In this document: positions 1-54,252 of the stretch, piece by piece
Layout: each line of letters begins with the position of its first letter
How positions within the stretch are numbered: the first letter of the stretch is position 1
IMG/VR virus record: IMGVR_UViG_3300025782_000006
Reading direction: 5' to 3' (one strand)
DNA: 54,252 nt
DNA from: an uncultured virus (IMG/VR IMGVR_UViG_3300025782_000006)
Lineage: Duplodnaviria; Heunggongvirae; Uroviricota; Caudoviricetes
The notes under the pieces: model-generated
Told to the model about the DNA's origin: nothing
Seen by the model: the letters and a program-made list of their open reading frames with translations, nothing else
Database searches by the model: none
Made by a program: the position numbers and the translations under genes

Positions 1-2
1 CT

Positions 3-500
3 GACTAAACCATCATGTTTAATAACTAATTTACATTCACCCATGTCGGCATAACTATTACGGCTTGTACCATATAATTTGCTTTCAGTGACCTTAACGT
101 CATTCATGGTAGAAACGTCGTCGGATTTAGATTGTTGTTTAACGTCTTGTAGATTTAAATTAGATTTGTTGATATCGCGAGTATCAAATGTTAATAAATT
201 GCGTTTTGCAAATTTGCGTAGACTGCGTAAAAAATCATACCAGTCGTGGCGTTGTTCACGATCCATTTCACCACTAATGTTCTGTCCAAAATATACTTTT
301 AAACTTGTTTCGTCAATCAAGCTGATTGTTACTTTACCAAATTTAGCACCTGTTTCGTCTGTATATGTAAAGTTAAAAAAACGTGCCTTAGATGGGTCTG
401 TACAAGCCTTAGCGTTTTCATCGCCCAGCGTGACATTGTCAAAACGCGAGCGTACTTTGTCAAAAAGTGCTGTAGATACTGATTCGATTTCTTTTGCCAT
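3..500 (-). CDS. Hypothetical virion/head-associated protein, runs off the window's left edge (MAKEIESVSTALFDKVRSRFDNVTLGDE...)
   Basis: Manual translation from ATG at 500 stays open to the window edge. A GATAAATA late box lies 5 nt upstream. It follows the terminase on the same strand. Absent from the ORF track because no stop lies in the window. Confidence 0.8.
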   Translation of the reverse strand, partial: MAKEIESVSTALFDKVRSRFDNVTLGDENAKACTDPSKARFFNFTYTDETGAKFGKVTISLIDETSLKVYFGQNISGEMDREQRHDWYDFLRSLRKFAKRNLLTFDTRDINKSNLNLQDVKQQSKSDDVSTMNDVKVTESKLYGTSRNSYADMGECKLVIKHDGLV

Positions 501-512
501 ATAACTATTTAT

Positions 513-2078
513 CTAGAACATTATAAAGGGCATGGGTTCTATAAAGTTGTCTAACGCATCCTTAAGCTCAGAATCTAACGTAGCATCAAAACTCTGTAGC
601 ATCTGTATCATACGTACTGCTAGTAATGTGCTCATAACTAAATCATCATGCTCGCCAATTTTTGCTGCATAGCTACCGCCTGATGCTACAAAGTTTTTTA
701 GTTCGCTGATTAATGCTTTACTTGCTATAAACAAACGTTTGGTTTCAACTAAACTTTTAAATTTAGCACAGGCACTTAATTTAGATTTATTAGTGGTATT
801 AAATCCTTTACGGAATCGTGTACCGCCGCCGCCCATGCGTTTAGGTTCGCTTAGAAATATGCCAGGAATATTTTCTTCACCTATTTCACTAATACAAACT
901 AGTGCAGCTTCACCTAAGGTATTATTTTCTACTGAATAATACACATGAGTTTGTCCAGCAACGTCTGCTAAGTATCCGCAAATTTCTTTCATAATAACAA
1001 CCTGACGTTGTACGATTGTTTTATTATGGCTCCACTCGGCCACTTGTTTGAGTCCAGGCAATTCAAATACCTGTATGGCCGCGGGGTCTGATCCGGTACC
1101 AAGACTTGGATCTAGTGCAACTACATAAGTCTTGTCACGCTCGGGACGTTTATACCAACGTATCTGACCTTGTTTCTCTATAGGATCAAGACCAGCCATC
1201 TCACTTAGCATGACGGGATTAATCAATGTTTCATCAAAGATGATGAATTCACATTCCATCTCACGACGGAAACGTTCTTCGCCTAACTGTGCTCGCATCT
1301 GCGCGGCCCACTTTTCATCACGTTCTGGATGTTCTTCCCAACGACTGCGGAACGCTTTAAATCCGTTAACACCTAATTCTGTTTCATTGCCAAACTCATC
1401 AAAACATTTATTAGCCTGACGCCAAATTTGTGCAAACTGATCTTCGTCTGAGTTTGGTGTTGATGTAATAATACACTTACCACCAGTTGCTAGTGTAGGT
1501 GTAATGGAAGTCCAGAATTCACTCGCAATAGTTGGGCGAACGAACGCAAACTCGTCACAGTATAGTAGTGATATGGACATACCACGACCTGTATTTTCTG
1601 TTGTTGTTTGACTTACTATGCGGCTACCATTTTCAAAGTCCAAGCTACCTTTATTGTAACTTGTTACCCCGGCTCGGATAAAGTCTGGACAGTTCTCATA
1701 AGCGTGACGAACACGTTGCATAATCTCCTGTGCGCCCAAATACTTGTGAGCAGCTACAAGGATGGTACTGTCTGGAACAAACATTGCATACCACAGCAAG
1801 TATCCTGCGGCGCTGGTCGATTTGCCCGTTTGTCTAGGCATTAGGCTAATACTGAATCTATAATTATGATATGTATCTATCAAACGTTCTTGATAGTCGA
1901 ATGGGTGGTATTGTATAGCACCCTTTGTTGGATGTTGGATAAAGAAGTAATTATCCATAAAGTACTGCGGGCCAGACACAGGATCAGCACACTGAGCAAG
2001 CTCCTGTATTTGATGCTCAGTATAAGACATTTTCTTATACGGTGCTTTGATAATTGCAGTTTCTAATTCTTTAGCCAT
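513..2078 (-). CDS. gp17: Terminase large subunit (T4 gp17-like)
   Basis: Walker A RQTGKS, Walker B LLYCDE, coupling motif TST, RNase H-like nuclease motifs ALDPSLG and HDDLVMS. Start placed at ATG 2078, downstream of the TAAATA box at 2104-2109. Confidence 0.95.
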   Translation of the reverse strand: MAKELETAIIKAPYKKMSYTEHQIQELAQCADPVSGPQYFMDNYFFIQHPTKGAIQYHPFDYQERLIDTYHNYRFSISLMPRQTGKSTSAAGYLLWYAMFVPDSTILVAAHKYLGAQEIMQRVRHAYENCPDFIRAGVTSYNKGSLDFENGSRIVSQTTTENTGRGMSISLLYCDEFAFVRPTIASEFWTSITPTLATGGKCIITSTPNSDEDQFAQIWRQANKCFDEFGNETELGVNGFKAFRSRWEEHPERDEKWAAQMRAQLGEERFRREMECEFIIFDETLINPVMLSEMAGLDPIEKQGQIRWYKRPERDKTYVVALDPSLGTGSDPAAIQVFELPGLKQVAEWSHNKTIVQRQVVIMKEICGYLADVAGQTHVYYSVENNTLGEAALVCISEIGEENIPGIFLSEPKRMGGGGTRFRKGFNTTNKSKLSACAKFKSLVETKRLFIASKALISELKNFVASGGSYAAKIGEHDDLVMSTLLAVRMIQMLQSFDATLDSELKDALDNFIEPMPFIMF

Positions 2079-2109
2079 TGTGTAATAATCTTTTATATAA
2101 GTATATTTA

Positions 2110-2640
2110 ATGTCAGACACATTACTGTTAAATTCTAATTACGAGCCAATTTCAGTATTACCCCTAAGCGTAATCGGTTGGCAACATGCTATCAAACTCA
2201 TGTATTTGGGACGTGTACACGTCATCGAAACCTATCCAGATTGGATTGTACACTCTGAACGACTAGCAATAAATGTTCCCAGTGTAGCAGTAACTCGAGA
2301 TTATTTTCACTACAAAAAAGCTGTCAAGTTTAGTCGTTATAACTTGTACATGCGTGACCTATTCAAATGTCAATATTGCGATGATGTATTTGACTATGAC
2401 GAATTAACTATCGATCACGTTATTCCACGTATGGCTGGCGGTAAAACTAATTGGGAAAATTGTGTAACTGCTTGTAAGGCATGTAATCATGCCAAAGGTA
2501 GCCATACAAACATTAAACCAAGAATCAAACCCTACAGGCCAGACTACTATAGTTTAGTCAATCAATGGAAAAAAATGGATTTTACTGTTAAACAAGCATC
2601 ATGGAATCAATACTTGGGATTAGACAAGCGAATTGCTTAG
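2110..2640 (+). CDS. HNH endonuclease (McrA-like, zinc-binding)
   Basis: RDLFKCQYC...TIDHVIPR..GGKTNWENCVTACKACNHAKG. Confidence 0.9.
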   Translation: MSDTLLLNSNYEPISVLPLSVIGWQHAIKLMYLGRVHVIETYPDWIVHSERLAINVPSVAVTRDYFHYKKAVKFSRYNLYMRDLFKCQYCDDVFDYDELTIDHVIPRMAGGKTNWENCVTACKACNHAKGSHTNIKPRIKPYRPDYYSLVNQWKKMDFTVKQASWNQYLGLDKRIA

Positions 2641-3062
2641 TCAAGTGCTTTAGGTTGGTTTTCTGGTAATTTACCAGGATGACGTTCGAAGTATTGTTTA
2701 ATTTTTTCTTCTAGTGTACCTGCGTTAGCACCAAGTCCACGCACAGGCTCAAAGTTAATTAAAAACCATAGATCGTCGCCAGGTTTAGCATTATACTTTT
2801 CTAATAACTCGTTTCTGTATTTTGCAGTATAAGATATGTTACTGCCGACTGGGCTTGTAATTCCACCTTCACTGGCAGTAGGCACTTGGTTTTGTCCGCT
2901 GTAGATTCCGCCTAGGCCGTTAGGTCCAGGACCTTCGCCCTCAACAACAAGGCCGGCTAGTTTTTTAATTTGATATAAGTCTTGGGAATCCATAACAGCA
3001 TCGGCATCACCAGTCTCACCTTGGTGTACAAAGTTTTGACTAGTGATTCGATATTGTTTCAT
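2637..3062 (-). CDS. Hypothetical protein, probable internal head protein
   Basis: 141-aa ORF coupled to the upstream gene (TAATG overlap). Its IKKLAGL motif is shared with the scaffold C-terminus. Confidence 0.6.
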   Translation of the reverse strand: MKQYRITSQNFVHQGETGDADAVMDSQDLYQIKKLAGLVVEGEGPGPNGLGGIYSGQNQVPTASEGGITSPVGSNISYTAKYRNELLEKYNAKPGDDLWFLINFEPVRGLGANAGTLEEKIKQYFERHPGKLPENQPKALD

Positions 3063-5260
3063 TAGTTAGATTTTTTAATACTTTCGTACTCAGCGGCTAA
3101 CTTAGCTTCCAACTTAAGAGTAGTTTCCATAGTCTTAACTGGTTTAGCAGGACGATTAGGTTGTTGCTTCATCTTGTTGTCACCGGCGCCGTCATAGTTA
3201 TTCTTCTCGCCCGAATCAGCTTCACCTGGATTTAGTGTACTAGCTTTCATGCTCATGTATTCTTCTTTAGTACCGTTTACAGGATCTTGATCACTAGTAT
3301 TATCATCAACTTCTGGATCGCCATAAGTTTTTTCATCTTTGGCTAATGCTTCTTCAATTTTACCAGTATCTAATCCAGCTACACGTAGCATAGCAAGCAG
3401 TTCTTGTGCTTCTTTGACTGAATCTTTTTTAGTATCTTTTTCGTCGTCACATTCACAAGGATCGCAATCGCACTTAGAGCAATGATCTTCTTTGGCTTCT
3501 TTAACTTGATACTCTTTGCCATCAACTTCAAAACTGTCTTTGTGTTGTGCGCGAGCTTTGGCTAATTCGCCTGAAAATTCATTACCTTCATTTGGTTCTT
3601 CATCTAGTGTACTTGTGTCTGTGTACTCTTTACCATCTAAATCAAACTTTTCACCTTTTGGTGTATCTTTTAATTTACCAGTAAATGCATTGCCCTCATC
3701 AGCCATACTCAGACCAGCTAGTTTAGCTAGTTCATTTAGTTCAGCTTCCATTGCATCTTCTTCGTAGTAGTTACGACCACGACCTTTTAATAAAGCAGTT
3801 TTACCAGGAATCTGGCTAGCAGGTAGGCTTGAACCAACTGGATGTGGGTTTGCTGGATTGCCACCTTTTACATGCTCCCAAGGACTTTTGCTTGGCTGTT
3901 GTGCTGTAGCTTGTTGACCTGGGAATGGTAATACATTTTCTTCCATTTGACGCTTAGAATGTGCATATACTTCCATCATGTCGCGTAAACGATCGGAGCA
4001 TACACCAGTTTCTTTGAACTGTTGCATGTCTGTGCTCATGCACTCTAACATTTCTTCTAGAGTCATGTGTTGTTCTTCCATCATACGTTTGAAGTTTACA
4101 CTTTCGGCTACCATCTTGCCCATGCTGTACTTCTTACCGGAGTCAGAATCTGTTTTCTTTGAATCATGTTTAACACGACCAAATGGATCATGTGATTTGC
4201 TTAGGCCGCCTTGGTGGCGATCGCTATCAGATTTTTCTTTCTTTGGACGACCAACGTTACCTTTGTTTTTAGGATCACGTCGTGGGTTTTTAGTTACAGC
4301 CTTACGAGGACGACCTTTTTTAGGTTTGTTATCTTCTTCGTCATCTTTTTCAATATCGTCACTTGGATATCCAGGGAAGTCTGTTTTAGTATGCTTGATA
4401 CCGTGTTTGGTTTTTGAAACTTCACCTTCGTTGGTATGATCGCAAGAGCATTCGCTTTCAAACATACCGCACTCGTTGCAAGAACTTTCTTCAAAGTCAA
4501 CAATGTTGCCGTGCTCGTCAGGTCCAAATGAGTTAACTGGGCCTAAACTGTCTGGCAAGTTGCAACCAAGGATTTCACATACGTCTTGATAGTTCATTTG
4601 GCAATCGCCGCCAATTGACTCAATGTCTTCTGCTTCTAAGTCATGAACACTACGAATGCCGTTCATTTCCATATAATCTCTAGCGCATTGTTTAACTGCC
4701 TTTACTGGATCATATTTTTCACTAACGTGTTGTGGCAAACCTTTGTGCTTTGTAGCAGCAAAGTCGTGTGTATCTTTAGGCTTCATTGTCTTAGCAACTT
4801 TTTTCAATTCAGGACTTGCACCCTTGATCTTTTCACCCTTTTGCATAGCATGTGCCATGCCCATAAACTTTTGTTGAGCTTGGCTAACTGCTTTCTCACC
4901 AACAACACCCATACCGCCCATGCCACCATCTAATGTCTCGCCCATTTTCTTACCGGCGGCAGCGGCTTTTTGGAATGCCTTCTTGCCATATTTTTCACGA
5001 CCAATTGCGGCAGCAACTGCACCCGCATCTTTGACATCACCCTTGGCGGCAATAGACTTTTCTAATTTCTTAAAGCCCATATACTTTTCAGCAAGAACTT
5101 GTTCTGTAGTTTTTACACCAGTAAGAATACTACCCTTAGCTGGAATCTCAGCATATTCCTTTAGTGTAGGTGCTTCTGACTTTGGAGCTTCTTTAGGAGT
5201 TAGTGCTTCTAATTTTCCTAAGATGCTGTAAATGTTGTCGTGTGGATGATTCTTGCTCAT
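3062..5260 (-). CDS. Large charged modular protein, probable protease-processed internal head protein with a DUF3008-like segment
   Basis: 732 aa, K/E/D-rich, with many hydrophobic-x-E motifs. Contains the segment AVSQAQQKFMG...DFAATKHKGLP and two LAGL-type motifs. Confidence 0.6.
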   Translation of the reverse strand: MSKNHPHDNIYSILGKLEALTPKEAPKSEAPTLKEYAEIPAKGSILTGVKTTEQVLAEKYMGFKKLEKSIAAKGDVKDAGAVAAAIGREKYGKKAFQKAAAAGKKMGETLDGGMGGMGVVGEKAVSQAQQKFMGMAHAMQKGEKIKGASPELKKVAKTMKPKDTHDFAATKHKGLPQHVSEKYDPVKAVKQCARDYMEMNGIRSVHDLEAEDIESIGGDCQMNYQDVCEILGCNLPDSLGPVNSFGPDEHGNIVDFEESSCNECGMFESECSCDHTNEGEVSKTKHGIKHTKTDFPGYPSDDIEKDDEEDNKPKKGRPRKAVTKNPRRDPKNKGNVGRPKKEKSDSDRHQGGLSKSHDPFGRVKHDSKKTDSDSGKKYSMGKMVAESVNFKRMMEEQHMTLEEMLECMSTDMQQFKETGVCSDRLRDMMEVYAHSKRQMEENVLPFPGQQATAQQPSKSPWEHVKGGNPANPHPVGSSLPASQIPGKTALLKGRGRNYYEEDAMEAELNELAKLAGLSMADEGNAFTGKLKDTPKGEKFDLDGKEYTDTSTLDEEPNEGNEFSGELAKARAQHKDSFEVDGKEYQVKEAKEDHCSKCDCDPCECDDEKDTKKDSVKEAQELLAMLRVAGLDTGKIEEALAKDEKTYGDPEVDDNTSDQDPVNGTKEEYMSMKASTLNPGEADSGEKNNYDGAGDNKMKQQPNRPAKPVKTMETTLKLEAKLAAEYESIKKSN

Positions 5261-5262
5261 AA

Positions 5263-5871
5263 TTAACCTTTGGTTGGATCTGGGATTTTGTTTTGCTTAC
5301 TGCCCACAGGATCTACATTACCCTGTGCTATTTCGTTTGTTGTTTTGCCATACGAGCTTTGTTTATCTCCGCCGACAGTAGTGTCGGTGCCGGCAATCTC
5401 AAATTGACGTGATTCTAATTCTTTTAACAAGCTACCAATGCGAACTTGTCCTACTAGGCTCTGACCTTCTTTTGAACCGCCTAGATCTTCTTGATCTAGT
5501 AGTGCGCCCTTGGCAGCATCTGCGTTTGGTGCTTCGGCTTCATCTGTGAATTCAGCTTCATGTAAATTACGTACACAAATCCAGTCTGGATTTAGTTGAG
5601 CACGTTCTTTTAATGTTTGACGAATTTGAACTGTGTTAGTTGGGTAAGCAACTTTAATGTCAAATGTCCAGCACTCGCAAGGACCCCAGTTTGGAAACTC
5701 ACGGTGCTCTTGTATTGGTAAACTCTTAACTGCACTAACGCTTTCTAATTGCCAAGTGTCAAGAGCACTTTTAATTTGTTCCATTACTGTTTTTGGATCA
5801 ATGGTAGCCATTTTAATGCGAAATTCGCAAGGCTTACTTAATTCAAATATGTAACTTTGGAATGGTTTCAT
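5263..5871 (-). CDS. Hypothetical head-associated protein
   Basis: 202-aa ORF with a late TAAATA box and an AGGA SD. The N-terminus MKPFQSYIFE resembles the T4 internal-protein capsid targeting sequence. Confidence 0.6.
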   Translation of the reverse strand: MKPFQSYIFELSKPCEFRIKMATIDPKTVMEQIKSALDTWQLESVSAVKSLPIQEHREFPNWGPCECWTFDIKVAYPTNTVQIRQTLKERAQLNPDWICVRNLHEAEFTDEAEAPNADAAKGALLDQEDLGGSKEGQSLVGQVRIGSLLKELESRQFEIAGTDTTVGGDKQSSYGKTTNEIAQGNVDPVGSKQNKIPDPTKG

Positions 5872-5911
5872 TTTTAATTCCTATTATGTTATATTTAGCC
5901 TTTTTGGCAAT

Positions 5912-6403
5912 TTATTTTTTATTCAGAATCTGCTTGAGTAATTCGTTACGATCAAGCACGATTCCCTCACCCTCAACTGCTTCTTCAGCAGGGGATTTTT
6001 TATCTTTGGCTATTTGATGATCCAACTTGGCTTTTTGCAGTTGCAGATTAATCATACGCAACTTTTTGTCTAGTTTAGCAGTTTTAGCAGTAATAGCATG
6101 CCCTAGTAATGTGCCTGCTGTCTGCAGAATAACACCCGAAAAACGTGGTTCCACATTCATACCTAGATCAATTAAATCTTCAGCTTTATCTTTGGCTAAA
6201 TTTGCTAGTTCGTCAAGCTCTGAATCCGCTGTGTCTAAATCCCTAACAGTGGGTAGTGCTATATCAATTTTATCAATAGCAAGATTTACTTCGTTAATTA
6301 AATCTTTATTTTCATCAACAAAGTTTTTAGCTTCTTCAGCGGTGGGTGTGTCTAAATCTGTGGTTGGAGGTAAGTTAAATAACTCTTCTAATTTTTTTGT
6401 CAT
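5912..6403 (-). CDS. Probable terminase small subunit (T4 gp16-like)
   Basis: 163-aa helical protein with the pattern DLIDLGMNVEPRF..ILQTAGTLL...K, reminiscent of the gp16 core, and a C-terminal DRNELLK. Late box 5 nt upstream. Confidence 0.5.
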   Translation of the reverse strand: MTKKLEELFNLPPTTDLDTPTAEEAKNFVDENKDLINEVNLAIDKIDIALPTVRDLDTADSELDELANLAKDKAEDLIDLGMNVEPRFSGVILQTAGTLLGHAITAKTAKLDKKLRMINLQLQKAKLDHQIAKDKKSPAEEAVEGEGIVLDRNELLKQILNKK

Positions 6404-6411
6404 ACCAATAT

Positions 6412-6849
6412 TTATTTGGCTTTACCTTGATGGAAAATATCATTTTCGGTAATGACTCGAAAAGTTAAATTATGAGCTCGACACCATTGGCGTGCGGCTT
6501 CCCATTTGGCCATATTGAGTATGGCTGCTGCTTGTGCTCGGGGACTTTTACCAGCTTCTTGTAAACTGGTTTCTTTAAGAGGTTTTACTTCAATCACTTC
6601 TGCATGCTGACGTTGATTAGCATCAACATAGGTAATTAAAAAGTCGGGGACGTATATTGTATTTTTGCCAGTTAAAGGATTACGATAGTTAATGTGTACT
6701 GCTTCACTGGCCCATTGTAGTATGTTAGGATTATTATCGCACATGGTCATGAACGTATGTTCCCAACCAGATCTATATGTAGGAGATTTGTTGCCCACAT
6801 ACTTTTGTGGATTCTTTAATTGATATTTGCCTTGTGCGTATTTAGACAT
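6412..6849 (-). CDS. gp4: Head completion nuclease (T4 gp4-like, TnsA-type PD-(D/E)xK)
   Basis: GKYQLKNPQKYVG, YRSGWE, QWASE, YVPDF, EVKP, NMAKWEAA, FRVITE. Confidence 0.9.
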   Translation of the reverse strand: MSKYAQGKYQLKNPQKYVGNKSPTYRSGWEHTFMTMCDNNPNILQWASEAVHINYRNPLTGKNTIYVPDFLITYVDANQRQHAEVIEVKPLKETSLQEAGKSPRAQAAAILNMAKWEAARQWCRAHNLTFRVITENDIFHQGKAK

Positions 6850-7256
6850 TACGGAAGAATTGTGCGTGTGATCAGCGGACTAGTAGTAGTTGATGTTTTA
6901 ATACCAAGTTGACTAGTTGGCACTCGATTATAATTTAAAAATGCTGCCAGGTATGTGTTGAGTTGCCCGGGTGTTAATTGTTTAAATTCCGTCAACAAGG
7001 ACATAGGATCAAGATTCTGTGCCAGGGCCGTATAAATTATAGTTCCAGCCAACTGTTTTCCTGCAGACGCACTACCTGTGTACTGTTCAAAAAATGCAAC
7101 TATAGCATCGTTAGCAACACCAATATCAAAATTGCCCGCAAAGAAATTATTGAAGTACTGTTGAGCATTACTAGTCCCACCGGGTGTTGTGGCATTTACA
7201 CCTAGGGATAAATTAGGTGCCTGTAAATTGGTTGCGGCGGTAATTTGATTAGTCAT
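6849..7256 (-). CDS. Hypothetical structural protein
   Basis: 135-aa ORF within the tail operon, overlapping the gp4 start. Confidence 0.6.
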   Translation of the reverse strand: MTNQITAATNLQAPNLSLGVNATTPGGTSNAQQYFNNFFAGNFDIGVANDAIVAFFEQYTGSASAGKQLAGTIIYTALAQNLDPMSLLTEFKQLTPGQLNTYLAAFLNYNRVPTSQLGIKTSTTTSPLITRTILP

Positions 7257-7259
7257 TGG

Positions 7260-8720
7260 TTAGTCTGCTGTTGATATATCGGACACTGAACCAAAATCTG
7301 GAGACTGTATAATAGGACCTCCTATTACTTCACCGTTTGTAACGCCGCTGAAGAGTCCAGTACCACTTGATCCAAATGTCAATGATGTCTGTAGTCCAGT
7401 TACCTGTCCTGATAAGTAGTTTTGTAAATCGCCAAACGCATTGCTAATACCAGTGGATACTGGAGACAATGCACCAGAGATACCTGTTGCAATTTGTTGT
7501 CCAGCTTGACTTGCCAAACTGTTAATGCCTTGAGTGACCGCACCTGTGGCAAATTTAATTGCCATGTTCTCAACAGTAGTAAGAGCCGCACTTGGATTAG
7601 CAATCGCTGCTGCCGCTAGTGTAACAATACTTGTACCAGTTGACCCCAGGCCAGTAGCCACACCTTTGAGTACTCCACCAGCTAATGTGTTAGCGGCTGT
7701 ACCTGCTAGGCTGTTTGCTGCTGCTTGTAATTGTTGACCAACAATATTACTATTGCTGATTCCTGATGTTAAGCTACCAAGACTTGGTAGGGCAAATCCA
7801 CCATTGTTACTACCAGCAGCACTTGATAAGCCTGTTATCACTCCACTCAGAGTACCAAAGGCAAATGCCGCACTTAACGCACCTGTGTTGGGAGTTGGTA
7901 CTACTGCACCACCTGAGGTTGATAAATTAAAATTAGCTAAGTCAGTAATATTGTTAGATGCTGTTTTGTAGTTTGGTGTATTGCCCGAGGGATATTGATT
8001 GGGTGTTGGTGTAGTGTCATAGTGCAAATCGATATATCCACCTACAGTATTTTCTGTAGTATACCCAGTTTGATATTTTACTGTTTCAAAAGTAATTGAC
8101 ATTTGATGTTCAAGTAGAGCTTGATTTTCACCATTAACATGTTCGCCATGTTTAAATGCTGTAATAAGAGGATTAATTAGCTCATACTCATCAAATCTTC
8201 CTTGATACAAACTGTAGATTCTAATAGCCTGAATGTATTGATAATCTTGATATGCGTTGGCACTATTGTAACTTTGAACTGGGCGTGGACTATATCCCCA
8301 CTCAAAACTTGGACGTTCTTGATATTTGTTAATTATGTTATATGTTGCATCGGCATAGTCACTGTCACGGTAAAAGAAACTGTAGTAGTCGTACCAAAAT
8401 TCTCTTACATTATCGGCTTGGTCATCATGGAATACAATGTTAATTGGATCATACTGTATTCTATTCTGTACAATATTTTTACGATTGTAGGCATTGTGTA
8501 CTTTAGTATCAATAGTAAACTTAGGTAAGCCCACACTCTTGACAATCATACCCATTTCTTGTGCTGATGTATTACTGACGTTGCTGATTAATGGATTGAA
8601 ATCAAATTCAACATAAAATAGGAATCCGTACTTAGGGCTTAGACGATAGTTAGCATCAACAAAAATTCTACTTGCATGCTGGTAACTACGTAAGACCGTT
8701 TGACTAGTATTAACTGCCAT
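7260..8720 (-). CDS. Tail tube-fold baseplate/tube initiator (gp48/gp54-like) with a G/S/A/T-rich C-terminal extension
   Basis: The N-terminal ~220 aa follow a gp19-like pattern (VKSVGLPKFTI...YNRK...YDPINIVFHDD...MSITFE). Adjacent to the tail tube gene. Confidence 0.65.
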   Translation of the reverse strand: MAVNTSQTVLRSYQHASRIFVDANYRLSPKYGFLFYVEFDFNPLISNVSNTSAQEMGMIVKSVGLPKFTIDTKVHNAYNRKNIVQNRIQYDPINIVFHDDQADNVREFWYDYYSFFYRDSDYADATYNIINKYQERPSFEWGYSPRPVQSYNSANAYQDYQYIQAIRIYSLYQGRFDEYELINPLITAFKHGEHVNGENQALLEHQMSITFETVKYQTGYTTENTVGGYIDLHYDTTPTPNQYPSGNTPNYKTASNNITDLANFNLSTSGGAVVPTPNTGALSAAFAFGTLSGVITGLSSAAGSNNGGFALPSLGSLTSGISNSNIVGQQLQAAANSLAGTAANTLAGGVLKGVATGLGSTGTSIVTLAAAAIANPSAALTTVENMAIKFATGAVTQGINSLASQAGQQIATGISGALSPVSTGISNAFGDLQNYLSGQVTGLQTSLTFGSSGTGLFSGVTNGEVIGGPIIQSPDFGSVSDISTAD

Positions 8721-8751
8721 AATTATTCCTTGTTACTAGTATTTATCTAAT

Positions 8752-8779
8752 AAAAAACCCGGAGTTTTAAGTCCGGGTT
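8752..8779 (-). terminator. Intrinsic terminator after the tail tube gene
   Basis: Minus strand reads AACCCGGA-CTTAAAAC-TCCGGGTT followed by a T run. Confidence 0.8.
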
Positions 8780-8807
8780 AAGTTGCATCATCTAGTTACA
8801 AACTTAA

Positions 8808-9425
8808 TTAGCCTGTCGCTGTTGTTCCTAGTATTGTTGGTGTTACGGTAGTACCAACGCCGCCGCCAACTGTTTGAATTGCGTTGTCAAATTTGATATT
8901 AATTGCAATTTGAACTTGATCGTTGCTACTGTAGGCCATATCGCCCCAGTCAACTGAACTTAAGAAGCAACCGTCTAATTCCCATGCTTCAAGAACGTTA
9001 ACAGTTGTAGCACCGTTACCGCCATCAAGCATTTCAAATAACAATTGGAATTTGTAGTCAATACCGCTTGGGGCACTTGCTTGTTCTAAGAAGTCATACT
9101 GTTTCTGAACCTGTTGACCGATTAGAGTAGTAACTGCACCAGTAGCATCATCACGTAGATTGATTGTTGTTTCTTGCCATTCTGGCTTACCTTGCAAGTA
9201 GATTTTTGAGTTATAAACGTCAAGTGTAATTGGGTTAAAGTTTACGTTTGGACGTTTGATATCTACTACTTGTTTGGTTAGTTCTGTTGTTGCGTTGTTT
9301 ACACCAAAGTTAATAAATGTAGCGCGAAAGCGATACTTTAGTTTTGGCATTAGCAAGCCCTGAGTGGTTGCACTCTGACTGCTATTCAACGGTACTGTAA
9401 AATTACTTAAACTTGCTACTGGCAT
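8808..9425 (-). CDS. gp19: Tail tube protein (gp19-like)
   Basis: Directly after the sheath gene. Motifs PKLKYRFR, GKPEWQETTINLRDD, EAWELDGCF, INIKFDNA. Confidence 0.85.
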   Translation of the reverse strand: MPVASLSNFTVPLNSSQSATTQGLLMPKLKYRFRATFINFGVNNATTELTKQVVDIKRPNVNFNPITLDVYNSKIYLQGKPEWQETTINLRDDATGAVTTLIGQQVQKQYDFLEQASAPSGIDYKFQLLFEMLDGGNGATTVNVLEAWELDGCFLSSVDWGDMAYSSNDQVQIAINIKFDNAIQTVGGGVGTTVTPTILGTTATG

Positions 9426-9453
9426 TTTATTCTCCTATACTCTTATTTATTCA

Positions 9454-12400
9454 TTAACTGGACTGAGTGTTTAACGACTTAATTGTGCCAGGATTATAAA
9501 TTGCGATTGGAATGTAGATGAATTCAACATCTTTCATTGGTTCAATAGCAACGTCAACATACAACTGATTATTAGCAATAGTAGCTGGTGTATTGTTGCT
9601 AGTATCGCAAATTACTAAAAAGTCATATAAACCACGGTGTGCTAACACGTTATTAAGAGCATTTTCGATCGATGTTGCAATTGACTTACGTGTAATTGCA
9701 TCATTAGGTTCAAACAAGTAACCGTTACTAACGCTAGTAAAGATTGAACGTAAATAGTTCTCTAAACGAACAACGTTAACACGATTCTGTGCTGTTGTAT
9801 CTAAGCTACGAGTCAACTGACCAAATACTACTAGGCCGGCACCGGGTAACTGTGTAATTGGGTTAATTGACAAGTTAAATAGTGCATCACGTAGACCTTG
9901 GCTTATGCTGTTGTGTACAAACGCACCTGTTGACGCATTGAGATATCCAATGTCACTTAGATTACTTACTAAGCCGCGGTTAACACCAGCAGGTGCAAAC
10001 CATGGATAACTAACTTGATCGTTGTACAAGTATGTACGCAATACTGCATGGCTAGCTGGAACAACAATTTGGTTTCCAGATAGATCGTTAGTTAAGCCAG
10101 CTGGATAATACAAGGCCAAGTATGGACTTGAGCTTGCATCGCTTGGTAATCCAGTACCTGTGGTATTGTTTACCCAGTTAGTAATATCAACTGTGTTTGG
10201 TCCTAATGTCATTGGTGTATCACCAATAATAAACGCAGTATCACCGCGGTTGTCATTTAGAGTTAACATGTTAGGAATCAACTCTGGATAGTTAGGAGCA
10301 CAAATTAAATTAAATTTGTATGTTGGGCTTAACACATCTAAGTTACTGTCAACAGCTGATTGCATCGCTGCAACAACTAAAGCACGTTGAGCTGCACTAC
10401 CAGCATACATAACACCATTTTCATTTAATCCACTGTCAGACACCCATGCATCTGTAATGGTAGGTGTTGAAGTTGGTAAGTTTTCTGGATTGTTACTTGG
10501 GTTTGCTGGTGGGAAACTTGTGTTATTGAAATAGTTTTGTACATATTTCTTAACATTGTAACCACTACGACGTGTGTTAAACAACAGAGTACCGCGTGGG
10601 TATAAGCGCCAATCTGGAGCATCTAAATCAATATAGTTGCTGGTCAGTAGTGCTGAGATTGGTGGGAAAACTCCACTGATAGGATCTGTTGTGCCGCTGG
10701 TATCCCAACGTGCATCAGCAAATACAATACCGTTTGATGTTGTGTGATCTGTAGTATTGATTGATACCCAAGTTGTACCGTTGTAACGATATAGACTTGG
10801 ATAGTTAACTAGATCACCGGAGTCTAACCACAAGTCGCCAGCTACTAGTGCAGAACCAGTACTTTGACTTGTTGGAGGTGTTGTTGGAGTAACAATAACA
10901 CCATTTGGATCTGTATTAGCTAGATCGTAACCACGTTGATCTGAAGTTACATTGCGATAACCTTTCCAGCCGCTGTTATTGATCATAATATCAATGTCTG
11001 CTGGATTGCTATAGTACCAAATTGTACCGGTAGCTGGTTTAACGTATGGTGCTGAGGATTGATAATAAATGTTCTTTGTAATATTTTTAAAATTACTGAT
11101 AGTAACTTGATTAGTTACTGAATTGTAAATCCAACCAGATCCCGAACTGCCAGAAAAGCCTGCAGATGCTAGTGGTGTACCAGATACAATATCAATATTA
11201 ATTTGTCCACCTAAGGTGTGACCAATTGAAATAGTTCCATTGTCGTTTAGCTGTGCAGTAACATACGGAACGTTAGCTGCTAAAATAGCACTGACAAAAC
11301 CAGCAGGTGATACAGCGGATACTGTAACTGTAGCAGATGCAAGAGTTGAAGTTCCTGGCTGTGATGCATTTATAGTAAAACTACCGCTAATACTCGATGA
11401 TGGTGTTCCACCTGTAGCATTAGTTGGTTGATTTGATGCTACTACGTCAAAACGCAACATGTTATAGGTTGTGTCAGCTTGATAGTAAGATGTTACCAAT
11501 TGACCAACAGTGAGTCCGGAGCCGCCGCCAGTTGGATCAAATGCGTATATTGCTGAACTAAACGTTGGAAATGGTGGGGCACTTTCTGCTACCCATTGAC
11601 CTGACGCAGAATTATATTGGAAAAATGCTGGATTTAATCCGTTACCAGTAATACTGGTTTTCCACCACACTGATCCAGTTGGGCGTGGTTGTGTGTCTGT
11701 TGTCATCCAACTTGGTTGTGCAGTATAAGGACCATAGAAAAACGATAGTGAATTGGTATATCCAGTTGGATATCCGCATAGTGCTAACGGTGTATTTGTT
11801 CCATCAAGGAATAATGCATTACCGTGTCCATCAGCGGCACTTGTAAGGAAAATCTGTAGATAACCGTTAGGTGCTGCAGCAAATACTCCTGGGATAGCAG
11901 CAGTATTAATAGAAGCAGCAAGTGCCGCTACGGTTGTTGTTGATCCAGTTGTAACTGTATTACCGTTGATACTAAATGTGCTGTTAGCAGGGATAGTAGG
12001 ATTTAGTACTGTGCCAGTTCTTGCTGGACTTGAAGTCTGCCAGTCTGGACTACCAACTTCTACCCATTGATTATTTAAACCGCCAGTTGTTACACCACCT
12101 GAAGTACTAACAGAATTAATACCTGCTTTGTAAAATAATCGTAATGCTGAAGGGGTAGTGCCATCTGGATTAACGCAAACGATTGCGTATTGACCAATTT
12201 GTCCAACAGAGTTAAGTGGGGTTGGAACATTGTTGGTTGTATTAACTGTTACATACTGTACTTGTGCTGGGTCAGTAATATTCAATGGAGCAAGATTTGT
12301 AAATGCACCTGTGGCTTCGTTCCACTGATAGATACCCCATTGTGTATTAGAAACGTCTAACCAATATGTGCCATTTGCAGGAGGATCGATTGGACGTACA

Positions 12401-12765
12401 CTTGTACCAACTAGTTGGTTTAGGTCGATATCAGCACGGATAGCAAACAACTGATTGCTCAGTCCTAAAGCACTATAAGCTGCCATCAAACCGTATTCAT
12501 TGATTTCACTACCATTAACTGGTGTTCCTGCAGAGCTCAATTGGAACGTTGGTGTGCCCAATTGGGTAATCAAATCACGTTGGCTTGTGAATGATAATAG
12601 TTTGCCAGCATTTGCTGGTAGTGTTCCAGTAGCAGGTGAACCTGAAGGATTAGTTTTGTTCGACGCTGTTGCTAACACTACTAATGGTACAGAACCTACG
12701 TTACTGTTTACATATTGGCTTTGATCATTAATTGTGATCGATACGCCTGGAGATACTAGTGCCAT
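9454..12765 (-). CDS. gp18: Contractile tail sheath protein (gp18-like), 1103 aa
   Basis: N-terminal LVSPGVSITIND. C-terminal PWFAPAGVNRG, INPI, RVNVVRL, FEPND, IEPMKDVEFIYI. Confidence 0.95.
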   Translation of the reverse strand: MALVSPGVSITINDQSQYVNSNVGSVPLVVLATASNKTNPSGSPATGTLPANAGKLLSFTSQRDLITQLGTPTFQLSSAGTPVNGSEINEYGLMAAYSALGLSNQLFAIRADIDLNQLVGTSVRPIDPPANGTYWLDVSNTQWGIYQWNEATGAFTNLAPLNITDPAQVQYVTVNTTNNVPTPLNSVGQIGQYAIVCVNPDGTTPSALRLFYKAGINSVSTSGGVTTGGLNNQWVEVGSPDWQTSSPARTGTVLNPTIPANSTFSINGNTVTTGSTTTVAALAASINTAAIPGVFAAAPNGYLQIFLTSAADGHGNALFLDGTNTPLALCGYPTGYTNSLSFFYGPYTAQPSWMTTDTQPRPTGSVWWKTSITGNGLNPAFFQYNSASGQWVAESAPPFPTFSSAIYAFDPTGGGSGLTVGQLVTSYYQADTTYNMLRFDVVASNQPTNATGGTPSSSISGSFTINASQPGTSTLASATVTVSAVSPAGFVSAILAANVPYVTAQLNDNGTISIGHTLGGQINIDIVSGTPLASAGFSGSSGSGWIYNSVTNQVTISNFKNITKNIYYQSSAPYVKPATGTIWYYSNPADIDIMINNSGWKGYRNVTSDQRGYDLANTDPNGVIVTPTTPPTSQSTGSALVAGDLWLDSGDLVNYPSLYRYNGTTWVSINTTDHTTSNGIVFADARWDTSGTTDPISGVFPPISALLTSNYIDLDAPDWRLYPRGTLLFNTRRSGYNVKKYVQNYFNNTSFPPANPSNNPENLPTSTPTITDAWVSDSGLNENGVMYAGSAAQRALVVAAMQSAVDSNLDVLSPTYKFNLICAPNYPELIPNMLTLNDNRGDTAFIIGDTPMTLGPNTVDITNWVNNTTGTGLPSDASSSPYLALYYPAGLTNDLSGNQIVVPASHAVLRTYLYNDQVSYPWFAPAGVNRGLVSNLSDIGYLNASTGAFVHNSISQGLRDALFNLSINPITQLPGAGLVVFGQLTRSLDTTAQNRVNVVRLENYLRSIFTSVSNGYLFEPNDAITRKSIATSIENALNNVLAHRGLYDFLVICDTSNNTPATIANNQLYVDVAIEPMKDVEFIYIPIAIYNPGTIKSLNTQSS

Positions 12766-12796
12766 GGTTTATATCCTTTATATTACATGTTATAGT

Positions 12797-12804
12797 TATT
12801 TATA
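12797..12804 (-). promoter_or_regulatory. T4-type late promoter TATAAATA for the sheath operon
   Basis: Exact match to the T4 gp55 late consensus, 31 nt upstream of the sheath ATG. AAGGA SD downstream. Confidence 0.8.
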
Positions 12805-12880
12805 AGAAAGGTATAAAATATGGTAGGTTACAGGAGCCTTTGCAAAGGTTTAATTGATTTTTGCATCATAAATACAGCAT

Positions 12881-13231
12881 ATGATACGACCAATATGTCC
12901 TGTATGCTCTGAAAACTACGTTGCTATTAATTATAAACGTGGCGGTATGTTACACTATAGAACAAAGTGTGCTGCCTGCATTAGAAAAGGAAAAAAATTA
13001 AAGCCGCAGGCTCCTGCATGGGCTAAGTCGGGATACAAAAAAGCCGAGCGTTGTGAAGTATGTAACTTTAAAGCAAAAATTCCCACCAAACAATTATTTG
13101 TATATCATGTGGACGGGAATCTTAAAAACAACAATTGGCACAATTTAAAAACAATCTGTGCTAATTGTAGAATTGAACTTGCTGTAAGTCGAGTTAGTTG
13201 GAAACCGGCTCCTATTGTACCAGACTTTTAA
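12881..13231 (+). CDS. Small zinc-finger HNH-like protein
   Basis: CPVC, CAAC, CEVC, YHVDGNLKNNNWHNLKTICANC. CATAAATA box 6 nt upstream. Confidence 0.75.
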   Translation: MIRPICPVCSENYVAINYKRGGMLHYRTKCAACIRKGKKLKPQAPAWAKSGYKKAERCEVCNFKAKIPTKQLFVYHVDGNLKNNNWHNLKTICANCRIELAVSRVSWKPAPIVPDF

Positions 13232-13835
13232 TATTAGCGTAGAGTTCTTCGATAGTACCGTTGTTGTCAATTTCATAATCAAATTTTGTACCTACCCACG
13301 CAGTTTCGCTGATATGCACTCCAAGCTCTCTAAGAATTTCGCTAGATGCATTGGGCTGTGGCGGATTGTTATTTGCGGCCAGTGCTACACCATACCAGCT
13401 AGGTAATTCGCCGCGTCGAACCCAAACAATTTTACCGCCAGCATTACGAATACTTTGTATTTCGTTAGGGAAACGGACATCACTGATGACAGTATTATCA
13501 CTACGACGACTTAGTCGTGCTTCCAGGGCCGCGATCCAAATGTCGTCGTGGAAGGCTTTACGGCAAACTTCAGTGCCCCAGTACTGTAGTACCCAGCGGG
13601 GAGTTAAATTGGGCATGTTAAGTCTATTGGCCCACCATGGATCCACTTGTTCACGCCAAGCACGTGCTTCAGGAGTACGACCTTCTAAGAGTTCACGATC
13701 CCAACCAAATACTGCGGCCACAGCATCTTTAAGTGTACCAGCAAAACTATCGCGTCTGTAGCCGTGAAAACCAACTAAGTAGTCGGCAATAGTATCTTTA
13801 CCTGAACCAATAAATCCGCATACACCAATGATCAT
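13212..13835 (-). CDS. gp1: Deoxynucleoside monophosphate kinase (T4 gp1-like)
   Basis: MIIGVCGFIGSGKDT P-loop, FAGTLKD, TPRWVLQYWGTE, ISDVRFPNE, HISE, IDNNGT. Confidence 0.92.
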   Translation of the reverse strand: MIIGVCGFIGSGKDTIADYLVGFHGYRRDSFAGTLKDAVAAVFGWDRELLEGRTPEARAWREQVDPWWANRLNMPNLTPRWVLQYWGTEVCRKAFHDDIWIAALEARLSRRSDNTVISDVRFPNEIQSIRNAGGKIVWVRRGELPSWYGVALAANNNPPQPNASSEILRELGVHISETAWVGTKFDYEIDNNGTIEELYANIKSLVQ

Positions 13836-13860
13836 AAAAAAGCCCTTTGTAATAAGGGCT
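13836..13860 (-). terminator. Terminator-like hairpin immediately before the dNMP kinase ATG
   Basis: Minus strand reads AGCCCTT-ATTACA-AAGGGCT-TTTTT-ATG. Confidence 0.6.
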
Positions 13861-13889
13861 ATTTTTACATAATTTAAGTAGTTTGTCAA

Positions 13890-14843
13890 CTATCCCATTA
13901 ACCAAGTCAGTGGTTGCGATCCGTCAACATACTGTTTTAGATCGTCCTCTAATTTTTCCATTTCAGCTTGTGCTTCAGCTTTTAGTTGGGCTCCATTCAG
14001 ACTAGTACCACCCTGTGGTCCCGCAATTTGGCTAAACTTTTCGCGTGCTTCACCTAGGATACGTTTGCAAAAACTGTAGGCATAATCTTGAATCCAGGGA
14101 AATGCATAGGTATCGTTAAGGATTATAGAATCTGGCTTTTGATTAAACATCCAAAGTATAACAGTTTCTTGCTGTGTTAAATCGGGGTTAGCACCTTGCC
14201 ATGGCATCTTACGAACTAGTGTTAGTTTTTTTGTTACTGGGTTAAATGTAAAGTTCATAAAGCCACCAAACATTTTCATAGCTAGTTTTTGATAGTCAAC
14301 AAACAATTCATAGTTTGTTAGGCCACCAACACGTCCAGCTACCAACATATACGTGTTTAAGTATCCTGATGAAAATGGCTCAAATTGACTAGCACTAGTA
14401 CCTGTAGTTGAACCAATACCACGACGGAAAATTTGTCGAACGCTCATTACTTCTTTGGGTAGTATATACTCCTGGGTTTCAGGAAGTAATACCATGCTTG
14501 CATAGCTTTCTTCTGTGGAGTTTTGAGCACGTTGACGATATTTGATCAGAGCCTGTGTAACTCCCATTTCGTAGTGTTCTTTATCTAGTTCAACGTCCAC
14601 AATGCCGTCAGCTAATCGTAAACGAATATAGTCGGTGATAGCAGCACGTAGACTATCGTTGGTATTACCAAATGTCCAGTTTGGGTCTTGGACACCGGGG
14701 AAGCCTACTCGAGAGTCGCCAGTAAATTCGATATGGCCAGCACCAGAACCAGTGTTGGCATTAAAAAGGCTTTCTGTGCCTATGTTAAGATTTGCGTCAA
14801 ACCCAGGATCTTCAATGATCGGGCCTGTATAAGGTGTTACCAT
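13890..14843 (-). CDS. gp13: Neck protein (T4 gp13-like)
   Basis: DYIRLRLADGIVDVEL, WIQDYAYSFCKRILGEAREKF, GPQGGTSLNGAQLKAEA. Confidence 0.85.
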   Translation of the reverse strand: MVTPYTGPIIEDPGFDANLNIGTESLFNANTGSGAGHIEFTGDSRVGFPGVQDPNWTFGNTNDSLRAAITDYIRLRLADGIVDVELDKEHYEMGVTQALIKYRQRAQNSTEESYASMVLLPETQEYILPKEVMSVRQIFRRGIGSTTGTSASQFEPFSSGYLNTYMLVAGRVGGLTNYELFVDYQKLAMKMFGGFMNFTFNPVTKKLTLVRKMPWQGANPDLTQQETVILWMFNQKPDSIILNDTYAFPWIQDYAYSFCKRILGEAREKFSQIAGPQGGTSLNGAQLKAEAQAEMEKLEDDLKQYVDGSQPLTWLMG

Positions 14844-14848
14844 ATATT

Positions 14849-14885
14849 ACTCCGTTATCAAGTATTTATTACTCTGTAACGGAGT
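14849..14885 (-). promoter_or_regulatory. 9-bp inverted repeat enclosing a late promoter and sequestering the gp13 SD
   Basis: Minus strand reads ACTCCGTTA-cagagtaaTAAATActtga-TAACGGAGT-aatatATG. The 3' arm contains the GGAG SD. Confidence 0.7.
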
Positions 14886-14891
14886 TTGGGT

Positions 14892-16073
14892 TTATTGTAC
14901 CTTTAGTAGAATCACATCAGCACTAATACGACCATTGAGTTTTGTTTCAGTTGCTTTGATATTTTCTATAAACTTACGCAGTTCTATCTTAGTAGCACGA
15001 GCAAACTCTTTGAGCTTTTCCTCTGGTTTACGCAAGGTTTTTGTTACACTTTTATGTTCATCGAAGCCGATAATGCCAGTTCCTTTGACGTTTAAGGGTC
15101 CTTTTAGACTGTCAGCTACATACTTGCCTAACTTACGTGTTTTAGTGTTATAGACCCATAGTTCTTGTGCACCAATAATATCTGCAGGATTAACGCTAAC
15201 CAAGCGTAAAACTTTATCTTCTTTGGCATATTTGAGTTTAGCTACTACTTTTTCTTTGCTTACGGATTTTGGGGCACGAATCTTTTTAGTAGCTTTCTTG
15301 ACGCCACGATATTGAATGATATCATTTAAGATCTGATCAATGAATGCCATGATACGTTTAAAGTCTGCGGCCTTATAATGACTGTAGCCTTCTGTAATTT
15401 GCTCGTCGACTTTTTCAAAAGCCAATTTAAGTTCATCAAATCGAACTTGATATACTGCTTCGTACTTACTTAACTGACTCTGTGGAACATTGTTAGCCAC
15501 AAGAAAATCATAAGGCTTAAACTGGTACTTAGGATCACAAATGAATGCATCGTAGTGGCCTTCAAGTTCGCCGATTGTTTCTGAGGTTTTTTCATTTAGT
15601 CTGTCCTGAATAGTTGGTACATAGGCTTTGGGTTTTTCTTCAACAACTTCAACAACAATTTCTTCTGCTGACTTGCTGTTAATACTTTCGAGAATGTTTG
15701 CATCAATGAATTCAATATGACGTTCTTGTAAGGGCATACCTTGACGATGAGCCATGATAAGTCCACAAGTGGTCATCGATACTGTACGATCCCCGGCACG
15801 TTCAAACGCTTTAATCTCTTCTGCGGTAAAGTCTTTGACTTCCTTCATCCAAGCAACAACGTGCTTCTTTAGATCCTTTTGTGTAAAGAAATAATTGTAA
15901 TAGTTCAAACTACGACGCATGTGATGATCAAACTCTTCAAAAGACATTGTCTTGGCACGCTCAGTATCCCAGACTGGTTCATTGCCTGTGTACTTTTCAT
16001 CACCAAACAGGGGATTACGTGTTGCACGAATCTTTGCTTTGGTTGCCTTGCCATTGATTTTAATATTAGCCAT
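14892..16073 (-). CDS. Hypothetical protein of T4-like phage type (393 aa)
   Basis: Long ORF with a basic C-terminal region (IIGAQELWVYNTKTRKL...KTLRKPEE...NGRI). Coupled to the upstream exonuclease gene. Confidence 0.75.
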   Translation of the reverse strand: MANIKINGKATKAKIRATRNPLFGDEKYTGNEPVWDTERAKTMSFEEFDHHMRRSLNYYNYFFTQKDLKKHVVAWMKEVKDFTAEEIKAFERAGDRTVSMTTCGLIMAHRQGMPLQERHIEFIDANILESINSKSAEEIVVEVVEEKPKAYVPTIQDRLNEKTSETIGELEGHYDAFICDPKYQFKPYDFLVANNVPQSQLSKYEAVYQVRFDELKLAFEKVDEQITEGYSHYKAADFKRIMAFIDQILNDIIQYRGVKKATKKIRAPKSVSKEKVVAKLKYAKEDKVLRLVSVNPADIIGAQELWVYNTKTRKLGKYVADSLKGPLNVKGTGIIGFDEHKSVTKTLRKPEEKLKEFARATKIELRKFIENIKATETKLNGRISADVILLKVQ

Positions 16074-16578
16074 TTTGTCTATCTCTCACTAAAGGTTTGT
16101 AGGCATACTTATTACCACGAGCATCGTATAATGCATGATGCGGTTTATGGCCAAAGGCGTCAGCCTCTGCCCAATAATAATCTATTGCTTGTTGATCTAG
16201 GTTGCCCCATATATTCATAGCCCGTATGTTGCTAAACAGTTCTTCTTCTGGAAGTTCTGGAAGTAATTGTAGCATTTTTGCCATTAAATACCAATCGGTA
16301 TTATAGTCAAAGCAAATAGTAACAATATCATCACCATAAAACTTTAACCACTTATTCAGTTTCATCGCAATGCCATAGTAATTATCCACTATGCGTTTTG
16401 GATATTCACCTAATAAAGGGACAACCACTTCACGAACAAAGTCACTGCAACATTCTTGTCTGTACTGCACGCTTTCTGCGTAAAATTCTCGATCATTTTC
16501 ATCAACCAAACCAATAGAAATTAAGTCGCACTCTGACTCAGGAAAATCAGTAAATTCGGTATCCAAAAATATCAACAT
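16066..16578 (-). CDS. DEDDh 3'-5' exo(ribo)nuclease (Rv2179c-like)
   Basis: FLDTEFTD, LISIGLV, DYNTDW, HHALYDARG. Confidence 0.85.
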   Translation of the reverse strand: MLIFLDTEFTDFPESECDLISIGLVDENDREFYAESVQYRQECCSDFVREVVVPLLGEYPKRIVDNYYGIAMKLNKWLKFYGDDIVTICFDYNTDWYLMAKMLQLLPELPEEELFSNIRAMNIWGNLDQQAIDYYWAEADAFGHKPHHALYDARGNKYAYKPLVRDRQNG

Positions 16579-16583
16579 ACAGT

Positions 16584-16612
16584 ATTATACATTAATTATC
16601 ATTTGGTGTCAA
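16584..16612 (-). promoter_or_regulatory. Sigma70 consensus promoter (TTGACA-17-TATAAT)
   Basis: -35 box at 16612-16607 and -10 box at 16589-16584. The exonuclease ATG is 5 nt downstream. Confidence 0.8.
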
Positions 16613-16861
16613 TAACGTAGCAAAAGTAAGATGTTGCTCCATTAAGTCCAAACGGGCAATCAAATCTGCTTCAATTTCTTGGTACCGTGCTGTGGGCTTG
16701 TTAAGCCTGCGACATTCGACCAATTCACGATCTAACTGATCCCATAGTGCTCTAGCAGGACGCCATAAACGTCGCATATCCTCACGCATATTAGGGGGGA
16801 TATCAATAATTTGAAAAAATATAGTATCTAACCGCTTTTTCAGGTCTTGATTGTGATCCAT
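16592..16861 (-). CDS. Hypothetical protein (89 aa)
   Basis: ORF preceded by a sigma70-type promoter. Confidence 0.7.
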   Translation of the reverse strand: MDHNQDLKKRLDTIFFQIIDIPPNMREDMRRLWRPARALWDQLDRELVECRRLNKPTARYQEIEADLIARLDLMEQHLTFATLLTPNDN

Positions 16862-16867
16862 GCTACT

Positions 16868-16896
16868 ATTATACTATTTTGGCAATTAAGGGTCAA
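16868..16896 (-). promoter_or_regulatory. Sigma70-type promoter (TTGACC-17-TATAAT)
   Basis: -35 box at 16896-16891 and -10 box at 16873-16868. ATG 6 nt downstream. Back-to-back with a plus-strand late box GATAAATA at 16902-16909. Confidence 0.75.
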
Positions 16897-16927
16897 CTGT
16901 AGATAAATATGCTAATAAGGATATACT

Positions 16928-18316
16928 ATGCCACGTTTAAGCCTTTGGCAAGATGGAAAACATTCAAATGATTACAAATTTATGGATAGACGCATATCCG
17001 AAATGTTTACCATCGGTGGCACTGGTGTCCTGCTCAACAAATATTTAGGTACCAATCCGCAAGGGTTATTTGTTTCAACTAGTGCCGCACAGTCTGGCCC
17101 AGACATTGTATTACAATTTAGCAATACCAACGGAATTCAAACAGGAATGTTTGTATATGGTACAAACGTTTCTGCTGGCACAACGGTTACTTCGGTCTCT
17201 AGCACATCAATCACATTAAATTTGCCAACTACAGGAGCAGTTCCGACTAATACCAGCATTGGATTTAGTGTGGATGCTACACAGCCAGCTTACACAAATC
17301 AATCGGCTCTAAACATACAAGACTTGTTATGGACAGAAAATCGTGACCGCAAGTATGACTTAGACGTTTACAAAATGCGCGGAATCTATCAACGTGCCGA
17401 CCAAGACTTTGATCTAAGTCAATTTGGTCTATTCTTACAAACTGGAACAATCTTTATGGTGTTTCATTTACGTGACATGGTTGACCAGATTGGTCGTAAG
17501 TTAATTGCTGGTGACGTATTAGAATTAGAGCATCTAAAAGACTATGATGCTCTTAATACTGACTTACCGGCTGCATTAAAGAGATACTATGTAGTTGGTG
17601 ATGCTAGTTTTGCCGCAGAAGGCTTTTCACCAACTTGGTGGCCACACTTATGGCGTGTCAAACTTAATCCGCTTGTTGATAGTCAAGAGTATAAAGATAT
17701 TCTTAACAATATCAAAGCCGGTGATCCAAATGTTACCAATACCCCAGTGGGTCAGGTCCTGAGTACCTATCAACAATATACTAATCTAAACGAATCTATT
17801 GTAACACAAGCAGAATTTGATATTCCGCTCAGTGGGTACGACACTAGTTCATTCTATACCTTAGGTGTAAACGAAGATGGTAGCCCGCAGGCTAACCCTA
17901 TAACTGGTGATAACACTAGTATCACAGCCGACCAACTTGACCCAACTGCCGATGCTGGTGTAATGAGTCCTACAAGCAAAATTCAAGGTTACTTAACCGG
18001 GGATGGCCGAGCACCGAACGGATTGGTTACTGGTGCTGGTATTGCTTTCCCAACCAATCCAGCCACTGGAGATTACTTCCTGAGATTAGACTACTTACCA
18101 AATCGCTTGTTTAGATTTGACGGCTCATTCTGGCGTAAGATTGAAGATGCTGTACGTACTGGCCTAACACCAGGTGCTGCAAATAACTTAACCAACCGTG
18201 CTAGTTATGTAAATAACACAAACACCTACACTGATGCCGCAGGTCAGGTACATAACGAACGTCAAAATTTAAGTCTAGCACTAACACCACGTGCAGACAA
18301 TTCAGATAACGAATAG
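16928..18316 (+). CDS. gp14: Neck/head-closure protein (T4 gp14-like) with insertions
   Basis: IQDLLWTENRDRKYD, DLSQFGL, GRKLIAGDVLEL. Lies directly before the gp15-like gene. Late box plus AAGGA SD. Confidence 0.65.
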   Translation: MPRLSLWQDGKHSNDYKFMDRRISEMFTIGGTGVLLNKYLGTNPQGLFVSTSAAQSGPDIVLQFSNTNGIQTGMFVYGTNVSAGTTVTSVSSTSITLNLPTTGAVPTNTSIGFSVDATQPAYTNQSALNIQDLLWTENRDRKYDLDVYKMRGIYQRADQDFDLSQFGLFLQTGTIFMVFHLRDMVDQIGRKLIAGDVLELEHLKDYDALNTDLPAALKRYYVVGDASFAAEGFSPTWWPHLWRVKLNPLVDSQEYKDILNNIKAGDPNVTNTPVGQVLSTYQQYTNLNESIVTQAEFDIPLSGYDTSSFYTLGVNEDGSPQANPITGDNTSITADQLDPTADAGVMSPTSKIQGYLTGDGRAPNGLVTGAGIAFPTNPATGDYFLRLDYLPNRLFRFDGSFWRKIEDAVRTGLTPGAANNLTNRASYVNNTNTYTDAAGQVHNERQNLSLALTPRADNSDNE

Positions 18317-18324
18317 AGAATAAT

Positions 18325-19698
18325 ATGGCAGTCCAATTTGCTTATGATGCACAAGTACGTAGATTTATAGTACAATTTATACGTATGCTTTCAAATTTCC
18401 AAGTAGAATTTGGACAAGATTCTAGCGGCAACAAAACACTACAAACTGTTCCTATCTACTACGGCGATCAAAGTCGACAAGCATCAATGATTCTACGTGG
18501 TAACAGTGAAAACACACTCAATGCGGTGCCTGCCATGGCCACATATATCAGTGGATTAACATATGATCGTGATCGTGTATTGAATCCCAGCTTTGAAGGC
18601 AGTATTCGTGTTAGGGAACAAATTTATGATCAGTCCTCGCAGGCCTATACGGGCACACAGGATGGCCTATACACCGTAGAACGCTTAATGCCTGCTCCAT
18701 ACAAATTGACCATGAAGGTTGATATTTGGACTAGCAATACAGATCAAAAACATCAACTGTTTGAACAAATTGCTCCCTTGTTTAATCCTGCACTTGAAAT
18801 TCAAAACTCAGACAACTATGTTGATTGGGGAAGTTTAAGTGCTGTGTTCTTGACTGATGTTTCATATACAAATCGTAGTGTACCAATGGGCGGTGATGAC
18901 ACTACCATTGATATTATGACCATGACATTTGAAATGCCTATTTGGATTAGCTTGCCAAGTAAAGTTAAGAAGATGGGTGTTGTGGCGCAAATTATTGCTA
19001 GCTTATATAGTCCAGAAGGCGGACTAAGTCCAGATGTAATAGAAACCTTAGATGGATTGGTAAGCCAACAAAAATTCAGCCCTATGAATTACGATGTAGT
19101 CTACATGGGAAATACCTTAACACTTTACACAGCCGCTAACGATACCGACGGAGTGGTAAATGGTGCTCCAGCTAAATGGGATGGTTTAGTTAACATTTAT
19201 GGTCAATTGACCAACGGTATCAGTCAAGTACGCTTACAGTTTGACCACATCGATGGTCCGCATGAAGTAGTGGGTACTGTAGCTTACGATCCAACTGATA
19301 GTTCTAGTTTATTGTTTACTCCCATTGCCGCAACGTTACCCACAAATACATTAGCGCCAGTTACAGCTATTATCGATCCCCGTAATGTTACAGTTAATAG
19401 CAACATTTTAACCCCTGCAACAGGAACAAGATATTTGATCTTAAATCCAATTGGCGGTGTAGATTCTGAATCTGCTGTAGCATGGGCTGGTCCACCAGGT
19501 ACCAATTTAATTGCTCGTGCAAACGATATTATTCAATGGAACGGTAGTTATTGGACTGTGTCTTTTGACAGCACCAATTCTACTGTACAATATGTAACAA
19601 ATCTAAATACCACAGTACAATATTATTGGGATGGTTCAGTTTGGAACAAGAGTGTTGAAGGCTTGTATAAACCCGGCCAATGGAGTTTAGTACTCTAA
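18325..19698 (+). CDS. gp15: Tail sheath stabilizer/terminator (T4 gp15-like) with C-terminal extension
   Basis: YDAQVRRFIVQF, VPIYYG, LTYDRDR, MPAPYKL, QLFEQIAPLFNP. Confidence 0.8.
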   Translation: MAVQFAYDAQVRRFIVQFIRMLSNFQVEFGQDSSGNKTLQTVPIYYGDQSRQASMILRGNSENTLNAVPAMATYISGLTYDRDRVLNPSFEGSIRVREQIYDQSSQAYTGTQDGLYTVERLMPAPYKLTMKVDIWTSNTDQKHQLFEQIAPLFNPALEIQNSDNYVDWGSLSAVFLTDVSYTNRSVPMGGDDTTIDIMTMTFEMPIWISLPSKVKKMGVVAQIIASLYSPEGGLSPDVIETLDGLVSQQKFSPMNYDVVYMGNTLTLYTAANDTDGVVNGAPAKWDGLVNIYGQLTNGISQVRLQFDHIDGPHEVVGTVAYDPTDSSSLLFTPIAATLPTNTLAPVTAIIDPRNVTVNSNILTPATGTRYLILNPIGGVDSESAVAWAGPPGTNLIARANDIIQWNGSYWTVSFDSTNSTVQYVTNLNTTVQYYWDGSVWNKSVEGLYKPGQWSLVL

Positions 19699-20129
19699 TG
19701 TTAGCAACTAATACCGAAGGGGTTGGCGCACTAGTCTACGCCAAACACACTAACCGTTATCTTTTCTTGTTAAGAAATAAACATCGTCAGCAGGGTTTCT
19801 GGGGTATACCTGGGGGCAAACTTGAAGCGGGTGAAACTGTAATACAAGGACTGGTTAGAGAAATACAAGAAGAAATTGGGGTCGACTACTCCAAGAAAAA
19901 GTTTATCCCTTTAGAAACATTTACAGCAGATAACGAAAAATTTGTTTACTATACATTTTTAGTTACAGTGGATCACGAGTTTGTTCCTACACTAAACGAC
20001 GAACACCGTGGTTATTGTTGGGTAGAGATGAAAGACCATCCAAAGCCCTTGCATCCAGGACTGTGGCGTAGTTTTAACTTTGATATTATTAAAAAGAAAA
20101 TTAAGACTTTAGAATCTATTCTAAATTAA
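19698..20129 (+). CDS. NUDIX hydrolase
   Basis: Nudix box GGKLEAGETVIQGLVREIQEEIG. Start placed at the TAATG overlap at 19698. Confidence 0.92.
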   Translation: MLATNTEGVGALVYAKHTNRYLFLLRNKHRQQGFWGIPGGKLEAGETVIQGLVREIQEEIGVDYSKKKFIPLETFTADNEKFVYYTFLVTVDHEFVPTLNDEHRGYCWVEMKDHPKPLHPGLWRSFNFDIIKKKIKTLESILN

Positions 20130-20539
20130 CTGCTGGCCAATAGTATTTCAATTAGTTGACTACCAGAGTCTACTGTAGAACTTTCAATTGCACGTCCAAT
20201 AATTGATCCTGTTGACATAGACCAACCTGGAATATTGTTAGCTAGATTAGTAGCACTTACTCCTCTACCAGATGCCCCGATCATAATTAAATCACCCTGC
20301 GCAACTGGCACATCCACTTCAATTTGAATGCGACCAGCAACAGCCACTAATACAACATTTGAGCCTGTTAGATCAGCGTTTAGTACCTGTTCTGCTGTGT
20401 CTGTTACTACTCCAGCGATAGCTGTAGTCTGTGCTTGACCAGATGCTGTGGTCACTTCATTGTTACCGCCAAATATTACTGGAGTTCCTGGACCGTATGA
20501 TGCATCTGCTTGAAATTTTACTGCTAGTGTAGCTGACAT
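20126..20539 (-). CDS. Free-standing tail-fibre chaperone-like domain (peptidase G2/intramolecular chaperone type)
   Basis: Aligns by eye over its full length to the C-terminal domains of 21291-22832 and 24239-25240 (PGTxVxFGG..E(V/I)T...AGVV...VAxxGR...GD...IGxA). Confidence 0.65.
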   Translation of the reverse strand: MSATLAVKFQADASYGPGTPVIFGGNNEVTTASGQAQTTAIAGVVTDTAEQVLNADLTGSNVVLVAVAGRIQIEVDVPVAQGDLIMIGASGRGVSATNLANNIPGWSMSTGSIIGRAIESSTVDSGSQLIEILLASS

Positions 20540-20543
20540 TATA

Positions 20544-21290
20544 TTATCCTATATCTGCTTCAAGGACAAAATCACGATATGTAATTTGTCTAAAGTTAAT
20601 TAATGGTGTTAATTGATCGTGTATCCAATGTGTTGAGTCTGGCATTACTCGAACAAACTCAACGTTACTATAAGTCGTAACCACATCAGACAATGATAAT
20701 ATAAAAGCTACACCGTTGTCAGTGTCAGTGCTTGCAGGGTAGCCATTTGTGTCTGAGTAGACGTTATTTACAGGTTCAACATCTTGGTAATGGTCGTAAC
20801 CTAGCAAGAATACTTTTTTATGTCCGTCAAAACAAGCTAGGTATGCTGCTAGTGCGCCGGCATCAAATTGAATATTTTGTGGTACCAGATAAAACTTTCC
20901 AGGATATTTTAACATTTGATCAGCAGTGGTATAAACAATATTAGCATCTGCATAACCAGAATTAGCAATTTCCTGTGTGATAGCATCACCGGTGGCAACT
21001 AAGAAGTCTGGAGTAAAGTCTCTATAGAGTGCATTACAACCATAACTTTGCAATTTGTCGGCACCAAGTACTCCGCCACGATGGCGAGCAATATGACCTA
21101 GATCAAACCCTAAGCGGCTTGTCCCGTTGCCAATTGCAACTGCTTGGTTAGTGGTGTGAGTGTTGATAACAGAGTTTGGTACAAATTCTGTTTCAGGATT
21201 CCATTCGCCGTCAGCTAGTGTAAGCTGAGTAACAATGTTTTCACCAGCGTAGTTTGATCGGTAAATCTGCTTTAGTTTTTGCTGTGCCAT
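20544..21290 (-). CDS. Maf/DUF115/Cst-II-like nucleotide-sugar transferase-fold protein
   Basis: AIGNGTSR, YGCNALYRDF.PDFLVA, AGALAAYLA..DGHKKVFLLGYD. Confidence 0.55.
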   Translation of the reverse strand: MAQQKLKQIYRSNYAGENIVTQLTLADGEWNPETEFVPNSVINTHTTNQAVAIGNGTSRLGFDLGHIARHRGGVLGADKLQSYGCNALYRDFTPDFLVATGDAITQEIANSGYADANIVYTTADQMLKYPGKFYLVPQNIQFDAGALAAYLACFDGHKKVFLLGYDHYQDVEPVNNVYSDTNGYPASTDTDNGVAFILSLSDVVTTYSNVEFVRVMPDSTHWIHDQLTPLINFRQITYRDFVLEADIG

Positions 21291-22832
21291 TTAAAATCTT
21301 CCCACGACCACTTCTATGGTCTTTATAGTATTAGTATTTATCGATTCTAGTGCTTTACCCACCACACAACCAGGTATAAATTGATCGTTGCTGATAGCTT
21401 GAGCTACTCCAACAGTTGTACTAGTAACTAAAACTTGGCCCTTTGTAACTGGGCCCTGTACTTGGCACGGAACACGTCCTGTCATTGCTACTGGTAAACC
21501 CGGGGTTGATCCGTTCATTAGATAAGCAGGATTAGTGGATATAACACCAGCAACTCGTGGATCATGGCTTTGTGTAGTTACTGTAATTTCTTGTTCTCCA
21601 CCAAATACTACTACAGTACCTGGTGAGTATTCCGCATCTGCGGTGTAATTTTCTGCTAAGTCAGCGTACTGTGCGTGAATAGCTGTGCCGTATACTGTTG
21701 ACCACCAAGCAGTAGTTGATCCCAAATTATAAGTAACGTTAGCTGACGGTATAATATTTTGACCGGTTAGTGTAGTGGATATTGTTGCTCCGCCGTTAGC
21801 AGTATTAGCCAATGTCATGACTTGTGTACCACCTGCAGAAAACTGCATTTGATCGCCTGTTACTGCATATAAAATACGACCGCGGTAATCAGCATTTGGT
21901 AAACCAAAATCCACAATACCGCCGGTTGATGGTGTTGCAGTAAGTCTAATTTGTGCATAGTTGCTGTTTGTCCCAGCAAATACACCAGTGGTAGTCGGAT
22001 AACCGCCAATGTAGTTTGTTACGCCAAGACCATAAATTGGAGACGTTCCTATACCAACGTTTCCTGTTGATAAACTAGTTAATGTTCCCAAACTTGTGAT
22101 ATTAGGTTGTGAAGCTGTACTTAGTGTGCCACTCAATGTAGTTGCTGATACAGTACTAGCCGAAATACCACTACTAACATATAAATTACCACCTATGCCA
22201 GTACCACCTTGTACCACTAATGCACCAGTAGTAGATGATGTTGATGTAGTAGTTGCACCAACAACTACGTTGCCGCCTAGAGGATTAAGAATAATTGGAT
22301 AGTATGTTGCATTTCCTGAATATCCACTTTGTATCCATTGTCCGTATTGATTAGCAGCACCATTACCCGGATATTGGCCTAATGTTAAGTAGTTGGATCC
22401 AGATCCGCTTAAAACTGTGTGAGCACCAACCAGTATTGACCCCGCTGTTGGGGCAAACTGTGATCCACTTAGTATCTGATGTTGAATTGTACTGCTGGTA
22501 GTACCTGCGTTTAAGTTGCCTGTGATTCCAACTCCGCCCAAGACTTGGAATGTACCCGAAGTTGTTGAGGTTGAACTAATGCCACTGTTTGCTACTACTG
22601 TGTTATTGGCACTATAGTACAACAAGTTAGCGGCAGCAAATGTTCCACTACTGTTATACTGAATTTGAGTTGTTACACCCGATGCACTTCCACCGCCACC
22701 GCCTGTGCTGATAACATAGCCGTTGCCTGCCCAAAATAGTCCTGTGGTAGTGTAAATACCGCCGCCAAGAGTCACATTGGAGTTGACTATTAGATTACCA
22801 AATACTTGTGTGCCGGACTGTAGTTTTGCCAT
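21291..22832 (-). CDS. Tail fibre protein with C-terminal autocleaving chaperone domain
   Basis: G/T/S-rich fibre repeats (STTTGALVVQGGTGIGGNL). C-terminal YADLAENY...GRVPC...EVVVGRF. Confidence 0.8.
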   Translation of the reverse strand: MAKLQSGTQVFGNLIVNSNVTLGGGIYTTTGLFWAGNGYVISTGGGGGSASGVTTQIQYNSSGTFAAANLLYYSANNTVVANSGISSTSTTSGTFQVLGGVGITGNLNAGTTSSTIQHQILSGSQFAPTAGSILVGAHTVLSGSGSNYLTLGQYPGNGAANQYGQWIQSGYSGNATYYPIILNPLGGNVVVGATTTSTSSTTGALVVQGGTGIGGNLYVSSGISASTVSATTLSGTLSTASQPNITSLGTLTSLSTGNVGIGTSPIYGLGVTNYIGGYPTTTGVFAGTNSNYAQIRLTATPSTGGIVDFGLPNADYRGRILYAVTGDQMQFSAGGTQVMTLANTANGGATISTTLTGQNIIPSANVTYNLGSTTAWWSTVYGTAIHAQYADLAENYTADAEYSPGTVVVFGGEQEITVTTQSHDPRVAGVISTNPAYLMNGSTPGLPVAMTGRVPCQVQGPVTKGQVLVTSTTVGVAQAISNDQFIPGCVVGKALESINTNTIKTIEVVVGRF

Positions 22833-22848
22833 AGTTTAGTATTTATCG

Positions 22849-23778
22849 TTATAGACCGTTGGTTGGTAGGCCGTATCTAGTGGCAAAATAATTGTAGTTG
22901 TTTAATTGTTCTGCGGCGGTTAATTGTCTATTGTATAAGGCAACTGCGGCAATGTTACCACGAAAATCGCGAAGATCTCCGCTGTAACCTTCTGTGCCCA
23001 AATAGTAAGCAAAGTTGCCGGCAAATGCTCCATTTGTTGTATTGGTTCTTGCACCACCTAAAACGTTCCACCCAGATGCCAAGTTAGCATTAGTAGTGGT
23101 TGCTACACCGTTGATATAGTAAGTAGTTGTGCTGTTGGCCCAGCCATCATTGTTGTCTGGGTTTATTGTTTGCCAAGGTCCAGTTCCATTGGCATTTTGA
23201 AGACGCAGGCTCTTGTCACTACTGGTAGCATCTGTACTAGAACCGATTAATCCCACTAACCCGCTTGATGTAGATAGAGTAAAGTCAGGTTGAAATACTA
23301 TGGTACAATCAAGATAATTTTGTGTCACTGTTGTACTAATAAAGTTACCAGAGCCTGCGGTAGGGAAACGCCAGTAACTGGATTCACTGTAGGGACCGGC
23401 ACTGGTCCAAGTTACAGTACCATTCATTGTGGCATTATTGTTAGCTGTTAAATCAAATACAGGAACACTATTGCCTGTGGTTACGCCGTTACCATTAAAA
23501 CTGCTTAATTTACCAGCGTCTATGTAAGCTATTAATCCATTGGTTACTAGCATGCCAGTAACTTCATCGAACTGTCCGGCAACCTGTAAGTTACCTGATC
23601 GAAAATGTCGCATTGCTGAACCACCACCTTGATTAGTAACTTCATCTAATAAGGCAGCATAGACCACATTACCACGTGTGCTGATAGTTGACTGCGTAAC
23701 TTCGTCGAAGTAACCGTTGTAACCATTGGTTATTAGATTACCAGTTTTAGTTAACCTGGTTGTAAGAATCTTAGCCAT
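22849..23778 (-). CDS. Concanavalin A/LamG-like lectin-domain virion protein
   Basis: VTNGLIAYIDAG, FRGNIAAVALYNRQLTAAEQLNNYNYFATRYGL. Confidence 0.75.
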   Translation of the reverse strand: MAKILTTRLTKTGNLITNGYNGYFDEVTQSTISTRGNVVYAALLDEVTNQGGGSAMRHFRSGNLQVAGQFDEVTGMLVTNGLIAYIDAGKLSSFNGNGVTTGNSVPVFDLTANNNATMNGTVTWTSAGPYSESSYWRFPTAGSGNFISTTVTQNYLDCTIVFQPDFTLSTSSGLVGLIGSSTDATSSDKSLRLQNANGTGPWQTINPDNNDGWANSTTTYYINGVATTTNANLASGWNVLGGARTNTTNGAFAGNFAYYLGTEGYSGDLRDFRGNIAAVALYNRQLTAAEQLNNYNYFATRYGLPTNGL

Positions 23779-23781
23779 CAA

Positions 23782-24153
23782 TTACCCAAAGATAGTATCG
23801 AGGCTGTTGGTTGTACTATTGAACATTTGATAAACGGCGCTGGTGGTATTTCCAGACCACGTAAAGTCCACACGATTATTGACAAACACATTGCCCATTG
23901 TTAAATTGCCGTAACTTGTTACAGCAACGTTGGTGTTGGTAACTCCAGTACTACTTGTAAGAGCCACCACAACACTCTGTTGAGATTCTGACCAGTAAAG
24001 TGCTACGTTTGATACCAGACCGTTGGCGCGGTTAAATATGAATCCTACGTCTACGTTAGCCTGTGTTGAAGCTTGATGCAATACTGTCAAGGGATCTAAA
24101 AAATACTCTATATTAGTATCTAAATCCCAAATTTTTGGTCTAGTTAATCCCAT
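23782..24153 (-). CDS. Small fibre-associated structural protein
   Basis: DPLTVL...DVGFIFNR...ALYWSE resembles the N-terminal module of 25323-28823. Own late box at 24178-24184. Confidence 0.6.
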   Translation of the reverse strand: MGLTRPKIWDLDTNIEYFLDPLTVLHQASTQANVDVGFIFNRANGLVSNVALYWSESQQSVVVALTSSTGVTNTNVAVTSYGNLTMGNVFVNNRVDFTWSGNTTSAVYQMFNSTTNSLDTIFG

Positions 24154-24192
24154 TTGTTTACGTCCTGTTTTATTATGTATTTATCGCCAAAC

Positions 24193-24217
24193 AAAAAGCG
24201 CACTCGAGTGCGCTTTT
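24193..24217. terminator. Palindromic intrinsic terminator, likely bidirectional
   Basis: AAAAAGCGCACTCGAGTGCGCTTTT. Confidence 0.8.
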
Positions 24218-24238
24218 GTTACATATTTTAGTAAATGT

Positions 24239-25240
24239 TTAGAAACGACCAACAACTACTTCAATAACCGCCTTGCCGGGGAACGTAACTTCTTGCAGAG
24301 CTTTACCGATAACCTGTCCTACAGCTGGTGAATTATTAGTTTTGGCGTAGCCAAAGCCTGCCGATACCATTAAGTCGCCCTTCTTAACTGGCCCAATTAC
24401 CATACAAGGAACACGTCCTGTAAGTGCTAACGGAATAATGTTAGCTCCTGTTAGTGCGCCATTCATTAAGTGTGCTGGATTGGTAGATACTACTCCCGCT
24501 ACTGCTGTTGTATCAGCATCTGCTACAGTAACTTCTTGTGCGCCACCAAACATCAATACTGTACCTGGTGCGTATGTTTTATCAGCTTGGTAATTTTCTG
24601 CTAAGTCAGCGTATAATGCGTGTGTTGCTGTACCGTAGATATTATTCCACCAAGCTGTAGTCGAACCTAAGTTTACACTTGCGTTGGCGTTTGGAACGAT
24701 TGCAGCACTTACTGTTAATCCGCTTAATGTACCAACGCTTGTGATATTTGTTTGCGCGGCTGTTTGTAGTGTGCCAGTCAATGTTGTGCTGCTACTTGCA
24801 CCAATACTTGTTACACCACCCAGTGTTGTAATGTTTGGTTGACTTGCTGTGCTTAATGTACCGGTTAATGTTGCGCCGGTATTACCAATTGTAACAGCCT
24901 GAACTGTTGTGGCGTTGATTGTGGTTGCAGTTTCTGTGTTGACCGTTGTGGTCGTACCACTAACTGTTAAGCTACCCGCAATAACTACACCGGTACTGCT
25001 TATTGTAAGCTGAGGTATGCCTGATATGTTTGCAAAAACGTTAGTTGATGTAACTGTTACGTTACTGCTACCGCTGTAAATTTGACTTGGGTTTAGACCG
25101 CCAAATCCGTTCGCTGATGCAATAGTACCTGTACCCGTTGTACTAATATTACCTGATGTAACGATATCCCCGTTACCTGCGAAAACTACGTATGGGCCTA
25201 CTGTAAGACCATTGTGTACTGTAAAATTTGTGTTTGCCAT
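24239..25240 (-). CDS. Tail fibre protein with C-terminal autocleaving chaperone domain
   Basis: TGTLSTASQPNIT repeats. C-terminal YADLAENY...GRVPC...EVVVGRF, paralogous to 21291-22832. Confidence 0.8.
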   Translation of the reverse strand: MANTNFTVHNGLTVGPYVVFAGNGDIVTSGNISTTGTGTIASANGFGGLNPSQIYSGSSNVTVTSTNVFANISGIPQLTISSTGVVIAGSLTVSGTTTTVNTETATTINATTVQAVTIGNTGATLTGTLSTASQPNITTLGGVTSIGASSSTTLTGTLQTAAQTNITSVGTLSGLTVSAAIVPNANASVNLGSTTAWWNNIYGTATHALYADLAENYQADKTYAPGTVLMFGGAQEVTVADADTTAVAGVVSTNPAHLMNGALTGANIIPLALTGRVPCMVIGPVKKGDLMVSAGFGYAKTNNSPAVGQVIGKALQEVTFPGKAVIEVVVGRF

Positions 25241-25322
25241 CTTTTTCTCTTTTCCCCGGTTCCATATTCCCCGATAAGGATTTAATTATAGGAGTGGACC
25301 GCCCACTCCTATAAGACTACTA

Positions 25323-28300
25323 TTACAACGGTAAGTATTGTCTCCAAAGTCTTACTGTATTACCAGCATTTGCAGCAGTAAACTGTACGCTAACTGTGCT
25401 ACCACTGACGTTTGTACTCATAATACCCAAGTTACCGTTAGTGGTTAACACACCATAGGTAGTAAGTGTACTAGATGTTCCGTTTTGTACAACTAGCACT
25501 TCTTCACTTTGGAAGTTTGTACCGTTTGTGACCTGTAAAATATACTTGGCTGTACGATATGCACTAGTACTAAAACTATCAATTGTGGTTGGAGTGTTAG
25601 CACTCGCAATACTTACGTTAGCATCGTTACTTACCATGCCACCACCAATTGGAATGGTGAATACTGTGCCTGCACTACTTGTGGATACGAATGTAATACC
25701 AGCTGAGTCATCAACGTTAACTTGAGCTTTACCAGTAGCACTACTTAGACCAGTAACTGTTGATGTTGTAGTTAAAATACGAACGTCAATAACGTCACCT
25801 GTTGCTGGAGCTTCAGTAAATGTTAAAGTTGTACCGCTTACAGAATAAGCTGTTGTTGGGATCTGTACCACACCGTTGATACTAACAATAACACCAGCAG
25901 TGGTTGCTGACTGAGTTAGTGTAAACGCTGTAGTCGCGCCGTCACCGTTAAACTGATTGGAAACAATAACAGTGAACGATGTTGATGCACTTGCCCAACT
26001 TGTACCGTTGTACCACTCAATAGCACCAATTGTGCTGTTGTAACGGAACATACCTGTGGTATCTGAGAAGCCAATTGATCCTGGACGCTGTGCGTTAGTA
26101 CCAACTGGTAACAAGATAGTATCTGTTGAGTTGATTAATAACTTAGCACCGTTAACTGCTGTACTTGCTGTAGCAGAGTTACCAATAATTACAGAATCGT
26201 ATGTTGAGTTTGGACGTGCCCAAATCAATGTGTTGTTGGTAGCACCTTTGACAATAAAGTCCATACCAGCACCGTTTGAGGTGTTGAATACTGCTGATTG
26301 TCCTGCGTTAATATTACCGCTAATGCCCGCTCCGCCAACAACAACCAATGCACCAGTTGTTGTGTTTGTGCTTGCTGTGCCAGACGCAGCAACAATGTTA
26401 CCATTGTGTACGGCTGTTCCAGTTGTTGTAATATTGCTTGTAGTAATGTAACCACCGCTAATTACAGCATTACCAGTTGAGAAGTTAGTTGCTTGTAGTG
26501 TTGTTACACTTCCTGTTGTTCCATTTAAACCAGAAGCATATAACTGTCCAGCTACACCTGCGCCGCCAGCTACTGTTAGAGCGCCAGTTGTTGTACTAGA
26601 TGCTGCAGTTGTTGATTTAATAGCAACTACGTTAGAACGTGTGATACGCATTACTTCGTTGTTGGTGTTAATGCCATCAACAGTAAACACAATATCATTG
26701 TTATACCCAGTACCAAGTAATAGGTTACCGCCACCGGTTGTAGAATTACCATACACAAACAAATAAGCATCGTTTGGATTAATTAAACTGTATCCAGGAT
26801 AGTTGTATGTACCGCTAGCAATACCCATATCTAAGTATGTGTCAACATAGGTACCGTTACCAGGACTTAAGAAAATATCTGCAGATGCTAAAGGACCGTT
26901 GTTAATATTCTGTCCGTTAATAACACCGACATATTGGTTAGCATTACCAAAGGAATTAATAATTGCCATTGGTTCTGGTACATATCCGCTAGCAATACCA
27001 GCAGTAACAGCGCCTACACCAGCAGCATTACCAGTAAAGTCGGCGTATTGTGTAGTAATAGCGGTGACAGTAGCATTAATATTACCACCAACAAATAAGT
27101 TACCAGCAATATAAGCACCACCAGCTACTTGTAGTGCGCCAGTGCTAGCACCAGTATTGGTTGTGGTATTAGTAATAGAAGTAATACCACCAATGTATGT
27201 TGCACCACTAATGCCAGTACCACCAACAACTACTAAAGCACCAGTTGTTGTGCTGGTACTTGCTGTACCACTAGCAGCAACCAAGTTGCCGTTTGCAGTA
27301 GCAGTACTAGAAGTTGTTAAGGTTGTAAATGCACCAGTGCTTGCTGTGGTACTACCAATTGGAGTATTTTGAATACTGCCAGCGTAGATTGCGCCAGATA
27401 CACCAGCACCACCTGCTACTACTAAAGCACCGGTTGTTGTGTTTGTACTTGCTGTACCGGAGTTAGCAACTAAGTTACCAGCAACAATTTCAATACCGTT
27501 AACAATTTCTGTATTAGTATTGATGTATGTTAATGTTCCTGTAACGCTTAGGTTGCCTGCAATGTTTACGTTACCTGTTACACCTACGCCACCTGTAACA
27601 ACTAAAGCACCAGTTGTTGCACTTGTACTTGCTGTACCGCTAGCAGCAACAACGTTACCATTATGTGTTGTTACACCGCTAGTTGATAATGTTGTAAATG
27701 CGCCAGTTGCGGCTGTATTTGCACCAATTGCAAAGTTATCAGCATAACCTCCAGTAATGCGAGCATTACCTGAACTAAAGTTAGTTGCTTGTAGTGTTGT
27801 TATACCAGCGGCAGTAATTAAAGCATTACCAGTTGAGAAGTTAGTAAACTGGCCAGTTGTACCAGAAATACTCGTATCACCAGAAATATAACCACCAGTA
27901 ATATAAGCATTACCGGAGCTAAAGTTTGTTACTACACCGTTTGTGCCGGTAATGTTTGTGGCTTGTAGGTTAGTTAAACCAGTTGCACTACCGCTAGTAA
28001 CTAATATGTTACCAGAACTAAAGTTTGTTACTACGCCAGTTGTAGCACCCAATGTTGTTAGGCCGTTAACGGCACCGCCGGTAACTAATATGTTACCAGA
28101 ACTCAAGTTTGTTACTACACCAGTTGTACCACTGATGTTTGTAGCCTGTAAGTTAGCCAAGCCTGTAATGTAGCCACCGCTAACAACCACGTTAGGTGAG
28201 CTAAAATTAGCAGCATAAGATATTGTTGACGCCAATGAAATACCAGAAATGCTACCACCAGTAATTTGAGCATTTGATGTGCTGAAACCAGTTACGGCTG

Positions 28301-28823
28301 TAAGATATGTAAATGAGCCTGTACCGCCGCTGATTGGAGTACCAGTAAGTGATCCAGCTGTTAAGTTGTTGGTAACAGTGGCAGATACCATTGTAGTATT
28401 ACCAGATTTAACGTTGGCAAAACCAGCACTGGTTAAAGTTGTTAGAGCATTACCAGAAGTAGATGTCGCAATAGCTTCAAACGCTTGATCGTTTTCTACC
28501 CATACCCATGCTGTATTAACAGAACCGTAAGGACCAAGTGAACTGTAGTTACGATTTACCAAGAAACCAATATCGTAACCGCTGATACTACCTGTATATC
28601 CCGAGTTGAAAACTACTAACGGGTCTTGAATATATGTGTTGATTGAGTTAATCGAACTAGTGTTACCGCTAACTGCTAAGTTACCAATAATAGTAACGTT
28701 AGAATTTAATGTTAAGTTTGCATTAAAGTTTGTACCAACCAGTGTACCAGGTACCAAACGTGTATAGTCAATTGTTTGTACTGTAATCTGGTTATTCTTA
28801 ATTCTTGTCATGTTTCCCGACAT
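25323..28823 (-). CDS. Long tail fibre/adhesin-like protein (1166 aa)
   Basis: Multiple SGTASTxTTTGALVVxGGxG and TNFS(S/T)GN repeats. Contains the LPVGTNAQRP..GMFRYNS module and a GDGATTAFTL...INGVVQ.P beta module. Confidence 0.8.
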   Translation of the reverse strand: MSGNMTRIKNNQITVQTIDYTRLVPGTLVGTNFNANLTLNSNVTIIGNLAVSGNTSSINSINTYIQDPLVVFNSGYTGSISGYDIGFLVNRNYSSLGPYGSVNTAWVWVENDQAFEAIATSTSGNALTTLTSAGFANVKSGNTTMVSATVTNNLTAGSLTGTPISGGTGSFTYLTAVTGFSTSNAQITGGSISGISLASTISYAANFSSPNVVVSGGYITGLANLQATNISGTTGVVTNLSSGNILVTGGAVNGLTTLGATTGVVTNFSSGNILVTSGSATGLTNLQATNITGTNGVVTNFSSGNAYITGGYISGDTSISGTTGQFTNFSTGNALITAAGITTLQATNFSSGNARITGGYADNFAIGANTAATGAFTTLSTSGVTTHNGNVVAASGTASTSATTGALVVTGGVGVTGNVNIAGNLSVTGTLTYINTNTEIVNGIEIVAGNLVANSGTASTNTTTGALVVAGGAGVSGAIYAGSIQNTPIGSTTASTGAFTTLTTSSTATANGNLVAASGTASTSTTTGALVVVGGTGISGATYIGGITSITNTTTNTGASTGALQVAGGAYIAGNLFVGGNINATVTAITTQYADFTGNAAGVGAVTAGIASGYVPEPMAIINSFGNANQYVGVINGQNINNGPLASADIFLSPGNGTYVDTYLDMGIASGTYNYPGYSLINPNDAYLFVYGNSTTGGGNLLLGTGYNNDIVFTVDGINTNNEVMRITRSNVVAIKSTTAASSTTTGALTVAGGAGVAGQLYASGLNGTTGSVTTLQATNFSTGNAVISGGYITTSNITTTGTAVHNGNIVAASGTASTNTTTGALVVVGGAGISGNINAGQSAVFNTSNGAGMDFIVKGATNNTLIWARPNSTYDSVIIGNSATASTAVNGAKLLINSTDTILLPVGTNAQRPGSIGFSDTTGMFRYNSTIGAIEWYNGTSWASASTSFTVIVSNQFNGDGATTAFTLTQSATTAGVIVSINGVVQIPTTAYSVSGTTLTFTEAPATGDVIDVRILTTTSTVTGLSSATGKAQVNVDDSAGITFVSTSSAGTVFTIPIGGGMVSNDANVSIASANTPTTIDSFSTSAYRTAKYILQVTNGTNFQSEEVLVVQNGTSSTLTTYGVLTTNGNLGIMSTNVSGSTVSVQFTAANAGNTVRLWRQYLPL

Positions 28824-28920
28824 AGCTCAATCCTTCTAAAATGGCTTCATTAATATTATTTATCGTAACCGTGCGAAATCAGTCCTTGCAGGCTGTTTTT
28901 GGAAGGACTCGGGGAAAATG

Positions 28921-29043
28921 TTAAACGTTGAAGTAAGTACGTTGGATTCTAATGCTACTAGAAACTGTACCTTGTGCTAGCAAATTAACAGTTGATCCGT
29001 TAATGTTTGCTGAGTACGTGATGGTGTTTACACTAGTATTTAG
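28921..29043 (-). pseudogene. Orphan C-terminal remnant of a fibre gene (LNTSVNTITYSANINGSTVNLLAQGTVSSSIRIQRTYFNV*)
   Basis: 40-codon open frame with no ATG start, bounded by TAA at 29044-29046. Resembles the C-terminus of 25323-28823 (STNVSGSTVSVQFTAANAGNTVRLWRQYLPL). Confidence 0.6.
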
Positions 29044-29055
29044 TTAAAACAAAAA

Positions 29056-31602
29056 TTATGCCTTCATAATGTAGCATAATGAGTAGTATGGCGGCAAGTT
29101 TGCATTGGTACCAGAAGAACCTGCAGAATTTACACTAATACCTGTAGATGCTGAACCAGTGTTATAAACTGGCCTAGTAGTTGTGTAACTGCCACCAGAT
29201 AGTGGAACTGTCTGAGTTAAATCATATCCCCCATAACCCGGAGCTGATAGTTGGCCTGAAAGAATGAAAGCTCCGCTGCTCAATTCATAACTAGCAGTTC
29301 CAAAATTGTGAGCATGCCCAGGATCACTAATTCCGTGACTATGGCTTACTACTATAGCATCTTTGCTACCGCCTGTATCTCCCACAGCATAAGTGTTGCC
29401 GGCACCAACAATAAATCTATCTCGCAAGTCGGGAGTTCCGTTAGAGCCGTTACACAGGTACCAACCGTATGGAATTGTTGTACTTGAACCTGACCACATC
29501 ATAATAATACCTGTTGGTAACATGTTGTGTACAAACGCCGTAGTTGCTAATTGTGTGTTATTAGCAGAAATATTTGCTGTAGGAGCAGTTGGAATACCGG
29601 TCAGTGCAGGACTTGCTACTGGAGCCAATGTGGCTATAGTTGCATTAGCTGCTGTCACGTTAGCGTTTACGCTGGTAATAGAACTTATGATAGCATTAAT
29701 ACTGTTTGCATCAGTTGCTAAATTGGCAGCAATTTGACCCAATGTAGCAAGTGTACCCGGAGCAGAACCAATTAAATTATTGATTGCTGTATTAATCGAA
29801 GTGCTTGTGTATGTTTGATTATATGAGTTTGCTGTGGCAATGGCCAAGTTAGCGGCGGTCACGTTTGCATTAATTGCGGAAATTGATGTAGTTGTATATG
29901 TTTGATTATATGAGTTTGCTGTGGCAATGGCCAAGTTAGCGGCGGTCACGTTTGCGTTGATTGCAGAAATTGATGTAGTTGTATATGTTTGATTATATGA
30001 GTTTGCTGTAGTAATCGCCAAGTTAGCGGCAGTCACGTTTGCATTAATTGCGGATATAGTAGCATCTGTTCCTGCGGCCAAGTATGTAGCCACATTGGCA
30101 TTGCTGTAGGTTGCAATTGGTGCTCCGCCCAATGACAATGTGTTGCCTGCCACACTTAATGCTGTGCCACCAAAATAGATAGTGTTGCTACTTACATATA
30201 ACGATTTCCATTGTTGAGTTGGACTGCCTAGGTTATAGGTTACGTTAGCACCGGGTATTACATTTCCGTTAACTACGATATCATTATCAAAAATATTATC
30301 TTTTACAATGCTTACTGCTAAAAAGCGTACATCAATCACGTCAGATGACAATGGTGTTTCTGTAAATGTAATCTGATTTCCAGTCACATTGTATGACGTT
30401 ATTGGCTGTTGTACAGTACCGTTAATACTAACTAAAATACCAGAAGTAGTTGTGCCTTGATTTAGTGTAAAGGTGTTTGTGGCGCCGTCACCATTAATAA
30501 TTTGATCATTAATTTCGCTGATAACACTAATCCAACTAGTTCCGTTATAAAATTCTACTGTATTGTAGTCACTGTTATAGCGTATTTGTCCCGATGCTGG
30601 ACTCGCTGGACGAGCAGTATTCCCACCAATTGGAACTTGCAATGCCCCTGTACCTAAAAACGTTACGACATTTCCTGTTTGTCCAGAAATATAATCAGTA
30701 TAAACATTACCATAGAATTTTGCAATTACATTGCCAGCAGTAATGTTACCTGCGGTTGAAATAGTATTGCTACCAAAAGAGGCTAGAAATACTGCTACGT
30801 TAGCATTTCCATAGTTACTGAATACCACTGGTGCACCGTTGGCATAGAAGAAATTATTAGTAAGAAGATTACCTGTTGCGGTATTACCAGTTACTGTTAG
30901 ATTTGTAAGAGTTTGAGAGCCTGATATGTTTCCGAGCACATTACCAACAAGAGTTCCAACAAAATAATTAGAACTAACATTGCCCCCAAATGTTACACCG
31001 GTGTTGCCTGTAATAGTATTTCCATTGATGCTGATAGTACCAATATTCAAATTAGCAAAATTAGCAATGCCTTTGACCCCCGTATAACGAGCACCAACTA
31101 CATAAACTACGTTAGCTACGTTAGCAACAGGAGTTGGTACGTTAGTATCAGCAAAGTTCACGATACCAGCAGAATAGTCAAAGTACCATGAGTCACTGTT
31201 ACCAGATCCGCCTACTGGCAAGTTAACCAAACTCTGTGGATTTGATTTACCAGGAGGTCCTGCATATAATTGTAGCTGATAACCAGCACCAAATTGTGGG
31301 CTGATCCAGTCAGTTAAGTTTGTTGCCCAGGTTTCTTGTGCTGTGCTTTCACTGAGTGCTGATGCCTGTACTGTAGAACTTAAACTATCTCTATAGACTG
31401 TGACCACGCTACTGTTACTTGCAGGAAGAGTAGTAACATTGGGAATATAATAATCTTGTTGCCAAACAGTAGAACCAGGACTTAACTGTGGACTAGCATT
31501 AGCTTCGTTAGCTGGCGATTTTGCTGTACTCGTGTCTGTCTTAGAAACCCCACTAAGTTTCTTGTACAATATATCGACTAGTTGTGTTTGAGATATTGTC
31601 AT
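29056..31602 (-). CDS. Tail fibre protein with C-terminal tail-collar domain (848 aa)
   Basis: SPALTGIPTAPT...TQLATTAFV, then PTGIIMMWSG..IPYGWYLCNGSNGTPDLRDRFIVGAG, and NLPPYYSLCYIMK. Confidence 0.85.
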   Translation of the reverse strand: MTISQTQLVDILYKKLSGVSKTDTSTAKSPANEANASPQLSPGSTVWQQDYYIPNVTTLPASNSSVVTVYRDSLSSTVQASALSESTAQETWATNLTDWISPQFGAGYQLQLYAGPPGKSNPQSLVNLPVGGSGNSDSWYFDYSAGIVNFADTNVPTPVANVANVVYVVGARYTGVKGIANFANLNIGTISINGNTITGNTGVTFGGNVSSNYFVGTLVGNVLGNISGSQTLTNLTVTGNTATGNLLTNNFFYANGAPVVFSNYGNANVAVFLASFGSNTISTAGNITAGNVIAKFYGNVYTDYISGQTGNVVTFLGTGALQVPIGGNTARPASPASGQIRYNSDYNTVEFYNGTSWISVISEINDQIINGDGATNTFTLNQGTTTSGILVSINGTVQQPITSYNVTGNQITFTETPLSSDVIDVRFLAVSIVKDNIFDNDIVVNGNVIPGANVTYNLGSPTQQWKSLYVSSNTIYFGGTALSVAGNTLSLGGAPIATYSNANVATYLAAGTDATISAINANVTAANLAITTANSYNQTYTTTSISAINANVTAANLAIATANSYNQTYTTTSISAINANVTAANLAIATANSYNQTYTSTSINTAINNLIGSAPGTLATLGQIAANLATDANSINAIISSITSVNANVTAANATIATLAPVASPALTGIPTAPTANISANNTQLATTAFVHNMLPTGIIMMWSGSSTTIPYGWYLCNGSNGTPDLRDRFIVGAGNTYAVGDTGGSKDAIVVSHSHGISDPGHAHNFGTASYELSSGAFILSGQLSAPGYGGYDLTQTVPLSGGSYTTTRPVYNTGSASTGISVNSAGSSGTNANLPPYYSLCYIMKA
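29795..30055 (-). repeat. Three near-identical 87-nt (29-aa) tandem repeats in the fibre gene
   Basis: ATGTTTGATTATATGAGTTTGCTGT recurs at 29811, 29898 and 29985 (87-nt period). The unit is ISAINANVTAANLAI(A/T)TANSYNQTYTTTS. Confidence 0.9.
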
Positions 31603-31603
31603 A

Positions 31604-33610
31604 TTAGTTAGTTGGATTCGCTATACTTAATGCTGTTAAACTTTGACCGCTAGTTAGTTTAACACGAATATAAATTTCGTTACCGGTTGAGCCAGTTGAA
31701 CTTGCTGTACCAAATGTGCAGGTATAGCTACCACCACTGACCAAACTGTTTAATACTGCGGCACCGCCTGTAGCACAACCAGCACTACCATTACCGCCTG
31801 TACCTGTTCCTGGTACTCCTGAACCTGCGTAAGCCACTGCCATATTGATCCAACCATTAGTTGGTGCAGCTGTGGTGTCGATTGTGCTACCGGGTAGTGA
31901 TACCCATAATCCAGCAATGGTTCCTGAGTAACTAATGTTAAATTTACTTACTGCACCTTTGGTCCATTTGAATGTAAAGTATTGACTAGCACTACGTCCA
32001 GAACTCAAATTAGGACCAACTGGCAAGTAGCCTGTTGAATAATTTGTTACGTCATATTTTAATACTGCGGCAACCACTGTAGCATCTGTTGCTAGTAGTG
32101 TACTAGTTTGACTGTTAAATGTTGCTTCACTACCTGTGTATGTGGGAGTATCCGCAGCTGTTCCGCCGTCAGGATTAACTATGCGATATGCGGCACTAGC
32201 ACCAGTATAGCTATTAGTGATTGCTGTTTCTTCAATCTGTGTTGTTGTACCAGTTTTATACAAAATTGTTACACCCGGATTAATTGTACCCGATGAACCC
32301 AGCGCATATGGATTACTAAACGTAATGCTTGGTCCGCTGGTACTAGATCCAAACCCCGATACAATGCCGACTGGAGTTTCAAAATATTGACTGCTGGTTA
32401 GATTGCGACTTAACGGAACTGAGACTGTGGGACTAAAACTTGAATATGTAGGTAGTGTTGGTACACCAAATGCACCACCAGAGCCAACACCAAACGGACT
32501 AGCAAGGTACATATCACCACTCAAATTGGTTACGTTACCTTTGATCTTAAAGGTAGTGCTTGAGTTAAAGTGTGGAATAGTACTAGAGTAAGTTGTGCTA
32601 TTGCTGGTTAAGGTTACGCTGGTATTGCTGACTGTGGGTGTTCCTGGATTACTTGAGTCGTAATACCAAGTTGCATTATTTGTTTGTGTGCTTGTGCCAG
32701 AATCTGTAATATACACACGATTCCACCCTGCAGATATACCGCCAGTGGCTGTTGCATAAGTTGAAAATACTGTCCAGAAGCCAGCAGTCACTGAGCTTAG
32801 GACATTATGATAGTCCTGAACATTATAAACATACAAGTTACCATTGGTAGTATTACCGTTAGAACCATTTAGTGTTACGTTACCATTTGGTGTTCCATTA
32901 ACATAAGCAGTAACAGTTCCTGTACTACCAGGACCAACGTTGGTAACTGCTGTGGTTGTAAATACTGCTGAACGAACTGCGTTGACTGCTGTGCCAGCAC
33001 TGACAGATAAATTACCCCAGCCACTGTTGTCAGTTTGAACAAAATTGGTCATTAGTCCAGCTGTAGTTGCTGTGGAGATTGAAATAGTTGTTGCGTTAGG
33101 AAAGTTTGGAGGACTCTGCGGAACCAGTTTACCTAGTACATAATTTAAACTTGCAATAGCGTCAGTAACCTTTGTTGTCTGTGTTAATGATACCGCATTG
33201 CTTACCAATGCCTGTACTGTGTTTGCGCCTAGTGTAATTGCATTGCCGGTCAAACCAGTTTGATTAATAACTGTTTGAACGTTTGCCCAAGTTAAGTTAC
33301 CGTTACCGTCTGTGGTTAAAACATAATCAAGACTACCACCGCTGATGGTAATGTTAGAAGTACTACCAAGATTAATAACACCTGTGTCACTGGTAATGGT
33401 GTTGTTTAAAATATATAAATTACCAATGTGTGCGTTACCAATTACTTCTAAAGGATAATTTGGTGATCCAGTATTAACACCAAGACGATTATTGTTTACA
33501 TCAAAAAATACCGTTGGAGTATTTGAAATTAAATTTGTAATGGAGAGATTAGAGCCCGCTCTCTCAAGCGTTTGCTGTAACATTTGACCATTGATACGAG
33601 CAATTGCCAT
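31604..33610 (-). CDS. Virion structural protein (fibre/baseplate-associated, 668 aa)
   Basis: S/T/G/N-rich. RLGVNTGSPNYPLEVIG fibre motif. Within the fibre operon. Confidence 0.7.
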   Translation of the reverse strand: MAIARINGQMLQQTLERAGSNLSITNLISNTPTVFFDVNNNRLGVNTGSPNYPLEVIGNAHIGNLYILNNTITSDTGVINLGSTSNITISGGSLDYVLTTDGNGNLTWANVQTVINQTGLTGNAITLGANTVQALVSNAVSLTQTTKVTDAIASLNYVLGKLVPQSPPNFPNATTISISTATTAGLMTNFVQTDNSGWGNLSVSAGTAVNAVRSAVFTTTAVTNVGPGSTGTVTAYVNGTPNGNVTLNGSNGNTTNGNLYVYNVQDYHNVLSSVTAGFWTVFSTYATATGGISAGWNRVYITDSGTSTQTNNATWYYDSSNPGTPTVSNTSVTLTSNSTTYSSTIPHFNSSTTFKIKGNVTNLSGDMYLASPFGVGSGGAFGVPTLPTYSSFSPTVSVPLSRNLTSSQYFETPVGIVSGFGSSTSGPSITFSNPYALGSSGTINPGVTILYKTGTTTQIEETAITNSYTGASAAYRIVNPDGGTAADTPTYTGSEATFNSQTSTLLATDATVVAAVLKYDVTNYSTGYLPVGPNLSSGRSASQYFTFKWTKGAVSKFNISYSGTIAGLWVSLPGSTIDTTAAPTNGWINMAVAYAGSGVPGTGTGGNGSAGCATGGAAVLNSLVSGGSYTCTFGTASSTGSTGNEIYIRVKLTSGQSLTALSIANPTN

Positions 33611-33618
33611 TTAGGCTC

Positions 33619-34053
33619 CTATGCTGGCACGTTGGTGCTGTTGATGTTATGTATAATAACGATTGTAGTTGGACTACTACCTGTGTAGGCAGGCGGTATA
33701 GCTTGAAGTGTAATTATAGTAGAACCATTGACAGTATAGTTTGTGGTTGGCTGTTGGTAAACACCGCCAACAAATACTGCGATTGCAGTTGGGTCGCTTT
33801 CTGCTTGGCTCATAGTCCATGTTGCATTTACACCATCAGCATTGAAGCTGTCAACCACAAGTTGAACTGAACCAATTTTGGCAACTTGATTCCATGCGCC
33901 GTTGTAGTAAAATTCAATTCTGCTGGTAGCTTGGTTGAATCTAATTAGGCCACTGATAGGTGCGTCACCGTATGATGAACTTGGCACGATCGGTAATTGC
34001 GCGGCTAAATTAAATCCTTTACCAATTTGAGGATTTTTGAGATATCTAGCCAT
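33619..34053 (-). CDS. Small structural protein
   Basis: Shares the GLIRFN..IEFYYNGAW and VFVGGVYQQP..NYTV modules with the long fibre genes. Confidence 0.7.
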   Translation of the reverse strand: MARYLKNPQIGKGFNLAAQLPIVPSSSYGDAPISGLIRFNQATSRIEFYYNGAWNQVAKIGSVQLVVDSFNADGVNATWTMSQAESDPTAIAVFVGGVYQQPTTNYTVNGSTIITLQAIPPAYTGSSPTTIVIIHNINSTNVPA

Positions 34054-34055
34054 TG

Positions 34056-34364
34056 TTAAATTCCAATATAGCTTACAGTTGCTGTCACTGATAAATTGGC
34101 ACTTGCGTTGGCATAAATTGCATCACCGTTTGCAAGAATAATTTTTTCTGTATCAACCACTAATGTATTAAATGCTGTCATTGTTACATTTGAATAGATA
34201 ATGGTTGAAGAGTTGGCTTGTTTACCTGCTGGCACTAACCACACGTTAGCTGTAGCACTATTGTTAGTATAGTTGCAAAAGTGCATGACTGTGGTTGCAC
34301 TATTATTTGTGCTAGTATAGATTGCACTAGCCACTGTTGTTACGTTTGCGTTTGTTATTGCCAT
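34056..34364 (-). CDS. Small beta-rich structural protein
   Basis: 102-aa ORF in the structural operon with an AGGA SD. Confidence 0.65.
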   Translation of the reverse strand: MAITNANVTTVASAIYTSTNNSATTVMHFCNYTNNSATANVWLVPAGKQANSSTIIYSNVTMTAFNTLVVDTEKIILANGDAIYANASANLSVTATVSYIGI

Positions 34365-34374
34365 TTAATTCGTC

Positions 34375-34845
34375 CTATCCAAATATAATCGAGAATGCCA
34401 CTGCTGCACTCTTGGTTGCTAATTCTTGTTGGGTTCCGTTGGTGTTATCTACGTATAACCCAGACTTACCACTAGATACAGTTCCAGTATAAAGGGTTAC
34501 AGTATTAGCAGTATCAAATAAACTTATACCAGTAATGTTAATATTACCAAACGTTGCACCTGCGGTTAAAATATTACCGTAGGTAGTACCATTATTTGTC
34601 AACTGCCAACTGCTGGATGCTTCGTTCCAACGGATAGCTACGTTAGCAGGTCCTGTGGGACGAACTACACCAATAGTTGCATTTAAATTCACCGCTGAAT
34701 TGGTATTAAACAGTAACACATCATCAGCATTAACTGTAGCACTATTAATAGTAGTGGTATTACCAACAACGTTTAAGTTACCATGAATTGTCATGGTGGG
34801 AACATAAACATCATACGTATCCGGAATTCGCTTTACTGTTGCCAT
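34375..34845 (-). CDS. Small fibre-associated structural protein
   Basis: GNLNVVGNTTTINS and AIRWNE...WQLTNNG modules. Late box CATAAATA at ~34868-34875. Confidence 0.65.
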   Translation of the reverse strand: MATVKRIPDTYDVYVPTMTIHGNLNVVGNTTTINSATVNADDVLLFNTNSAVNLNATIGVVRPTGPANVAIRWNEASSSWQLTNNGTTYGNILTAGATFGNINITGISLFDTANTVTLYTGTVSSGKSGLYVDNTNGTQQELATKSAAVAFSIIFG

Positions 34846-34900
34846 TGTAAAAACCCTAATTTAGTAGTATTTATGCTCGAATACAGATCGTGTTTTCAAT

Positions 34901-34926
34901 AAAAAACCCGCCGGCGGCGGGTTTTT
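34901..34926. terminator. Intrinsic terminator, likely bidirectional
   Basis: AAAAAACCCGCC-GGC-GGCGGGTTTTT. Confidence 0.85.
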
Positions 34927-34941
34927 GTATGCTCAATTTAA

Positions 34942-35400
34942 TTAAGCGTATGCTACTTGTACAAATCCTGTTACACCTGCTGCTGCATCAACACGATATG
35001 TATTACTTGTTGTTGCTGTAGCTAAATGATAACGATATTTGTTACCAGAAAAATCATATACCCAACGATTTGTAATACGACTAGCGTAAAAAGTTGTTGT
35101 ATCTGCTTTGGTGCACAAAATAGTCATTTGACCAGTACCAGTAATACTACTTACTAAGGTAGCCACAGCTTTACTAGTACCATCTGATACTAGAAATTTG
35201 TGTGTACCTTTTTGACGTAAGATTGACCCAGATAGTGAACCATTGCCGATGCTAACAGTTGGATTAATTTGACGGCCAGTTTGGCTTGTTAGACCGCCTG
35301 TACCGCCAAGGTAAGCACCACTGAGATACTCTGGACCAGTATAACGGTCAACTAATTGACCGCTTACTGAGTTGGTTTTTGTAATTTTTAGTTTTGCCAT
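34942..35400 (-). CDS. Putative capsid decoration/structural protein, paralog of 35416-36195
   Basis: MAKLKITKT, LRQKGTHKFLVSDGT, FYASRITNRWVYDF..NKYRY. Confidence 0.6.
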   Translation of the reverse strand: MAKLKITKTNSVSGQLVDRYTGPEYLSGAYLGGTGGLTSQTGRQINPTVSIGNGSLSGSILRQKGTHKFLVSDGTSKAVATLVSSITGTGQMTILCTKADTTTFYASRITNRWVYDFSGNKYRYHLATATTSNTYRVDAAAGVTGFVQVAYA

Positions 35401-35415
35401 TTGTAACTATTCCAA

Positions 35416-36195
35416 TTAAACTGCATCAGGAATCTGTACAAAACCTACGTAGCCACTTGCTGCATCTTTTACATAAGTGTTAGCTGTTGTTGGTAATTGG
35501 CTCCAATAACGATACTTGTTACGGTTGTTGTAACCATCGTTACCAAAATCGTATACCCAACGGTTTGTCAACTTGCTAGCAAAGAAGCCAACTTCCATTG
35601 GAGCACCTACAGTAGCATTTGCTGCTGTAACTGTCTGTGAAGTAAAGCCAATTGTTACGTTACCATATGCTACGCCGTTAATTGTTGTGTTGGAATTAAT
35701 AGCGGTAATAGTTACGTTACCGTTGATACCTGTGTTCATAACTTTTGCACCAACTACAAAACCAGTTGTGCCGCTTGGTGCTGCGTTTGCTGCTGCTAAA
35801 CTATATGTCATGTATGTACTTGTTGCGGCACTACCTTGTGCTGTTACGTTAGCCCAGTATGTTACACCAGTATAAACTGGAACTGAAGCTTGGCCAGGAC
35901 CGCCATCTGGTACCATACTGTTTACTAGAGTACAAATTTTACTTGTTGTACCATCAGAACATAAAAACTTATGCTCGCCTTTAGCACGTAACAAGCTAGC
36001 ATTAGTTGGACCATTGCCTGTATTTGCTTGAGCGTGGATTTGTGGACCGCCTTGTGTATAAACACCGCCAACTGAACCAGGGTAAGAAGTAATACCACCA
36101 CTAGTGATTTGCTCTGGACCTGTGTGTTGATCTGTACGTGTTGTACCTGTACCTGTGTTACCTGTAGGTGTTTTACTGATTTTTAGTTTTGCCAT
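35416..36195 (-). CDS. Putative capsid decoration/structural protein
   Basis: Start placed at ATG 36195 after an AAGGAG SD. Motifs MAKLKISKT, LRAKGEHKFLCSDGT, FFASKLTNRWVYDF..NKYRY. Confidence 0.6.
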   Translation of the reverse strand: MAKLKISKTPTGNTGTGTTRTDQHTGPEQITSGGITSYPGSVGGVYTQGGPQIHAQANTGNGPTNASLLRAKGEHKFLCSDGTTSKICTLVNSMVPDGGPGQASVPVYTGVTYWANVTAQGSAATSTYMTYSLAAANAAPSGTTGFVVGAKVMNTGINGNVTITAINSNTTINGVAYGNVTIGFTSQTVTAANATVGAPMEVGFFASKLTNRWVYDFGNDGYNNRNKYRYWSQLPTTANTYVKDAASGYVGFVQIPDAV

Positions 36196-36209
36196 TTTAT
36201 TTCTCCTTT

Positions 36210-36287
36210 GCCCCATGGGCGTTAGCGTTCTAGGCTATCCGGAGTGGTGCTCCGAAAGTTACTCTTGTGAGTGAACACTATTATTTA
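36210..36287 (-). promoter_or_regulatory. Late promoter plus structured 5' leader (three-way junction)
   Basis: TAAATA at 36287-36282, then P1 GUGUUC/GAACGC, P2 ACUC-ACAA-GAGU, P3 CGGAG-CACCA-CUCCG, and a GCCC-AUG-GGGC hairpin abutting the SD. Confidence 0.55.
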
Positions 36288-37156
36288 TCAATTTGGGTAT
36301 AAAGATAGTCAGCCCAAAGTTGGTGACCTGCAGGGTTGGGATGGCAAGTACTGCCTTTAAGATTATAAGGACTGGCACCAAGAAATTGCCATCGGTTACC
36401 GACACGTTCCATAATATCTAAAAATTCTATCTTGCGGTCTGGATTATTTTTAATAAATTTTTCAGTCAGAGGGTTAATTGACATTTGTGCAATAAACGGC
36501 ACGGGCTTTTGATAGTTTGAAAAATTAAAATTATCTTGTATTATATCACACCATGTTTTGTCTAACAACCAAGGTCTTGTTTGCCAGCTGTCAGTAAATG
36601 CGCGACTAACAATCGGTACCACAGGAACTGTATCAAAATAACTTTGTAAATTATCAAACAAGTAGTTTTCTACTGCTACCAAAAATTTGTTTAGGTTGGC
36701 ACTCTCTTCCCAAAATTTTTGATAAGTTGGTAAAACTTGTATGCGTCTGGTATATTCAGCTTCCCTGAGATCTTCTGTTAGAGTAACCACAAGATAGATT
36801 TTTTTATAACGACTGTTTTGTATAATCGGCTGTATATCCTGTAACTTTTCTAACATCCAATAGTTACTGCATCCTGGGCGAGCTAGATTAACCCAATCAG
36901 AATTCAATTTATCTGCTAGCAATCGACCAAATATTTGAGTAAGTCTAACAGGATCATCTGACGCTTGATTCCAATCTATGTTGCCTAGGTGATCACCCCA
37001 AGTCCACGAGTCGCCTACTGTTAGTAATAGTGTATCTTGGTCCTGTATATCTTCTGAATACCAACACCTAAATGTTTCCATGCGATTGGGGTCATAGTCC
37101 TGCTGTTTGTGATCTATACTTTGATCAAAAGAAAGTGTATTGTAAAATTTAAACAT
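36281..37156 (-). CDS. SGNH/GDSL hydrolase-fold protein
   Basis: VGDSWTWG, NLARPGCSN, HPNPAGHQLWADYL. Confidence 0.75.
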   Translation of the reverse strand: MFKFYNTLSFDQSIDHKQQDYDPNRMETFRCWYSEDIQDQDTLLLTVGDSWTWGDHLGNIDWNQASDDPVRLTQIFGRLLADKLNSDWVNLARPGCSNYWMLEKLQDIQPIIQNSRYKKIYLVVTLTEDLREAEYTRRIQVLPTYQKFWEESANLNKFLVAVENYLFDNLQSYFDTVPVVPIVSRAFTDSWQTRPWLLDKTWCDIIQDNFNFSNYQKPVPFIAQMSINPLTEKFIKNNPDRKIEFLDIMERVGNRWQFLGASPYNLKGSTCHPNPAGHQLWADYLYTQIDK

Positions 37157-38138
37157 TGAAGACTTCTAATATTTTTGAATCATACGGTATAGTATTAATA
37201 CACCGTTGATTATGTTCAAATACCGCATAATTTTCTTTGTAGAGTTTATCTAAATCTAATTCTAGTAATTTTAAAAACTCTTGCTGTACCGCGGCAAATC
37301 TTTGATCTGCATCTTCTATTGAATCAAAACTGTAGTCAATGAAGTTAACCAGTTTAAATCCCATATCCACCAATCTTTGTATTGAGCCAGGATTAGTAAA
37401 TGGTAGTATAGCATGCCCTTTGATTAGTGGCTCAAATGTTTTTTCTGTGATGTGTATTAAATCTCGCTGTGTGCAATTACTTTCTACATAGGTACTAAAA
37501 TAACTATCTTCATAAAAACTATTTGATACTGGACTGTATGCTCCCATAACCTGATGATCTTCTAAGGTAATACCACGTGTCCTATTAGATACATAGCCAT
37601 TGGAACTATGTTCCAGTATAAATTCATAGTAAGGTTTTCGATAGCCATACTCACGTCCTAGCATACTTAAAAATTTTTTAGATCGTAGATACGATGAATC
37701 TAGTCTAATAGATTTATATTTGCCTTGACTGTAATGGTGCAAGTGTTTGTGTGAAGGAATGGGCTCTGTATAGTAGGCTTTGACACGATTCCACATAAAA
37801 TCCCAGGGTATAATTTTTACAGTTGGGCCCATATCTAATTTAGGACTTTGATTAACTGTTAGGTATACCTTACAGGGATGATCAAATGACCAGACAAATT
37901 GTTTAAATCGATTATGATCATAATCGCTGGTGTTGACTAAATCATAAAACACCACAACCTCTTTAGATTTAGCGATGGTGGTAGTATCGTTTAACCAAGT
38001 TGGACCATGTGTGTTGTAGTGGTCGTTCAAAGGAAAAAAATAATAACGATCCGTTATCATAGTACTGGCGTCATAGCCTAGCAAACTTAAATGATAAGGA
38101 ATATCGTCGCCTTCAATTCCGCGGATATTTTTGATCAT
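37149..38138 (-). CDS. Putative glycosyltransferase (GT-B, GT10-like C-terminus)
   Basis: FYEDSYFSTYVES...ITEKTFEPLIKGH...GF...IDYSFD. Confidence 0.5.
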   Translation of the reverse strand: MIKNIRGIEGDDIPYHLSLLGYDASTMITDRYYFFPLNDHYNTHGPTWLNDTTTIAKSKEVVVFYDLVNTSDYDHNRFKQFVWSFDHPCKVYLTVNQSPKLDMGPTVKIIPWDFMWNRVKAYYTEPIPSHKHLHHYSQGKYKSIRLDSSYLRSKKFLSMLGREYGYRKPYYEFILEHSSNGYVSNRTRGITLEDHQVMGAYSPVSNSFYEDSYFSTYVESNCTQRDLIHITEKTFEPLIKGHAILPFTNPGSIQRLVDMGFKLVNFIDYSFDSIEDADQRFAAVQQEFLKLLELDLDKLYKENYAVFEHNQRCINTIPYDSKILEVFNV

Positions 38139-38820
38139 AGAATTCTTTTAATATTTCTGCTATACGTTTGTGACCAAGTATATTAGGATGGAATAACTTA
38201 CCGGTAAAATATTCATTTGTTCTTATTGTTGGTATACTGTATTCTTGTCCTGCCAGTGCTTGAGTAATTGTTGTTGGGTATATTAGATCCTTATATAGTA
38301 CATGACCAAAGTTATCAGTTGTTAACTGATCAAAGTAACTAAAGAAGATACAGTCAATTTCGTTGTATTGACAAAACTGCTGAAATTGAAATATAGCCTG
38401 ACAAGCAAGAAATTCGTTATATACAGAATCTTCAACTAATCGATAGGTTTGTTGCGCATAGTTATTAAATTGTGGTACTATTTCCGGAGGTCGACCACTT
38501 GGATGTATATTACTAGTTTTGTAAACTGCTTCGGGTGTTATGTTTACAAATTCTTGATCAGCATTACTATAACTCAGATACCGTGTTAGTCCAGATAGTC
38601 CAACAGCAAAAATAGTCTGACGATCCGAATCGTAATGATTCTTAATAAAATCAAATAGTTGTACTACTAAATGACCAATGCTACTAGCCGGCTTTCCCAT
38701 ATTAAGAGATTCTGCATCAAGTGCATTGGCTAAGTGTACTGGCCAAGGTCTCTCACGTGGAATATCTAATTCTGAGCCAAATGTCCAACTATCGCCAAAT
38801 GATACCAATAACGTTTTCAT
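38113..38820 (-). CDS. SGNH/GDSL hydrolase-fold protein
   Basis: FGDSWTFG, NMGKPASS, HPNILGHKRIAE. Confidence 0.8.
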   Translation of the reverse strand: MKTLLVSFGDSWTFGSELDIPRERPWPVHLANALDAESLNMGKPASSIGHLVVQLFDFIKNHYDSDRQTIFAVGLSGLTRYLSYSNADQEFVNITPEAVYKTSNIHPSGRPPEIVPQFNNYAQQTYRLVEDSVYNEFLACQAIFQFQQFCQYNEIDCIFFSYFDQLTTDNFGHVLYKDLIYPTTITQALAGQEYSIPTIRTNEYFTGKLFHPNILGHKRIAEILKEFYDQKYPRN

Positions 38821-38852
38821 ACTGTATTTAAAGTATATTGTATCTAGCCAAC

Positions 38853-38876
38853 AAAAAAGGACCTTTCGGTCCTTTT
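38853..38876 (-). terminator. Intrinsic terminator after the major capsid gene
   Basis: Minus strand reads AAAAGGACC-GAAA-GGTCCTTTTTT. Confidence 0.9.
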
Positions 38877-38939
38877 CTGCCTTCCCATCCCTGGGATGAT
38901 TTGTTGTTTTAACTTTCGTTAAATCAAGTTCAGTCTTGA

Positions 38940-40118
38940 TTATTGGAAAGATAAGTTTGCAACTGCAATCTCACCAACGTAGTCACCAGCGTTACCTAGA
39001 GATGACGCTGTGTTTGTTAACTCAACATAACCATAACGTGTCATGAAGCTAACTACTGGTTCGAATGTAGCTGGGTCAAGAACAACACCAGAGCTCATCA
39101 ATGGGATATATGGGCAATAGAACGCAGCTGCATCAGCTTCGCTTGAACCCTTATAACCAACTAAAACAGCTTGGCTGTCGTTTGCATAACCGTCAACATA
39201 AATCTTCATTGCACCGTTCAATGTACCAACAAACTTAGTGTTTGTAGGTGCTTCGAATGTACCTTCTGTTGTACGAGCAAATGCAGATGTTGTAGCACTT
39301 TGTAGTACTGTTAATGAAGCTGGGGAAACAACTGCCCAGTTACCAGCACCACGACGTGTACGCTGAGCGATCAAGTTAGCTGTACGATTGATTAGAACAG
39401 CTAAAGCAGCGTGCTCATCACCAACGAATGTAGCTGTACCAGATACTGCAGCTTGGTCAAATGTGTAATCAGTTGCAGCAAGAGCACGTAAAGAACCAAG
39501 AATCTCTTGATCGATCTCAACTGTGATCTCTTGAGCTAAAGCAGCCATAATTTCAGCTTCAACATCCAAACCGTGCATAGACTGAGCGTCTTGAGCGGCT
39601 TCAAATGTCCAACGAGCTGATAACTTACGTGTCTTAGCTTCAACAACTTGTTTCAAGATTTGAACGTTGATACGGTTACCAGCAATACCTTCTAAAGAAG
39701 CTGTGCTTGTAGCTTGACCAGTAGTGTTGCTACCAGAGTATGCTGTTGCAATCTTGAATGGTGATAATGCTTCGTCACCAGCTTGTGTGCTTGTTGCGTA
39801 TGCACTTGAGTCAGTTACTGAATCAGCATAACGTACACGTAGTGTATGAATCTGAGCAACTGGACCTGTCATTGGTTGAACACCAACGATTTCGTTAGCA
39901 ATAACAGTTGGCATAACACGACGAATAACTGGAAGAATTACACGGTTAAGTGTAGCTACGTTACCAGCTTGTGTTGAACCTGCTGTTGCATTTTCTGCTA
40001 ACATTTTACGGGTGTTTTCTAAGATTACACCCATTGTTGTACGACGACTACCGTTCAAGCCTTCTAACAGAGCTTCTTTGGTCTCGCCCCAACGGCTTTC
40101 TAATAATGCTTGTGTCAT
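38940..40118 (-). CDS. gp23: Major capsid protein (T4 gp23-like)
   Basis: RRVMPTVIANEIVGVQPMTGP, KTRKLSARWTFEAAQD..HGLDVEAE, EITVEIDQE, FYCPYIPL, FMTRYG. Confidence 0.97.
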   Translation of the reverse strand: MTQALLESRWGETKEALLEGLNGSRRTTMGVILENTRKMLAENATAGSTQAGNVATLNRVILPVIRRVMPTVIANEIVGVQPMTGPVAQIHTLRVRYADSVTDSSAYATSTQAGDEALSPFKIATAYSGSNTTGQATSTASLEGIAGNRINVQILKQVVEAKTRKLSARWTFEAAQDAQSMHGLDVEAEIMAALAQEITVEIDQEILGSLRALAATDYTFDQAAVSGTATFVGDEHAALAVLINRTANLIAQRTRRGAGNWAVVSPASLTVLQSATTSAFARTTEGTFEAPTNTKFVGTLNGAMKIYVDGYANDSQAVLVGYKGSSEADAAAFYCPYIPLMSSGVVLDPATFEPVVSFMTRYGYVELTNTASSLGNAGDYVGEIAVANLSFQ

Positions 40119-40143
40119 GATATTTCCTCTTTCCTTTTAGGGT

Positions 40144-41259
40144 TTATTTAAGCCCTGCTAAACGTTTCATTTCATAAACGTTTGACATTACGTCAGCGGC
40201 TTGTGAACTTTCAACGGCAGTTTTAGCAGTTTTATCACCAGTAACTTCTACACGGCTCTCTGTCAAAGCAACCTTAGCGGCTGGCTTAGTAACAGGGGAG
40301 TTGTTTAGAACTGCTGGTAGATACTTTTCGTATGCACTCTGAAGACGATCAGTTTGCACACTCTCGAGTAGGTCACGCATAATTGCTGACTTCTCTTTGT
40401 TCAAAGGCTTCAACATTTCTGCAAGTTTTTCTTTGCGTTCTGCTGACTCTTTGATAATTTTTATTTCTGTTTCTTTTGATTCAACTAGAGCTTTCTTTTC
40501 TTCAATTGCTGATACTGCTTCAGACAATTTAGCGGTTACAGTCTCGACTTGAGCTTGTAACGCACGGATTTGCTTGTTCTCATTTAAATGAGTACCTGCA
40601 AACTCGCTGGCGAATGCTTCGAACAGACGACGACCAAACATGTTCTCGCGAGCAATTTGGATATCTTCTTTTAGTTGAGTCAGTTCTGACTCTAACGAAT
40701 TGGTTACGGCCTCTTTAACAGCTTCAGCAGATTGCTTAATGAATTTGGCTTGTAGTTCAGCTAATTTAGCTTTACCTTCTGCAACTAGACGAACCTTAGT
40801 TTCCACTACGGCTTTCTTGTCTTGTTCAAATTCTTGAATTTCTTCTGCTAATGCACGCATTGTAAATGACTCGAGTTTGCCAATGGCATTCTCGTATGTC
40901 TTACGATCCGCACGTAGTTCTTTAATTTCTTCTGATAATTTACTTACCATGAAACTATTGAACTTGCTGGCTGATTCAATCATGTGCTGTTTAAATGCAA
41001 CACGGTCTTCAGCTAATTGTTGTTTTTCGTCTGCAAACTCTTTAAGTTCAGCAGTGAGAGACTCTGTTACCATTTTGTCTAGAGCTTCAACCATTACTTG
41101 CTTGTCATGTTGATAACGTTGAGCAAATTCTTCGCGTAATTCTGCACGAACTTGTTCTTTGGCTTCAGTAATGCGTGATTCCCAAGCTTCAGCAATAGCT
41201 TGCTTGGTATCTTCATTAATGATTCCGTTATCCAACAATGGTTTGATAGCATCTAACAT
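40144..41259 (-). CDS. gp22: Prohead core scaffold protein (gp22-like)
   Basis: Coiled-coil E/K/A-rich protein between the protease and MCP genes, with many (L/I)xE sites. Confidence 0.85.
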   Translation of the reverse strand: MLDAIKPLLDNGIINEDTKQAIAEAWESRITEAKEQVRAELREEFAQRYQHDKQVMVEALDKMVTESLTAELKEFADEKQQLAEDRVAFKQHMIESASKFNSFMVSKLSEEIKELRADRKTYENAIGKLESFTMRALAEEIQEFEQDKKAVVETKVRLVAEGKAKLAELQAKFIKQSAEAVKEAVTNSLESELTQLKEDIQIARENMFGRRLFEAFASEFAGTHLNENKQIRALQAQVETVTAKLSEAVSAIEEKKALVESKETEIKIIKESAERKEKLAEMLKPLNKEKSAIMRDLLESVQTDRLQSAYEKYLPAVLNNSPVTKPAAKVALTESRVEVTGDKTAKTAVESSQAADVMSNVYEMKRLAGLK

Positions 41260-41271
41260 TGGATATTTCTC

Positions 41272-41910
41272 CTATAATTTTAAATCTTTGATTAGGGCTT
41301 CGATGCCCTGTTTCAGGTACTTCTGTACTTTTTGATCTTGAGCGGCTTCACGTGCCGTTTCAAATACCTGTTGTCCGCCACGCATATTCATCAAGCCTTC
41401 ATAGATGGCTTTAGGATAAGCATGAGGAGCACTAGGTTGTGCTACGATGTCAACGGTAATGATTTCAAAATCACTAACGTGTCCACTTCCTTCGTTTACC
41501 TGACCTGATCCACGTGAGCTAACACCTAGCTTAACACCACTTGTTAACATGGCTTCAACTAGTTGTCCCATTGGGGTAGGTAATATTGATAGTTCACCGA
41601 AACCGCAAGGGCCATCCATCCACATTTTGTCGATTTTATGGCTTACACGATCTAAGTTAATTTTTAGGTCATCTGGATGATCTACTTCGCCTAAGACAGA
41701 GTAGCCACCTTTGATTTGTTCATTAATAGTAGAGACAGCTTTTTCAATTTCATGAACGGGATAAACACGTTGGTTAGCGTTCTTTACGCCGCCCTCGATG
41801 AATATCCCTTTCATTTTCAGAGTCTTACCTTTCCCGTCGGCACGGTCTAATGCTTCAACAACAAGACCGGCCCGGTCGAATGATAAAGTCTCTTTTAGGT
41901 ACAAAGCCAT
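41272..41910 (-). CDS. gp21: Prohead protease (gp21-like)
   Basis: KNANQRVYP, LGEVDHP, RVSH, GVSSRGSG, DIVAQPSAPHA. Confidence 0.95.
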   Translation of the reverse strand: MALYLKETLSFDRAGLVVEALDRADGKGKTLKMKGIFIEGGVKNANQRVYPVHEIEKAVSTINEQIKGGYSVLGEVDHPDDLKINLDRVSHKIDKMWMDGPCGFGELSILPTPMGQLVEAMLTSGVKLGVSSRGSGQVNEGSGHVSDFEIITVDIVAQPSAPHAYPKAIYEGLMNMRGGQQVFETAREAAQDQKVQKYLKQGIEALIKDLKL

Positions 41911-41928
41911 TTTGTGTTCCCTAATCTA

Positions 41929-42900
41929 TTAACGTACACGTCCGCCGATTTCAGATTTCTTATTAACAGAAACCTTACCGTCTTTAGCTGCACCAACCTT
42001 TTCACCTGTTTCGCTGTCGCCGTTTTTCTCAGCGCCATGACCTGCAGGTTCAGCTTTTAGCTTTTTGTCGCCGCCAGGTGTATTACCTACGTTACCGATC
42101 AATTTGCCTTCGCCTTTACTGTATTCATTGCTTGGCTTTTCAATTGGCTTACCATCTGGAGCTTGTTCAGCACCTTTGAAGTCAACTGACTCACCACCAA
42201 AATCAGCACCAGGACCTACTGAACCAGGCTTCTTGTTTACGGCAACACGCTTGCTGTCGCCACCGCCAACTTTAGTACCTTCTTCAGCGTCACCAGGACC
42301 GCCATAAATATCACCGATTTGGTCTACGTATTCACGCATGATTTCAGAAGTAGATTTTTTGTACTGCTTGGATTCAGTCTTTTTGCCTTTTGGCTCTTTA
42401 GATTCTTCCTCTTCCTCTTCTTCCTCTTCTTCAGAGGCTTCCATCATGGACTCTTCTTCCATATCTGCTGCGCTATCAAACTCAGCTGGCTCAGTGTCCA
42501 TTTCATCGGAGTGTTCTTCGTGACCCATGATTTCATCAAACTTAGCTAGCAACTCGTCTAACTTAGCATCAATGTTCATCACTTGATCTTCAATTTCTTC
42601 ATGCTCTTCAGATTCTTCATCGTGGCCGACCATTTCGTCGCCCATTTCATTGTGATCAGCATCAAGATCAAATTCTTCTTCACCTTCTTCATCTTCCATG
42701 TGTGCTTCTTCATCACTCACTTCGTGTGTTAGGCTTTCTACGTTGTCAGCAGCATGTACTTTCTCTTCCATGTGCTCTTCGTCCATGATAGATTCATAAA
42801 TGTCGCGACTCTTTTCTACTACGATATCGTGAAATAATTCACGTGCTTTTTGATCTTCATCATTAATGATAAATTCAATTAATTTTTCAAACTTGTTCAT
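41929..42900 (-). CDS. Acidic prohead core protein (gp67/gp68-like position)
   Basis: Very acidic with a poly-E tract. Lies between the portal and protease genes. Late box and AGGAG SD. Confidence 0.65.
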   Translation of the reverse strand: MNKFEKLIEFIINDEDQKARELFHDIVVEKSRDIYESIMDEEHMEEKVHAADNVESLTHEVSDEEAHMEDEEGEEEFDLDADHNEMGDEMVGHDEESEEHEEIEDQVMNIDAKLDELLAKFDEIMGHEEHSDEMDTEPAEFDSAADMEEESMMEASEEEEEEEEEESKEPKGKKTESKQYKKSTSEIMREYVDQIGDIYGGPGDAEEGTKVGGGDSKRVAVNKKPGSVGPGADFGGESVDFKGAEQAPDGKPIEKPSNEYSKGEGKLIGNVGNTPGGDKKLKAEPAGHGAEKNGDSETGEKVGAAKDGKVSVNKKSEIGGRVR

Positions 42901-42996
42901 GAGAACTCCTTATAAATGTGGCTTTGTAAAGTTATTTACACAAAACTACGTATATAATAGTTAAATAGGTGTTTTTTGAAGGATTTTACAGAAAGA

Positions 42997-43230
42997 TTAC
43001 AGGCCCAATGCACCTGCACCAGCTTCTGGGGCTGGTTGATACTGTTTTGATATGGATTTGAGCTTTTTTTCGTGCTCTAATTTCTTAACGTCATGACTAC
43101 GTCTTAACTGATTCAAGTGTGCCAAAGTCAAGCGAGTTTTACGACTATCGTCCATTTTAAGAACCGACTGATCGTCTTTTTCGCTGTAGTAGCCTGCTGG
43201 GGCTTGGTCAAACATCTCAGTAATATTCAT
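42997..43230 (-). CDS. Small head-module protein
   Basis: 77 aa with RKTRLTLAHLNQLR. Late box 5 nt upstream of the ATG. Confidence 0.65.
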   Translation of the reverse strand: MNITEMFDQAPAGYYSEKDDQSVLKMDDSRKTRLTLAHLNQLRRSHDVKKLEHEKKLKSISKQYQPAPEAGAGALGL

Positions 43231-43251
43231 ACTACTATTTACCGTTTTAGT

Positions 43252-44967
43252 TTAAACTGCGGGTGCTGGGGCAGCACCGGGAGCGCCCATGCCGCTAGGC
43301 TGTGTTGCACCTGCCATGTTTGGACCACCAGCAGCACCTTGTGCTAAGGGTGCTGGTCCTAGAGCTTCTAAGTCAGCATCAATACCACCCGGGCTTAGTC
43401 CAGTATTGCTGTTACGCAGAGATGGAGCTTCGGGTTGAGCAGATTCAACGTCACCACGCTCTTCAGAAAACATTTGTTCGTTTTCTGAAATTTCTTGCTC
43501 AGTCATACCTAAATAGCGTTTCATTAAGAAACGTTTGCTTAGATAAGGCAGTGGTTCTAACTGTACAAATGTATTAATACGTGCTTGGTCAATGTCAGCT
43601 TGACGATATTGTGCAAAGTTTTGTGGTTCATTGAACTGTAATTCAAACAGTGAGCCTTCAATATTAAAGCCTCTCCAACGCATAAACAGCTTAAATTCTG
43701 CATCTAGTTTATCGGCAATCAAACTCTGCAGACGCATACAGTATTGGTTAAAACGCCATTCTTGTATGAGTGCTTGTCCCACACGACCGTCATTATAACC
43801 TTGACTGCCATCTTCGGCTGTGGTAGGCAAATAGCTACTGGGAATACGTAAACCGCGGAATAACTTGTTGGTAAAGAAGCGCAAGTCAGTAATTTCGCCT
43901 AGGTTTTGACCGCCGGGGAATACGTCTACGCTACTACCACGTCCATCAGCTGTTACTGGGAAGAAGTAGTCTTCGTTTTGACTCAATGGATTGTATGTAG
44001 CATCCATCATGTTTTGGCTACCAGATCCTGCACCTGTTTGTGTAGGAATACGACGTTGATGTATTTCGTTTTTAATACGTTCAACAAACGCCATGGCCAT
44101 ATGACTTGGCATATTACCCACGTCAATTTTGAATACACGACGTTCTGGGGCACGTTGCACACGATAGATAATGATACTATCTTCAAGCAATTCTTTTTGT
44201 TTGAAAACTTTAAAAATGTTTTCTAATACAGAGTTACCAAATGGCCAATATACATCTAAGCCTTCAGTTAAACTAATATGAACTACGTGTTCAGCATTAA
44301 TAACTGCTTCATTACGTGCATGACTAAAGCGTGAGCCACCACCAAATGGTGCTTGTGGTTGTGTGTATGCCCCACTAGGACCGCCTGTCTGTGGGTGATT
44401 TACATAGGTATCTGTTGTTGAAACTGCGGTAACAGTTAAGTTTTGGAAGTTAGGATTTAGATCTTTGATCAAATACTGTTCGGGCTTTTTACCTTCACCT
44501 TCGTTGACAATAACTTTGGTAACCTTAGACATTTCTGTCCAAAATAGTTTAAAGTTTTCTGGGTCACGGATGAATACTTGGTCGCCGTACTTGAATACGT
44601 TACGAACAATTTTGAATATACGTTTGTTAAATTCGTTAAGTGCTACCCATTGTTGCAGTTGCTCGTTAATGATTTTGATTTCATTATCGCTGGGTTTGTC
44701 TTTGAATTTGATACGGAATGCTGTGTAGTTTTCTTGATTCTTTTGACTACAGAACTCAGCTAAAATATCTAGTGCAGCATTGACTTCAGAGTCCATGTCC
44801 ATTTGTTCGTATTGATTATAACGTTCAACACGATTTGGTTGACCAGTATAGACTTCAGGCAATTGACTTTGATAATTGCGGTAGCCAGGGTCTACAGCAC
44901 GCCCGTTTCCTAGCGGACTTACGTTACTGGGTAAATTTGATGTCTTAAAATATTTGCGCCATGTCAT
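43252..44967 (-). CDS. gp20: Portal vertex protein (T4 gp20-like)
   Basis: EVNAALD, LEDSIIIYRVQRAPERRVFKIDVGNMP, EDYFFP, LFRGLRIPSSYL. Confidence 0.97.
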   Translation of the reverse strand: MTWRKYFKTSNLPSNVSPLGNGRAVDPGYRNYQSQLPEVYTGQPNRVERYNQYEQMDMDSEVNAALDILAEFCSQKNQENYTAFRIKFKDKPSDNEIKIINEQLQQWVALNEFNKRIFKIVRNVFKYGDQVFIRDPENFKLFWTEMSKVTKVIVNEGEGKKPEQYLIKDLNPNFQNLTVTAVSTTDTYVNHPQTGGPSGAYTQPQAPFGGGSRFSHARNEAVINAEHVVHISLTEGLDVYWPFGNSVLENIFKVFKQKELLEDSIIIYRVQRAPERRVFKIDVGNMPSHMAMAFVERIKNEIHQRRIPTQTGAGSGSQNMMDATYNPLSQNEDYFFPVTADGRGSSVDVFPGGQNLGEITDLRFFTNKLFRGLRIPSSYLPTTAEDGSQGYNDGRVGQALIQEWRFNQYCMRLQSLIADKLDAEFKLFMRWRGFNIEGSLFELQFNEPQNFAQYRQADIDQARINTFVQLEPLPYLSKRFLMKRYLGMTEQEISENEQMFSEERGDVESAQPEAPSLRNSNTGLSPGGIDADLEALGPAPLAQGAAGGPNMAGATQPSGMGAPGAAPAPAV

Positions 44968-45449
44968 ACAGAGTGTCCGTTTCTTCTACGAGTTTCCATC
45001 ATTTTTTCTATTCGTTTTTGTTTATACACTGGATCTGCCCATAGATTTTTAACTGCATTTTTTATATTATTAGCATGAGTTTCTGCTTTAGGTAGTCTGT
45101 ATTTTTGTTTATGGTCTTCGGTCCTAACTTTCCCCAAATTACCCTCACTAATGCGTTTTTTAGCAGATTCTGAATGTTTCCATCCTGGTTCTGCTACCCA
45201 TCTTGTTATTTTTTTATTGTCGAGAACGCCGCCGTCAACTTTTCTTCCGTATTGTTTTATTAACTGATTTTCTAACTCGTATGCTTCTTTATTACTAAGT
45301 CCATCTTTAATTATAATACGTCTTTCGGGAGGAGGTATTTTTGTGTAAAGATGCTTTTCGCGAATCCTAGTTCCGCTACCTTTACCAATATAATATGGCT
45401 GACCATCTTCGTTGATGTACTGATAAACGTAATATTTGTTGCCGGCCAT
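44964..45449 (-). CDS. Free-standing GIY-YIG homing endonuclease with NUMOD3-like tail
   Basis: YYVYQY...PYYIGKGSGTR...E...LDN, then HSESAKKRIS. Its stop overlaps the portal start (ATGA). TATAAATA at 45471-45478. Confidence 0.85.
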   Translation of the reverse strand: MAGNKYYVYQYINEDGQPYYIGKGSGTRIREKHLYTKIPPPERRIIIKDGLSNKEAYELENQLIKQYGRKVDGGVLDNKKITRWVAEPGWKHSESAKKRISEGNLGKVRTEDHKQKYRLPKAETHANNIKNAVKNLWADPVYKQKRIEKMMETRRRNGHSV

Positions 45450-45483
45450 ATGATTTTCTCTCGTATGCTATATTTATAGCATT

Positions 45484-47967
45484 TTAAGATGAAGCGTGTA
45501 ATATCTTTTCCGAAGTGGAGTGTTGATCTTTCATTACATCAATCATTTCTTCCAATTTGTCCAGCATGGAATTAAAAATGGTATTCTTGTCCAAAGGTAT
45601 AATCATTTCATTACCATGTAGACGTGCTGGATAACCCGATGATGGCCCAGAAACCATTGCACCGTCAGCCGCTGAAACTTCAGCATGCATATGATCACCG
45701 GTATTGTTTTTACTTTTAGTAATATACTCATCTAGTATGTTAGTGAAACCCAGTTTTGACAGCTCTGCTTTATAATCTGCAGTTTGCTCAGGTTTATATC
45801 CCGGAATTTTAAAGTCTATGCCCAGTCCGCGCCCGTGTGGGTCTGGTGATTTATGTGCGTCAAAAATATCTGAATCGTTCAGTGCTGTAATTGTACTACC
45901 AGCAAACATAGGATCTGCTGCTAATTTATTAAGTTTGTCTTGTAGTGACTGCGATATTTTACCAGAACCTTGACGGCCATTTACACCAAGTCCAGCTGGT
46001 ATAGTAGGATCCACACCAGTAGCAGGTGCACCAGGTACATAACCACGACCTCTACCAGCGTTCTGGGTTCCGCCAAAGAAACCTTTAACTGCATTTTTAG
46101 CACCCTCTATCTGCGCTTGTGCAGCAGCTTGTGTTCCTTGACCACGACCCACTGGTGGAGTTCCCCCACCTCCTGCACCCCCACCCCCACCGGGTACTGC
46201 TTTGAATCCAGCTTCTTTGAGTATTTTACCTGTTTGTTCTAAAATAGTTTTAGCAACATTGTGGAACCCTTGAAAATCAGTTAATACTTGATTCAAAGTT
46301 TTTTGAACTTCTAATTGAGTTTTCTGATTTTCTAAAACAGTTTTAGCATATTCTTCAGTAGCCCCGCCGGCGGTTTCAACCGACTTTAACATCCGTGCCA
46401 TTGTTTCGGCCGGATCGGCTTTTTCAAGTTTGGTATAGAATTCAATATTATTTTGTATACCCGCTGCTTGTTGGCCGTAGGCGCTATTAACCATTGCTGC
46501 TTGACCAATGGATTGCTCAGTCAAGCCAAATTGTTCTCTAATAGCGCCAGCATGCTTTTGGTTAATATCAATTAGCATTCGGGCACTATCACCGGACTTG
46601 ATATTAGTGTCGTTTACAACAGCAATGCCTTCGTTTAATGCCGCATATAAATCATCAGACTGGGATACTAGTTTAGCATTTTCGCCTGTGACTGCGCCCA
46701 AACCATACATTTCGGCGGCGGCTTCTCTAGCACTTGGTGCCAACGTTGAAAGATAATATTGAAATTTTAAAAATGCGTCTGGGCCCGCAGCACGTAGTTT
46801 GGCATCAACTGCTGCTTGTATTGTTAATTTTTTTGCTTGTTCTTGCGCGGCTTTGGCGTTTTCACCAGTTATTGCACTAATTAATCTAGTGTTTTCAAGG
46901 TATTTGGCTGTCTGTTCAGCCAAGTTAGCATAGTCTGTTGATTGTTTTCTTTCATAGGTACCATACATGCCTAAGAATTTAGCAGTACCATCTGCAACGT
47001 CGTCAATACTGTAACCAAGTTTAAGTAACTGTTTTATAGCGCCATCAGGAGCCATAAGAATACGACTGACCTGTTTAAATGCTGAAACACCTTGTGTTGC
47101 AGTACCACCAAACTGTGATAGTCCTTCGGCATTTTCAGTAACAGCTTTCGAAAACTGCTCTAAGGTTAGGCCAGCATCAAGACTGCCTTGACGCAGACCC
47201 ATAAAGCTGTCGGTAAAAACTATGCCAGCATTAGCGGCTCCCGAAAAAGCCTTAGTTGTACGTTGGATTTCTCTAACAGCCGCATCAATACCAGCTTTCT
47301 TTAGTTCAGTAAACGAATTGAAAAGTCCGCCAACTACTGGCAGTAGTGCCGCAACGGCAAGACTCAGTCCTGCAGTTTCTGGTGCTAGCAGGGCCATAGT
47401 AGTAGCTAATGCTGCACCTGCTGTGGTTACTCCTTGTACAACTTGGTTGGTACTGTCTGCACCAACCTTAGCAACATCGCCAAATGTACTGAAAGCATCC
47501 GCATTTGACTGTGTGCTGTTTATTAAACTCTTAGTAACATTTACACCCCAGCTGGCTACACTAGTAGCTACCGTACCAAGGCTGTCTAAAAGGAATTTGT
47601 CAGCAGCGCTACTCTTTGCTTGTCTAGCACGTTGTTCAACTTGTTCTTGTAGAGCACGTTTTCGTTTTTTATCAGCTTCGTCTAGAACTGCATCATCTAA
47701 TTCTTCTAGAGATTCACGTAGACTAACAATAGACTGTGTTGACTGACCAATATTAACTCGACCACTTTTTAGGGCTTTGTCAAAACTGTTGAATTCATCT
47801 TCAACGTCGCGTACATCTCTTTTGAATCGACTGTTAAAGTATGTGTAGGCAGAACCTGCTTTGTCAACACCAACCGCTGCCGCTGACATCGATTTGCCAA
47901 GATCTTTTATGATGCCGGTTAGGTCTTGTATCGACGAGTTTAGTGAATCAATATCTGGAGTTGCCAT
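45484..47967 (-). CDS. Tape-measure-like protein with C-terminal M15/LAS-type Zn peptidase domain
   Basis: ~590 aa of helical A/L/K-rich sequence, a Gly linker, then PHGRGLGIDF...GDHMHAEV. C-terminal GPSSGYPARLHGNEMIIPL. Adjacent to the baseplate hub genes. Confidence 0.65.
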   Translation of the reverse strand: MATPDIDSLNSSIQDLTGIIKDLGKSMSAAAVGVDKAGSAYTYFNSRFKRDVRDVEDEFNSFDKALKSGRVNIGQSTQSIVSLRESLEELDDAVLDEADKKRKRALQEQVEQRARQAKSSAADKFLLDSLGTVATSVASWGVNVTKSLINSTQSNADAFSTFGDVAKVGADSTNQVVQGVTTAGAALATTMALLAPETAGLSLAVAALLPVVGGLFNSFTELKKAGIDAAVREIQRTTKAFSGAANAGIVFTDSFMGLRQGSLDAGLTLEQFSKAVTENAEGLSQFGGTATQGVSAFKQVSRILMAPDGAIKQLLKLGYSIDDVADGTAKFLGMYGTYERKQSTDYANLAEQTAKYLENTRLISAITGENAKAAQEQAKKLTIQAAVDAKLRAAGPDAFLKFQYYLSTLAPSAREAAAEMYGLGAVTGENAKLVSQSDDLYAALNEGIAVVNDTNIKSGDSARMLIDINQKHAGAIREQFGLTEQSIGQAAMVNSAYGQQAAGIQNNIEFYTKLEKADPAETMARMLKSVETAGGATEEYAKTVLENQKTQLEVQKTLNQVLTDFQGFHNVAKTILEQTGKILKEAGFKAVPGGGGGAGGGGTPPVGRGQGTQAAAQAQIEGAKNAVKGFFGGTQNAGRGRGYVPGAPATGVDPTIPAGLGVNGRQGSGKISQSLQDKLNKLAADPMFAGSTITALNDSDIFDAHKSPDPHGRGLGIDFKIPGYKPEQTADYKAELSKLGFTNILDEYITKSKNNTGDHMHAEVSAADGAMVSGPSSGYPARLHGNEMIIPLDKNTIFNSMLDKLEEMIDVMKDQHSTSEKILHASS

Positions 47968-47991
47968 TAATTATTTGTTCCGTTTTTTACC

Positions 47992-48024
47992 TATAAATAT
48001 ATAGGTATATCAATTATATTTATG
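47992..48024. promoter_or_regulatory. Face-to-face late promoters for divergent genes
   Basis: Plus-strand TATAAATA at 47992-47999 (for the gp26-like gene) and minus-strand CATAAATA at 48024-48017 (for the tape measure gene). Confidence 0.7.
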
Positions 48025-48034
48025 GAAATAAATC

Positions 48035-48874
48035 ATGGACCAAAAACCAATTAATCCCCTGTCTAAACACTTTAGACAACCTGCAATCTACGCTAAATTA
48101 CCCAGTATGGGCAGATTTTGGCCCGAGGGTTCTTTAGATCTCCCGGTTACAGGAGAAATCCCTGTGTACCCAATGACAGCTCGAGACGAAATAACTCTAC
48201 GCACTCCCGACGCACTACTCAACGGACAAGGTGTAGTTGATGTTATTCAAAGTTGTTGCCCAAATATTAAAGATGCTTGGAAAATGCCCAGCATTGACGT
48301 AGATGCTGTGCTACTAAACATCCGTATCGCCAGCTACGGCGCATCGATGGATTTTGACACAAAATGTCCAAAGTGTGCCGAAGAAAATAGTTTTACAGTA
48401 GATATTGGTTCCTTAATTAGTCAAATTAACATGCCCAACTATGATACACCCATCGAAGTTGGTGGTTTAAAAATTACCCTAGCACCACAGGCCTACTTTG
48501 AAGTTAACAAAACCAATCAGTTAACATTTACTGAACAACAGATTATCAGAACTATTAACGATGATACGCTGAGTGAAGAAGAGAAAAAACAAAAATCTGA
48601 TCAGTTCCTTAGCAAACTAATAGATCTTAATGTCAATATCTGTACCAGCAGTACCAGAGAAATTGCAACAGAAGATGGCACAGTTGTAACAGATAAAGAG
48701 TTTATTAGAGAGTTTTATAATGCTGCTGACTATAAAGTTATGCGTGTTGTACAAAAGACCCTAGAAGAAATCAGCAGTCAAATTGCAATCAAACCCCTGA
48801 ATGCCCAATGTACATCATGTGAACAGGCCTATGATGTTCCCATGACATTCGATTATTCAAATTTTTTCGCCTAA
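48035..48874 (+). CDS. gp26: Baseplate hub assembly protein (T4 gp26-like)
   Basis: LPSMG, PMTARDE, DVDAVLLNIRIASYG, CPKC, CTSC, ends NFFA. Confidence 0.8.
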   Translation: MDQKPINPLSKHFRQPAIYAKLPSMGRFWPEGSLDLPVTGEIPVYPMTARDEITLRTPDALLNGQGVVDVIQSCCPNIKDAWKMPSIDVDAVLLNIRIASYGASMDFDTKCPKCAEENSFTVDIGSLISQINMPNYDTPIEVGGLKITLAPQAYFEVNKTNQLTFTEQQIIRTINDDTLSEEEKKQKSDQFLSKLIDLNVNICTSSTREIATEDGTVVTDKEFIREFYNAADYKVMRVVQKTLEEISSQIAIKPLNAQCTSCEQAYDVPMTFDYSNFFA

Positions 48875-49098
48875 GGCTTTTGACATTAGATAACGAGCAA
48901 GTTGTCGATTACCTACAATCACTCGACAAAGAATCAAAAGCCATAAGGTCCGAAGCTCTAAGATTTGCCTGGCACATGCGGGGTGGACTTAGCTATGACG
49001 AAGCTATGATGTTGGGTCAACAAGAACGAGAAATCATCAGCAAGCTCATTAAAGATAATATCGAGACCACTAAGGAATCGGGCCTACCCTTTTTCTAA
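48862..49098 (+). CDS. gp51-like baseplate hub assembly domain, probably reached by a -1 frameshift from the gp26-like ORF
   Basis: WHMRGGLSYDEAMML...ERE pattern. The only start candidate ahead of the domain is a TTG at 48880, and the frame is open back to the slippery T TTT TTC at 48862-48868. Confidence 0.65.
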   Translation, partial: FFRLRLLTLDNEQVVDYLQSLDKESKAIRSEALRFAWHMRGGLSYDEAMMLGQQEREIISKLIKDNIETTKESGLPFF

Positions 49099-49126
49099 AA
49101 AAACGGCAATCCACATAAATATCGTT

Positions 49127-49771
49127 ATGAATGATTTTTATGTTTACATGTATCTACGAGAAGACGGAACTCCTTATTACGTAGGCAAAGGTAAAGGACG
49201 CCGCGCTTACCTCAATGGCCGCACCCCGCCAAAACCACCACAACTTGAACGTATAAAAATTGTTAAAGATAAGTTAACCGAAAACGAAGCATTTACATTA
49301 GAGTGTAGGTTGATATCAGATTACGGTCGTAAAGATTTAGGTACAGGTATTTTACATAATCGTACAGATGGTGGGGAGGGTGTAGCAGGCAGGATAGCAA
49401 CTACTGATTCTATTCAAAAAAGAATTGCCAAGAATACAGGAAAGAAACGTACACCCGAACAAAAACATCGAATGAGTGTAGCCCAAAAAGGTCGTAAAAA
49501 GATTGAATACACAGACGAACAGAAAGCTGAGATCTCTAAAAAAATATCAATTGCCCATAAAGGTAAACCCAAATCAGAAGAACACAAACAAAAACTATCA
49601 AAATATTTTACAGGAAGATCAAATGGACAACGCACAGAAGAAACTAAACAAAAGATGCGTAAACCCAAATCAGAAGAACACAAAGCTAACATGCGTAAGC
49701 CAAAGTCTCCAGAACATATTAAAGCAATATTAGAAGCCAAAGCAAAAAAGAAACTTTTATCAATGAGTTAA
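49127..49771 (+). CDS. Free-standing GIY-YIG homing endonuclease with NUMOD3-like repeats
   Basis: FYVYMY..EDGTPYYVGKGKGRR, LHNRTDGGEG, three KPKS(E/P)EH repeats (exact 24-nt repeat at 49565 and 49661). Confidence 0.88.
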   Translation: MNDFYVYMYLREDGTPYYVGKGKGRRAYLNGRTPPKPPQLERIKIVKDKLTENEAFTLECRLISDYGRKDLGTGILHNRTDGGEGVAGRIATTDSIQKRIAKNTGKKRTPEQKHRMSVAQKGRKKIEYTDEQKAEISKKISIAHKGKPKSEEHKQKLSKYFTGRSNGQRTEETKQKMRKPKSEEHKANMRKPKSPEHIKAILEAKAKKKLLSMS

Positions 49772-49819
49772 GATCACTGCGTGATCTGTTCTTTTCACTG
49801 CGTTCAAGAACATTTTTTA

Positions 49820-50245
49820 TATCATTGATGTTTTTCAGTATCATCCAGATTAATCAGTCACACTTTGCCCAGGTAACGGGCAAAGTAAGAATTGTAGCAT
49901 CATCCGAGTAGCACAATCACTTAGCGTTAGAGCAGTTACAGAGGCGGTTGTCCGGTACCTCGAGCTCCGTCTTTATACAACGGCGGTTAATATCAAATAC
50001 GCTAACATCTGATACCAACGTGTGCTATCGCTAGCACGTCTTTTTAGCCTTATCTATCTCTTCAAACAATCAAACCGCGGCAATTAGCGATCTTGGTCCT
50101 GTTAAGGATACTGATTGAGTGCTTGCTACAGCGGCAAGTCTTCCGTCCCTCTTATCATCGAGTTGTCATGGGCACACGATACTAAACCTGTGCGAGTCAA
50201 TACTGTTTAATGGGTTTTACTGCGGTTAGACTTTGTGTCTGAAGA
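49820..50245 (-). ncRNA. Candidate large structured non-coding RNA, family not recognised
   Basis: No ORF of 60 aa or more. About ten stems, a GNRA loop, G-U pairs that work only on the minus strand, and loop UUAGCG complementary to CGCUAA (pseudoknot). Confidence 0.6.
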
Positions 50246-50246
50246 G

Positions 50247-50675
50247 TTAAATCTTGTTGATAATGTGTGAGCCATGTACACGGACTTGTATGTGTCCGTT
50301 ATAATAATCGTTTGTTTCTAATACTCTGCGAGCAAATTGTTCTCTCGCTTCAATATAACTACATTCTGATTTTGATTTACAGTAATATAAAATTTCTCTT
50401 GTAAAGTTTTCAACACCCAGAGCTAGAATATCTTTTGTTAGTTCTGGGCTAGAGCCATAATAGGTTTGCCAATCTGAATCTATTTTACCACGAATTTTCT
50501 TACGTTTCTTCTTACCATTTTTTAGTTTAACCATTTTGTAAGTGGTCTTGCTAAATTTTGCCAATTTTTTTCCAATATACTTCCTGCCAGATAAGTTATT
50601 TGTGATCAAATAAACAAATCCGACACAGTCTTCGGGTAGTGTTTCTACTTGAGAGTTTTCGTAAATCCATGACAT
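50247..50675 (-). CDS. Small GIY-YIG-superfamily protein with a highly basic insert
   Basis: GFVYLITN..SGRKYIGKK, KLKNGKKKRKKIRGK, DWQTYYGSS, FTREIL, E..EQF, YYNG. Confidence 0.85.
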   Translation of the reverse strand: MSWIYENSQVETLPEDCVGFVYLITNNLSGRKYIGKKLAKFSKTTYKMVKLKNGKKKRKKIRGKIDSDWQTYYGSSPELTKDILALGVENFTREILYYCKSKSECSYIEAREQFARRVLETNDYYNGHIQVRVHGSHIINKI

Positions 50676-50695
50676 GCTTAGTAGTTATCATCTTA

Positions 50696-51706
50696 CTACC
50701 AATTCGTTGCATAATCTTGATTTACTACCCGTTTACTACACTTAGTACGGCATTCCTGCCACTCAAACTGTTTAAAATCTTCTGACCAAAACGCATCTTG
50801 AACTGCATCGGCTAAGGTTCTAGTTCGCAGATCAAAATTTTTGGCTATATCCTGCCACTCTGTATTGTGTGTATAGCGATTAGCTACCCAACAACATGGA
50901 AACAATCTTCCCTGCGCATCTATATACAAGCCCTTGTTGCCTATCTCACACAGGGGCACAACTTCACCCTGGGGCTGTATTTTTTTATATAATTCTAAAT
51001 TGATAGCTTTAACTTGATCGTTGAGTCCCCGCTGGCTCAGTACTGTAACACGTCTTTCAAATCTATGCGAGCTGCTTAGATACCGATCGCTAGGTTGCAG
51101 GGGATCATCTATGCCATAATTAGGGTATATTTTTCCAAACTTAGTACTTAAGGTTAATTGAAAAGCATCCATTCCTAGCTTATTGGCCAGCGACCGCATG
51201 TAATCAATATGATCTTCGTTGAATTTAAACGCTATCGCGGCCCACACCAACCTGCACTTACTAGTGGCCCGTAAGGTTTCAATACCTTGGATAATAGACA
51301 CAAAATCGCTGTTAACTCTGTATAAATTGTTACTTGCATTGTCGTATCCGTCAACACTAAAGTGTACTGTATCTTGCTCTGTTAATACACTACCTAATTC
51401 AGCCCACCATTCTGTTTTCTTATGACTGCCATTAGTAATAATAACAAATTCAACAGGCTTGATTGATTTAATGTAGCGTACGACAGGAATTAGATCATGT
51501 GCATAAATTGGATCACCGTCGTCACCACAGAATGTAATTTTTTCTACATTTTGTAATATAAATTCTGGTGTAAAATTTCTTTTAAAAAATTCTAAGTCTA
51601 ATTCAGTATTGACCAGTGAGTCTGGTACTTCTTGTCGAGCGCAACGAGGACAACGCAGAGTACACTTACTAGATATTTCAATATGAAAATGCCAAGTGGC
51701 TAACAT
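50696..51706 (-). CDS. Radical SAM protein with SPASM/twitch-like domain
   Basis: CTLRCPRC, GDDGDP, TNG, FSVDG, YIDAQGRLFPCCW, C-terminal CRTKC. Confidence 0.9.
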   Translation of the reverse strand: MLATWHFHIEISSKCTLRCPRCARQEVPDSLVNTELDLEFFKRNFTPEFILQNVEKITFCGDDGDPIYAHDLIPVVRYIKSIKPVEFVIITNGSHKKTEWWAELGSVLTEQDTVHFSVDGYDNASNNLYRVNSDFVSIIQGIETLRATSKCRLVWAAIAFKFNEDHIDYMRSLANKLGMDAFQLTLSTKFGKIYPNYGIDDPLQPSDRYLSSSHRFERRVTVLSQRGLNDQVKAINLELYKKIQPQGEVVPLCEIGNKGLYIDAQGRLFPCCWVANRYTHNTEWQDIAKNFDLRTRTLADAVQDAFWSEDFKQFEWQECRTKCSKRVVNQDYATNW

Positions 51707-52563
51707 AGCTCTACCTCACGTTGCCATTGGCTGTCGAATACAGTTACATTTTCTTTGGTAGTACATGTGGTAATACAAGTAACGTCAGCTAATTCCACAT
51801 TATTCCAATTGACACTAACTTCTTGAATATCTTGAATAAAATTCTCTTGTCTTGCACCTAACCAGCAACATGGGCTACGGCGTCCCCGTGCATCTATATA
51901 TACACTTTGCTCTGCAAGTGCATGACAGTCAATCTTACCGGGGGTATATGTAGGACGATGCCAACCAACAGGTGCTTCTAATCCGTTAGTATATTCACGT
52001 TTGCTTACTTTAGCGCGAAACCATTTAAATCCCATATCACGGGCTAACTGTTCACACGCATCAACTTGGTGTTCGTTGTGTCGATATACTAGCATGTCCC
52101 AGTGGGCACTACCACCTGCGGCAATAAAGGTTGTTGCATTTTCCATTAACTTAGACCAATTGACTCCACGACGATAGATATGATTAGTATCTTCTAATCC
52201 GTCAATACTAAAGACCGCATAGTCTAAAGGTTGATTAAACATGCCAGCAAGTTCACTCCACCAACGGACATTTTGTATAGCACCGTTGGTATTCATGCCT
52301 AAGGTAATTGTGGGATTGGCAGTTCTGAAATAACGATAAATTTCTAGAGTATGCCGACCTGCTGCGGGATCACCGTAGTTACCACACATAAACATTTTAT
52401 CCAATTGACTGATAGCCTCTGGAGATAAGTGTTGCTGTATTTGCTCTACGGTTAAATGATGCTGTTGAGATTTATCAAATTGAGGATCTAATTCTCTTGC
52501 ACAACTAGGGCAAGCAGCCTGACATACATCAGTAGACTCTAGATGCACAACCTTATACAACAT
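51700..52563 (-). CDS. Radical SAM protein with SPASM/twitch-like domain
   Basis: CQAACPSC, CGNYGDP, TNG, FSIDG, YIDARGRRSPCCW, CITTC. Confidence 0.9.
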   Translation of the reverse strand: MLYKVVHLESTDVCQAACPSCARELDPQFDKSQQHHLTVEQIQQHLSPEAISQLDKMFMCGNYGDPAAGRHTLEIYRYFRTANPTITLGMNTNGAIQNVRWWSELAGMFNQPLDYAVFSIDGLEDTNHIYRRGVNWSKLMENATTFIAAGGSAHWDMLVYRHNEHQVDACEQLARDMGFKWFRAKVSKREYTNGLEAPVGWHRPTYTPGKIDCHALAEQSVYIDARGRRSPCCWLGARQENFIQDIQEVSVNWNNVELADVTCITTCTTKENVTVFDSQWQREVELC

Positions 52564-54250
52564 CAATATCCGTATTATAAGTTGTAAAGCCGTTTTCTTT
52601 AACTACGTGAAGTGTATTGTTGACACGACCCGCTAGTTCATCTTTGTGCGACACTAACCAAATTGACTTGTTAGCTTCGCGACTCATCTTTTTCAGGATA
52701 GCTAAGGAATTCTCAACTCCTGAACTATCCATACCGCTGTCTACTAACTCATCAATGAATAATAAGTTAATGGGTTGATATAGACTTTCCCAAACATCGC
52801 GGAAGCTCCAGCTTAAGGATAAGATTAAGCGATTGCGTTCCCCACGACTTAAATTGTCAAAGTCTAAATCTCTACCTAACTCTGTAATGGCTACAGTTAA
52901 ATCATTATTAAATTTAACTGTGTGTGGTAAGCCAATACGATCAAGATATTGTCCCAAGCGGGCATTTAAATAACTTAAATTCTGATCAATAATACGTTTA
53001 CGAATAAACGAGTCTTTGTTAGTTAATAGTTTAAGCAAGAACTCCTGATGTTCTTTGATGTTAGTTAACTCATTGATTGTATCATACGATATTTCTTCTA
53101 CACCCTGTGTTTGCATTTCAGCAATCTGCTCTACATACGGATCAGACTCTGCAACCTTAGCAGTAAGTTGTTTAACTAGATTGTCTACAGTAGCTTGATG
53201 GTGAATAGCATCCGATTCATTGTTATAAAATGTTACTGGACGCGGACCCAATTTGCCCAACCCATCGTGAGCAGACTGTAGTTCAGCCAAGGTGGCAACA
53301 TACTGTTCCTGATTCTGCTGTGCTGTTGATAATTCTCTCTGCTTGAGTCCCATAACAGATTGGTGCTTTTCGTCATGGAAATCCTGTCCACAGGTATGAC
53401 ACGTATGATTCTCCAGCGAAACAAGTTCTGCTGATATCTTGCTAATTGTTTTTTCCTCACGGGAAATGTCCAGTTTTGTGCGACTGATCGCCGAAGATAA
53501 TTCGTTGAGATCCTTTCGAGTCTGATCCCACGTTTTAAACGCCTGGTGTGCCTGAATCTCGGCCTGGATGTCAATTTTCTGTAGCTCTTCAATCGCTGAT
53601 TGAATCTTGTTAATTTCTTCATCGTGTTTGTTGTTCCATAGCGTTTGTCTACGCTTTAGGCTTTCTATTTGTTCTTCGATGCGTTTATTAGCATCGCCTA
53701 CAGCTTTGATACGGAATTCTTCTTGTGTGATAGCATCTTTAGTAGCTTTATTAGACTCTTTTAATCGATCAGCCTTTTCACTTAATAGTGTAATACCTAA
53801 TAACTGTTCAATAATGGTACGTTGATCATTGGCTTTTAAACTAAGGAATGGCTCGGTATAGGTATTAAGAGCTACAATATGTTTGAACATATCGTGACTC
53901 ATACCCAACATACGTTCTATTTCGGCCTGTGTCTCACGGCTGTCACCTTGTGCATCGTCGGTAATTTCTTTTTCTTGATCGCCCACAAAGAACTTCATAA
54001 CACCTGGCTTACGACCACGTTCGATGCGATAGTTAATGCCATCTTTTTCAAAATCAATGGTGACCATCATGTTTTTACCATTGGTCTTATTAATTAAGTT
54101 ATCTTTCTTAATGTTAGTAAGAGCATTGCCGTAAAGTGCAAAACTCAGTGCATTAATAATAGTAGTCTTACCCGTACCATTGCGTGCTCCGCTATCATCA
54201 CCGCCTAAGTCCAAGTTTTCACCTAAGACTAGCGTTAAATCTTGCCGGTC
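52553..54250 (-). CDS. gp46: Recombination endonuclease ATPase subunit (T4 gp46/SbcC/Rad50), start lies beyond the window edge
   Basis: Walker A NGTGKTT, zinc hook CHTC, signature LSRGE, Walker B FIDE, VSH. The frame stays open to the window end. Confidence 0.95.
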   Translation of the reverse strand, partial: DRQDLTLVLGENLDLGGDDSGARNGTGKTTIINALSFALYGNALTNIKKDNLINKTNGKNMMVTIDFEKDGINYRIERGRKPGVMKFFVGDQEKEITDDAQGDSRETQAEIERMLGMSHDMFKHIVALNTYTEPFLSLKANDQRTIIEQLLGITLLSEKADRLKESNKATKDAITQEEFRIKAVGDANKRIEEQIESLKRRQTLWNNKHDEEINKIQSAIEELQKIDIQAEIQAHQAFKTWDQTRKDLNELSSAISRTKLDISREEKTISKISAELVSLENHTCHTCGQDFHDEKHQSVMGLKQRELSTAQQNQEQYVATLAELQSAHDGLGKLGPRPVTFYNNESDAIHHQATVDNLVKQLTAKVAESDPYVEQIAEMQTQGVEEISYDTINELTNIKEHQEFLLKLLTNKDSFIRKRIIDQNLSYLNARLGQYLDRIGLPHTVKFNNDLTVAITELGRDLDFDNLSRGERNRLILSLSWSFRDVWESLYQPINLLFIDELVDSGMDSSGVENSLAILKKMSREANKSIWLVSHKDELAGRVNNTLHVVKENGFTTYNTDIDVV

Positions 54251-54252
54251 AA

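What the first reader, a model, noticed from the sequence alone, without database searches (positions are those of the whole stretch)
49820..50245. Candidate novel ~400-450 nt pseudoknotted ncRNA
Seen: this is the only long ORF-free gap in a densely coded window. Minus-strand stems, 5' to 3': GCACA-GGU/AUC-G-UGUGC (50193-50172); CUUGC/GCAAG (50138-50122); a multibranch closed by CAAUCAG/UUGAUUG (50117-50067) holding UCCU-UAAC-AGGA and GAUCGC/GCGGUU; GUGCUA-GCGA-UAGCAC (GNRA loop, 50037-50022); a 14-bp stem GUUGGUAUCAGAUG/UAUUUGAUAUUAAC with four G-U pairs (50019-49986), whose loop UUAGCG matches CGCUAA at 49926-49921 (pseudoknot); CCGUU/GACGG; nested GAGC/GCUC and GAGGU/GCCUC; AUUGU-GC/GC-U-ACAAU; ACUUUGCCC/GGGCAAAGU (49886-49862). 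GAUGAU recurs three times. The G-U bias points to a minus-strand RNA. I see no tmRNA, RNase P, or group I/II intron hallmarks. Inference: a large structured phage RNA (ribozyme, RNP scaffold, or ColE1 RNAII-like replication primer ending at the GNA hairpins).
Basis: partly seen in the sequence, partly recalled or inferred. Interest (0 to 1): 0.85.

Follow-up and report, generated by a model that had tools for sequence, protein, structure and literature searches.

The report
Phage RNA with self-matching twin repeats
This heavily folded RNA of an uncultured giant phage belongs to a family of unknown function described in 2010, but its overlooked tail carries two short sequences that stay identical to each other as they change between phages, which suggests the RNA grips the DNA of its own gene, perhaps to start DNA copying.

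Summary
Real, but not new as a motif. The 5' 135 nt match Rfam Polynucleobacter-1 (89 bits, cut-off 37). The 2010 paper's own ~280-nt alignment already shows the 14-bp stem and the pseudoknot. Covariation supports a ~375-nt minus-strand RNA (about 50210-49835) with four pseudoknots, although its folding energy does not beat shuffles.

Not found in print: the 3' end holds two 7-nt direct repeats flanking a hairpin. They were identical in 349 of 352 distinct relatives across 17 variants (54 expected by chance). No third complementary site and no nuclease residue tracks them. The RNA has three exchangeable subtypes and one copy per record checked. It points into the virion-gene cluster and is followed by DNA-type GNA mini-hairpins. 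The upstream GIY-YIG gene is a neighbour, not an obligate partner. Rfam cow-rumen-2 looks like a distant homolog with the same, looser, twin arrangement.

Best reading (0.4): repeat 1 of the nascent RNA pairs with the template strand of repeat 2 and seeds a ColE1/T4-type priming R-loop. No transcript or origin activity was shown. This scan found the RNA before on other DNA.

The parts
49835..50210 (-). Conserved structured RNA, subtype A (full-length Polynucleobacter-1); ends inferred from conservation, not mapped
   Evidence: profile matches, covariation
50064..50198 (-). 5' domain = Rfam RF01718 Polynucleobacter-1 model, positions 1-141
   Evidence: 89 bits, cut-off 37, E 1e-17
50128..50206 (-). 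Two 5' pseudoknots: 50197-50195 with 50186-50188; 50206-50203 with 50128-50131
   Evidence: pair 50197:50186 G=61, pair 50206:50128 G=60; 92% and 78% of cells paired
49920..50019 (-). Core domain: 14-bp stem, loop pseudoknot 50005-50000:49921-49926, second pseudoknot 49981-49977:49947-49951, nested GAGC/GCUC and GAGG/CCUC helices; sub-threshold match to Rfam cow-rumen-2
   Evidence: stem and first pseudoknot already in the 2010 alignment; RF02947 20.3 bits against cut-off 66
49899..49909 (-). Twin repeat copy 1 (ACUC + heptamer GGAUGAU at 49905-49899)
   Evidence: identity covariation 49905:49846, 49901:49842, 49899:49840
49862..49886 (-). Hairpin between the twin repeats
   Evidence: 90% of cells paired, 3 of 9 pairs with double changes
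49840..49850 (-). Twin repeat copy 2 (AUCU + heptamer GGAUGAU at 49846-49840)
49787..49812 (-). Downstream hairpin 1: tandem G-A mismatch stem with a C-GCA-G loop; probably read as single-stranded DNA (inferred)
   Evidence: sequence; this type in 238 of 301 distinct downstream regions
49771..49787 (-). Downstream hairpin 2: perfect 7-bp stem with a C-GCA-G triloop
   Evidence: C(GNA)G loop in 132 of 234 such hairpins
50247..50675 (-). Stand-alone SegE-type GIY-YIG nuclease domain (142 aa) with a long basic beta-hairpin; usual upstream neighbour, not an obligate partner
   Evidence: PF19835 E 3.5e-32; model pLDDT 95; I-TevI catalytic domain had the highest Foldseek probability, 0.96, at E 0.16

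Best explanation
A cis-acting, ColE1-RNA-II-like pre-primer of T4-type giant phages. SHOWN by comparison: a multi-pseudoknot RNA ending in repeat 1, hairpin, repeat 2, with the two heptamers kept identical. INFERRED step 1: the RNA is made early, as the tail of the gp46-containing operon or from its own sigma70 promoter. INFERRED step 2: as RNA polymerase crosses repeat 2, repeat 1 of the folded nascent RNA pairs with the template strand there. This is the simplest base-pairing that demands identity rather than complementarity, and it would seed a persistent RNA-DNA hybrid. INFERRED step 3: the displaced strand exposes the GNA mini-hairpins to primase or helicase, and the RNA 3' end primes DNA synthesis into the virion-gene cluster. 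I put the cis-pairing step at about 0.55 and replication initiation as its purpose at about 0.4.
For: Twin identity: 136 of 138, 307 of 309, 349 of 352 with 17 variants and 53.8 expected. On a tree built without the repeat columns there are 24, 9 and 10 joint switches at three positions. The only strong partner of each repeat column is its twin. No own-variant complement recurs nearby, and no own-variant inverted pair recurs across three genomes (1 of 3, like other variants). Spacing is 47-66 nt with no helical phasing. The flanks differ constantly (CUC against UCU), which argues against simple gene conversion. Four of six mismatched cases are G in copy 1 against A in copy 2, the direction a G-T wobble allows, and none is the reverse. 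In two complete rumen phage genomes, different cow-rumen-2 copies carry different twins, each matching itself. Nuclease-free loci have 11-12/12 sigma70 promoters just upstream on the same strand. There is one copy in 5 of 5 records, and subtypes replace one another between fixed borders. The downstream hairpins are GNA triloops with 7 G-T in 1830 pairs, a motif more stable in DNA than RNA and found at phage G4, ssiA and N4 start sites (PMC13037366 passages). Precedent: an rG stretch of ColE1 RNA pairs with a dC stretch of the template, and T4 oriF/oriG use promoter-made R-loops (PMC4412123 passages).
Against: No transcript, hybrid or origin activity was observed. Cumulative GC skew has no inflection at the RNA in two near-complete genomes. 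At fourfold sites the RNA-sense strand is the C-richer one in most bins, which weakly opposes a simple leading strand from here and is confounded by gene class. The wobble asymmetry rests on about three independent events, and two mismatches (A/T at position 7) are not wobbles. Positions 5' of the heptamer show mixed or opposite asymmetry. Seven base pairs is a short seed. The rumen relatives mostly lack GNA hairpins (31 of 46 have none), occur up to four times per genome, have shorter twins, and some match poorly (L977, L966, L936). The G-T count in hairpin 2 was biased by picking the best stem, and several RNA helices are equally G-U-poor.
Confidence: 0.4

Rival explanations
1. A cis-acting transcription control RNA at the early/late border: the nascent RNA engages RNA polymerase, or its hybrid at repeat 2, to terminate, pause or antiterminate, or to license the adjacent late promoter. 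It may use the same copy-1/template pairing but without priming.
For: The RNA points into the virion cluster in the window and in G001 and G002. TAAATA lies on the same strand within 180 nt downstream in 48 of 80 type A loci (17 in shuffles; 1 on the other strand) and 30 of 34 rumen loci (14 in shuffles). Several rumen copies lie between a sigma70-like promoter and a baseplate-hub or tail-tube gene. Several copies per genome suit a regulator.
Against: TAAATA follows only 5 of 49 type B and 2 of 7 type C loci. In the window and many relatives the next genes are convergent. It does not explain GNA mini-hairpins on both strands. For clamp loading, a primer-template junction must lie downstream of the promoter it activates (PMC2988020 passage), and here it would lie upstream.
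Confidence: 0.22
2. A scaffold or decoy RNA whose twin motifs bind the two subunits of a dimeric protein, either the neighbouring GIY-YIG nuclease or another phage or host protein.
For: The RNA lies within about 1.3 kb downstream of the nuclease gene in 78 of 80 loci, and 209 of 234 distinct RNAs have it directly upstream. The protein has a long basic hairpin. Unphased spacing suits an RNA site.
Against: No residue tracks the heptamer (best MI 0.24 and 0.32 bits against entropies near 1.0), and identical or 98.6%-identical proteins flank different subtypes and heptamers. Four of five tested records have the RNA but no PF19835 gene, although they are 5-26% complete. Five of five cultured relatives of the nuclease have no long gap after it. 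None of 51 rumen-pattern loci has it within 1 kb. A tolerant protein would permit mixed twins, yet these are about 1-2%. Different twins coexist in one genome.
Confidence: 0.15
3. A ribozyme or RNA-only assembly in which the twins are two equivalent substrate or docking strands.
For: Size, four pseudoknots and invariant core nucleotides are of the kind seen in catalytic and ornate RNAs (general knowledge).
Against: No Rfam ribozyme, intron or RNase P match. No internal guide complementary to the heptamer co-varies. Antiparallel pairing cannot explain identity at three positions with one offset.
Confidence: 0.12
4. A two-guide RNA, TIGR-like in logic, whose identical guides read the two strands of a symmetric external target, for example in a competing phage.
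For: Pseudo-symmetric layout, variable 7-9-nt segments with fixed flanks, subtype exchange at one locus, and a nuclease next door.
Against: No array, no box C/D flanks, low guide diversity (17 variants, three near-fixed positions), no recurring own-variant palindromic site in three genomes, and no obligate nuclease. Host genomes could not be searched.
Confidence: 0.07

Closest known systems
Polynucleobacter-1 RNA motif (Rfam RF01718; Weinberg et al. 2010, PMC2864571)
   Same: Model matched full length at 89 bits. The paper's Additional file 5 alignment covers about 280 nt to the end of the pseudoknot, with the same long stem, pseudoknot and GAGG/CCUC hairpin. Function unknown.
   Different: That alignment stops near window 49920 and draws one pseudoknot. 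It lacks the twin-repeat domain and the three further pseudoknots. Subtypes B and C do not hit RF01718. The paper's gene-context files could not be read.
cow-rumen-2 RNA motif (Rfam RF02947)
   Same: Full-model match exactly over 50019-49920, with the UAGC loop, GCCGCC, ACAGGAUGACC-like loop and GUAA in the same order. True members also run core, copy 1, hairpin, copy 2 with matching twins (longest shared word 5.33 nt against 4.00 +/- 0.20 shuffled, n=27).
   Different: 20.3 bits against cut-off 66. Profile cross-hits are weak (best E 0.006 and 0.036). Different 5' domain, own promoter, up to four copies per genome, no GIY-YIG neighbour, and mostly no GNA hairpins.
ColE1 RNA II pre-primer (PMC5043065, PMC4412123 passages) and T4 oriF/oriG R-loop origins
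   Same: A folded transcript proposed to pair an upstream RNA segment with the downstream template strand, followed by signals that work on single-stranded DNA.
   Different: Phage, not plasmid. No sequence match in the plasmid collection. A variable heptamer rather than a G run. No antisense RNA I was sought. Hybrid formation is not shown.
OMEGA/HEARO and TIGR-Tas RNA-guided nucleases
   Same: A structured RNA beside a compact nuclease gene, with two short variable segments.
   Different: GIY-YIG rather than IscB, TnpB or Nop-domain protein. Association not obligate. No array. The two segments are identical, whereas TIGR spacers A and B show no obvious covariation (PMC12045711 passage).

Membership tests
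Polynucleobacter-1 (RF01718) | Score above the Rfam gathering cut-off over the whole model | tested here: met
   89 bits against 37, model 1-141
Polynucleobacter-1 (RF01718) | Long stem, loop pseudoknot and GAGG/CCUC hairpin of the 2010 alignment | tested here: met
   compare
cow-rumen-2 (RF02947) | Score above the gathering cut-off | tested here: not met
   20.3 bits against 66; 4 of 20 loci gave sub-threshold hits at the same module
cow-rumen-2 (RF02947) | Same conserved motifs in the same order (homology short of membership) | tested here: inconclusive
   motif order matches and the twin layout is shared, but profile E-values are only 0.006-0.75
ColE1-type RNA II pre-primer | Persistent RNA-DNA hybrid at the origin that primes DNA synthesis | not testable with these tools
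   needs an in vitro hybrid assay and a replicon assay
ColE1-type RNA II pre-primer | Sequence homology to ColE1-type origins | tested here: not met
   no match in 72,556 plasmids at E <= 1
ColE1-type RNA II pre-primer | Own promoter upstream of the RNA | tested here: inconclusive
   none in the window; 11-12/12 sigma70 matches in nuclease-free L105, L188 and L882
ColE1-type RNA II pre-primer | Antisense RNA I control | not tested
   not sought beyond the promoter scan
OMEGA/HEARO RNA-guided nuclease | IscB, IsrB or TnpB-type nuclease, and an Rfam HEARO match | tested here: not met
   the protein is PF19835 GIY-YIG; no HEARO hit
OMEGA/HEARO RNA-guided nuclease | Obligate, co-evolving nuclease-RNA pair | tested here: not met
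TIGR-Tas | Array of repeated dual-spacer units with box C/D flanks | tested here: not met
   single unit, one copy per record; flanks are ACUC and AUCU
TIGR-Tas | Nop-domain protein nearby | not tested
   none among the neighbours scanned; the genome was not searched for it
Group I/II intron, RNase P, tmRNA, GOLLD, ROOL | Rfam or ARAGORN match | tested here: not met
Csr/Rsm sponge (TwoAYGGAY-like) | Invariant GGA in both motifs | tested here: not met
   GGA begins the heptamer in only 147 of 349 identical pairs

The most novel reading that the evidence does not exclude
Polynucleobacter-1, its B and C subtypes and cow-rumen-2 are one widespread superfamily of self-targeting phage RNAs. Each carries a built-in guide (copy 1) that recognises the template strand of its own gene end (copy 2), opens an R-loop, and so acts as a portable, exchangeable, protein-initiator-free origin or late-gene switch for T4-type giant phages.
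Probability: 0.3. Interest if true: 0.88.

Novelty: new variant of a known kind. Interest (0 to 1): 0.6.

Why it matters
It gives two orphan Rfam motifs a likely common core, a phage home, full-length boundaries and a sharp test: single mutants of either heptamer should fail, and matching double mutants should recover. Covariation by identity is a signal that base-pair covariation tools do not interpret, so other self-targeting RNAs may have been missed the same way. If the origin reading holds, it names a replication start signal for an abundant uncultured group of freshwater and rumen giant phages.

Tried and rejected
Folding energy against shuffles: not significant for the whole span or the 5' and core domains; only the twin-hairpin part stood out, on both strands. 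BLASTN of subtypes A, B and C against cultured phages, and of A against plasmids: no match. A core-motif scan of bacterial genomes gave mostly chance hits; 2 of 120 loci matched the profiles. GC-skew inflection at the RNA: none. A third complementary site or a palindromic target: none recurring. Nuclease residues tracking the heptamer or subtype: none. A Holliday-junction-resolvase-like gene that precedes the RNA in L114 and L152 had no tblastn hit in G000, G001 or G002; whether it substitutes for the GIY-YIG gene is open. Considered and set aside: helically phased iterons (spacing 47-66 nt, continuous); gene conversion (fixed flanking differences); a Csr sponge; and resemblance to a DnaA box, a -10 element or box C (recalled motifs; broken by several variants). 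A single-sequence fold of the nuclease was useless (pLDDT 43). An AGGCA motif upstream of many RNAs was not enriched genome-wide before starts or after stops. Expression data were not obtained, so transcription of the window's RNA is unverified.

Full report
SETTING. The window is the virion-gene cluster of an uncultured T4-type large phage, with portal, major head, sheath, tube and terminase genes. The gap 49772-50246 lies between a minus-strand operon (SbcC/gp46-like, two radical SAM genes, a 142-aa GIY-YIG gene) and a short convergent block (baseplate hub, a 72-aa ORF, a homing-endonuclease-like ORF). Two other apparent gaps are filled by small ORFs.

IT IS A KNOWN MOTIF. Rfam gives one hit above cut-off in the window: Polynucleobacter-1, 50198-50064, minus strand, 89 bits. 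The main text of PMC2864571 lists the motif only in a table (passages). Its Additional file 5 holds an alignment in which many rows run to about 280 nt, with the long stem, the GAGG/CCUC hairpin and the loop pseudoknot drawn (parts 206-207). Additional files 1, 3 and 7 could not be read, nor the supplement of PMC5737381; they may describe gene context or cow-rumen-2 in ways that bear on novelty. Searches that found no description of the twin repeats or of a function: (listings and abstract starts only), and passages of bioRxiv 10.64898/2026.09.22.753630.

THE STRUCTURE IS REAL. Folding energy does not beat shuffles, as can happen with pseudoknotted RNAs, but covariation is strong. In 81 non-redundant subtype A sequences, 15 column pairs exceeded the maximum of 20 tree-based null alignments. 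That null is my own rough implementation, not R-scape. Ten of the 15 are Watson-Crick pairs, two are identity pairs and three are indirect. On an independent MAFFT alignment of 41 of them, 88.2% of cells paired (75.0 +/- 0.4 shuffled; 33-44% when slid) and 59 of 85 pairs had double changes. The structure counted there was drawn partly from these same data. Two further pseudoknots lie at the 5' end. Subtype B shows the same helices with fewer effective sequences.

DISTRIBUTION. Of the 80 best viral loci of the nuclease, 78 carry the RNA within about 1.3 kb downstream; the other two end within 123 nt of the gene. They fall into three subtypes sharing the 3' end. From the RNA side, 69 of 80 loci had the nuclease within 1.2 kb; four were too short to judge and seven lacked it. 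Four of five such records tested had no PF19835 gene, but they are fragments. There is one copy in 5 of 5 records. Identical or 98.6%-identical nucleases flank different subtypes. Pairwise alignments place the swap borders at the nuclease stop codon and at repeat 2 or the hairpins, so the RNA behaves as an exchangeable cassette. Distant cultured relatives of the nuclease have no long gap after the gene (5 of 5 inspected, of 494 records). Nuclease-free loci L105, L188 and L882 have 11-12/12 sigma70 promoters ending about 30 nt before the RNA on the same strand; 1 of 209 nuclease-adjacent loci reached 10/12. This supports the strand and independent transcription there.

THE TWIN REPEATS. Positions 49905, 49901 and 49899 co-vary with 49846, 49842 and 49840 by identity. 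The heptamers were identical in 136 of 138 non-redundant loci. They were identical in 307 of 309 distinct 3' domains, after I set aside four of 313 by eye as unrelated hits. They were identical in 349 of 352 single-candidate loci, with 17 variants and 53.8 expected if independent. That last count dropped loci with no or several candidate pairs, including three mismatched ones seen elsewhere (L618, L734, L759). The six mismatches seen in all are G/A four times and A/T twice. Minimum joint changes on a tree built without the repeats were 24, 9 and 10. In one search six loci gave no candidate pair under my anchors. All six showed matching twins by eye, three with heptamers not seen otherwise, and five showed copy 1 carrying one extra base just before the heptamer. 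Spacing is 47-66 nt and unphased. No third complementary site, palindromic target or nuclease residue tracks the heptamer.

DOWNSTREAM HAIRPINS. A tandem-G-A hairpin follows in 238 of 301 distinct regions. A second hairpin follows in 234 of these; 132 have a C(GNA)G triloop and 24 a GNRA loop, with 7 G-T in 1830 pairs (a count biased by stem choice). A GC-GNA-GC motif lies on the opposite strand in 156 of 301. PMC13037366 (passages) reports such mini-hairpins as far more stable in DNA than RNA and present at G4, ssiA and N4 initiation sites.

LINK TO COW-RUMEN-2. The core 50019-49920 matches RF02947 over the whole model but far below cut-off. A motif from that consensus fetched 51 viral loci; 46 carry the core, and 20 of 20 submitted pass the cut-off. 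None has the nuclease within 1 kb. Most have a sigma70-like promoter at a fixed place (38 of 46 could be anchored; scores 8-11 of 12), and some precede baseplate-hub or tail-tube genes. They show core, copy 1, hairpin, copy 2, with longest shared words of 5.33 nt against 4.00 +/- 0.20 shuffled (n=27; three unanchored rows dropped, one mis-anchored row kept). Complete genomes hold up to four copies. Seven of the eight copies fetched from G010 and G011 were displayed: within one genome the twins differ between copies yet match within a copy, except L977, which matches poorly. Profile cross-hits are weak, so homology is likely, not proven.

MECHANISM. Identity at three positions with one offset cannot come from antiparallel pairing between the copies. 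It can come from one copy pairing with the complement of the other, from a shared reader, or from copying. Fixed flanking differences argue against copying. The rarity of mixed states, rapid switching beside unchanged nucleases, and different twins in one genome argue against a single protein reader. The remaining simple reading is copy 1 RNA pairing with the template strand at copy 2 (inference). ColE1 offers a precedent, an rG stretch of the RNA pairing with a dC stretch of the template, and T4 uses promoter-made R-loop origins (PMC4412123 and PMC5043065 passages). Against an origin: no skew inflection, a neutral-site skew of the unexpected sign, and multi-copy rumen relatives mostly without mini-hairpins. 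A transcription-control role is the main rival, because the RNA points into the virion cluster and a TAAATA late-promoter-like motif often follows. The T4 late consensus is recalled; PMC2988020 passages give the clamp-loading polarity rule.

VERDICT. A real RNA and a member of a motif known since 2010, so not the novel family proposed. The full-length element has an undescribed self-matching twin domain, exchangeable subtypes and a probable second Rfam relative, and these make its function directly testable. Earlier notes of this scan reported the RNA, the non-obligate nuclease and a ColE1-like idea on other DNA. I tested the first two here. The twin-identity and cow-rumen-2 results did not appear in the lines those look-ups returned. 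Interest 0.6.

Noticed in passing
window 44964-45449 (-) and 49127-49771 (+): Two further homing-endonuclease-like ORFs (phrog_314 and unknown-function families), the second ending on hairpin 2.
   Followed up: no
window 50247-50675: PHROG 447 and many GenBank records call this family 'NAD synthetase', but Pfam and the model indicate a GIY-YIG catalytic domain with a basic beta-hairpin at residues 40-66; one place per record in 494 cultured phage records.
   Followed up: partly
Rfam RF01718: The model has 141 positions, whereas the authors' 2010 alignment runs to about 280 nt with a pseudoknot.
   Followed up: yes
L093, L152, L824, L833, L880, just upstream of the RNA: Short tandem AGGCAC-containing repeats (four copies at a 10-nt period in L093) in loci where another gene precedes the RNA; AGGCA also precedes many other copies. 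Unexplained.
   Followed up: partly
L114 and L152, upstream ORFs: A resolvase-like ORF (family judged by eye from a recalled motif) takes the place of the GIY-YIG gene before the RNA; no homolog found in G000, G001 or G002.
   Followed up: partly
window 50240-50228 (-): Small AGAC/GUCU hairpin between the nuclease stop codon and the RNA, seen only in close relatives.
   Followed up: no
   Followed up: no
whole window: ATAAATA occurs 19 times, 14 on the minus strand, mostly just before virion genes; a likely late promoter.
   Followed up: partly
L298 and L339: The only true RNA matches among 120 bacterial-genome loci; L298 is a 1.7-kb contig in a metagenome bin, probably phage DNA.
   Followed up: no
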